Source: a virus
Lineage: Duplodnaviria > Heunggongvirae > Uroviricota > Caudoviricetes
Reading direction: 5' to 3' (one strand)
IMG/VR virus record: IMGVR_UViG_2974540528_000001
Coordinates: 1-33,168 of that record
Length of the DNA: 33,168 nt
Shown here: positions 1 to 33,168 of the stretch, one piece after another
How positions within the stretch are numbered: position 1 is the first letter of the stretch
How the letters are laid out: each line of letters starts with the position of its first letter
The notes under the pieces: model-generated
The model's database searches: none
What the model saw: the letters and a program-made list of their open reading frames with translations, nothing else
Told to the model about the DNA's origin: nothing
Translations under genes and position numbers: made by a program

Positions 1-2
1 GA

Positions 3-1061
3 AAGTTTGCACCGCTGACCAACGGACATATTGAATTCATTCGCCAGGCGGCTTCTCAGGTTAGTGCTCTGTATCTGTTCCTGTCCTATGACCAGAAATT
101 CGTTGACGCACAACCAGAGTGGATTCGTCCTAAGCTGGGACTTGCTGATCGTTATCGTGACCTGCTGGATGTCATTGCCGACGAGGGACTTGACAACGTG
201 AAGGTAGACTACGTTGATGAGTCGAATATCCCAGGATACCCTGAAGGCAGTGCTGCCTATGCAAAACTGATCCGTGAAAAGCAACCGTTCGTTAAGTACG
301 ATTTTGCTTTCTCTTCTGAGCCGGAGTATGAGTCTTACTTCAGTGAGTTCTTCCCTGAAGCGAAGCATGTAGTTATCGACGCAGAACGTAAAGCTGTTCC
401 TATCTCAGCCACGATGATCCGTAATGATCCGTACAACAACTTCTACAACCTAGCGTGGCCTGCACGTAAGCGCTTCATGAAGAAGGTTGCCATCATTGGT
501 GTTGAGAGTACGGGCAAGACAACCCTGACAAAACATCTGGCGCATACCTTCGGTGCTGGTTGGATTCCTGAGATCGGGAGGCTTATCTGTGAGCGTGAAT
601 ACCACTCCAGTGAGTTAGCAATGTCTCGTGGAGACTATCTTCGTATCGCAATGGAGCATCGCCTGAAGGAAATGGAGTTAGCTGGTTGGGGTGGTTGTGG
701 GGTTATGTTCTCTGACACCACAAACCTGATCACTCACTTCTCTGGCATTTGTGCAGAAAAGATCGACTACTCCGATCTTCTGTTCCGCACACTGAGCCGT
801 GAAGAGAGCTACAACTTCTACGACCTATTCCTGTTCCTCACACCAGAGGTTCCGTGGGTTGCTGATCCTCTTCGCTTGCAGGATACGCCAGAAAAGCGTA
901 AAGAAACACATTCTTTGCTTGACACAATGATCAGGACATCTTACGATACAAGCAAGGTGGTGGTTATCTCCGGCAGTGATTACGACGAACGTACTCAGAA
1001 AGCCGAAGAAGCTGTCCGTAAATTGCTGAATATCAAAGGAGAACAGAATGGGGTTTCCTAA
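3..1061 (+). CDS. nadR: NadR-like bifunctional NMN adenylyltransferase / ribosylnicotinamide kinase (5'-truncated by window edge)
   Basis: The frame is open from base 3 (KFAPLTNGHIEFIRQAASQV...), so the GTG at 198 is not the start. It has a nucleotidyltransferase (H/T)xGH motif, then a kinase domain with Walker A GVESTGKTT, EIGR, DT, and FLxPEVPWVADPLR, as in NadR. Confidence 0.9.
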   Translation, partial: KFAPLTNGHIEFIRQAASQVSALYLFLSYDQKFVDAQPEWIRPKLGLADRYRDLLDVIADEGLDNVKVDYVDESNIPGYPEGSAAYAKLIREKQPFVKYDFAFSSEPEYESYFSEFFPEAKHVVIDAERKAVPISATMIRNDPYNNFYNLAWPARKRFMKKVAIIGVESTGKTTLTKHLAHTFGAGWIPEIGRLICEREYHSSELAMSRGDYLRIAMEHRLKEMELAGWGGCGVMFSDTTNLITHFSGICAEKIDYSDLLFRTLSREESYNFYDLFLFLTPEVPWVADPLRLQDTPEKRKETHSLLDTMIRTSYDTSKVVVISGSDYDERTQKAEEAVRKLLNIKGEQNGVS

Positions 1062-1329
1062 ACTTGAGATTGGCGATTTAGTATTGGTTCGCCAGTGGAA
1101 CGGTGAGGAATCTGTAGAAATTTGTCAGTACCGTGGAGCAACAGGAAACCTGATGTTGATGGTATATCATCCTGATGCAATTTTGAAATCTCAAAGTGAG
1201 CGTTTCATTCGGGACACCGACAGTATGCCGTACAGTGTTAGCATCGTTCGTAAGAGCGATTCAGAGGCATGGGCTAGACTCATGGTAAAAATATCCGCAC
1301 AAAAAGGAGAACAAGATGAACGTAACTAA
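1048..1329 (+). CDS. hypothetical protein (93 aa)
   Basis: ATG preceded by GGAG; overlaps the nadR stop; part of a tightly packed operon. Confidence 0.75.
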   Translation: MGFPKLEIGDLVLVRQWNGEESVEICQYRGATGNLMLMVYHPDAILKSQSERFIRDTDSMPYSVSIVRKSDSEAWARLMVKISAQKGEQDERN

Positions 1330-1681
1330 TTCAAGCATGAAGCAGGCTTTTGGTGTTCTGAAGATTATTTTGGAAAAGGCACCTGAATTGGTGGAAGGTC
1401 TTCAGGCTTATGCCAACTGTCGTGAGCAAGGGTTCTCCATCATGAAGTTGGACTACTCCGGTGGAGAAGATAATTGTCGCCAAGTGTCATTCTCAGAATG
1501 TCGTAACAGTGATCAGATCACTGTGTACTGGGGCGGGACTCGTGACTTCAATTTCCAAACTAACATCCCAACTGATGATACCTATTTCAATCGCCGTAAA
1601 TTCTTCGGCTATGAGGAGTACGAAGAGGTGGCTGACTGGATTATTGCATACTTGAAGGGTGATAACGATGGATCAAACTAA
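1316..1681 (+). CDS. hypothetical protein (121 aa)
   Basis: AAGGAG RBS, overlapping operon arrangement. Confidence 0.75.
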   Translation: MNVTNSSMKQAFGVLKIILEKAPELVEGLQAYANCREQGFSIMKLDYSGGEDNCRQVSFSECRNSDQITVYWGGTRDFNFQTNIPTDDTYFNRRKFFGYEEYEEVADWIIAYLKGDNDGSN

Positions 1682-2078
1682 GCTGGAAATTCTCCACTTC
1701 TTAGAGAAGTCTTTGGAGGAAAAGCAGGGATGGACGTACCACAAAGAGGTAGCTGATAAATTTGGCGAGCCTGCCACTACAGAGGCCCTAGCTTCTCTTA
1801 TCGGGAATGGTAAAGTTATGGATTGCGGCTGCGGGTGTTCCGGTATGATGATCACCCCTGCGGGTCTTGAGGATATTCGCCCACCAAAACGTATCATGGT
1901 GTGGAAAACAGAATCCGGGAAGGTTGTCAGGCTGACCCATATGTCAGATGACCACTTGCGGAACGCCATCATTTGGTTGCTGACAGACTCCAGTCTTACT
2001 GATGAGCACGAGGGTTATGGCATCACACAATGGTTGGTGGCTATGTCTCGCGAGCTGCACAGCCGTGTGACTGTCTAA
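1668..2078 (+). CDS. hypothetical protein (136 aa), N-terminus loosely winged-helix-like, with a CGCGC motif
   Basis: ATG at 1668 after GAAGGG preferred over GTG 1659; its TAA overlaps the next ATG (TAATG). Confidence 0.7.
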   Translation: MDQTKLEILHFLEKSLEEKQGWTYHKEVADKFGEPATTEALASLIGNGKVMDCGCGCSGMMITPAGLEDIRPPKRIMVWKTESGKVVRLTHMSDDHLRNAIIWLLTDSSLTDEHEGYGITQWLVAMSRELHSRVTV

Positions 2079-2416
2079 TGGCTAAGGTTCTCAACTTTTA
2101 CCACATCGGTAAAGTGATCCCTGAAAATGCTGAGTACATGGGGCGAGCAATGCCCCACTTGGGCCTGAAGCAATCTAAATTCGCTAACCCATATAAGTTG
2201 TCGAAGGATGAGCCTCGCGGGGCAACGATTGAGCGCTATCGCGTATGGTTATGGCAACAGATCCGTGCTGGGAAAATTACTATTCAAGATCTTCTTGACT
2301 TGGATGGTAAAGACCTTGTATGTTTCTGTAAACAGCCTAACAAAGAGGTAGCATGTCACTGTGATGTGATACTTGCGGCAATCGAATGGGCTAAACAAAG
2401 GAGTCAAGATGTCTAA
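2078..2416 (+). CDS. DUF4326 family protein
   Basis: TAATG-coupled start at 2078; YMGR...SKFANPY...IERYRVWL...LDGKDLVCFC...CHCDVI matches the DUF4326 pattern (YIGR..WGNPF..L.GK.L.C.C....CH.DVL). Confidence 0.8.
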   Translation: MAKVLNFYHIGKVIPENAEYMGRAMPHLGLKQSKFANPYKLSKDEPRGATIERYRVWLWQQIRAGKITIQDLLDLDGKDLVCFCKQPNKEVACHCDVILAAIEWAKQRSQDV

Positions 2417-2558
2417 AGAATTTATGGACTGGTTTGATAAAAACGCACCCGCACATCTTTTTCCAGACGCAGAGGAGCGTGAAAACCTACAAGTGATGTG
2501 TTGGTTAGCATGGCGAGATGGGATCAGATCTGTCTTACCAGTTGTAATGGAGGGTTAA
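2409..2558 (+). CDS. hypothetical protein (49 aa)
   Basis: ATG 2409 after AGGAG; fills the gap in the operon. Confidence 0.65.
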   Translation: MSKEFMDWFDKNAPAHLFPDAEERENLQVMCWLAWRDGIRSVLPVVMEG

Positions 2559-2560
2559 AA

Positions 2561-2797
2561 ATGGCAATTCATGCAAAGAGTAATGGTCTGCTCATCGGTG
2601 GTAAAATTCTCGACGATACTGAGAAAGGCTGGCTTTTCCAAGCGCTGGACAACAAACGTCCAACCTTTGTTGGAAAAGGCGATAAAAGAAATAAGGTTTT
2701 TGATGGGCCTAATGCAGTAGATGAGGCCATCGCGTGGCAAACTAAAGTTCGGTCAGAAATGAAAAATAAAGAGAGAAAGGGGCGCAAAAATGGCTAA
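2561..2797 (+). CDS. hypothetical protein (78 aa)
   Basis: GGAGGG RBS before ATG 2561 (MAIHAKSNG...); basic C-terminus. Confidence 0.7.
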   Translation: MAIHAKSNGLLIGGKILDDTEKGWLFQALDNKRPTFVGKGDKRNKVFDGPNAVDEAIAWQTKVRSEMKNKERKGRKNG

Positions 2798-3047
2798 AGA
2801 TACATGGGAAGTATTTCAGGATGACGATGAAATAAAGGTCATTGTCTCAGGCTCTCTTGAGGTAGGTTCCGGGTGGCGATCTTACAGTGACGTGTGTTCA
2901 GAGATTAATAACCTTGATGATGCCAAACTCATTGCCTCAGCACCTGAATTGCTTGACGCGGTTCTGGATCTGAAGTATAAGTTATACGGTAACGGCGCGG
3001 CGAATCCTAAAATCGAAGCGCTTCTTAAACGATTAACAGGAGAATAA
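2790..3047 (+). CDS. hypothetical phage protein (85 aa)
   Basis: Contains the common phage motif AKLIASAPELLDA; overlapping start. Confidence 0.75.
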   Translation: MAKDTWEVFQDDDEIKVIVSGSLEVGSGWRSYSDVCSEINNLDDAKLIASAPELLDAVLDLKYKLYGNGAANPKIEALLKRLTGE

Positions 3048-3049
3048 CC

Positions 3050-3772
3050 ATGAATACAAATCTGTACATTAAGACAGCATGGACCGACTTTTATGGCTGG
3101 TCAAAACTTGAATACCTTTGGCTCCTCATCTGCTCGGCATCGATCGCCATTGTATCCTTGACTATGGGCGGCGGAATAGTAGAGTTCATCTCTTCGGTCA
3201 CCGGGATCATCGGGGCTATCCTGGTGGCAAAAGGTAAGCTCTCCAGTTATTACTGGGGTTTTGTGGCAACGGTGTTGTATGCTTATGTGTCGTTCACGTA
3301 CAAACTCTACGGAGAAACGATCATGTACACCCTGTTGTTCACCCCCATGCAGGTCATTGGTGGGATAATCTGGGCGCGTAAGTTAACCGTCTCTGCGGAT
3401 GGTGAACGTGCGGATGTCATCAAGAAGTATCTGACCACAAAACAGCGCTGGATTGTTGGTATCGGGACATTGGTGACGATCGGATTATACGCCGAGTTCG
3501 TTAGCCTGCTGAAAGGGAGTATGCCGGGTCTCGATTCTGCTACAGCAATCCTGTCGGTTCTGGCAACCTACCTGATGATGGTTCGTTATGCAGAACAATG
3601 GTATGTCTGGATTATTGTTAACGTGGTTGCTGTGGCTCTGTGGATTCAGACAGCAATGCATCATGAAACACAAGGATGGGCAGTTCTTGCAATGTGGGTA
3701 ACTTTCCTGTTAAACTCTGTGTACGGTGCTTACAAATGGCGTAAAACAGAAAAGGAAACTACACATGCGTGA
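3050..3772 (+). CDS. pnuC: PnuC-like nicotinamide riboside transporter
   Basis: Multiple hydrophobic helices; GIIGAILVAKGKLSSYYWG, Q..G...W, DS..AILSVLATYLM..RYAEQWYVWIIVNVVAV are PnuC hallmarks; GGAG RBS. Confidence 0.92.
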   Translation: MNTNLYIKTAWTDFYGWSKLEYLWLLICSASIAIVSLTMGGGIVEFISSVTGIIGAILVAKGKLSSYYWGFVATVLYAYVSFTYKLYGETIMYTLLFTPMQVIGGIIWARKLTVSADGERADVIKKYLTTKQRWIVGIGTLVTIGLYAEFVSLLKGSMPGLDSATAILSVLATYLMMVRYAEQWYVWIIVNVVAVALWIQTAMHHETQGWAVLAMWVTFLLNSVYGAYKWRKTEKETTHA

Positions 3773-3983
3773 TTTAATCATTCCCACAACCATCAGTGTA
3801 GTGGTGTTCTTCTTTGTGCTTGCAATATCTATCTCTCTCGGATACTATGTTGGTATCAGTGCGGGAGAAGTATTCGGAACACCTGGCTTTGGCGAGTACG
3901 CCCAAACCTCTGTAATACTTGGTGGGTTTTTGGGATTAGTTCTCGGCATAGTATCTTTCGGCATAAGTTCAGGGGTGGAGTGA
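3765..3983 (+). CDS. small membrane protein (72 aa, 2 predicted TM helices)
   Basis: ATG 3765 after AAGGA; two long hydrophobic stretches. Confidence 0.7.
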   Translation: MRDLIIPTTISVVVFFFVLAISISLGYYVGISAGEVFGTPGFGEYAQTSVILGGFLGLVLGIVSFGISSGVE

Positions 3984-3985
3984 GT

Positions 3986-4555
3986 GTGAAAAGAACAAAG
4001 CATATCAATAAGAATGCTTTCCGCAAGGTGGGGCGTTATGCCCTGCCATTCGCGGTGGCAATCACAGTTGCAGGTTGTGAGCAAGCAGACATTGACATGA
4101 AGATGTACAAAAATGTTGATGAGTGTATTGCAGATACTCACAAACCGGATCAGTGTCGGGCAGCAAGACAAGAAGCAGAAAAGGTTGCAAATGAAACTGC
4201 ACCACGCTATGCGACTTATTCTGACTGCTACGCGGAGTTCGGTGACCAGTGCCACCACAATCCAAGCAGCTCAGATAGCGGTTCTTCGTGGATGCCGTTG
4301 ATGATGGGATACATGATGGGTAACAGCATGAATTCCGGTTATCATTCAGCACCGCTATATCAGAATCGATCAGGTCAGTATATGGACAATAAATTCCGTA
4401 ACTACAATGCACGACCTGGTCAAACGTTCAAGGTGACAAGCTCTGCGGCAAAGCCAACAGTACAGTCTCCTCGTACAACGGTTTCTCGTAGCACCACATC
4501 CTCTCGTGGTGGTTTTGGTAGCTCTGTTAGCAGTCGCTCATCTTTTGGAGGGTAG
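3986..4555 (+). CDS. ygiB: DUF1190 (YgiB/YjfM-like) lipoprotein
   Basis: MKRTKHINKNAFRK N-terminus, lipobox VAGC, Y.N.D.C....C..A...A...APRYAT..DC.AEFG..C, WMPLM.GYMMG and terminal RGGFG all recall E. coli YgiB; GTG 3986 is 5 nt after GGAG. Confidence 0.85.
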   Translation: MKRTKHINKNAFRKVGRYALPFAVAITVAGCEQADIDMKMYKNVDECIADTHKPDQCRAARQEAEKVANETAPRYATYSDCYAEFGDQCHHNPSSSDSGSSWMPLMMGYMMGNSMNSGYHSAPLYQNRSGQYMDNKFRNYNARPGQTFKVTSSAAKPTVQSPRTTVSRSTTSSRGGFGSSVSSRSSFGG

Positions 4556-4558
4556 TTG

Positions 4559-4927
4559 ATGATTGGATTCTGGGAATGGTTTACAATGAATCACAATTGG
4601 GTATCTAGCCTGATCCCGCTTGCTATGTTTTCCTACATAGGATGGTTATTGTCGGGAGGGCTTACTTGGAAGGGAAAAGTGGCCTCCTATGTGTTTTCAG
4701 CTGTAATGTTTGGGGCAATGTTCTGGGCAGTGACTTACTTGGGTGGTTATGGAATGTATAAGCGCCATTATACTACTTGCGCAAAGCCAGAAGCTGTGGC
4801 ATCATTCTATGTGTTTGATGCAAAGAAAGAGCGCTGTTATAAACCTGTTGTTGGATTTGCACCTGTTGATGATAATCAGGTAAAGACTCTGACACCGAAA
4901 CAAATGGAGACTGGAGAATGGCTTTAA
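4559..4927 (+). CDS. membrane protein (122 aa, 2 N-terminal TM helices and a soluble domain with 2 Cys)
   Basis: GGAGGG RBS before ATG 4559; hydrophobic N-terminal half. Confidence 0.75.
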   Translation: MIGFWEWFTMNHNWVSSLIPLAMFSYIGWLLSGGLTWKGKVASYVFSAVMFGAMFWAVTYLGGYGMYKRHYTTCAKPEAVASFYVFDAKKERCYKPVVGFAPVDDNQVKTLTPKQMETGEWL

Positions 4928-5205
4928 CTCGTGAAGAACGTACCGGGGCTAAGTTTGTAGAGATGTATGAGGCCCGTGTCGGTTCGAAACCCACTCTTGA
5001 AGAGCAACTGATGCTTGCATACTTCAAGGAGAACGTGGATGATCTCCCGGTTGACTGGGGCGACCCAACATCTTTCCACAAAGCGTTCAGACAAACCGAC
5101 GTTTGTCGTCAAGGATACCAGGATATGGTCATTTGGAGTCTTATGTCTGGTGGGCCAAGTGTAGCAATTTGGGATGTATTGGAGGAATTTTATGCTGGTC
5201 GATGA
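4918..5205 (+). CDS. hypothetical protein (95 aa)
   Basis: GGAG RBS; overlaps neighbours. Confidence 0.7.
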   Translation: MALTREERTGAKFVEMYEARVGSKPTLEEQLMLAYFKENVDDLPVDWGDPTSFHKAFRQTDVCRQGYQDMVIWSLMSGGPSVAIWDVLEEFYAGR

Positions 5206-5503
5206 ACTTGGTGTTCGTAGCCTTGTCCCAGATGCTTGGGCAGAGGCCTATGGTAAGCCACAAGCTGATCCTCATTCTGTTTTCGCAGAGCTGCTTGGTG
5301 TAACACGACAGCAAGCGAAGGTGATCGGTTATGAGTATATGTACTCTGAAGAGACCGAACATGTTCGGGCGATCAAACTGTGGCACCTATCGGGAAAAGA
5401 AACTCGATATGTTTACCGGAAGCTTGCTAACCTCTTGTTGGAGAATGGGGTTACTGTTCCTCCGCTGAGAGAAATTCTTGAAGAGGTAGATCGGGATGAA
5501 TAA
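5192..5503 (+). CDS. hypothetical protein (103 aa)
   Basis: GGAGG at 5181-5185 before ATG 5192. Confidence 0.7.
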   Translation: MLVDELGVRSLVPDAWAEAYGKPQADPHSVFAELLGVTRQQAKVIGYEYMYSEETEHVRAIKLWHLSGKETRYVYRKLANLLLENGVTVPPLREILEEVDRDE

Positions 5504-5900
5504 AATCCGAAAATTTTTCAAATGGTTATTGGGATTATTCAGTACAACAACGGTCGTATCTATAGGGAAGGGAAACAGCACTTTTGTTAGCCAAACAACC
5601 AAGGTGACCACAATATCTTCTGAAGCGCTTAATGAGACGCTCAACGAGGCCCTTCGTCAAGCAAGACAAAACAATGAGCGGAGATTGAAAATGTCACCCC
5701 CAACGCCACCTTCACCGTCTAAAAGGCGTGTGGTCGTGGAGGATGGCGGTTATCGCCGGAGAAATGATGATGCGGCGATCATCAATACAGCCACGATTAG
5801 TGATACGTATACCCATCATACGCCAAGTCACTCGTCAAGCAGTCATGACTCGTATTCCTCCTGTGATTCGAGTTCATCATTTTCAGGTAGTTGTGATTAA
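5496..5900 (+). CDS. hypothetical protein (134 aa) with Ser/Asp/His-rich C-terminal tail
   Basis: GAGG RBS; tail HHTPSHSSSSHDSYSSCDSSSSFSGSCD. Confidence 0.7.
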   Translation: MNKIRKFFKWLLGLFSTTTVVSIGKGNSTFVSQTTKVTTISSEALNETLNEALRQARQNNERRLKMSPPTPPSPSKRRVVVEDGGYRRRNDDAAIINTATISDTYTHHTPSHSSSSHDSYSSCDSSSSFSGSCD

Positions 5901-5909
5901 GGAGATAAA

Positions 5910-6128
5910 ATGAAAATTGGTTTCTTCGGTTTTTTGGCGCTGATACTTATCACGCTTAAACTTTGTGGCGTTATCGCTTGGTCTTGGTGGCTTGTTTTAC
6001 TACCGCTCTACTTCGGTGTTGCCGTTCTTCTTTTCTTCTTCCTGATGGCGATTATCGGGTGGCTGGGACTGGCAAGTGTAGGCCGTGTGGCTGAAATGAT
6101 GTCAAATTCAAAAAAGAAAAGAAAGTAA
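5910..6128 (+). CDS. small membrane protein, 'transmembrane Fragile-X-F'-like phage family
   Basis: FLALILITLKLCGVIAWSWWLVLLPLY matches the pattern LF..LKL.G.I.WSWWWV..PLW; AAGGAG RBS. Confidence 0.75.
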   Translation: MKIGFFGFLALILITLKLCGVIAWSWWLVLLPLYFGVAVLLFFFLMAIIGWLGLASVGRVAEMMSNSKKKRK

Positions 6129-6157
6129 TTGACATAACAAGTGTAAAGGGGTAAGAT
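6129..6157 (+). promoter_or_regulatory. sigma70-type promoter
   Basis: TTGACA (6129-6134), 17 bp, TAAGAT (6152-6157), in the only sizeable intergenic gap of the + block. Confidence 0.85.
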
Positions 6158-6184
6158 ACCCCTTCACTAATAAATGGAGGATTG

Positions 6185-6523
6185 ATGACTGAAGAAGTAA
6201 CCCCTACCAACGAAGCACGATTCCTGGGACTAGACCCCAATCAGTTCGGAACTGTGATTTTCCTCTCAAGTGCCAGCGTTCAGATGGCTGACCATATAAA
6301 TTCTGAACCCGTCAGAAAAGAAATGGAACGTTTGATCAGTGAAGGCAAACACGAAACTATCGAAACGGCGTTGGCCTGGATTCGTGGTCAGCGTAATGCT
6401 GTGATGCAACTGAGTGGAGCTTCAACCTTCGCGCAAAATCTTTTGGCGCAAGTTGAAGATATGTTGGTTGATCAACTTCTTGCTGTACCAGTTACACAAG
6501 CCGTTGAAGAAAAATCTGAGTAA
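6185..6523 (+). CDS. hypothetical protein (112 aa)
   Basis: GGAGG RBS directly downstream of the promoter. Confidence 0.75.
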   Translation: MTEEVTPTNEARFLGLDPNQFGTVIFLSSASVQMADHINSEPVRKEMERLISEGKHETIETALAWIRGQRNAVMQLSGASTFAQNLLAQVEDMLVDQLLAVPVTQAVEEKSE

Positions 6524-6536
6524 TAAAGGAGAGAAG

Positions 6537-7757
6537 ATGAGCGTAGTAAACGAATACAAAGACCCAATGTCCGGCAAAGTAAACCACTTCGCAAAGGGCA
6601 GCATCAAATTTGTCAGCATCAAGCCCGTAAAAGATGGCCCGAATGTTGTCAACGGTGTTAAGACCACCTACATCAAGGTTCCAGGTCAGCCTGACAAGAA
6701 GATCGAAGCAACCCACGTCATCAGCTTCCTGATGCAAGATGTTGACGACAATAACAATGTTATCGATCCGCAGAGTACAGGTCAGTGGATCAGCATGGGA
6801 GAGAAGAAGCTTCATGCTAACCATACTGACAAGGTGCAGGTGAAAATGGACAGCGGGTACAAAGATATCTTAGCAGGTATGGTTGTGTCCTTCCCTCTGA
6901 AAGTGTCTAAGAGTGGTGAAAACACCTACTACAACGGTACTCTGAGTGGTAAAGTGTTCAACATTTTGGATGAAAGCAAAGCGGGACAACCTGCCCCTCG
7001 TCAACAGCAATCTTCTGCCCCAGCAGCACAGTCAGGCGGTGGTATTAAGATCTACGGTGAGATTACCGAAATCGTAGGTAATCTGGCGACTGTTAATGAC
7101 GAGAAGAACGGCCCCGGCGGTGTAGTTCTTTCCGATGAACAATTGGCACAGGTATCTGTTGGTGGACGAATGACTGCCTTTGTGGATATGTCTAACGGTA
7201 ACATCCTGAATGGATTCAAAGCTTACGGCCCCGCAGGTCAGAACAACGGCGGTTCTGGTGCCAAAGGCAAACGTAGCAATTACGATCCTGTTGGTGTATC
7301 TGCTGGTCATGCCATGAATGCTCTGGTAAACCTGAAGCTGTCAGGCTTTAAGGGCGATGTGGAAGCGGCAGGCAAGATAGTGCATGATGTTACCACCAAA
7401 CTGATCAAGGAACTTTCAGAAGCTGAAGGTAAAGATGTTGGTCAGACCGTGGGTAACGCTGTAAAATATGCGGTGACGAACATTGCTGTCAAAGGAAAGA
7501 CCATCGATGCAGACGAGCTTGAGAAGGCCACACGCGAAGCGTATGCGCTTGCAGCGACGTTCTACAGCTATGCCAGTGCAACGGCACAGGAAGAGTCGCA
7601 GAAGCCGTCACAGCCCATTCAGGAGCGTTTAACGACACCTCCTGCTCAAGAGGCTCCGGCTATGGATTTTGATGAACCTCCGATGGACTTCGATGATGAT
7701 ATCCCCTTTGCTCCAATCGGACTGCCGTATGGTCGTAACTTCATCCACTGCATCTAA
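6537..7757 (+). CDS. putative single-stranded DNA-binding / recombination protein (406 aa)
   Basis: Start ATG 6537 after AAGGAG. Beta-rich N-terminal domains, Gln/Pro/Ala linkers, and near the C-terminus EPPMDFDDDIPF, identical to the enterobacterial SSB tail. The fold is not verified. Confidence 0.6.
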   Translation: MSVVNEYKDPMSGKVNHFAKGSIKFVSIKPVKDGPNVVNGVKTTYIKVPGQPDKKIEATHVISFLMQDVDDNNNVIDPQSTGQWISMGEKKLHANHTDKVQVKMDSGYKDILAGMVVSFPLKVSKSGENTYYNGTLSGKVFNILDESKAGQPAPRQQQSSAPAAQSGGGIKIYGEITEIVGNLATVNDEKNGPGGVVLSDEQLAQVSVGGRMTAFVDMSNGNILNGFKAYGPAGQNNGGSGAKGKRSNYDPVGVSAGHAMNALVNLKLSGFKGDVEAAGKIVHDVTTKLIKELSEAEGKDVGQTVGNAVKYAVTNIAVKGKTIDADELEKATREAYALAATFYSYASATAQEESQKPSQPIQERLTTPPAQEAPAMDFDEPPMDFDDDIPFAPIGLPYGRNFIHCI

Positions 7758-7770
7758 GATGTGATTTTAA

Positions 7771-7805
7771 AAAGAAAAGGCTCCCTTTTGGGAGCCTTTT
7801 TTATT
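7771..7805. terminator. bidirectional rho-independent terminator
   Basis: AAAAGGCTCCC-TTTT-GGGAGCCTTTT (7775-7800) flanked by A- and T-runs, between convergent genes. Confidence 0.92.
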
Positions 7806-9564
7806 ACGGTCTTTGATAGACAGCTACATCATATACAGTCCCTCTTCCACAATAGGTTACTTGTAGAATTGTAACTGAATTTGCAGTAGTGCTGATCGCA
7901 CCACCATTTATGATTTTATAAGATGCATCAAGGGTGACGGCGTGTCCGCCAGTTGCATCCTGGAACAGATAGATCGTGGCAGTAAAAGCACTACCAAGAT
8001 TTGCCCAAGGCCCGATAGTTAAAGTATTTGTCACATCTACGTTGTAGATGTTATTCATCTTCGTCAGATCAGAACCTGTCCCTCCTGGTGTCCAAGTTGT
8101 CCCTGCGGAAGGTGTGGTAACAGAACCGGGGGTTGTTCCTACGAAATTCGCAGTGACCTTCGGAGCCGTCGCTTCACCTGTAATAACGAGGGAGGCACCT
8201 TTTAGAGATCCGTATGCCTCTATTGTGGTGGTTGCCAGAACGGAGTTAGGGTTAATGTCCTTCCCGTTGACATCAATGGAGACACCTGTCAGAGTCCCAA
8301 GTACGTTAAGGTTGTTTACGGTTGTTGTGCCTGTCCCACCATTATTCAGGTTAGCGTTTCCAGTAACTGTAAGGTTGGTGCTTACCGTAGCTTCCCCAGT
8401 GACTGCAAGCAGGCCTGTGATGGATAGATTTCCTGCAACAGAGCTGGCACTACCGGCTGTAAATCCTCCAGTTAATGTGCTGTTTCCATCGACTGTTAAT
8501 GAGCTTACTACACCCAGATCCTGAATAGTGGTACTTCCGAGAGTTGTTATACCATTCACAGTCAGATCAGAACCTATCTCGGCTGTTGTCGTTGTGACAA
8601 TGGAGTTGGGGAGAATGTCTAAACCATCAACCCCCACATTGACACCGGACAATGAACCAGTTACTCTTACGTTTTCAAGTTCTGTCGTTCCGGTTACCTT
8701 AAGTCTTGGTTCCGTAGAGGCCTTGGAAGAGTTCCCTCGGATATACACATAGTCGAAGGTGTTATTACCGACACCAGTTAATGACATTGTGGTGTTATCT
8801 GCACTAGCTGTCCCATTCACAATAACTGCGGAAGTCAGATTATTGGTTTGAACAGAGTTAGGAGATATGATAGTCTTCAGATAGTTAGAGGCAGCGGTGT
8901 AGTCAAAAGAAAGAGTGGCAGTTTGTCCAGATAACGAAATTTTCTGGAATTTACCAAGCACACCAGAGGCATCAAGCATCCCACCAAATTGGGATGTCCC
9001 AGAAACAACCAATGTGTTAAGGGTTGAAGCACCAACCACCGTAAGAGCAGCATAACTTGGAGAAGACCCAGCAAGAGAATTGATCGCTGCTGCGACAGCC
9101 AAGTTGACAAATGCAGTTGTCGCTATTGCACCACTATTACTTCCCTGAGCAGGGGTAGGCGCTGTCGGAGAACCGACAAATGCGGGTGTGTTAAGAGGTG
9201 CAAATTTTTCAGAAACCACAACGGAGTCATTGTAAACTTTCCAAGCGGTACTTGTGGACGGATCGGCAGGTAAAGTGATAGGTGTAGATGGTGACGCTCC
9301 TGGGGCATACCACCAGAAAGTCCCTGCTGAATTGGTGAAGGAATACAGTTGATTAAAAACTGTCGCCTGTGTACCAGCCACCCAAGGTTGTGGTGGTGTT
9401 TTAAAATACACATTGTCAAGAAGCGCTTTACGTAATGTTGGAATCGTGCTACCATCTTCTACAATAACAGTGTCGATCGCCGATCCGTTGACCACCTTAT
9501 GGAGACGCTCAGAATCCTCGATAACCTGATCCACAGCCTGTTCAAATTGTGTTGTATCAGCCAT
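7804..9564 (-). CDS. tail fibre protein (586 aa)
   Basis: Contains the tail-fibre motif FAPLNTPAFVGSPTAPTP...IATTAFV, Gly/Thr/Val-rich repeats (LTVNGITTL, LTVDGNSTLTG) and a beta-sandwich-like C-terminus; AAGGAG RBS. Confidence 0.85.
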   Translation of the reverse strand: MADTTQFEQAVDQVIEDSERLHKVVNGSAIDTVIVEDGSTIPTLRKALLDNVYFKTPPQPWVAGTQATVFNQLYSFTNSAGTFWWYAPGASPSTPITLPADPSTSTAWKVYNDSVVVSEKFAPLNTPAFVGSPTAPTPAQGSNSGAIATTAFVNLAVAAAINSLAGSSPSYAALTVVGASTLNTLVVSGTSQFGGMLDASGVLGKFQKISLSGQTATLSFDYTAASNYLKTIISPNSVQTNNLTSAVIVNGTASADNTTMSLTGVGNNTFDYVYIRGNSSKASTEPRLKVTGTTELENVRVTGSLSGVNVGVDGLDILPNSIVTTTTAEIGSDLTVNGITTLGSTTIQDLGVVSSLTVDGNSTLTGGFTAGSASSVAGNLSITGLLAVTGEATVSTNLTVTGNANLNNGGTGTTTVNNLNVLGTLTGVSIDVNGKDINPNSVLATTTIEAYGSLKGASLVITGEATAPKVTANFVGTTPGSVTTPSAGTTWTPGGTGSDLTKMNNIYNVDVTNTLTIGPWANLGSAFTATIYLFQDATGGHAVTLDASYKIINGGAISTTANSVTILQVTYCGRGTVYDVAVYQRP

Positions 9565-9575
9565 TTAAGGTCTCC

Positions 9576-9851
9576 TTATTTAATTTCTTGTTTATCTTCA
9601 TCTTCCGCTGCCTTTATAGCTAAACCCCAGCGAAGTGAGATTAGCTTGCTTATAAGTTGTGGAGCTGCTACAGTAGGTGCATATACCCACATGTACCATT
9701 CTGTAAGGGTCCCTTTAAATCCCCAGTACAGGAAAACAGCCGTCATGGATGCCAGTCCTATATTGCTCCAAAACTTGGTATGTGAGGCCTTATCAGGGTC
9801 TATAGGGGACCTGACTAAGTCCTTTAGGAACTTCATTATTCGAGTTGGCAT
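9576..9851 (-). CDS. holin-like small membrane protein (86-91 aa)
   Basis: Two TM segments with charged termini (...AAEDEDKQEIK). Start is ATG 9851 (after GAGGT) or ATG 9836. Holin function is inferred. Confidence 0.55.
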   Translation of the reverse strand: MPTRIMKFLKDLVRSPIDPDKASHTKFWSNIGLASMTAVFLYWGFKGTLTEWYMWVYAPTVAAPQLISKLISLRWGLAIKAAEDEDKQEIK

Positions 9852-9864
9852 TTTACCTCGGGGG

Positions 9865-10338
9865 TCAATAAGTGAAGAATGATAATGCCCTGGCAAGCAC
9901 CAACAGGCTTATGACAGTTGCAGTTTTTATCCATTCCTTTATCGTCGTGTCTTTAAAATTTGCACAAAGTATGATAATTTCCATCCAAGTTTGGTAGGAA
10001 GAATTTATTACAAAGTCAAAGAGTCCGGGGATTATTAACGGAAACTGCATGGATATTATCTGGCAGAAGAGAATTGGTACTGCTACAGAGAGTGTTAGCT
10101 TTTTCTTCCATCCCGATAATATACACGCAGCACCAAAGATAAAAGAGATATCCAGGAACCAACAAAGATTGAGGTAAAGAGATAGATCGAAAAACTGGGT
10201 GTTTGAAGAAAACCACCATAGAAGGGTATTCTCAAGAAAGATATGGACCATGCCAAGAACAGACATGATCCTTATACCTTTATCGGAATGAAACAACAAA
10301 ATAATAAAGCACAGGAAATAGAATACTGAGCTTATCAT
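9865..10338 (-). CDS. polytopic membrane protein (157 aa)
   Basis: About 5 hydrophobic helices; ATGA-coupled to the upstream gene. Confidence 0.75.
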   Translation of the reverse strand: MISSVFYFLCFIILLFHSDKGIRIMSVLGMVHIFLENTLLWWFSSNTQFFDLSLYLNLCWFLDISFIFGAACILSGWKKKLTLSVAVPILFCQIISMQFPLIIPGLFDFVINSSYQTWMEIIILCANFKDTTIKEWIKTATVISLLVLARALSFFTY

Positions 10339-10649
10339 TTTGCGGATCTCTCCATTAACATCTGGAACTGTTTGGTGAGATCTGTTCTTAAATCACCAAC
10401 ATCTCCCTTGATATCTCTTCTAAGATCTGAAACATCATCCCTAATCGCTTTTAACTTTTTATCCAAGATATCATCCAGCTTTTCTTTAGTGACCATTTCG
10501 GCCCTTATACGGATGATATCTTTGTCAAGCTCATCAAGGCGCTCTTGAGTCTTTTTGTAATCCGAGTACGTTATTCTTAGGACTCCGATCAGGACAAAGG
10601 TAATAACCCCCCAGACCGCCTTCAGGATAGCAAACAGGTCAATAGACAT
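10335..10649 (-). CDS. membrane-anchored coiled-coil protein (104 aa), possible lysis (holin/XhlA-like) protein
   Basis: Single N-terminal TM helix then heptad-like charged helices; AAGGGG RBS. Confidence 0.6.
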   Translation of the reverse strand: MSIDLFAILKAVWGVITFVLIGVLRITYSDYKKTQERLDELDKDIIRIRAEMVTKEKLDDILDKKLKAIRDDVSDLRRDIKGDVGDLRTDLTKQFQMLMERSAK

Positions 10650-10658
10650 AGTGCCCCC

Positions 10659-11138
10659 TTAGGCTGTCTGCGGAAGCTCTGGTTGAGGGTCTCCCTTGGT
10701 CCATCCTCTGAGATCGATGATATATTTCTTCATTGTCTCAACCTTATCTTCTTCACCCAGTGCAGCATAAGTTGATAGCAGTATCGCGGCCCTTTGGAAA
10801 AGTCCTTGTTTCTTATTTTCAAATATTCTGTCTTCCATCCAATCAACTTTTTCGAACTCTTCACCGTTAAAGATATGAGTTCTATTAGAGAAATCACTTG
10901 GAAGAGAATCTACAAAACGAAAGTAACAATCTTCGGGGAAGAATTTAGTTGGGTCAGTATCTACCATATAGACCTGGCCGTTAGAATCGTATTGAATATA
11001 TAGGCCTTTTTGTATTTCTTTCAGTTGAGATACGAAATCGTACCAATCTTGGCCTTTCTCATCTTTTAGATATAAGGCACCAGGAACTGCAACCTTTTCT
11101 GGAGAATATCTAACCCATTTCATATCAGTTATTTTCAT
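10659..11138 (-). CDS. tail fibre assembly chaperone (159 aa)
   Basis: TAATG-coupled start at 11138; W..Y.P....ALYLKDEKGQDWY and terminal W.....PELP pattern of Tfa-type proteins; directly follows a fibre gene. Confidence 0.75.
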   Translation of the reverse strand: MKITDMKWVRYSPEKVAVPGALYLKDEKGQDWYDFVSQLKEIQKGLYIQYDSNGQVYMVDTDPTKFFPEDCYFRFVDSLPSDFSNRTHIFNGEEFEKVDWMEDRIFENKKQGLFQRAAILLSTYAALGEEDKVETMKKYIIDLRGWTKGDPQPELPQTA

Positions 11139-12184
11139 TAAAGCCCCACTGTATACCAAATGCCATCAAGAGCTTTCTGTAAAAATCGGAATCTTATCTC
11201 ATCAATATCGTGCAGATAAAGGTCTCCACTGGCGTTTGCATCAATCAGACCAGTCAATACAGAACCGTCAGGTCCACGCGCCAAACGTCCGCTTGAACCA
11301 TAATTTTCAAAGTCAACTTGAACTTTGTTTTGCTCACCGCTCCAGCGAATGTCAGAAACACCAATACTGATGGAAACGTCACCATTGGCGTTTGCAGCGG
11401 TACTATTTACTGCACGAACAACGGATCTTCCACCAATTGTTGCGTTGTTGGAGTTTACTACGAGGTTTTGTAACGTAGCTGTACCACCAACACCAAGGCT
11501 GGTTGTCTGGATATTACCACCATTATTAATGGTTGTGGAAGAAACTGTACCTGTCGTGGTAGTTCCTGTTGCCGTAATATTCCCTTGCACCTTTAGCAGC
11601 GCCACGCCATTAGACGTTGCATTCAGTTCCATCATGTTGAATGGTGAAACTGTACCAGAGTTGTTTACAGGAACAAAGCGGAACCTCATGACATCTACAG
11701 TTGGTTGCCCCGCTGTTCCTACATTATCACCAATAACGAAGTCTAAATAGACTTGATCCGTACCCGTTGTGGTGGTGATATGAGCAGTATCGCTAGAATC
11801 AGAGGGGAATGTTATTCTGGGTACTGTTAGCGCGCCAGTCATTGTATCACCAGAAGCATTTACATACCGGGTATCACTTTCCCCCTTGCTGTAAACATCC
11901 AGAGTGCTTCTTGCCGTTGGGATATCAGATACATCGCTAAGGTTTTGATCTTTTCTCAGATAATCATTAGAGAGTCCTGGGATCTGCTCTTCTGAGATGT
12001 ACGTCATCCACCAGGTCATCATGTTAAGAACATAGTTAAGTTCTTCACAAGCGGGCTTCTCACCCAAATCCCAACCCTTATCCCAAAGATCAGCGATAGG
12101 GGAGATTTTATTTGCAGTGTGAGCATTAGGTAACACGACGTCACTTTCAGCCCATATCTGAAGAGGAATAGTAGGAATTGCCAT
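11138..12184 (-). CDS. baseplate-attached tail fibre protein (348 aa)
   Basis: N-terminal WA...KGWDLGEKPACEELNYVLN baseplate-anchor motif; YVNASGDTMTGAL fibre motif; located after the baseplate genes. Confidence 0.85.
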   Translation of the reverse strand: MAIPTIPLQIWAESDVVLPNAHTANKISPIADLWDKGWDLGEKPACEELNYVLNMMTWWMTYISEEQIPGLSNDYLRKDQNLSDVSDIPTARSTLDVYSKGESDTRYVNASGDTMTGALTVPRITFPSDSSDTAHITTTTGTDQVYLDFVIGDNVGTAGQPTVDVMRFRFVPVNNSGTVSPFNMMELNATSNGVALLKVQGNITATGTTTTGTVSSTTINNGGNIQTTSLGVGGTATLQNLVVNSNNATIGGRSVVRAVNSTAANANGDVSISIGVSDIRWSGEQNKVQVDFENYGSSGRLARGPDGSVLTGLIDANASGDLYLHDIDEIRFRFLQKALDGIWYTVGL

Positions 12185-12193
12185 GATTCTCCC

Positions 12194-12823
12194 TTATAAT
12201 AGTGTGTTCTCTTCTTCGGAGGTATAGATAAGACTGGATAGGCCACCAGGCCCTGTTCGCGATGTGCTTACAGACCCAAAACCAATTGCATAGGAATCGT
12301 TTTTAAACCCAAAAGGTAGTCCTTCTGATTTTACCAGTCGAAGGTACGTAGGCATAGGGAGCATATCTTTTATTTCTTGTATAGCGGTTTCTATCTCGAA
12401 ACAGCTATTAAATATATTGATATCAAAACGATAATTATCACCTTTGTAAGTGGTAAAATTCTCTGCCCCGAAGAGTTGCTTCAGCGTACCAATTACCTCA
12501 GGTCTGGTCCCGTGTTTAGCTGTGCTTGAGAGAAGGATTGTGATAATGGCACGATAATTCATATCACTCAAGCCATTTCTGTCAATCCCTACTTGAGCAC
12601 CAATCTCATCCAAGTTTACCCCCCCAGCATTCTGGAGGAGACGCCCTTCTGCAAGATTGACCATCATCTCATCTACAGCCTTCATTCGTTCCAAATACAC
12701 GGATAAAAATTTTACAAGGTTTTCTTTTTCTCGTAAAAAATCCCCAGGCAGGTAGTCGATACCGTCTGAAACGAAATTATCCAAGGGATGGATGTGGTTG
12801 ACATCTTTTACTGTATCTGCCAT
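12194..12823 (-). CDS. baseplate wedge protein (DUF2612-like)
   Basis: AGGVNLDEIGAQVGIDRNGLSD..YRA motif; follows baseplate J. Confidence 0.8.
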   Translation of the reverse strand: MADTVKDVNHIHPLDNFVSDGIDYLPGDFLREKENLVKFLSVYLERMKAVDEMMVNLAEGRLLQNAGGVNLDEIGAQVGIDRNGLSDMNYRAIITILLSSTAKHGTRPEVIGTLKQLFGAENFTTYKGDNYRFDINIFNSCFEIETAIQEIKDMLPMPTYLRLVKSEGLPFGFKNDSYAIGFGSVSTSRTGPGGLSSLIYTSEEENTLL

Positions 12824-12831
12824 AATCCCTC

Positions 12832-14325
12832 TTAGATTATCTGTAGGAATGTTATATTATCAGTATCGATAGAGAATACTTCATCCATCCCTGCAACAAC
12901 ATCAGAGGTTGTATAAGAAGTATCAGGATCCCCGACGTTCTTGACATCCACATAAAGTTGTGTAAATCTACCCGCAGAGATAGAAGAACCTACAGCAGAT
13001 ACAAGCTGGATGTTGTATAAGGTGTCAGCAATGTTAAGCGGGTCAATAACCCCTTTGAGAGCGGACTTTATAGTATCCTGTTCAGTGGTTGAGAGGACCT
13101 TTCCCTTATAACGGACACGGATAGCCAAATCCCTTGCCTGTGCCTTGCTGTGATAAATTCGTTCTGTCTGATTATCCTCAGTGGGGACATCATAAAAAAC
13201 ATTACCATAGGTAGCGTTAGACAAAGCAATTGAATTATAAAGTGCCTTACTGATGTCCTCAGTAGACCCACCATACACCACTGTCTCAAACTTGTGCGGG
13301 GGTATCCCGTTCTGGTCTGTAACCCCTGTGTTATTTGAGAAGATTTTAACCTTACTTACACCACTCACGCCAAGGACAGCACTCACCACCGCAGGTCTGG
13401 TCGCAGCAGCACTCGATGCTGTTGTGTTAGAAGCCCTGACCTTGTATTCGGTGTCGGTCTCAACATCTGTGCCCTCCGTGAAGGCATTCATGTTGTTAAG
13501 GCTGACGAACCCACTAGGGGTTGGGGAGATCGAAGTTACTGTATTTTTCTCTCGCGACAGTTCACCTGCCTCGACAGCAACAACATCCATTGTGATTGTA
13601 CGCTCACCAACAATCGGCGATGTTCTGAAATCAACACGGCTATTAAGGCCGATCATTTCAAGATTAGTATCATACCCAATGTACAATGCCCCGTTTTGAG
13701 AGTCAATGATGATTCTATCATTATTAAGCTCGGAGGTATTGTTGACAATAAAGCTCTTGACAGATGCCATGAAAGTGTTAAGCTGAGAGCTATTAGGGGT
13801 TTTATTGGTCAGTTGAATGGTTGTTTGACTTGTTGTTCCGGTGTTTTGATTATTGATCTGGAAACTATAAGTGCCTACAACCCAGTCCTTATTGAGAATT
13901 TTTTGTGCCAGTATGTTACCAGCAAGGGCGGTGTCGTCATTTAATACAAATGTACCACTATCAAGTGTATATGTGTTTTGGGCATATACCATGTTGTAAG
14001 GGACAGTGTTGTTAACTGCCATCTCAACAGAACCTGAACTTTTTGTCTTTCCTCGACGATAAACACCCCTTCGGGAAAGAAGTTCGTCAAGATAAATACC
14101 CTCAGCCCCCGCAAGGGTCTGAGCAGAATAGACGGAAGCTGCCAGAAGGATAATCTGGTATTCCCTTTCGTTAAAAATTGTTGTCAACTTGTCAGCAATT
14201 GTGTTAGCTTGTGTGTTGAAATTTTCACCAAAAGTTCTGATAAGGGTCTGTTTTGTGTCTGCGATAAGGTCATCAAGAGAGGGGATAGTGAAACCGTAAT
14301 CGCTCAATCCATATTGAGTTGCCAA
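12832..14325 (-). CDS. baseplate J-like wedge protein (497 aa, TTG start)
   Basis: AEGIYLDEL, G.DVETDTEYKVR, LGVSGVSKVKIFSN.TG..D.NGIPPH.FE.VVYGG are baseplate J motifs; AAAGGAGG RBS before TTG. Confidence 0.9.
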   Translation of the reverse strand: MATQYGLSDYGFTIPSLDDLIADTKQTLIRTFGENFNTQANTIADKLTTIFNEREYQIILLAASVYSAQTLAGAEGIYLDELLSRRGVYRRGKTKSSGSVEMAVNNTVPYNMVYAQNTYTLDSGTFVLNDDTALAGNILAQKILNKDWVVGTYSFQINNQNTGTTSQTTIQLTNKTPNSSQLNTFMASVKSFIVNNTSELNNDRIIIDSQNGALYIGYDTNLEMIGLNSRVDFRTSPIVGERTITMDVVAVEAGELSREKNTVTSISPTPSGFVSLNNMNAFTEGTDVETDTEYKVRASNTTASSAAATRPAVVSAVLGVSGVSKVKIFSNNTGVTDQNGIPPHKFETVVYGGSTEDISKALYNSIALSNATYGNVFYDVPTEDNQTERIYHSKAQARDLAIRVRYKGKVLSTTEQDTIKSALKGVIDPLNIADTLYNIQLVSAVGSSISAGRFTQLYVDVKNVGDPDTSYTTSDVVAGMDEVFSIDTDNITFLQII

Positions 14326-14360
14326 TTCGTCCTCCTTTCAGGACCATGATTCTTTTGTAT

Positions 14361-14389
14361 ATTTTACCATACGTGACAGTGTTTTGCAA
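14361..14389 (-). promoter_or_regulatory. sigma70-type promoter with extended -10
   Basis: On the - strand: TTGCAA, 17 bp, TAAAAT preceded by TGG. Confidence 0.75.
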
Positions 14390-14413
14390 ATAAACGGAGG
14401 AAGGGCATAAATG

Positions 14414-14437
14414 AAAAAACCACCCCGGAGGGTGGTT
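14414..14437 (-). terminator. rho-independent terminator
   Basis: On the - strand: AACCACCC-TCCG-GGGTGGTT-TTTT, overlapping the stop codon of the 275-aa gene. Confidence 0.85.
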
Positions 14438-15263
14438 AGTTGCCGGACAAAGAATCTTCCAAGACTGAAAGGCGCTTGTCCAAGTCCTCCTGAATTACAA
14501 TGGTTGCTCTAAGTATCCAAAATAAAAGCTCTTCTTTTCTAAAAGCGAACTCTTCTCCTGCCGGGGTATTCCCATTCGCCTCCCAGCTATCGTAGCAGAA
14601 AGCTGAATACTTTGTCCAATCAAGACCATACTTGAGCATGACCTTAATAGCATCCTGCACAGTAGGTCCTGAGTGAAGCCTGGCAGCACCCTTCTCAGAA
14701 GAATACTTAGACAACCATTGCCATACAGAGTCTAGCTTCCCAATTTCATAAAAAGCTTTTGCTTCTGTAGGTGTAATTTGTCGAAGATTTGTTTTCTTCT
14801 TTTTATTTGAGGTGGAGATCACACTGTTAACTGCATACACTTGACTCCAACGCAGGGATGTTGTACCGTTGGACAGTACATTATCTGTCTTGGGAGAAAA
14901 GGATGCTGAAGGAGTTGATATCTGAACTCCATAAGTTCTTTGCACAGGACTTATAGAAATGGTATCAACATGTGATCCAATCTCATTCCCGGTGGTGGAG
15001 AAATAGTATAAATTCTGCCAACTATTAGAAAGACTGTCCAAAACTTGCTGGACAGTGGCCCCTGAGTGGGTTCCGATAAGAGATGCACCGGTGATCCCAG
15101 TCACCTCACCCCTTTTCAGGATGCCGATGTCTGTAATAAATTTTCGTATAGTTGTTTTCTCTGTGTCCAAAGATGATTGGATTATTATCTCATCCGTGTC
15201 GGAAACTAATTCTTTATCATTAAGGTTTTTTATCTTAATGATTGGTATATCAGTAGTGGCCAT
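14436..15263 (-). CDS. short tail-spike-like protein with C-terminal peptidase S74 intramolecular chaperone domain (275 aa)
   Basis: N-terminal module shared with the other spikes, then FSPKTDNVLSNG..SLRWSQVYA..SVISTSNKKKK, W.W..K...KG.ARLH.G, GLD...Y...CYDSW...AGEEFAFR.EELL and a terminal coiled coil, as in endosialidase-type ICDs. Confidence 0.8.
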   Translation of the reverse strand: MATTDIPIIKIKNLNDKELVSDTDEIIIQSSLDTEKTTIRKFITDIGILKRGEVTGITGASLIGTHSGATVQQVLDSLSNSWQNLYYFSTTGNEIGSHVDTISISPVQRTYGVQISTPSASFSPKTDNVLSNGTTSLRWSQVYAVNSVISTSNKKKKTNLRQITPTEAKAFYEIGKLDSVWQWLSKYSSEKGAARLHSGPTVQDAIKVMLKYGLDWTKYSAFCYDSWEANGNTPAGEEFAFRKEELLFWILRATIVIQEDLDKRLSVLEDSLSGN

Positions 15264-15310
15264 TTTTCAATCTCCAAATCACTCCCAAGAAATGTTAGTA
15301 GGCGGGGCGT

Positions 15311-15332
15311 AAAAGGGGCATCTCTGCCCCTT
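15311..15332 (-). terminator. probable rho-independent terminator (GAGA tetraloop)
   Basis: On the - strand: AAGGGGCA-GAGA-TGCCCCTT-TT just after the large spike gene; preceded by a T10 run. Confidence 0.7.
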
Positions 15333-15346
15333 GAAAAAAAAAACAT

Positions 15347-18300
15347 TTACGATATAACCCTCCCTCTCACTATCTGATGCACAAAGTAAGACGACAGCAT
15401 CTCAATCATCACTCTGTTATGGCTTGAGACAGTTGTTGGCATACCCGTCGCAAGACGTGGAGAGTGGTCATAAAAACGCCCTGATGAATAAGGATTAGCC
15501 AGGAAATCCTTTTCATATGCCTGAATACAGGCAAGCAGGGCATTACCGGTAGATACTCGTCGAACCAGCATCATTGTCAACGCCACACTAACTGGAGTTG
15601 AGATAATACCTCTACGACTTTCAGAAAGAATGAAGTCAATGGTGCGAATACGCCCATCACCACACAAACCCTGAAGTCCGTAGTTGACGTTGTTAAACAG
15701 AGGCGTTCCACCAAGTAACTCAGTCATCATGAGGTATTCAGGTGCCAGATCTATATCATAATTGTACCAACGGCTACGAGCCAATGACGTACTAACTGGC
15801 ATTGAATCCAGCATAGATGGTAAATAACGCCCAACGGTACTGCTATTAGTTAGGTTAGTCATCACCGTGTTATAGCACGACTGGTACGAACCATCAGTGT
15901 CCATTTCAGCGTGAATTGCTAGTGCTACAAGCATCATACTGTATATGTTGATGTTTACTGCATCACTGACAGAAGCTGACGTATACGTATTTGGCACACC
16001 CCCTTTTGCTGCGACTGCCGTCACCATCGCATCAGCCCAAGATTTAATATACGGTTGCATGGCCGTCATCGTTGTAGTATCACCAACGAACTCAGCTGCA
16101 CGATAGATAGAAACACAAGGCTTGAATACAGTAGCCACTAAGTCAGCTACATGCAGTACACCTTCTAAATATCGCGTTCCGATATTTGTGCTACGCCAGT
16201 TATCATCCCAGCACCGTTTAAATCTTGCCCATACTGCCGAAATATTAGGAGACGGCTTTTGCAGTTCACGATACGCAAGATATCCCCACGGGGTCTTCGC
16301 ATCATACTGTCCAGCATTCACATCCATACCACCGATCCCGGCTGAATCACCATTCATCCAGAAGTCAGCCACACCTTCAAGCAATTCACGAAGTTTACGC
16401 TCTGCTTCTTTAACTGCAAAGTTTGGAAGTTTGCCCTCACGAGCAAAACCAACCGGGCGGTTATAAACTTTCTTCGCAAGTGTCAGCGGGTCAGATTCTG
16501 TTTCATAGGCATTCAGCCAAATCTCGATTGGCCACGTCCAGTTTTTCTCTACTGGCCAGTTCAGTAAAGAGTAGTCAGTAAAGGAGTAGAATTGCCACCC
16601 GGTTGTGACACCTAGTGTCAAAGTCTGTGAATTATTGGTCATGGATATACCAGCAGTTCTTGTTGGCCCACCAGCTGTACCATCCCTATGTAAGTCACCA
16701 TTTACAATGGTAGGTACATAAGAGAATTTACCACCACCAGCAGTATTACCATTGGTAATTGCTGCTGCTGCTGATCCTGCATAGACAGGGGTTGTCCCGG
16801 ACTGATATGCAATATTTGAGCTAATGGTTTCGCCATACATTTTACCAACAGGGATTTCCTGAAGCGCTGTAACCGTATTCTTAACGATGACCACACCGTT
16901 CTTAAAGATACGATACCGTGTAGTGGCTTTAAGAATACCAGCCTCATAAATGGCACTGGCAGCATTGTAACCAATACGTTCAACCTCGGTAAAAAGTGGA
17001 CCGGAATTGATGACCTTCAGCGTAACGTTATTGGAGAAATACTCGATAACCTGAGCACCTGCGTTCACATAGCGATGCTGTGGGCTAAGTGTGCATCTGA
17101 TACGGTTGGTATCGTCATTTTTAGCAGCATCAATGGATGTAAGGCCATAAGCTCCACCAGCAAAAGCAAAACGATAATACAAATCGCCTACTTTAATGTT
17201 ATAACGCTTCAAGGCATCAGTAGGTGCATAATATTCAAGCCCCTCTGTATAAACAGTATCGTCGTAACGATAACCATAAATATCAACGTTATAATATTTC
17301 TTTTGACCTGCTGCTACAGAGTCAACGATCCATACTGAGCCAGTTTTGAACGATCCATCGGGGTGATAACCTTCATTTGACTGAAAGCGAAGGTTAACGA
17401 AGTCATCAGCAGAGAACTGAGCATCGAACACATTTCCATCTGAATCAGAAACCTTAATGCAGTTATGTCCATAGACCAAGCCTTCAGGGAAACTTACCTT
17501 TAATTCAATAAGCCCACTATAGTCAGCCGAGGTATCATTTGCTGCATCCGTAACAAAACGAGTAAATGGATTGTTATCAGACTCTAAACGAGAGATCCCA
17601 TTGTAATAAAGGATATCAGCATCAATGGTCAGATAAGCATTTACAGAAATGGTTACAGGTTCAGCACCTAATTTTGCCAGGAAAGTTGTTTTATACTGTG
17701 AAACGTCTGTACTTCTGTAATACAGATTGACATCATCAAAAGAATCATAGAAGTAGGATTTCACCCCTTCCTCTGTAAGGTCGTATCCAGCCCCAGTGAT
17801 AGCAGAATACGGGAATGTCAACGCAATCGCCGTTTCGCTCGGGGTACTACTACCATATAATGCGCAGTAGTTGCCATCAGTTCCATATTCACCAGGTGCC
17901 GCTGAAATAAACCCACCGGACTTATCAATAACAGCATAAGAAGTGATCGAGCTATAGGTATTGATAAGCGGAACATTAGTAAAAATTGCTCGGGCAACTG
18001 AATTGGTCGCATCAAGCAGCACTGTTTCAGGTCTTATTTTTGCCAACTGTACTGAGTGATAAGGTGAGTTCAGAACGTTGTCAGCGAAATATTCCGCAGG
18101 AAGCAATTCAGCTACAACAGTGGTTACACCACTTTGCAGCTCTGTAACTTTCAAAGTATTTTTCTGGTTACGGGCGTTTGACGTTTCAGCAGCGGACAGG
18201 GAGTTAATGCGTAAAACGGATTCTTTACCTACATTAACTACAGTGTCACCAGGTGCGGTAATGCTTGTAAAGGAAGTCAACGGGAGTGAGGAAAATTCTC

Positions 18301-19276
18301 CAAGTAAAGCATTGGTTCCACTAATCTTACCATCCAGCTCACTATAAGATTTATTTACTCTGTTTTCAACACCTGCTTCCGACGGTATTCTTGCTCCCGT
18401 TTCTTTCATCGTTCCTGAGGCGTTTATCACCTCTACAGAGAGCACGTTATCATCGGTGCTGCGGTAAAATGCAGTAGAGCCAACCAGAATATTTCCAGCG
18501 TCCGCATCAGCCTGCGCTGCCTCTAATGTTTCATATCCCCGGATAGTCTTTATAATCGCCCCAGCACTAGGTACAGCCGCAACTTCTTGAGCAACCCCTG
18601 CATTATTCTTGTAAACTTTGAACGCTACAGAACTACCACTTCCCTGAGGGACTTGGAAATATTGCCCATCCGTAGTTGCAGCAAGACCTTCACTAACAGA
18701 GGCATATAAGTTTCCCAGCTCAGAGGCCTGCAATACATATGCCTGAGCCTCATCTCTCGCATCCCCTGCTTGGTCTTTTGCCTCAACTGCTTCATTTTTG
18801 ATCTCGGTTACTTCATCTAGCAGACTTAGTCCGCCAACCGTAATCCATCCAGATCCTGTAGTGGATGGTGTTAACCCAGCAGACACAGATTTTGGAAAAG
18901 TACCCGACCATGTGTAACATTGCGCCCCCGACATATGCCAAATAGCATCGGTTGTGTAGGTAAGGGTCGCTCCTTCCTCAAAAGAACCGTCCACAAGTGT
19001 CAAACCAAGGTCGTGCAGTGCTCTTCTCCAAAGCTCTCTTGTGTTTGCGCGGTCGGTATCAAGACTCTTCTGAACTCCCTGTCCATCTTCTGTGCCGATA
19101 ATAGCAGCCCCACCAAGTCCTGTCAAGGATGATTTATTTGCCAAGTCAAGGTCTGAGATAACCTGAAAGGCAGTGGCCTTTTTGGTCTTATCTGGTTGTT
19201 CTACAACAAGGTAGTCGTCTCCGACCACTTGGGTTGCGGAGGGTAACTCCGCAATTTTAATTGTATCAAAGGCCAT
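15347..19276 (-). CDS. large tail spike / receptor-binding protein, putative polysaccharide-degrading enzyme (1309 aa)
   Basis: True start ATG 19276 (GGAGGG RBS). Has the N-terminal KIAELPSAT module, a tailspike head domain (RELWRR...LVDGSFEEGATL...YTWSGTFPK), YASVSEGLAATTDGQYF and YETLEAAQADADAGNI repeats typical of enterobacterial phage spikes, and a large C-terminal beta plus alpha-helical region. Confidence 0.85.
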   Translation of the reverse strand: MAFDTIKIAELPSATQVVGDDYLVVEQPDKTKKATAFQVISDLDLANKSSLTGLGGAAIIGTEDGQGVQKSLDTDRANTRELWRRALHDLGLTLVDGSFEEGATLTYTTDAIWHMSGAQCYTWSGTFPKSVSAGLTPSTTGSGWITVGGLSLLDEVTEIKNEAVEAKDQAGDARDEAQAYVLQASELGNLYASVSEGLAATTDGQYFQVPQGSGSSVAFKVYKNNAGVAQEVAAVPSAGAIIKTIRGYETLEAAQADADAGNILVGSTAFYRSTDDNVLSVEVINASGTMKETGARIPSEAGVENRVNKSYSELDGKISGTNALLGEFSSLPLTSFTSITAPGDTVVNVGKESVLRINSLSAAETSNARNQKNTLKVTELQSGVTTVVAELLPAEYFADNVLNSPYHSVQLAKIRPETVLLDATNSVARAIFTNVPLINTYSSITSYAVIDKSGGFISAAPGEYGTDGNYCALYGSSTPSETAIALTFPYSAITGAGYDLTEEGVKSYFYDSFDDVNLYYRSTDVSQYKTTFLAKLGAEPVTISVNAYLTIDADILYYNGISRLESDNNPFTRFVTDAANDTSADYSGLIELKVSFPEGLVYGHNCIKVSDSDGNVFDAQFSADDFVNLRFQSNEGYHPDGSFKTGSVWIVDSVAAGQKKYYNVDIYGYRYDDTVYTEGLEYYAPTDALKRYNIKVGDLYYRFAFAGGAYGLTSIDAAKNDDTNRIRCTLSPQHRYVNAGAQVIEYFSNNVTLKVINSGPLFTEVERIGYNAASAIYEAGILKATTRYRIFKNGVVIVKNTVTALQEIPVGKMYGETISSNIAYQSGTTPVYAGSAAAAITNGNTAGGGKFSYVPTIVNGDLHRDGTAGGPTRTAGISMTNNSQTLTLGVTTGWQFYSFTDYSLLNWPVEKNWTWPIEIWLNAYETESDPLTLAKKVYNRPVGFAREGKLPNFAVKEAERKLRELLEGVADFWMNGDSAGIGGMDVNAGQYDAKTPWGYLAYRELQKPSPNISAVWARFKRCWDDNWRSTNIGTRYLEGVLHVADLVATVFKPCVSIYRAAEFVGDTTTMTAMQPYIKSWADAMVTAVAAKGGVPNTYTSASVSDAVNINIYSMMLVALAIHAEMDTDGSYQSCYNTVMTNLTNSSTVGRYLPSMLDSMPVSTSLARSRWYNYDIDLAPEYLMMTELLGGTPLFNNVNYGLQGLCGDGRIRTIDFILSESRRGIISTPVSVALTMMLVRRVSTGNALLACIQAYEKDFLANPYSSGRFYDHSPRLATGMPTTVSSHNRVMIEMLSSYFVHQIVRGRVIS

Positions 19277-19296
19277 TTTTTGCCCTCCAAGAAGTT

Positions 19297-19325
19297 TATT
19301 TAGAGTAGTCAATGATGACTGTCAA
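19297..19325 (-). promoter_or_regulatory. possible sigma70 promoter for the large spike gene
   Basis: TTGACA, 17 bp, TAAATA on the - strand; perfect -35, imperfect -10. Confidence 0.4.
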
Positions 19326-19474
19326 TAGTTGTTAAAGCTTTGCATGGCAAAGATGGGCCATCATATCTGCTACGGCAGGTTTTTCTTCACTAATCATTGC
19401 AGGCTATAGCCGGTGTGAATCTTTGCGTATGTCATATATTACCTATGATTATTCACTATATGACTTAATAATCA

Positions 19475-19741
19475 TTATGATAGATAAACCTGTAAGGCGC
19501 GCTCTGCTTCAGATATTATATTACTGAGATCGATGAACTCAAAAGAAAATAGCCCGTTACCTGTTTGCTCAACGCCTTGGACTGATGTTGTATAGGTTAC
19601 TGTTGCGCTATTTCCGCGAATATCTGTAATACCGACAACAGTGTAGGTAACTTCAATGTTTTCAACTTCAGCAGGGCAGGTTATACCAAGCCCTGGGATC
19701 TGTTTAAACGTATTAAATTGTTTATTTAATGTAAATGACAT
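19475..19741 (-). CDS. small spike-associated protein (88 aa), possible chaperone/accessory subunit
   Basis: Starts 1 bp after the depolymerase stop; beta-rich. Resembles small ORFs I recall downstream of Klebsiella phage depolymerases. Confidence 0.6.
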   Translation of the reverse strand: MSFTLNKQFNTFKQIPGLGITCPAEVENIEVTYTVVGITDIRGNSATVTYTTSVQGVEQTGNGLFSFEFIDLSNIISEAERALQVYLS

Positions 19742-19742
19742 A

Positions 19743-21563
19743 TTATACCCCGTTCACTCTTGAAATTTCAGTCCACCCCTGACGAAACGCAAAGTTTGTC
19801 GCCATGAGAGTTATCGTACACGCCGCAGTTACTGCACCACCAGGTAGGAATATATTCCCGCCCGTAACCAGGCGGTTTGCCGTATCAGGACAACGAACAA
19901 CCATCTTCTTACCAGTATGGCAGTAACCAAGGCTGCTAACTAAACCACTGGCCTGGAAAACGTATCCCTCATCTATGCCAATGGGGTCGTATCCACTAAC
20001 CAGTGAGCCAACGGCGTTCTGATTGTTTTGTAACTTCAGTACAATCTTGGATTTTCTCCGTGACTCGGTAGTCATATCAGCATTAACATGAATCAAGCCT
20101 GTAACCGCCCCCTGCTGCTGTTTGACTGTAATGTCAGCCTTGACACTTGAACCAGTGACATTAAACAAGGCAGTCTGGTTTGCTGCTGTAATAGTTCCAA
20201 GCACTGTCAGGTCATCGATGGTCACTTGGCAATCGTATAGAATATCAATGAACCTGTTTGGGTCTGCCACTCTCGGTGCCTTAATGTTCACTACGGCATC
20301 ATTTTCGATACTAATCGGAGCAACCCCATTATCACCTAGTCCATTGACATGCATCATGTCGATGTCGATAACGGCACCCACGCAGCGAGTTGCAGAAACC
20401 CAGTTATCACGGTGTATCCTGAACCATTTTTTTGCAGTTTGCCCTGAAGTATCCGAAGGACTCATGTAAGAACCACCGCGTAATGATAAATGACGCGAGT
20501 TGCTTTCAATAAACCATTCGGTGATGTTCGCCGGGTGGCTGACAAACGGATTATCTATTTTGATAGATTCTGCCAACGTGCCATTGATGGATACGACTGG
20601 GTATTTAGCTCCAGAAGCCGCACCTCTAGAGTTATTCTCAAATTTAGGCATAGATGTAAATGCGATGTTGTTTGACCGCCCAGTAATCGAAATAACGCCA
20701 GTAAGGTTGTTCTCAAAATGAGGTGCAATGAATCTGATAGCGTTGCAGTTATCGTATTTCCCTCTGAACATGATGGGATGTGTAAAGATATCACTAGCAT
20801 TAGCTGGATTATGTAGATTACCACAACTGTTGATACGTAAGTTATAGAACTGAGTATCAAAAAGGTCATCAGCAACGATAGCAGAAAGCCCAGCACTCCA
20901 TACATGTACCGTATCAAAAACACAATCCCAACCAACACCACCCAGATAAAACACCGGGCGTAAAGTAACGCCATCACCCAGGAAAGTAAAGTTTCGCAGG
21001 TGAACTTCAAATAAGGTTCTTGTGGCGTTGCTTACCCATGATGGGCTGGAGAAATCGAAGAAGTACTTATATTGCAGCTCAGAAGAATTTGCTTCTGGGT
21101 GCGGAGTGAATACGGTCTGATACATCCCTGACCCTTCCCAGTACACAGTACCTTTTGTGACTTTTACCGTTTGTTTTAGGTAGTATTTTTTAGCCGCAAA
21201 CCTGATCCCTACGCGTGGGGCGCGAGTGGTGGTTCCGCTGTTAATTGACTCAGCAAAATTTACTGCGGCCTGGAATGCTATTGCGTCGTCGTAAACACCG
21301 TCCCCTTTGGCTCCAAACATTTCAAGAGTGACCCAGTAAATGGCGTCTGCAACCGTACCTCCTTTCGGTAAACCCACCTTACTCGCTCCATCAGGCTGGG
21401 CCAAAGCCGCCAGCACCGACTGTTCAACGGTATCTTCAAGGTGGCTAAAAACTTGAAATAAAGTTGCCTTCTTTGTATTGTCTGGTTGATCAACTACGAT
21501 CAGGTCATCTTCTGTTAGAGTGGTCGCACTTGGCAACTCTGAAATTTTAACACTCTGTAGCAT
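19743..21563 (-). CDS. tail spike depolymerase with parallel beta-helix (pectate-lyase-3-like) domain (606 aa)
   Basis: VTLEMFGAKGDGVYDDAIAFQAAVN is the canonical beta-helix N-cap; followed by Asn/Ile/Val ladders; N-terminal KISELPSAT module. Confidence 0.9.
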   Translation of the reverse strand: MLQSVKISELPSATTLTEDDLIVVDQPDNTKKATLFQVFSHLEDTVEQSVLAALAQPDGASKVGLPKGGTVADAIYWVTLEMFGAKGDGVYDDAIAFQAAVNFAESINSGTTTRAPRVGIRFAAKKYYLKQTVKVTKGTVYWEGSGMYQTVFTPHPEANSSELQYKYFFDFSSPSWVSNATRTLFEVHLRNFTFLGDGVTLRPVFYLGGVGWDCVFDTVHVWSAGLSAIVADDLFDTQFYNLRINSCGNLHNPANASDIFTHPIMFRGKYDNCNAIRFIAPHFENNLTGVISITGRSNNIAFTSMPKFENNSRGAASGAKYPVVSINGTLAESIKIDNPFVSHPANITEWFIESNSRHLSLRGGSYMSPSDTSGQTAKKWFRIHRDNWVSATRCVGAVIDIDMMHVNGLGDNGVAPISIENDAVVNIKAPRVADPNRFIDILYDCQVTIDDLTVLGTITAANQTALFNVTGSSVKADITVKQQQGAVTGLIHVNADMTTESRRKSKIVLKLQNNQNAVGSLVSGYDPIGIDEGYVFQASGLVSSLGYCHTGKKMVVRCPDTANRLVTGGNIFLPGGAVTAACTITLMATNFAFRQGWTEISRVNGV

Positions 21564-21595
21564 CTTTTATTTACCCCTCTTCTTAACATTAGTAC

Positions 21596-21624
21596 ATTTT
21601 ACCACAAAGTTCAAAGATTTAAAA
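21596..21624 (-). promoter_or_regulatory. extended -10 promoter upstream of the depolymerase gene
   Basis: TGTGG-TAAAAT on the - strand with a weak -35 (TTTTAA), in an AT-rich intergenic gap. Confidence 0.55.
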
Positions 21625-21683
21625 GAACAATGGTCTGCCTTAGGTAGCACAGACCTAAAAGAAATCTTGAATTGTAATAATTT

Positions 21684-22298
21684 TTATTTTATGGTGTTTA
21701 TCGTCTTATCAGCGGGGGTGACTACCGGATCACTTTTTCTGGTCAGAAGGGTCCCTGGTGGTACAGGGTTTGCCATATCACCCGCCCAAGTATTCCACCA
21801 AGTTGCATCACCAGTCTTAGGTAATCTAAAATTGATAAGGTAGTATAACTTATTCCCCCAAGGTATCCAACCCTCATCTCCGCAAAGTGTTGTTGTTTCA
21901 GGGTTTGGCGTCGGGTAGTAGTAATCATCAGCACCCACGAAGGCTATTCTTACAATCTCCTGCTCTTTTGTTAAGACTTCAAAAAAGGCAGAATAGCTTC
22001 TTGTTGTATGGTCCATTACAGACTGGAAATCTGCAATTTCTAAAACATCCGGTTCAAGACGGGTTATTTCCTTTATCTTATTATCAAGGACCGTCTTCAT
22101 AACTTTTTTACTTATGTAGGTTCTGTATGGAAATCCAAAGGTCTCATCAAAATACCAATCCCCTGCCCACACATTAAACCTTAGCCATAAGCGCTGTCGT
22201 AGACTTACCTGATTGGATTCTATCAACTGGAGGCCTGTAGAAACATCAAGATCTCCAGTAACAGGATCCATCAAGAAGTCAGAATAAAGAGTTGCCAT
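21684..22298 (-). CDS. baseplate wedge subunit (gp25/gpW-like) with C-terminal extension (204 aa)
   Basis: DPVTGDL...RQRLWLRF..WAGDWYFDETFGFPY pattern; follows the spike gene. Confidence 0.8.
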   Translation of the reverse strand: MATLYSDFLMDPVTGDLDVSTGLQLIESNQVSLRQRLWLRFNVWAGDWYFDETFGFPYRTYISKKVMKTVLDNKIKEITRLEPDVLEIADFQSVMDHTTRSYSAFFEVLTKEQEIVRIAFVGADDYYYPTPNPETTTLCGDEGWIPWGNKLYYLINFRLPKTGDATWWNTWAGDMANPVPPGTLLTRKSDPVVTPADKTINTIK

Positions 22299-22307
22299 CT
22301 ATTCCCC

Positions 22308-23009
22308 TTATGCATTTGGAACATCGGTATTGTTCTGACCACCATCATCTGTCCAAGTATAGTGATGTGTATGGCGAATAAAATAATCATAAAAATCATT
22401 CATATTTACACCACGCGCAGTAATAATATTACCATCAGGGGTGACTTGAGCGCCATTCATCTTAATCGTACCACCAGATTCTGCTGTCAGGTTTGCCGCC
22501 CCATTATCGAACTTGAAATTCCCAGATTGGTCAACTACTAATTTACCTACTGGCGTCTCCAGCGTGAAATCACCCGCAGGCGTCATTGAGAAATGCACCT
22601 TGTCGTTCCAAAGTTCAACATTGTCTGGATCGATCGTCATGGCATTCCCATCGCTGTGAACACCAATTATCGCCCACCCAGGAAACATATTGTGAGTTGT
22701 CTGGTCATTATTATCATTCTCATTTCTTTCTGAGAAGCTCAGACCCACAATATCACCAGGTTTCACAGGAATCGTTAGGCGGGCTTTTCCTCCATTACCT
22801 GAAGGCATTGATAGGGGAACATCAAAAACAGAACCATAGGCATCCACGGTGCCATCTGGGAAGTTTGTACTTGCAAGGGGCTGAACTGTTGCAGACGGGA
22901 TGCTATAGTCTACATCAACTACCGTTGCCCTTAGCCCTGTGTGAATATCTCTGGCCTGTTTTGCAAACCATTGATTAAGGGCTGCATCCATACGGGTTAT
23001 TGCTGCCAT
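22308..23009 (-). CDS. baseplate central spike (gpV/gp138-like, 233 aa)
   Basis: TAATG-coupled start at 23009; OB-like N-terminus (ATVVDVD..ATVQP, IPVKPGDIVGLSFSER), beta-repeat needle, C-terminal HTH (HxH) metal-binding tip. Confidence 0.9.
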   Translation of the reverse strand: MAAITRMDAALNQWFAKQARDIHTGLRATVVDVDYSIPSATVQPLASTNFPDGTVDAYGSVFDVPLSMPSGNGGKARLTIPVKPGDIVGLSFSERNENDNNDQTTHNMFPGWAIIGVHSDGNAMTIDPDNVELWNDKVHFSMTPAGDFTLETPVGKLVVDQSGNFKFDNGAANLTAESGGTIKMNGAQVTPDGNIITARGVNMNDFYDYFIRHTHHYTWTDDGGQNNTDVPNA

Positions 23010-23998
23010 TAGGCCTCCACAATTCCACCACGGGTTTCTGCAAGTCCTAACTCTGTGATCCAATCCCCACCTTCGAGTTGGCCTTTGTGAGTTAAGTATA
23101 CAACCTTGTAAAAACCTGTGTATTTCTGGCTCTTTAAAAATACAGTTGATTCTGGTATGATTGCACCATTCATTTCTGTTACCACCACCAACCCCGCGTC
23201 CTCTTTTATCTCTGCGGAAGTGGGTACGTGAGGCTTAGAGGATTTTTTCTTAGACTTGGCCCTTTTTTCCTTTCTCCTCTTTGCAGGCTCAGGGTTCTGT
23301 GGCGTTGGTGAATCATGCATTCCAGATTCAGCACTGATCTCAAAAACTGCCCTTTGAAATCTTTTCCCTTGCGTGGTCCAATATACAGCCCCATCTTGAA
23401 CACTGAAAGTAGATCCTGTATTCTTGGCTAATCTCTCTAAGTTATTTGCGGCAAGTCCTGTAAAGGACATAGAGTGCTGGAGCGTTTGGTCGCCAAACTT
23501 GACGATCTTCCCAATGGGGAGCTTCATATCAGAAGCAAGGTCACTGACCACCGTGTCTATTGGCGTACCTTTCTTATAAGAGCGAGAGGTCTTTGCCGTT
23601 TTAATATTTACTGTTGCATCCCCGAGGATCATCTTTGTCTGACGGGTATTGCCGTCCCACTTATCCTGAACAAACTCTACGGTCCCAGAAAAGATAGTCT
23701 GATTCTCGCCATCAAACCCGGCCTCAAGAACGATCGCAATGGACTCACGTTGGTTAGCATCGAGGTAGCTCACCGTCTCATCGGAGAGGTTGTAGATGGT
23801 AACATAACCCTTATTAGGCTCCTTCGAATTGTCCTTCTTGACCTCAAACTCGATGTTTGCGGCACCAGTTTCATTACTGATATAATACGCATCTTTAGCA
23901 TTCTGGTTGGTATAGTCCGATATATTGGTAGGCTTTTCACCAACATACACTGGTTTACCTATCGTCAGCTTATAGGTTCTTGTTCTGTAAGCAGGCAT
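23009..23998 (-). CDS. baseplate hub protein (329 aa)
   Basis: Sits between the tail-tip genes and the spike; ITIYNLS..., LEAGFDG..IFSG, FSVQDG and H.G...GGDW.TE are hub motifs. Confidence 0.85.
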   Translation of the reverse strand: MPAYRTRTYKLTIGKPVYVGEKPTNISDYTNQNAKDAYYISNETGAANIEFEVKKDNSKEPNKGYVTIYNLSDETVSYLDANQRESIAIVLEAGFDGENQTIFSGTVEFVQDKWDGNTRQTKMILGDATVNIKTAKTSRSYKKGTPIDTVVSDLASDMKLPIGKIVKFGDQTLQHSMSFTGLAANNLERLAKNTGSTFSVQDGAVYWTTQGKRFQRAVFEISAESGMHDSPTPQNPEPAKRRKEKRAKSKKKSSKPHVPTSAEIKEDAGLVVVTEMNGAIIPESTVFLKSQKYTGFYKVVYLTHKGQLEGGDWITELGLAETRGGIVEA

Positions 23999-24001
23999 TG
24001 T

Positions 24002-24355
24002 TTACTCCTCATCGGTTGTTACCTCATCATCAGGAGACGAGTAAAGTAGTTGCAAGTCTGACAAAAATCCAATATTGTATCTCCCTACACGTTTAGTGGA
24101 TTGAGTAAAAGAAAATACTCTCAACTGACCATCGGGAATATTGTCAAGATATTTGAAAGGCGCGAATATATCGAAAATTGTAGTTAATTTGAAAGATATT
24201 GTAGGCTCAGAACCCACATCCCCGAAATAGACAAGCCAAGACTCGTCTCTTTCGTTCCATTGAAAACGCATTTCATAAGTTTGGCTGTCCAGAACCACAC
24301 GCATCGTCTGATCAGCAAAACCGTCTATGTCCCAAGAAAATGTGATCGCTGCCAT
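24002..24355 (-). CDS. baseplate/tail-tip organisation protein (117 aa)
   Basis: VVLDSQTYEMRFQWNERDESW pattern; conserved position before the hub. Confidence 0.7.
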   Translation of the reverse strand: MAAITFSWDIDGFADQTMRVVLDSQTYEMRFQWNERDESWLVYFGDVGSEPTISFKLTTIFDIFAPFKYLDNIPDGQLRVFSFTQSTKRVGRYNIGFLSDLQLLYSSPDDEVTTDEE

Positions 24356-25227
24356 TAGTTACCTACCGCTTTATTATAGTCGAGGGTATTTCCATTCAGA
24401 TCCTTGAGTTTACCGTCCGGCGTCAGTGTTCCCACCACTTGATCTTGCTTGGTATAATCCCCAATGCCCATATCGTTTGCAACCTTTTGCCAACCATCTT
24501 GGTTAGGTCCGGCAAACTTGGTTCTCCTTGCGGTGACTTCTACTTCATCGTCAGTGGCGGAAGACTGAACAGCGCCTTTCTGTTTTGTTTTTCCGCCTGA
24601 CTTTTTAGGGTCTGTATACACCGTAGCCAAGGCTGTCTTCCCAAGAGTAAAAGTACGGAACTCAGTAAACTCAAGTTGAAAAACCAGCGCTGCCCCATCT
24701 GAATTGCTGCGGCTTGCTTCCAAAGAAGTCAAGATATAGTTTTCAATGATGCGGTCTTCCGTTACAAGCGTAACGATTTGGCGATCAGTGATGAGCCTTT
24801 CCAAAACCTCCAAGGCCTTTTCTGGGCGTCGGGATTCTACCGGGTTGTTAGGATCGGTGTCTTTGTCGATGTAGTTGTTCTCAATCATGTAGAGTGGCGA
24901 GCTATTGATTCTCGCACTGAAAGAGAATTTACCATCCTCTATCACACCATGATCACTGTATTTGACCTTATTCTCTACTGCGTAGGAGGTTTTGTCAACA
25001 GTTCTTGTATACGTATGGTCTTCAACGACATCAAATAAAATCGCAATATTGTCCGTATAGTTTTTATTTTTTAATTCTACATTCCTTCCGCCATTGTTAA
25101 GGCCGCTTGCAAACAAAGTATATTGAACTTCACTACTGGCATTCTGAGCCGTAGAGACTTTTTGCTCAACGTTTGCTGTAGCCTTACCTTGTTGCGGTTT
25201 GGACTGGTTGCTTGCTACAACTGCCAT
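24355..25227 (-). CDS. tail tube initiator / distal-tail-like protein (290 aa)
   Basis: FD.V..H.Y.....T.YAVE....YSDH...E and VTLVT...I.ENY.LTSL..SR; directly downstream of the tape measure gene; GAGGAGG RBS. Confidence 0.75.
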   Translation of the reverse strand: MAVVASNQSKPQQGKATANVEQKVSTAQNASSEVQYTLFASGLNNGGRNVELKNKNYTDNIAILFDVVEDHTYTRTVDKTSYAVENKVKYSDHGVIEDGKFSFSARINSSPLYMIENNYIDKDTDPNNPVESRRPEKALEVLERLITDRQIVTLVTEDRIIENYILTSLEASRSNSDGAALVFQLEFTEFRTFTLGKTALATVYTDPKKSGGKTKQKGAVQSSATDDEVEVTARRTKFAGPNQDGWQKVANDMGIGDYTKQDQVVGTLTPDGKLKDLNGNTLDYNKAVGN

Positions 25228-25253
25228 AAAACCTCCTCAATAAGCTTGTTATG

Positions 25254-25282
25254 ATTTTATCATAAATCTTCAAATAAAACAA
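25254..25282 (-). promoter_or_regulatory. sigma70-type promoter with extended -10
   Basis: TTGTTT, 17 bp, TAAAAT preceded by TGA, on the - strand. Confidence 0.65.
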
Positions 25283-25283
25283 C

Positions 25284-25305
25284 GAAAAAGGGGCCGAAGC
25301 CCCTT
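25284..25305 (-). terminator. rho-independent terminator (UUCG tetraloop)
   Basis: On the - strand: AAGGGGC-TTCG-GCCCCTT-TTT, right after the tape measure stop. Confidence 0.9.
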
Positions 25306-25308
25306 GTA

Positions 25309-27717
25309 TTAATCTGGGACACCAAGGATTAAATTGATGTTACCCATATTCGATGCTTCGATTTGCTGGTCAATCATATCCTTCAGCTCTCCAGCATCCA
25401 GTTTGATAGTTATTTCTCCAGAGACAGGCTCGGTAGGAATAACCATCGGAGGGGTAGCAGAAGACTTACCATTCGCCCCAGGCATCTGATTGTTCAGATA
25501 ATCCAGGGTTGCCTTATCAGGACCCCAGAGGTTAGAGAACCAGCTTCCTGTTTTTCCACTGACAATGCTATCATGCACATTGGAGAACACTTTACCACGC
25601 TCTTCGTTGAAGTCGCTGTACGGATTATATCTGTCGTTAAGTTCAGATCCTAAAGTGAACAGGGACAGCAGTCCACCTAAGGAACCCGCTCCTTTAAAGA
25701 ACTTACCTACACGAGAGAATCTACCGCCCTTAGCAGGGCCAGCTCCACCACCCTCTCCACCTTTAGGTGTGGCCCCATCGCCTTTACCAAAAACAGCACC
25801 AATAGTCTTGATCGCCCCAGCTAGGCCAGCGATCTTAGCTAGGATGTTGAACACCCGGACCAGGGATGTAGCAAAGAATATAGCACCTATACCCCAACCA
25901 ACCCAGTTCCATGTCTTAGAAATTTCTTCGCCATTCTTCCTGAACACGGGAATATATCTCTCTAAGATAGCATTGACCATTATAAAGGCGTTATACAAAG
26001 CATAAGGTATCTTCATAAATCCGTCTATGAATCCTGCGACAAACTGACCCACGGCAGCGGCGAGTGGACCATTAGAATCCAAGATTTTGGCAAGAGTGTT
26101 AAATGTCTCTGTCATCTTATCGCCGAAACCAGATTCGAAGATCTTGTTCTGGAAGTTCATCCAAGTCTGGGTAAGGCGTTGCATAGCAACTCGGTTACCT
26201 TGTAAAGCTTTCTGTAGTGCGCCACCCTTGTTAGCAGCTTCTGCGTAGTATTTAGCAACAAACGGAAGCACTTTAGCAGCCTTCAGCTCCCCGTTCTTCA
26301 TCATATCCATCAATTTGGTAACGTCGATGGTGGAGTCGTTGAATGCTTCTTGCGATGCCTTTATGAACACCTGTAATGATCCGGGGATGCCTTCAGCAAG
26401 CTGTTGCTTAAGTTCTTCAGCCATGATCTGGCCTTTACCCATCATCTGTTGAATAGCTGTAATACCGCGTTGGTATTTTACAGGGTCAACCTGAAGGGCA
26501 GTTGCATACTCAGAGAATGACTTGAAGAGCTGATCGTTTTGTGATTTAGTAAGTACACCGTTTGCTGCGATGGACATCTGGGTATAACCCTGTGCAGCTA
26601 CCTTAAGGTCGAGACCTAAACGATACGCCTGGTTTCTCACAAATTCAATACGCTTACCAGCCTCTGCGGAGTCATCGGATACCATCAGCATTGTTGCTTC
26701 CATACCCTGGAAGAACTGCCCAGTTTTCAGAACGCTTGCAGCGGCGTTGAATGCTCCGTATGCGGCTGTAACGCTGATCAATGTACTACGTAAAGTTCTC
26801 AGACCATCATTCAGGGAAAGAGTATTAGCGCTGGCCTTACGAAGTCCAGTTTCCATAGAGGCAAGTTCTGCACGGAAATTTGATGCCTTCATGTTCCCGC
26901 TCTTCATGTATCGGTTAACTAAGGAATCATAGCCTGGTAATTTCCTTGCATATTTATCACCATACTTGGCACGAAGACGAACATTGGCGTTAGAGATTGT
27001 GCTAATCTTCGCTTCACGTGCTCTTGCTCTTCTCCCAGCTTCCCGCTCTGCGTCGCGGGCCATTTTCTCTCTGGCCTTATTGTCAGCCTTATCCTGTTTT
27101 ACTTGTTCTCGGCGTATTCTTGCATGGTCACGTTCCATTGCCTTGCGTTGCTGTTCAGCAACTTTCGGGTCATAAGCCGTAGCATTTGCATTGAGAATCG
27201 GAGATCCTCCGCCCTGAGAACCTTTATTTTTTAGACTCTCTTCATATGCTGCCATGCGAGCGGCAGCGATAGAAGGATTCGTACCATACGTGCCATTCTT
27301 AGCCGCAAGCTTTTCTTGTTGACGCAGTTGAGCCTTTAAAGCATTATAGTTTGCCTGAGATTCTGGAGAGCGTCCAGCCGTTAATCTCGATACGGCCGCT
27401 TTTCTCCTAGCCTTTTCAATCTTATCAATGGCTTCACGAGCACGAGCTTCTTTCTTTGCCATTGCGATATTGTGAGCTGTGGTCTTAGCCGCCTCTGCAC
27501 GTTCAGTTTGATTGAGTCGTTTATTAACCATTCTCGCCTGCATGGCAGAACGTTTCAGGGCAGCAGCAGGGTCGGCCTTAGCAGAAGAAAAAGCCTTCCC
27601 GGTCTTTTCCCATTCGGAACGAATTTGCTTTACAGCTTTCAAGGCGCGTCCAAAGGACGTTTTGTCAACGTCCCATGTTACCTTGTTGACTGTAGAAGTC
27701 ACTATAATATTTGCCAT
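25309..27717 (-). CDS. tape measure protein (802 aa)
   Basis: Long Ala/Arg/Lys-rich helical protein with a tape-measure domain (IEFVRNQAYRLGL...AQGYTQ...IQQMMGKGQIMAEELKQQLAEGIPG); follows the tail assembly chaperone. Confidence 0.93.
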   Translation of the reverse strand: MANIIVTSTVNKVTWDVDKTSFGRALKAVKQIRSEWEKTGKAFSSAKADPAAALKRSAMQARMVNKRLNQTERAEAAKTTAHNIAMAKKEARAREAIDKIEKARRKAAVSRLTAGRSPESQANYNALKAQLRQQEKLAAKNGTYGTNPSIAAARMAAYEESLKNKGSQGGGSPILNANATAYDPKVAEQQRKAMERDHARIRREQVKQDKADNKAREKMARDAEREAGRRARAREAKISTISNANVRLRAKYGDKYARKLPGYDSLVNRYMKSGNMKASNFRAELASMETGLRKASANTLSLNDGLRTLRSTLISVTAAYGAFNAAASVLKTGQFFQGMEATMLMVSDDSAEAGKRIEFVRNQAYRLGLDLKVAAQGYTQMSIAANGVLTKSQNDQLFKSFSEYATALQVDPVKYQRGITAIQQMMGKGQIMAEELKQQLAEGIPGSLQVFIKASQEAFNDSTIDVTKLMDMMKNGELKAAKVLPFVAKYYAEAANKGGALQKALQGNRVAMQRLTQTWMNFQNKIFESGFGDKMTETFNTLAKILDSNGPLAAAVGQFVAGFIDGFMKIPYALYNAFIMVNAILERYIPVFRKNGEEISKTWNWVGWGIGAIFFATSLVRVFNILAKIAGLAGAIKTIGAVFGKGDGATPKGGEGGGAGPAKGGRFSRVGKFFKGAGSLGGLLSLFTLGSELNDRYNPYSDFNEERGKVFSNVHDSIVSGKTGSWFSNLWGPDKATLDYLNNQMPGANGKSSATPPMVIPTEPVSGEITIKLDAGELKDMIDQQIEASNMGNINLILGVPD

Positions 27718-27727
27718 AATTTCCTCA

Positions 27728-27763
27728 ATAAAAAAGCCAGGCTCCTGAAAAGGAACCTGGCTT
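27728..27763 (-). terminator. rho-independent terminator between chaperone and tape measure genes
   Basis: On the - strand: AAGCCAGG-T-TCCT-TTTC-AGGA-G-CCTGGCTT-TTTTATT. Confidence 0.8.
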
Positions 27764-27767
27764 GAGA

Positions 27768-28154
27768 TTAACCTCTTCTGCCTTTGCTTCGGGGTTTAGC
27801 TGCTTCGGCGTCCGCTCTCGATTTCTCTTCTTTCTCATGAACATCGTTGATGAAATCTTCGACATCGAGATACTCGTTTAGCTTAAGCAAATATTCCATA
27901 TCGGCAGACTCAAGGGAGATATAAGACTCTCCCTTAAAGTTCTTCAGAGCACGGCACCAGAGATAGTCGAACCACGTCAGGGAACTATTTTTTCTTGCAT
28001 AATCAATAGCTCTTTGGACGACTTTAGAAATTTTGGACGGTGTTACTCCGCTGCCACTTCCGTCGGTTCCTGATCCACCGTCGCTACTTGGTGAACCATC
28101 CCGAAGTTGCCCAGAAGTCCCTGAAGGTCTGCGAAACCGTCTTTCGTGAAAAAA
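27768..28154 (-). CDS. frameshift-accessed C-terminal extension of the tail assembly chaperone (gpT/gpGT-like); missing from the ORF track
   Basis: The -1 frame has a TAA just upstream of the slippery site T TTT TTC (28154-28148) and is then open to TAA 27770-27768 (...GVTPSKISKVVQRAIDYARKNSSLTWFDYLWCRALKNF...PRSKGRRG). It has no usable start codon near its beginning. Confidence 0.85.
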   Translation of the reverse strand, partial: FFHERRFRRPSGTSGQLRDGSPSSDGGSGTDGSGSGVTPSKISKVVQRAIDYARKNSSLTWFDYLWCRALKNFKGESYISLESADMEYLLKLNEYLDVEDFINDVHEKEEKSRADAEAAKPRSKGRRG

Positions 28155-28522
28155 CAGCCGTAGTTAATCTTCAGAACCTCCGCTACCAATTTGATCAGGT
28201 CCAACATCTTGTCCTGGAAGACCGTATCAATATCAATCTTGCCAGCCATTCCGTTCACAGACACATCTTCAAGGATGAGTTCGAATAATTTTTCGATATC
28301 ATCTTGCTCCATCTGCTCAAATAGGTATAGAATTGCGGTAGGTAGTGCTTCAGAGAGGTTAGACCCTCCGGTAAACAATGCACCACTAATAGTAGCCATT
28401 GGAACTGCGATATAACGACCAATCTTCGGAAGGTTTTTCATAACCTTGGACGGAGACCAGTGTGTGATTACAAAGTTCTTACCAGCCAGATCGATTTCTG
28501 TGGTAGGTCTAAAATTCATCAT
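28043..28522 (-). CDS. tail assembly chaperone (gpG-like, 159 aa)
   Basis: AGGAG RBS before ATG 28522; lies between tube and tape measure; acidic helical protein with INYGCFF at the slippery site. Confidence 0.88.
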   Translation of the reverse strand: MMNFRPTTEIDLAGKNFVITHWSPSKVMKNLPKIGRYIAVPMATISGALFTGGSNLSEALPTAILYLFEQMEQDDIEKLFELILEDVSVNGMAGKIDIDTVFQDKMLDLIKLVAEVLKINYGCFFTKDGFADLQGLLGNFGMVHQVATVDQEPTEVAAE

Positions 28523-28603
28523 GTGTACGCTCCTGCGTCTTTTAAGGTTGTTATATCCATGCGTGTTTGAAAAGGCCACATCCTTGTGGCACACGAAACG
28601 CTA

Positions 28604-29077
28604 TTAGACGATACCTGCAAGGCCAGCCAGACCGAAGCCTGTAGCGTACAGAGTATCTGGGCTTAACCATGCGTCCAGGATTCCGATTTCCCAATCCATC
28701 TGGCCAACTTCAGTACCGTAGGTCAGGTCAGGCTGTTTCTGAATCCAACCAACTGTGCTCAGACCCATACCTTGGGAGCCTTCAAGAAGGACAGGGAAGA
28801 AAATCAGGCCAGTGATGGAAGCTTGTTTCTGCCAGTTAGCCAAGTATCCGTTCCATACCGAAGTGTTCTGTAGAGAGACCGTCAGGACACCAGATTGGTT
28901 ACGAGACAGCGCTGCTGACAGTTCACCATCAACCCCCATGTGGGGGATGATGTTATCTTCGTTGCGAGCAACGACGATCTTGGTATCCGCTGCGAACCCA
29001 GTGACGCGCTGAGTCATCATATAGAGACGCGCTTTCTGTGGGTCGTAAGCATACGGGGTTAAAATTCTAGTATCCAT
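28604..29077 (-). CDS. tail tube protein (157 aa)
   Basis: YDP.K..L......VTGFA.DT.I...RNED.....G.DG pattern; follows the sheath. Confidence 0.88.
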   Translation of the reverse strand: MDTRILTPYAYDPQKARLYMMTQRVTGFAADTKIVVARNEDNIIPHMGVDGELSAALSRNQSGVLTVSLQNTSVWNGYLANWQKQASITGLIFFPVLLEGSQGMGLSTVGWIQKQPDLTYGTEVGQMDWEIGILDAWLSPDTLYATGFGLAGLAGIV

Positions 29078-29080
29078 TTA

Positions 29081-30577
29081 TTACACTCCTGCTGTTACTT
29101 GTCCGCTGGAAGAAGTAGACCCGGTTTTGTCTAGCAGAACAGAGATGCGGATCTTGACGAAATGCAGGGCGCTGTTGTAGACTAGCTCTACCTTAACGTT
29201 GTTAAGAGTACGAGATGCCAGATCATTAGATGGTATGTTTGCACGAAGCGGGATTGTTACAACCGGATCGTAGAACACCTTGTTGACGGAATCATACCCG
29301 GTCAGAATAGAACCGTTGGTGATACCGGTATTCAGAGGACTATTCATCAGGACTGACTTCAGGTTCGGCAGATCATCATCGCTCATTTTCATGGACAGGC
29401 CAAGATTAGAACGGCGAGACATGTAAGCGAAGATACTTTCTTCACTTCTGAACTTCAGCCAGTGACCAAAACGGACAACATCGACATACTGACCGGAGGC
29501 ACACTTACCTTCCCAGAATGCGCCGACACCATTAATCATACGATAGAAGTTCAGGTTCTGGCCCCAGATAGCTGGACGCTCAGAAGAACTCAGGGTCGGA
29601 GCAATAACACCCGGCATTGTCTTCAGGTGGATTGAGTCACCATAGGATGGGTCATTAGATGCCATTGCACCGATGATACCACCTTCAGGGAATGCACTAT
29701 CAGCAAGCGGGTCATACATACCAATGCTAGTATCATACTGAAGTGCTTTCAGTTGATTAGCAATAGAATCTCCGTCGACAACTTTTGACAGCGGATCGGA
29801 TGTTGAATAGACGTGCAGCTTATAGTTAGCAGCAGCATAAGCAGCAGCTCCCAGAATTGCAGAAGAAACGTGTTGTTCTGTGCTCAGGAAGTACCAGTTG
29901 CTGTTTGCAGTTTCGACCTGTGGTAGAACACCGCTTACAGTCTCAGTTGAGTTGTTAGTCAGTGTGCAATCACCTGAGTCAATACCGATGCTGAATGGCT
30001 CGCCGATAACATCAGAAGATGTTGCCATGATGCCTTGGTCAGATTCGGTTGTAACCACCTCATCATCGTTAGTAGCCAGCAGAGAGCCATCACCTTTCGG
30101 AGTGATTGTTACAACACCAGTTGTAGCTACTGCACCGACAATTACATTAAGCGTGGTATCGGAGTTGATTGCAGATGCCAGGGCTGTTGCAATACTCTCT
30201 GGTGTAGATGCGGTAGTAACAGGAATAACGATGCTTTTAGTATACGCACCTGCTGCAACGTTGAAACTTACTGGGTTATTAGGATCTACGTTAGTCTGCC
30301 CTGTGAAATCGATAACTGTTGATTCCCATGCTTGCCTTCCGATCATAAGCGCTTGGGGGCGGAAAGTCCCAGCAAAGGCTTTTGTCGCAAAAGTATACGC
30401 AGGGGAACCTACAGCGAAACCATCAGCAGCGAGTTCATCCAGATCTGTATATGTACGTACTCGTTCTGGGAAAACGTTGTGAATTGCGATAAATAGAGGG
30501 GTTTCAAACCCTACGGTGTCGATTGGTTGTGTCCCGAGAACAACCGTTACGTCAACAACCTTATCATTATAAGCCAT
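29081..30577 (-). CDS. tail sheath protein (498 aa, DUF3383-like)
   Basis: VGFETPLFI...ERVRTY..., K.MPGV...LS, G..ASGQYVDVVRFGHWL, IP...DLASR.L...V...Y..A.H.V.I are contractile sheath motifs. Confidence 0.93.
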   Translation of the reverse strand: MAYNDKVVDVTVVLGTQPIDTVGFETPLFIAIHNVFPERVRTYTDLDELAADGFAVGSPAYTFATKAFAGTFRPQALMIGRQAWESTVIDFTGQTNVDPNNPVSFNVAAGAYTKSIVIPVTTASTPESIATALASAINSDTTLNVIVGAVATTGVVTITPKGDGSLLATNDDEVVTTESDQGIMATSSDVIGEPFSIGIDSGDCTLTNNSTETVSGVLPQVETANSNWYFLSTEQHVSSAILGAAAYAAANYKLHVYSTSDPLSKVVDGDSIANQLKALQYDTSIGMYDPLADSAFPEGGIIGAMASNDPSYGDSIHLKTMPGVIAPTLSSSERPAIWGQNLNFYRMINGVGAFWEGKCASGQYVDVVRFGHWLKFRSEESIFAYMSRRSNLGLSMKMSDDDLPNLKSVLMNSPLNTGITNGSILTGYDSVNKVFYDPVVTIPLRANIPSNDLASRTLNNVKVELVYNSALHFVKIRISVLLDKTGSTSSSGQVTAGV

Positions 30578-30609
30578 TGATTTCCTCTTCTTCTATTTCT
30601 TTCATAAAG

Positions 30610-31155
30610 TTATTGTTGATCATCTGGAGCCGGATAGTAATAAACCATCTCTGCATTCACCCTCTCGATATCCTCGAAAGCTCCTGTATCTGTCACTCCA
30701 ACGCAGACGTTAAAAGTGATAAGTACAGTTGCACGGTTTTCGAAGGTTTGCATGTTCAACGGAACTCTCTGGCGCGATACCGTTGAGGAAGAAGAATATG
30801 CAAATGGGGAATTGGTTGGAAAATACTTGTCGCAGATGTAGGGGAGGCTCAAGGCCTGTAGAATCCGAGTTAATGCATTTGATGCTTTTCCTCGAAATGC
30901 TGTCAGGTTGTAAACCACCTCGTAGTTGTGAGTTATTACAGCGTTACCGCTCTCATCTACCCACTCGTTCGCAGCCCAGTCCATCTGGTCAGCGGTAACT
31001 TGGTTGAGCATGATGAACTCACCCTCTACCTTGGATATGACGTCTCCGTCCCCGTCAATTATTTTTCTCCCCGTGACTTCTTTGCAAAATCTGGCGAGCG
31101 TAACTGCGAGGGCGTCAAAAATATCATCGGAGTTTGTTACGAAGTCTGCCATCAT
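30610..31155 (-). CDS. tail terminator / neck protein (181 aa)
   Basis: Lies immediately upstream of the sheath; ATGA-coupled start. Confidence 0.7.
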   Translation of the reverse strand: MMADFVTNSDDIFDALAVTLARFCKEVTGRKIIDGDGDVISKVEGEFIMLNQVTADQMDWAANEWVDESGNAVITHNYEVVYNLTAFRGKASNALTRILQALSLPYICDKYFPTNSPFAYSSSSTVSRQRVPLNMQTFENRATVLITFNVCVGVTDTGAFEDIERVNAEMVYYYPAPDDQQ

Positions 31156-31589
31156 AGGCCTCCTTCTGTCCCCGCAGGCGTAGAGATCACATACGCTCTG
31201 TAACGGCTAACCCCTGTCGTCTGATACGGATCAGACTTGATAACAGTAAACCATTCCATTTCCCCACGGGAATTCATGAGCTGGATTTGGTCTGCTAGCA
31301 GAAAAGAACCTTCGACAGGACCTTTAAGAAGAGTTGACGAATATACAGTGAATGAATCATACTGTCTGCCGCCAGCCTCGGTCAACTGAGAAGTGTAGTC
31401 TCTTGCTGCCTTGCCTGTCAGAGGCTGAACAACGCATTCCAAGACATCAAACTCTTCATACTGAATAGCGATCTCTTGGTTTTCGAATGGATTGCTTGGG
31501 TCTGGCTGGGAAAAAGTACGATGTCTCCCGATGAAAGTCTTTCTCGGAATCAGCTTATTCCTGCCTATTAATCTGTAGCCTGGTGTCAT
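31152..31589 (-). CDS. head-closure / head-tail joining protein (145 aa)
   Basis: VVQPL.G...QL.E.GGR......VYS pattern; neck gene position. Confidence 0.7.
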   Translation of the reverse strand: MTPGYRLIGRNKLIPRKTFIGRHRTFSQPDPSNPFENQEIAIQYEEFDVLECVVQPLTGKAARDYTSQLTEAGGRQYDSFTVYSSTLLKGPVEGSFLLADQIQLMNSRGEMEWFTVIKSDPYQTTGVSRYRAYVISTPAGTEGGL

Positions 31590-32059
31590 TTAGTCCCCTT
31601 CCCAGTGGAAATCTTATAGGTTGCAGATGACTTCAGGTCGCCGTAGTGGAACATGGCCTCTTTAAATCCTTTGACATCGGCCCATGCATCAGATACGATG
31701 TTATTAGGGAACAGACCACCTTCGATGACATATCGAATCTTGTCTGCACCTGCTTGACCGATTTGTTTCAGGACTGGAGTCGGGTCTTGCGCTCCCGCCG
31801 CCAATTGACCGAAGAGGTCGATCTGAAATTTTTTAAGTTCTTTCTGGAAAAGAACGCCCGCGCTAGTCATGAAAGTACGAGCCGGGAGGTTATTCCAACC
31901 CTCTTGATGAATCGCTGCAAGAGTTGCAGTATTCAGGCCAGAATAGTGAGGATCGTCGAAAAAGCCGTAGCTTACCTGACGATAATCAAGCTTCTTAACC
32001 GCATTAAAGAAGTTCATAAGCTGGCTAAGATCTTGCGTACTTGTGAATTTTGGTATCAT
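31586..32059 (-). CDS. neck / tail completion protein (157 aa)
   Basis: ATLAAIHQEG..NLPARTF...LKQIG...N......KG...MFHYGDLKSS pattern of myovirus neck proteins. Confidence 0.75.
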   Translation of the reverse strand: MIPKFTSTQDLSQLMNFFNAVKKLDYRQVSYGFFDDPHYSGLNTATLAAIHQEGWNNLPARTFMTSAGVLFQKELKKFQIDLFGQLAAGAQDPTPVLKQIGQAGADKIRYVIEGGLFPNNIVSDAWADVKGFKEAMFHYGDLKSSATYKISTGKGTK

Positions 32060-32077
32060 GACTGCATCCGTTTAGGT

Positions 32078-32106
32078 ATTTTACCACATTATCTTAGCAA
32101 AATCAA
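32078..32106 (-). promoter_or_regulatory. sigma70-type promoter with extended -10
   Basis: TTGATT, 17 bp, TAAAAT preceded by TGG, on the - strand. Confidence 0.7.
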
Positions 32107-32124
32107 CGATAAACGTTTGGATAG

Positions 32125-32643
32125 TTAGCAAGGCCAACGGCGAGGGTATCGACGAGGAATTCCTGGAACACCAGTTTGTGGAATTATGCCACCAACATCG
32201 AAAGGTCCACGGGAGTTTCTGTCGTATTTAACACGGTTGAACTCGTCTTCACGAACGCCACCAACGATAACAAGGCCTCTGACCGCACTTAAGCAATCAT
32301 TGACATAGTCAGGGTTTTCAAGCAGCCAGTCGAGGAAGTCTTTCCAATTCTGGTAAGGAGACCCACCTTTGATCTGGATAGTTTCATCACCAATCTTTTC
32401 AAGGCGATCCGTGATTGATGCCTCTCCTGTGTTCACTTCCTGAAGAATCAACCAACGTACCACGTCAACAAGAGTATTGTAAATAACGTAGTAAACGGTG
32501 CATGGCGTGTTATCATCACCGGGGTAATTAGCCTTTGATTTCTCTATTGCCAAAAAGGCAAGGATAATCTCGTCGGGTAAGACTTCCGGGGAAATGGACC
32601 CAAGGAGCAGGCGGATATAAGCAACAATTTCTTGGTCTGTCAT
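32125..32643 (-). CDS. head-tail adaptor protein (172 aa)
   Basis: IRLLLG...LPDEII..FL, EKIGDETI motifs; first gene of the neck block; AAGGAG RBS. Confidence 0.75.
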   Translation of the reverse strand: MTDQEIVAYIRLLLGSISPEVLPDEIILAFLAIEKSKANYPGDDNTPCTVYYVIYNTLVDVVRWLILQEVNTGEASITDRLEKIGDETIQIKGGSPYQNWKDFLDWLLENPDYVNDCLSAVRGLVIVGGVREDEFNRVKYDRNSRGPFDVGGIIPQTGVPGIPRRYPRRWPC

Positions 32644-32675
32644 TTTCGCTCCTTCAAGCTCTTCTATTTATCAAT

Positions 32676-32704
32676 ATCTTATCACAGAACGTCGATTTTG
32701 TCAT
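32676..32704 (-). promoter_or_regulatory. sigma70-type promoter for the neck/tail operon
   Basis: ATGACA, 17 bp, TAAGAT preceded by TGA, on the - strand. Confidence 0.65.
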
Positions 32705-32713
32705 CAAAAACAC

Positions 32714-32741
32714 TTGACATCATGTGTCAGGATGCTATTCT
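32714..32741 (+). promoter_or_regulatory. sigma70-type promoter for the inverted ORF
   Basis: TTGACA, 16 bp, TATTCT preceded by TGC. Confidence 0.7.
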
Positions 32742-32767
32742 CAAAGAAAATTATTGAGGAGAATCCC

Positions 32768-33166
32768 ATGAAAGCATTAATAGCAGGTGTTATCACAGCC
32801 ATCGTTGTCTCGGGTGGACTTATCTACTTTATGAAAACCAACCCCAATATGAACAAACTCGACGATGTTTCTTCAAGCTGGTTGTCGGATGAAGAAAAAA
32901 CAGAGGCCATTCATCGGATTGCTGGGATGAAATGCGATACAGAATTCAGAAAGGCATTCATTCCCGGCACTCTGACGACGCAGACAGGTATGTTAGATGA
33001 GATGGAAGAACAAGAAGATAGTTTCCAAGTAATGAGAAATATGGGGATAGTCAACGGTACTGTTCTTGCAACAGGAACTTACATCTGTAAATATTATAAA
33101 GATGGTCGCCAACCTTATCTTCAGGTATCTTTGAAACCAGAGGCGAGACCGCTACTAAAAAAATAA
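32768..33166 (+). CDS. membrane-anchored hypothetical protein (132 aa), inverted relative to the structural genes
   Basis: GAGGAG RBS before ATG 32768; N-terminal hydrophobic helix then a soluble domain with two Cys. Confidence 0.8.
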   Translation: MKALIAGVITAIVVSGGLIYFMKTNPNMNKLDDVSSSWLSDEEKTEAIHRIAGMKCDTEFRKAFIPGTLTTQTGMLDEMEEQEDSFQVMRNMGIVNGTVLATGTYICKYYKDGRQPYLQVSLKPEARPLLKK

Positions 33167-33168
33167 GG

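Follow-up and report, generated by a model that had tools for sequence, protein, structure and literature searches.

A short N-terminal element with slot-specific paralogues, probably used for docking, in three spike genes of an rV5-like Klebsiella phage

Introduction

How does a phage with several different receptor-binding proteins fasten each of them to one tail? The question is raised by three spike genes in IMG/VR record IMGVR_UViG_2974540528_000001, whose positions 1 to 33,168 were analyzed here as one stretch of 33,168 nucleotides (the window). The source is an rV5-like Klebsiella phage of the Mydovirus group, with a genome of 147 kb. An earlier note on the window had proposed that the three products share a two-part N-terminal module, a reusable plug that docks interchangeable spikes on equivalent virion sites and serves as the junction for domain swapping.

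The combination of an N-terminal anchor and a swappable body is an established design that was experimentally validated in other phages, so that the case described here is real but expected. Latka et al. reportedly put forward the same anchor principle for Klebsiella phage receptor-binding proteins (RBPs) in 2019. An "N-terminal chassis, plug-and-play" model, based on a data set including Mydovirus RBPs, was presented in a preprint (bioRxiv 10.64898/2026.05.12.724579); the available passages of that preprint contain neither the motif described below, nor its slot-specific paralogues, nor the separation of its two blocks. In rV5/phi92-type phages, it was considered unclear in the BASEL study which genes make which fibre (PMC8594841), and fibres I and II could not be modelled in a 2026 cryo-EM study of phi92 (PMC13450770).

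Results

Two N-terminal blocks are common to the three spike proteins

The three genes, all on the minus strand, are called slots A, B and C here. Slot A (19743..21563) codes for 606 aa, comprising the plug, a linker helix, a second block and a pectate-lyase-like beta-helix. Slot B (15347..19276) codes for 1309 aa counted from an ATG with GGAGGG 8 nt upstream, and slot C (14436..15263) codes for 275 aa with a divergent plug, the second block, a short body and an S74 intramolecular chaperone. The cassette is closed by a terminator-like hairpin (14418..14437, minus strand) with an 8-bp stem followed by a T-run; apart from this terminator after slot C, counts of promoters and terminators were at chance level. 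On the same strand, the cassette is flanked by genes for a gp25-like sheath initiator of 204 aa (21684..22298) and a baseplate wedge subunit of 497 aa (12832..14325), a homologue of phi92 gp145.

The open reading frames were as quoted in the earlier note, and BLASTP and HMM searches agreed on its shared blocks (KIxELPSAT…DDxxVVxQPDxTKKAT and GAxxIGxxxGxxVQxxLD). Block 1, the plug, has about 40 residues (about aa 4-45). It lies at aa 4-38 in slot A (21450..21554), aa 5-39 in slot B (19160..19264) and aa 8-42 in slot C (15138..15242). Block 2 (GAxxIGxxxGxxVQxxL) lies at aa 59-75 in slot A (21339..21389), aa 56-72 in slot B (19061..19111), where it runs into a helix at aa 67-89, and aa 59-75 in slot C (15039..15089); all six intervals are on the minus strand. 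In BLASTP between the N-termini, the 606-aa and 1309-aa proteins matched over aa 2-75 (46% identity, E 6e-13) and the 1309-aa and 275-aa proteins matched at 33% identity (E 4e-9). The direct match between the 606-aa and 275-aa proteins had only 21% identity and an E of 0.025, and this pair is therefore linked through the 1309-aa copy and the profile. An HMM of the module was run against the 1711 ORFs in all six frames of the whole 147-kb genome, and these three proteins were the only matches.

The DNA of the copies differed at many synonymous positions, as had been claimed. Plugs A and B are 49% identical in protein and 60% in DNA; of the 25 residues that they share, 13 are encoded by different codons, and no stretch of identical DNA is longer than 8 nt. 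Plugs A and C are 22% identical in protein, and the DNA of the A/C and B/C pairs is 40-43% identical. Between the paralogous plugs the peptide is thus conserved while synonymous sites have diverged, which indicates selection on the peptide.

The bodies behind the blocks are unrelated

BLASTP between the N-termini found no significant similarity past about aa 80, and the domains downstream, a beta-helix, a Tail_spike_N domain with a large body, and Peptidase_S74, are unrelated, as the earlier note had stated. The beta-helix of slot A reached 24.5 bits for PF12708 in Pfam, below the cutoff of 27. The slot A protein is 92% identical in amino acids to the K23 spike of Seu621/KpS8, so that its body is predicted to be a K23-type depolymerase. 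From aa 60 it is 65% identical to the spike of podovirus Dlv622, and from aa 88 a body with 48% identity occurs in Menlow-type phages, siphoviruses and other podoviruses. An 88-aa ORF (phrog_7836, function not assigned; 19475..19741, minus strand) travels with the slot A body; Seu621 has it and phage DP lacks it.

In slot B, PF18668 (Tail_spike_N) scored 39.7 bits (cutoff 25) at aa 109-160; the match is outside block 1, and slots A and C have none. The surrounding N-domain (aa 86-167; 18776..19021, minus strand) is of the type of CBA120 TSP1/TSP3 and G7C gp63.1 and matched PDB 8x8m with E 7e-18; Foldseek with the AF2 model returned 6nw9, 4oj6, 4qnl and 9d84. The large body past this domain has no assigned identity. 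In slot C, Peptidase_S74 scored 35.4 bits against a threshold of 22 and covers aa 152-212 (14628..14810, minus strand), and the AF2 model gave VIA Z scores of 5.8 to T5 pb1 (4uw8) and 5.3 to 3gw6. The STSNKKKK sequence at aa 150 is likely the self-cleavage region.

Block 1 follows the virion type, and block 2 follows the body

A profile search of the kind suggested by the earlier note was run with the plug. It returned 100 clusters at E<=1e-3, with the match at aa 1-80 in nearly all of them, and the plug started at or before aa 15 in 168 of 172 plug proteins (98%). By tblastn, 106 phage records carried the plug; all were rV5-like myophages of 135-156 kb except one record of 63 kb. More than 10 different enzymatic domains were fused to it (partner families included PF12708, PF13229, PF13472, PF03629, PF05426, PF13884, PF13088, PF09992, PF03009 and PF15892). 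The plug persisted across subfamilies at 35-45% identity, always N-terminal, and was present in the phi92 endosialidase gp143 and in phi92 gp140. Some distant proteins (P0052, P0063 and P0094) had tandem copies, and no relatives of P0052 were found among viral contigs. Weak matches came from Erwinia jumbo, Aeromonas, Cronobacter and Erythrobacter phages.

The plug is missing where the slot A body occurs in podo-, sipho- and Ackermann-type phages; thus block 1 follows the virion type. The idea of a reusable module held for this block, which is confined to the N-terminus and conserved within each gene slot in front of varying bodies. The proposal that blocks 1 and 2 form one two-part module did not hold. 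Block 2 was lacking after about half of the plugs, lies internally (aa 138-295) in solved tailspikes, and in slot A belongs to the exchangeable body: the match to podovirus Dlv622 takes it in. It is a widespread neck motif of its own before the enzymatic body, which travels with the body and lies outside the plug. In these comparisons, block 1 alone behaves as the part specific to the virion type, not to the receptor.

Block 1 matches no catalogued family or known fold

Searches of Pfam and NCBIfam with block 1 (aa 1-48) found no relevant family. One match to BppL_N (E 0.0032) came from a single distant plug member and is probably outside block 1. A profile search of the PDB, solved CBA120 and G7C structures included, gave no sequence match to block 1 up to E 10, and a profile of the three sequences matched only through block 2. 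The ESM Atlas returned only nameless short clusters. In AF2 models, the slot B plug has a beta-hairpin at aa 22-35 and a short helix, and the slot C plug has a beta-hairpin at aa 25-38 and a helix (pLDDT 75-85). The two independent models thus show the same hairpin-plus-helix, at a confidence of only 59-85 over the plugs and as monomers, although a trimer is expected. Neither gave a fold match for block 1: Foldseek with the slot B model found only the TSP1-like domain, and VIA with the slot C model found only S74.

Exchange of bodies differs among the slots

Breakpoints were compared in five related Mydoviruses. In slot A, aa 1-45 were 84-89% identical in front of unrelated bodies and identity fell to about 20% past aa 80; the breakpoints were at aa 39, 47, 48, 58 and 75, all five comparisons thus falling within aa 39-75. 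In slot B, homology continued through further conserved domains and ended only at aa 226-263, and the region kept when bodies are swapped is aa 1-235 (18572..19276, minus strand). The slot C gene was conserved throughout and was not swapped. The claim that the module is the swap junction therefore stood for slot A but not for slots B and C. Within the otherwise conserved slot C protein, conservation is lowest in the plug (71-76%), which counts against a docking role of the plug.

Among related phages, DNA identity was 83-97% in most comparisons for the 5' gene ends that encode the plugs and for the short stretches between the genes, which therefore serve as homology arms; identity of the slot B arm was 70-78% in the two most distant relatives. 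Receptor-binding bodies lying between one plug and the start of the next gene are exchanged as cassettes. The phage analyzed here is itself a mosaic, with a Seu621-like body in slot A and a DP-like body in slot B, and Mydovirus recombination swapping this K23 spike was reported in the laboratory (bioRxiv 10.1101/2024.10.29.620800).

The plugs are unlikely to use equivalent sites

The plugs are old, slot-specific paralogues: they clustered by slot and not by phage, with support of 97/100 for clade A and 96/93 for clade C. Equivalent docking sites for the three spikes, as the earlier note had assumed, are therefore unlikely. In phi92, the fibres attach to the wedge protein gp145, and cryo-EM (PMC13450770) showed that fibres I and III join the wedge at different points and that fibre II sits on the base of fibre I. 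Whether Mydoviruses had three plug genes or four, their gp25-like proteins were almost identical and their wedge genes had 95% DNA identity, which makes the number of docking sites uncertain.

Discussion

The explanation that we consider best, and think probable, is that block 1 is a docking element with slot-specific paralogues, followed by swapped bodies and a separate block 2. In this explanation, about residues 4-45, predicted to fold into a beta-hairpin and a short helix, would anchor receptor-binding proteins in the tail of rV5-like myophages, and the sites for the plugs of slots A, B and C would most likely be three different ones or be tuned to each plug. That the plugs dock physically, and on which partner, is inferred; the gp25-like sheath initiator is a candidate partner only. 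One of the three sites may sit on another spike instead of the baseplate. In slot B, the plug alone may not suffice, because 235 residues are conserved there.

A branched assembly would go further. One plug protein or none would touch the baseplate, and the others would dock via their plugs onto aa 1-235 of slot B, like the secondary spikes of KP32, G7C and CBA120. We regard this as possible, though with a chance clearly below even. Behind the plug, only slot B has a conserved domain of the TSP1/gp63.1 type, together with a coiled coil and a beta domain; the attachment of phi92 fibre II to the base of fibre I fits such branching, the plug-bearing gp143 having been assigned to fibre I at its distal end (PMC13450770), and so do the phages in which a fourth plug gene accompanies nearly unchanged gp25-like and wedge genes. 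However, when a partner with a T4gp10-like branching domain was looked for, slot B had its PF18668-like domain but showed no similarity in its N-terminus to the branching region of KP32gp37, and domains of the PF18668 type occur in docking and docked partners alike in CBA120 and G7C, leaving the direction ambiguous.

A bolder version of the docking explanation seems rather unlikely to us. The plug would be a widespread, uncatalogued docking mini-domain beyond rV5-like phages. It would bind a short tag present both on the gp25-like sheath initiator and on a 29-residue sheath insertion specific to Mydoviruses, and one protein, for example the 275-aa S74 fibre, would decorate the whole tail sheath and not the baseplate. 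Use beyond rV5-like phages is hinted at by the tandem copies in metagenomic tail proteins and the weak matches in other phages. The sheath insertion was confirmed; a 17-residue "socket" tag, compared between the gp25-like protein and the sheath, had a pairwise E of only 0.36.

It is improbable that block 1 is a tag for folding, trimerisation or an assembly factor and offers no docking surface. Its small size, N-terminal position and tandem copies would suit such a tag, but the same bodies occur and fold in other phage families that lack it, it tracks the virion lineage and not the type of body, and slot C has a folding chaperone of its own in S74. Slightly less probable still is that the shared N-termini are only relics of gene duplication and preferred recombination substrates with no function of their own: high DNA identity within slots does provide homology arms, and the preprint on the chassis model interprets short stretches of N-terminal identity as substrates of recombination (10.64898/2026.05.12.724579), but the paralogues kept the peptide while synonymous sites diverged to exact runs of at most 8 nt, and the motif persists N-terminally across subfamilies.

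True homologues of block 1 occur N-terminally in phi92 gp143/gp140, rV5 gp43, PVP-SE1 gp050/gp048 and the tail spikes of Phapecoctavirus, whose genes occupy the same position between the gp25-like and wedge genes. The number of plug genes is two in those phages and three to five in this genus, where the gene of the conserved S74 short fibre is one of them.

Other systems resemble this one in principle. In KP32, a short N-terminal element was experimentally needed for virion incorporation and was portable to a foreign enzymatic body, as in the fusion that the earlier note had proposed. KP32-type phages are podoviruses with a 29-aa peptide and a known partner, whereas here three paralogues coexist in a myophage; homology of block 1 to the conserved peptide of KP32gp38 was rejected (BLASTP E 2.0). 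The branched complexes of CBA120 (TSP1-4) and G7C (gp63.1/gp66) also place several spikes on a virion; slot B shares their N-domain type, but block 1 precedes that domain, which slots A and C lack. In Sf11, the N-terminal helices of gp13 are held by an adaptor helix of DTP gp17 (PMC12724387, PDB 9occ); there, too, the short N-terminus of a spike is gripped by a short stretch of a tail protein. The two sides form a four-helix bundle, unlike the hairpin and short helix predicted here, and the similarity of Sf11 gp13 is limited to block 2 and the PF18668-like domain.

The block 1 motif itself had no match in Pfam, NCBIfam or the PDB. Its specificity to the virion type, its slot-specific paralogues and its presence in phi92 gp143 and gp140 provide constraints for phi92-type maps and for spike exchange, and they bear on the question of how several lateral fibres are mounted in rV5/phi92-type phages.

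The spike genes and their N-termini

The stretch analysed makes up the first 33 kb of a genome of 147,443 bp. It is most similar to Klebsiella phage DP (94-97% nucleotide identity over the aligned parts) and to Seu621/KpS8 (93%). All of these phages belong to Mydovirus, in the Vequintavirinae (rV5-like myophages). Three spike genes lie on the minus strand within an otherwise conserved tape-measure/hub/spike/wedge module, flanked by a gp25-like sheath-initiator gene (21684-22298, -) on one side and a baseplate wedge gene (12832-14325, -) on the other. Slot A (19743-21563, -) encodes a 606-aa protein with a pectate-lyase-like beta-helix, slot B (15347-19276, -) a 1309-aa protein whose large body lacks Pfam coverage and which has Tail_spike_N (PF18668) at aa 109-160, and slot C (14436-15263, -) a 275-aa protein with a C-terminal Peptidase_S74 intramolecular chaperone. 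The C-terminal ~1070 residues of slot B (15347-18570, -) had no match in Pfam and were assigned to phrog_20877 (function unknown). Directly after the 606-aa spike there is an 88-aa ORF (19475-19741, -; phrog_7836, function unknown). It accompanies the slot A body, being present in Seu621 and not in DP, and may serve as an accessory protein or assembly factor; KpS11 has a 72-aa ORF at the equivalent position.

The spike sequences quoted in the earlier note proved correct when the ORFs were re-read. In BLASTP, the N-termini of slots A and B were 46% identical over aa 2-75 (E 6e-13) and those of B and C 33% identical (E 4e-9), with only 21% identity between A and C (E 0.025). Past ~aa 80 no significant BLASTP similarity was found among the three spikes, consistent with the claim that their downstream domains are unrelated. 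When all six-frame ORFs of the genome were searched with a profile of the module, only the three spikes matched. The synonymous divergence was confirmed as well: the plugs (block 1, ~aa 4-45) of A and B share 60% DNA identity, codons differ at 13 of the 25 residues that are identical, and the longest stretch of exactly matching DNA measures 8 nt. Since the plug DNA diverged while the peptide was kept, the copies are old paralogues held alike at the protein level rather than products of recent duplication.

Separation of the plug from the neck motif

Block 1 and the neck motif GAxxIGxxxGxxVQxxL (block 2) had been described as a two-part module. Both parts are shared by the three spikes, but they do not behave as a single unit, since block 2 goes with the body, the receptor-binding part behind the plug. 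Block 2 matched inner segments (aa 138-295) of the solved tailspikes Shigella phage B2 Gp48, K64-ORF41 (8x8m), 7xy1, 9lna and Sf11 gp13, and a loose pattern found it behind roughly half of the plugs only. The podoviruses Dlv622 and Pone have the slot A body (65% identity) without the plug; this match begins at aa 60, so block 2 lies within the recurring body. From aa 88, the body is 48% identical in Menlow-type, sipho- and other podoviruses, also without the plug, and aa 1-64 are ~80% identical in Mydoviruses bearing other bodies. Because the body is found without the plug and the plug with other bodies, block 1 follows the virion type. These comparisons indicate that block 2 is the neck motif of an exchangeable body.

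Tail proteins of ~48-kb Klebsiella phages (KpV79 type, Uqbar; H153-H160) share 55-65% identity with residues 37-122 of the 606-aa spike (P0001), a segment made up of the linker helix, block 2 and the opening beta-helix rungs. This neck segment is therefore a mobile piece by itself.

Two AF2 models, one of slot B aa 1-240 (pLDDT 74) and one of the full-length slot C protein (overall pLDDT 54, but 75-85 over aa 11-50), predicted the same plug fold: in both, a beta-hairpin and a short helix come after an extended N-terminus, and an additional helix begins within block 2. The only Foldseek/VIA analogues were a TSP1/TSP3/gp63.1-like domain and the S74 domain.

Slot-specific plugs and swap junctions

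We compared the locus with six Mydovirus loci, PVP-SE1 and ukendt. Over the first 50 residues, mean identity within slots was 87% for A, 89% for B and 79% for C, against 49% (A-B), 22% (A-C) and 27% (B-C) between slots, and in a tree the plugs clustered by slot, not by phage. The plug type is specific to each slot.

The module had been proposed as the junction for domain swapping, which held for slot A only. There, DNA homology to relatives stops at aa 39, 47, 48, 58 or 75, and the plug alone is conserved. In slot B homology stops at aa 226-263, leaving the plug, block 2, TSP1-like domain, coiled coil and beta domain conserved. Slot C is not swapped: unlike slots A and B, the entire protein is conserved across the genus, with the plug as its least conserved part (71-76%). 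Self-cleavage by the S74 domain near Ser-150/152 (STSNKKKK), if it occurs, would leave a mature slot C protein of only ~150 residues, namely the plug, the neck and a very short body.

At its far end, each swapped piece stops either in the intergenic stretch ahead of slot B or 4 nt upstream of the start codon of slot C. Each cassette thus has conserved sequence on either side, and the next plug is part of it. For the slot A body the match is the K23-type spike of Seu621/KpS8 (92% aa), and for the slot B body it is DP (92-99% aa); the two cassettes therefore assort independently, and the phage is a natural mosaic. Some relatives (VLCpiM5b, KpS11) have a fourth plug gene, despite which their gp25-like proteins are almost identical and their wedge genes 95% identical in DNA. 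Slot B is annotated as two overlapping ORFs of 332 and 774 aa in KB57 (L003:8001-11278) and as two ORFs of 134 and 522 aa in VLCpiM5b (L004:9001-11280), which may stem from a frameshift or a sequencing error, or the spike may genuinely be split.

Proposed docking of the spikes

In the best reading, block 1 would dock the spike on the virion, and its coding DNA would also act as a homology arm in cassette exchange. Docking is suggested by the N-terminal position, the conservation pattern and analogy. The KP32 secondary spike is not incorporated when its first 29 residues are deleted, and this peptide brings a foreign endosialidase into virions (PMC13352976), although it is not homologous to the plug. 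Laboratory recombination is reported to have replaced the K23 spike of slot A itself in a Mydovirus (bioRxiv 10.1101/2024.10.29.620800).

The claim that the spikes dock on equivalent sites fared worst, because the paralogues differ strongly and phi92 fibres attach at different places. Cryo-EM of phi92 placed fibres I and III on different wedge parts and fibre II at the base of fibre I, and assigned gp143 to the distal end of fibre I (PMC13450770). Docking by block 1 also has a variant to be taken seriously, a branched arrangement in which spikes would be mounted on the conserved N-terminus of slot B.

The Mydovirus sheath (29081-30577, -) carries a 29-residue insertion at aa ~162-190 (SLLATNDDEVVTT...), absent from PVP-SE1. 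A 17-residue tag within it is also kept in the gp25-like C-terminal tail (GTLLTRKSDPVVT), a pairwise resemblance that is not significant (E 0.36).

Distribution of the plug

A block 1 profile run against 1.84 billion representatives matched 100 clusters at E<=1e-3, nearly always at residues 1-80. In another search, 141 longer proteins with a block 1 N-terminus were listed. The domains fused behind it in these 141 proteins included pectate-lyase, beta-helix, SGNH/GDSL, SASA, alginate-lyase, sialidase, S74, NAGPA, GDPD and others, which bears out the proposed reuse for block 1. Among 172 plug-bearing proteins with a length of 150 aa or more, the plug begins at aa<=15 in 168. Weaker matches, partly tandem copies, were found in unrelated tail-fibre-like proteins; the metagenomic tail-fibre-like proteins P0052, P0054, P0060, P0063, P0093, P0098 and P0094 have two or three tandem block-1-like motifs at the N-terminus. 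Block 1 is covered by none of the Pfam and NCBIfam models or PDB sequences. A query with the slot B module (80 aa, spanning both blocks) matched 106 deposited phage records; all among the matches listed were 135-156-kb myophages (Mydovirus, Seunavirus, Phapecoctavirus and relatives) except one 63-kb record.

The plug-and-play principle is already published, including for Klebsiella phage RBP sets with Mydovirus (bioRxiv 10.64898/2026.05.12.724579). The PVP-SE1 record notes that the gp048 N-terminus resembles rV5 gp43, and in the phi92 record the N-terminus of gp151 is labelled a potential capsid-binding domain. In the literature consulted, we found no description of the motif delimitation, the separation of block 1 from block 2, the slot-specific plug paralogy or the differing junction positions per slot.

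In phi92, the plug is carried by the endosialidase gp143 (locus L010:11765-14521) and the 157-aa gp140 (L010:6239-6712), and is absent from the colanidase gp150 and from gp151. This distribution may help to assign the unmodelled fibres in the phi92 cryo-EM maps.

Follow-up and report, generated by a model that had tools for sequence, protein, structure and literature searches.

A short motif shared by the tail sheath and sheath initiator of a Mydovirus, a probable docking site for phage spikes

Background

How several spikes are attached to the virions of rV5- and phi92-like phages is unresolved even in the 2026 cryo-EM maps of phi92. The question is raised again by a stretch of viral DNA of 33,168 nucleotides (the window), about which an earlier note, made from the letters only, had proposed that the tail sheath and a supposed baseplate wedge protein carry the same short motif outside their core folds, that this motif receives the KIxELP module at the start of the phage's spikes, and that spikes could therefore decorate the sheath as well as the baseplate. 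Are the two segments related, do they accompany the module in other phages, and what might they hold? The window belongs to a Mydovirus (Vequintavirinae), a Klebsiella-type phage: its sheath is 100% identical to that of phage Mydo, its initiator is 100% identical to that of KpS8 and Seu621, and the gene order is shared. The structural features concerned are as follows.

29081..30577, minus strand: tail sheath, 498 aa, phiTE/phi92 type, external D3 at about residues 85-210 (PHROG 205; PDB 9cb9, 21vm; model and fold search)
30002..30085, minus strand: clade-specific insertion of 28 residues in D3 of the sheath, lying between two strands at about residues 165-192 and containing two complete 8-residue repeats plus a degenerate third
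30029..30079, minus strand: first copy of the putative socket motif, at sheath residues 167-183 and with a net charge of -5 (top genome match for two independently trained profiles)
21684..22298, minus strand: gp25-like sheath initiator, 204 aa (PF10934; PDB 9mjn sheath initiator, E 9e-70)
21687..21785, minus strand: optional tail at the C-terminus of the initiator (residues 172-204; absent in 173-177-aa homologues)
21699..21749, minus strand: second copy of the putative socket motif, at initiator residues 184-200; compared with the first, it is more basic and has diverged further (out-of-genus profile: 22.2 bits)

Results and discussion

Two tail proteins carry one motif family

The protein labeled a wedge in the earlier note is a gp25-like sheath initiator, having the PF10934 core, homology to solved initiators (PDB 9mjn) and a gene placed after that of the baseplate spike. 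The sharing of the motif held up, with both segments on the minus strand where they had been noted (sheath residues 166-183, 30029-30082; initiator residues 184-200, 21699-21749), but the register did not: the LL and VVT elements had been matched one residue off, and comparison with homologues aligns sheath 167-183 with initiator 184-200 as a 17-mer without gaps and with an eight-residue period. The pattern as originally written has just these two matches in all six frames of the 147-kb genome.

Two profiles, both trained without this phage, were used to evaluate the relation. The first, built from 40 non-Mydovirus initiator tails and scored over 99,551 positions of the 147-kb genome, ranked the sheath segment first (31.2 bits, with 22.2 for the phage's own initiator and 12.9 for the next match), a score reached by none of 5000 protein shuffles and none of 20000 insertion shuffles. 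The second, trained on podophage nozzle insertions only, also ranked the sheath segment first in the genome (14.8 versus 3.5) and did not rank the initiator copy. By these two independent profiles the segments are homologous to one family, and the sharing of the motif is confirmed at the level of sequence. The third, partial repeat of the sheath insertion scores 10.4 bits. The low DNA identity of the two copies (only 22/51) rules out that the sheath obtained its copy by recent duplication from the initiator tail.

The motif had no match in Pfam and PHROG scans or in a sequence search of solved structures, no solved structure matches the KIxELP module by sequence, and literature searches (with subscription journals outside their coverage) found nothing on the motif or on a module-socket pair. 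Atlas feature searches gave weak leads only (0.77 for the initiator tail; unnamed clusters for the module).

Both copies lie outside the core folds

In the model, sheath residues 85-210 form a beta-sandwich with one helix, and the fold match to 9cb9 identifies it as an external D3 of the phiTE class; in phiTE this domain lies on the outside, takes no part in lattice contacts and binds fibres (PMC11972413). The 28-residue insertion occurs in 4 of 106 sheath clusters, all from the Mydovirus clade, and is absent from the other 102 and from the phiTE structure; model confidence falls below pLDDT 50 over residues 163-190. The motif pattern is kept in sheaths down to 88% identity. The initiator tail is missing from phiTE, Av-05 and many relatives, has a pLDDT of 23-38 (single-chain model, no alignment), and follows a conserved segment that probably corresponds to the fibre-binding 'rip-cord' helix of phiTE.

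The supposition that the segments are not buried core elements is thus borne out by alignment with relatives, in which the sheath copy is a clean insertion in a low-confidence loop of an external domain and the initiator copy an optional tail. Each is a short exposed element on a structural protein, as expected of a spike-docking adaptor, and across the proteins compared the alignments show a discrete non-core element grafted into loops or C-termini of different structural proteins. Both copies are probably folded as strands and not as helix, as the eight-residue period with Asp/Gly turns argues, the single-chain models being of low confidence there.

The motif accompanies the KIxELP module

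The window holds three copies of the module:

21414..21563, minus strand: KIxELP module of the 606-aa beta-helix spike (gene 19743-21563)
19127..19276, minus strand: KIxELP module of the 1309-aa spike (gene 15347-19276)
15114..15263, minus strand: module, in a divergent form, of the 275-aa protein (gene 14436-15263), which has an S74 chaperone at its C-terminus

The first 60 residues of the 606-aa spike are identical to those of the Seu621 K23-type depolymerase (PMC8381472), and the 275-aa protein is, at full length, essentially confined to Mydovirus.

Among related lineages, initiator tail motif and module were concordant in 25 of 25 (15 with both, 10 with neither), representing five changes on a tree built without the tail; 11 of the 25 lineages had been picked by the initiator tail before their neighbours were seen. 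Two tandem motifs accompany two module genes in rV5, and the Mydovirus clade has 2-5 module genes versus 1-2 elsewhere. Motif and module counts are not one to one (1:2 in PVP-SE1, 2:5 in AV124, 2:3 in this phage), so either sockets are shared or others went undetected. The weak case is phi92, which has two modules and only weak motif candidates (under 9 bits), among them the C-terminus of gp142, which by eye looked like a socket and is kept as a lead only.

The association extends to unrelated podophages and siphophages with the module, in which the motif is found in adaptor, nozzle, J and small proteins. Among 84 unrelated viral loci chosen by the module alone (many of them near-duplicates), 51 have the motif at at least 12 bits, compared with 4 shuffled and 2 reversed controls. 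It is a clean indel in a podophage gp10-like nozzle, it forms the end of a J protein that lies immediately upstream of a module gene, and one podophage family usually has two motifs and two modules. In two podophages that have the module and no nozzle insert, the motif sits elsewhere (26.5 and 20.3 bits); in two complete podophage genomes lacking the module, which make up the whole module-negative control outside the subfamily, it is absent (maximum 3.6 and 6.4). At the level of sequence, the presence and absence of the motif are shown to follow those of the module, in near relatives and unrelated phages alike, and such tracking of a specific N-terminal module of trimers is likewise what a spike-docking adaptor would display. 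The 17-residue motif turns out to be widespread and previously uncatalogued.

Could motif and module be one inherited cassette whose parts do not bind each other, the motif instead binding a third protein or being a linker carried along with the neighbouring spike gene? The two are physically adjacent in several loci and in the Vequintavirinae, where the motif adjoins the first module gene and a single deletion could therefore remove both; no protein contains both elements (0 of 150 module proteins); and in the nozzle family a test for co-occurrence up to 8 kb from the nozzle gene showed no significance (Fisher p 0.47-1.0). That test was, however, dominated by short fragments, to which we attribute its result, and whole-record searches restored the concordance in podophages. 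In addition, in adaptor, nozzle and sheath the motif is an internal insertion located kilobases away from the module genes, and no third gene common to the myophage, podophage and siphophage loci was seen by inspection. We therefore consider a cassette without mutual binding improbable.

A proposed docking peptide for trimeric spikes

The best reading is that the 17-residue motif is a docking socket for the KIxELP module (probability about 0.65). The motif would be a portable socket for the module of roughly 40 residues with which many spikes and fibres of phages begin. In the motif, three hydrophobic patches spaced at eight residues, with Asp/Gly-type turns between them, would form a small beta-meander; each spike trimer would take up one such peptide and grip it with its three N-termini. 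In this phage, spikes would be held at the upper baseplate rim by the six initiator tails. The Mydovirus clade has acquired a second copy on the outer sheath D3, which would give many more sockets and fits its larger set of module genes. The sheath sockets would probably be filled in part, by small trimers (the processed 275-aa protein) or by larger spikes on a few rings. This fuller account, with partial sheath occupancy, we hold to be rather better than an even bet.

Two precedents exist for a structural-protein element that grips trimer N-termini. In the Shigella siphophage Sf11, a short element of the hexameric distal tail protein gp17 grips the three N-termini of the trimeric spike gp13, with six spikes per tail (PMC12724387); that adaptor is a helix in a four-helix bundle, whereas the motif described here has 17 residues, is probably beta-rich and recurs on many host proteins, and no sequence relation between the two was detected. 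In phiTE, the C-terminus of an initiator of the same family is the arm that docks the long fibre at the baseplate rim (PMC11972413; PDB 9cuy, 9mjn). The phiTE initiator stops at the rip-cord helix and has no module genes nearby, whereas here the motif is an extension added after the helix and so would give that arm a second socket. The related phage phi92 has two module-bearing proteins (gp140 and gp143) and a long C-terminal initiator arm, but its fibre roots are unresolved in the maps, no docking motif has been described, motif scores are weak and its sheath has no insertion (PMC13450770).

Swappable receptor-binding bodies behind a shared anchor are familiar from Klebsiella phage depolymerases, with their conserved N-terminal anchors and T4 gp10-like branching domains. 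Such anchor sharing has also been described elsewhere (bioRxiv 10.64898/2026.05.12.724579). The receiving site of the gp10-like system is a folded domain on another spike, whereas here it would be a short motif; Pfam and PHROG scans, of limited sensitivity, found no gp10-like domain in the proteins tested.

What the sheath copy might hold

The strong form of the earlier proposal, in which large depolymerase spikes coat the sheath lengthwise on most of its roughly 140 subunits, did not fare as well as the non-core position and the tracking of the module. The outer domain of every sheath subunit does bear a good motif copy, module genes are more numerous (as many as five in AV124) than six initiator sockets are likely to need, and fibres along the contractile sheath are known from CBB and phAPEC6, in the latter at three ring positions only (PMC5259590, PMC7247149), so that the arrangement in itself would not be new; those are unrelated jumbo phages. 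Against a coated sheath, the negative-stain report of the Mydovirus KPP-1 gives a tail width of 22 nm and mentions no sheath appendages, published micrograph descriptions of the Mydoviruses Seu621 and KpS8 mention terminal overgrowths only (PMC8381472), the text of three Mydovirus papers describes no fibres along the sheath, and the ring rise in phiTE (38 A extended, 16 A contracted) would be too tight for a large trimer on each subunit. Given these descriptions and the mismatch of motif and module counts, full coating with large spikes is not supported, and we give it little chance. A milder alternative, which we regard as unlikely though less so, is that the initiator motif is a socket and the sheath copy anchors no module protein, being idle, parking a retracted long tail fibre on D3 or binding a cation. 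The same micrograph reports favor it, as do the contacts of D3 with tail fibres in phiTE, A-1(L) and Bas63 (PMC11972413), the strongly acidic character of the sheath copy, and the insertion itself, which is not more invariant than D3 elsewhere (52% versus 62%). However, the sheath copy is closer to the consensus of the family than the phage's own initiator copy is and has kept its pattern, phiTE binds fibres on D3 without the motif, and the clade with the insertion has the most module genes.

If the sheath copy does serve as a socket, the 275-aa protein with its divergent module is a candidate ligand. An exclusive pairing of the two is weakened by NDO71, in which that protein's module is lost and the sheath motif is kept.

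Conclusions

A candidate receiving site for the spikes of rV5/phi92-like phages can now be named, and a 17-residue peptide together with a 45-residue trimer makes it open to test. The motif would also predict the position on the virion of a module-bearing fibre (neck adaptor, nozzle, tail tip, baseplate rim or sheath) in many uncultured phages. We offer only tentatively the broader proposal that motif and module are a general snap-on pair of myophages, podophages and siphophages and that Mydoviruses in addition mount receptor-binding or capsule-degrading proteins along the sheath; were both parts true, the anchor would be identified on both sides. A loaded sheath copy would mean a protein mounted on the sheath by an identified anchor, unlike the case of the hairy phages, and would offer a compact natural tag for protein display on phage particles.

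Genomic setting of the two motif copies

The 147-kb phage is a Mydovirus (Vequintavirinae), and the window covers its tail region; the sheath is 100% identical to that of phage Mydo, and the 204-residue protein, which the earlier note had called a wedge protein, is 100% identical to its KpS8 and Seu621 counterparts and is, more exactly, a gp25-like sheath initiator. The KIxELP module, the roughly 40-residue start of many phage spikes and fibres, begins three downstream genes (606, 1,309 and 275 residues) and occurs nowhere else in the genome. Features of the window are as follows.

3-1061 and 3050-3772: genes for a NadR-like adenylyltransferase and a PnuC-like transporter, which the annotation of phage Mydo gives as an NAD salvage pair
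21414-21563: KIxELP module of the 606-residue spike, weakly linked (0.87) to spirochaete DUF685 proteins by an Atlas feature search
21564-21683: terminator-like hairpin and late-promoter-like sequence of the rV5 type, located between the initiator and 606-residue spike genes; the spike cassette may be a transcription unit of its own
21699-21749: initiator peptide
30029-30082: sheath peptide

Both peptides lie where the earlier note had read them, and its pattern matches only these two places in the genome. The similarity that it had aligned by eye holds, but its register was off by one residue: across 91 aligned initiator homologues the motif is an ungapped 17-mer (roughly h-h-T-x-D-G-x-x-h-h-T-x-D-G-x-x-h), which pairs sheath residues 167-183 with initiator residues 184-200. 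A profile built from 40 non-Mydovirus initiator tails ranked the sheath segment first among 99,551 genome windows (31.2 bits, against 22.2 for the phage's own initiator and 12.9 for the best unrelated window), and no shuffle scored as high; a profile trained on podophage nozzle insertions only again ranked it first (14.8 versus 3.5). The likeness is therefore not due to chance: the two segments are either truly homologous or have converged on a single motif family. Solved structures contained no relative of motif or module.

The sheath copy sits in a 28-residue insertion present in four of 106 sheath clusters (all 498 residues, 88-94% identical to the window sheath), predicted as a low-confidence loop between two strands of D3, a beta-sandwich that is itself well predicted, in agreement with the earlier view that the segments are non-core. 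In phiTE, D3 is external, makes no contact with neighbouring subunits and touches fibres (PMC11972413). The initiator copy follows a conserved segment whose phiTE counterpart is helical and completes the bundle at the N-terminus of the long tail fibre, so by analogy this copy would hang from the baseplate rim that bears the fibres.

Co-occurrence of motif and module

As the earlier note had proposed checking, we compared initiator motif and module genes across relatives: 15 lineages have both, ten have neither and none of the 25 is discordant (11 loci were picked by tail presence before neighbouring genes were inspected; absence was scored over the whole record in three phages and over at least 9-10 kb downstream in the others). 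A tree of the initiator core alone requires five changes, at least three of them forced by well-supported branches. In rV5 a tandem pair of motifs goes with two module genes. Physical linkage could produce such a pattern, because in related lineages the motif adjoins the first module gene and a single deletion could remove both; this objection is broken in part by unrelated phages, in which motifs lie inside genes that are separated from the module by kilobases.

The module itself has a wide distribution, with 223 representatives (E up to 0.001). Among 84 viral loci selected by module alone, many of them near-duplicates, 51 gave a motif hit of at least 12 bits with a Vequintavirinae-trained profile, compared with 4 shuffled and 2 reversed controls. 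The motif is inserted within a protein of roughly 400 residues encoded after the capsid gene (by position, probably a head-tail adaptor), ends several 70-90-residue proteins and a J-type tail protein, and forms a clean indel at one loop of a P22 gp10-like nozzle. Within 8 kb of nozzle-family loci the association was not significant, because most loci are fragments; among whole records with a completeness of 90% or more, motif and module occur together in six and are both absent from two. The one such record with the module and no nozzle insert carries the motif on another gene, as does a second, partial record of this type.

Some module proteins (P0236, P0238, P0241 and P0243) carry two or three modules in tandem, and in P0297, P0314 and P0321 an apparent signal peptide directly precedes the module, suggesting exported, possibly non-virion uses. 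NDO71 has a fusion gene (L040, 5986-7914) joining a 1309-type N-terminus to the C-terminal part of the 275-residue protein at a short glycine-rich block after the modules. AV124 and K18PH07C1 (L037, 23285-25274; L038, 22647-24636) carry two inserted genes between those for the baseplate spike and the initiator, one encoding a 250-residue module protein and the other a 411-residue beta-helix-like protein; the deposited annotation of L038 (OY978784.1) mismatches the sequence coordinates, with tail genes under metabolic names. At a further locus (L046, 12839-16625) two module-less spikes share another N-terminal block, pointing to a possible second attachment route.

Possible occupancy of the sheath

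Every sheath subunit bears a good motif copy, and the insertion-bearing clade has 2-5 module genes versus 1-2 in relatives. A full coat of large spikes is opposed by the published KPP-1 tail width (22 nm), by published descriptions of Seu621 and KpS8, which give terminal overgrowths only, and by the tight spacing of sheath rings. Partial occupancy fits best, by analogy with phAPEC6, whose sheath fibres occupy three ring positions (PMC7247149); fibres on sheaths are already known, whereas the earlier note knew of no description of spikes on both sheath and baseplate. The 275-residue protein is the best candidate ligand because it is essentially Mydovirus-specific and should be small after chaperone cleavage; counting against it, NDO71 has lost the 275-type module and kept the sheath motif.

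The motif as a proposed spike socket

The socket reading so far leaves unexplained PVP-SE1 (one motif, two modules), AV124 (two motifs, five modules) and phi92, which has weak motif candidates only. In phi92, gp142 (L035, 7597-9756), a Calx-beta and TIM-barrel protein encoded directly before the endosialidase gene, ends in a motif-like peptide that scores weakly and is missing from the rV5 and Av-05 homologues.

We found neither the motif family nor its pairing with the module in the literature searched. The motif would bind the module directly, folding as a beta-meander, with one peptide per spike trimer engaged through three hydrophobic patches at a spacing of eight residues. Sf11 and phiTE offer a structural precedent, in which one element grips the three N-termini of a trimer, although theirs is helical; the motif would work like known spike adaptors, and no test run placed it in the helical or gp10-like kinds. 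It is a real feature, portable, exposed and non-core, whose presence follows that of the module, and its probable role as a spike socket is well supported on comparative grounds.
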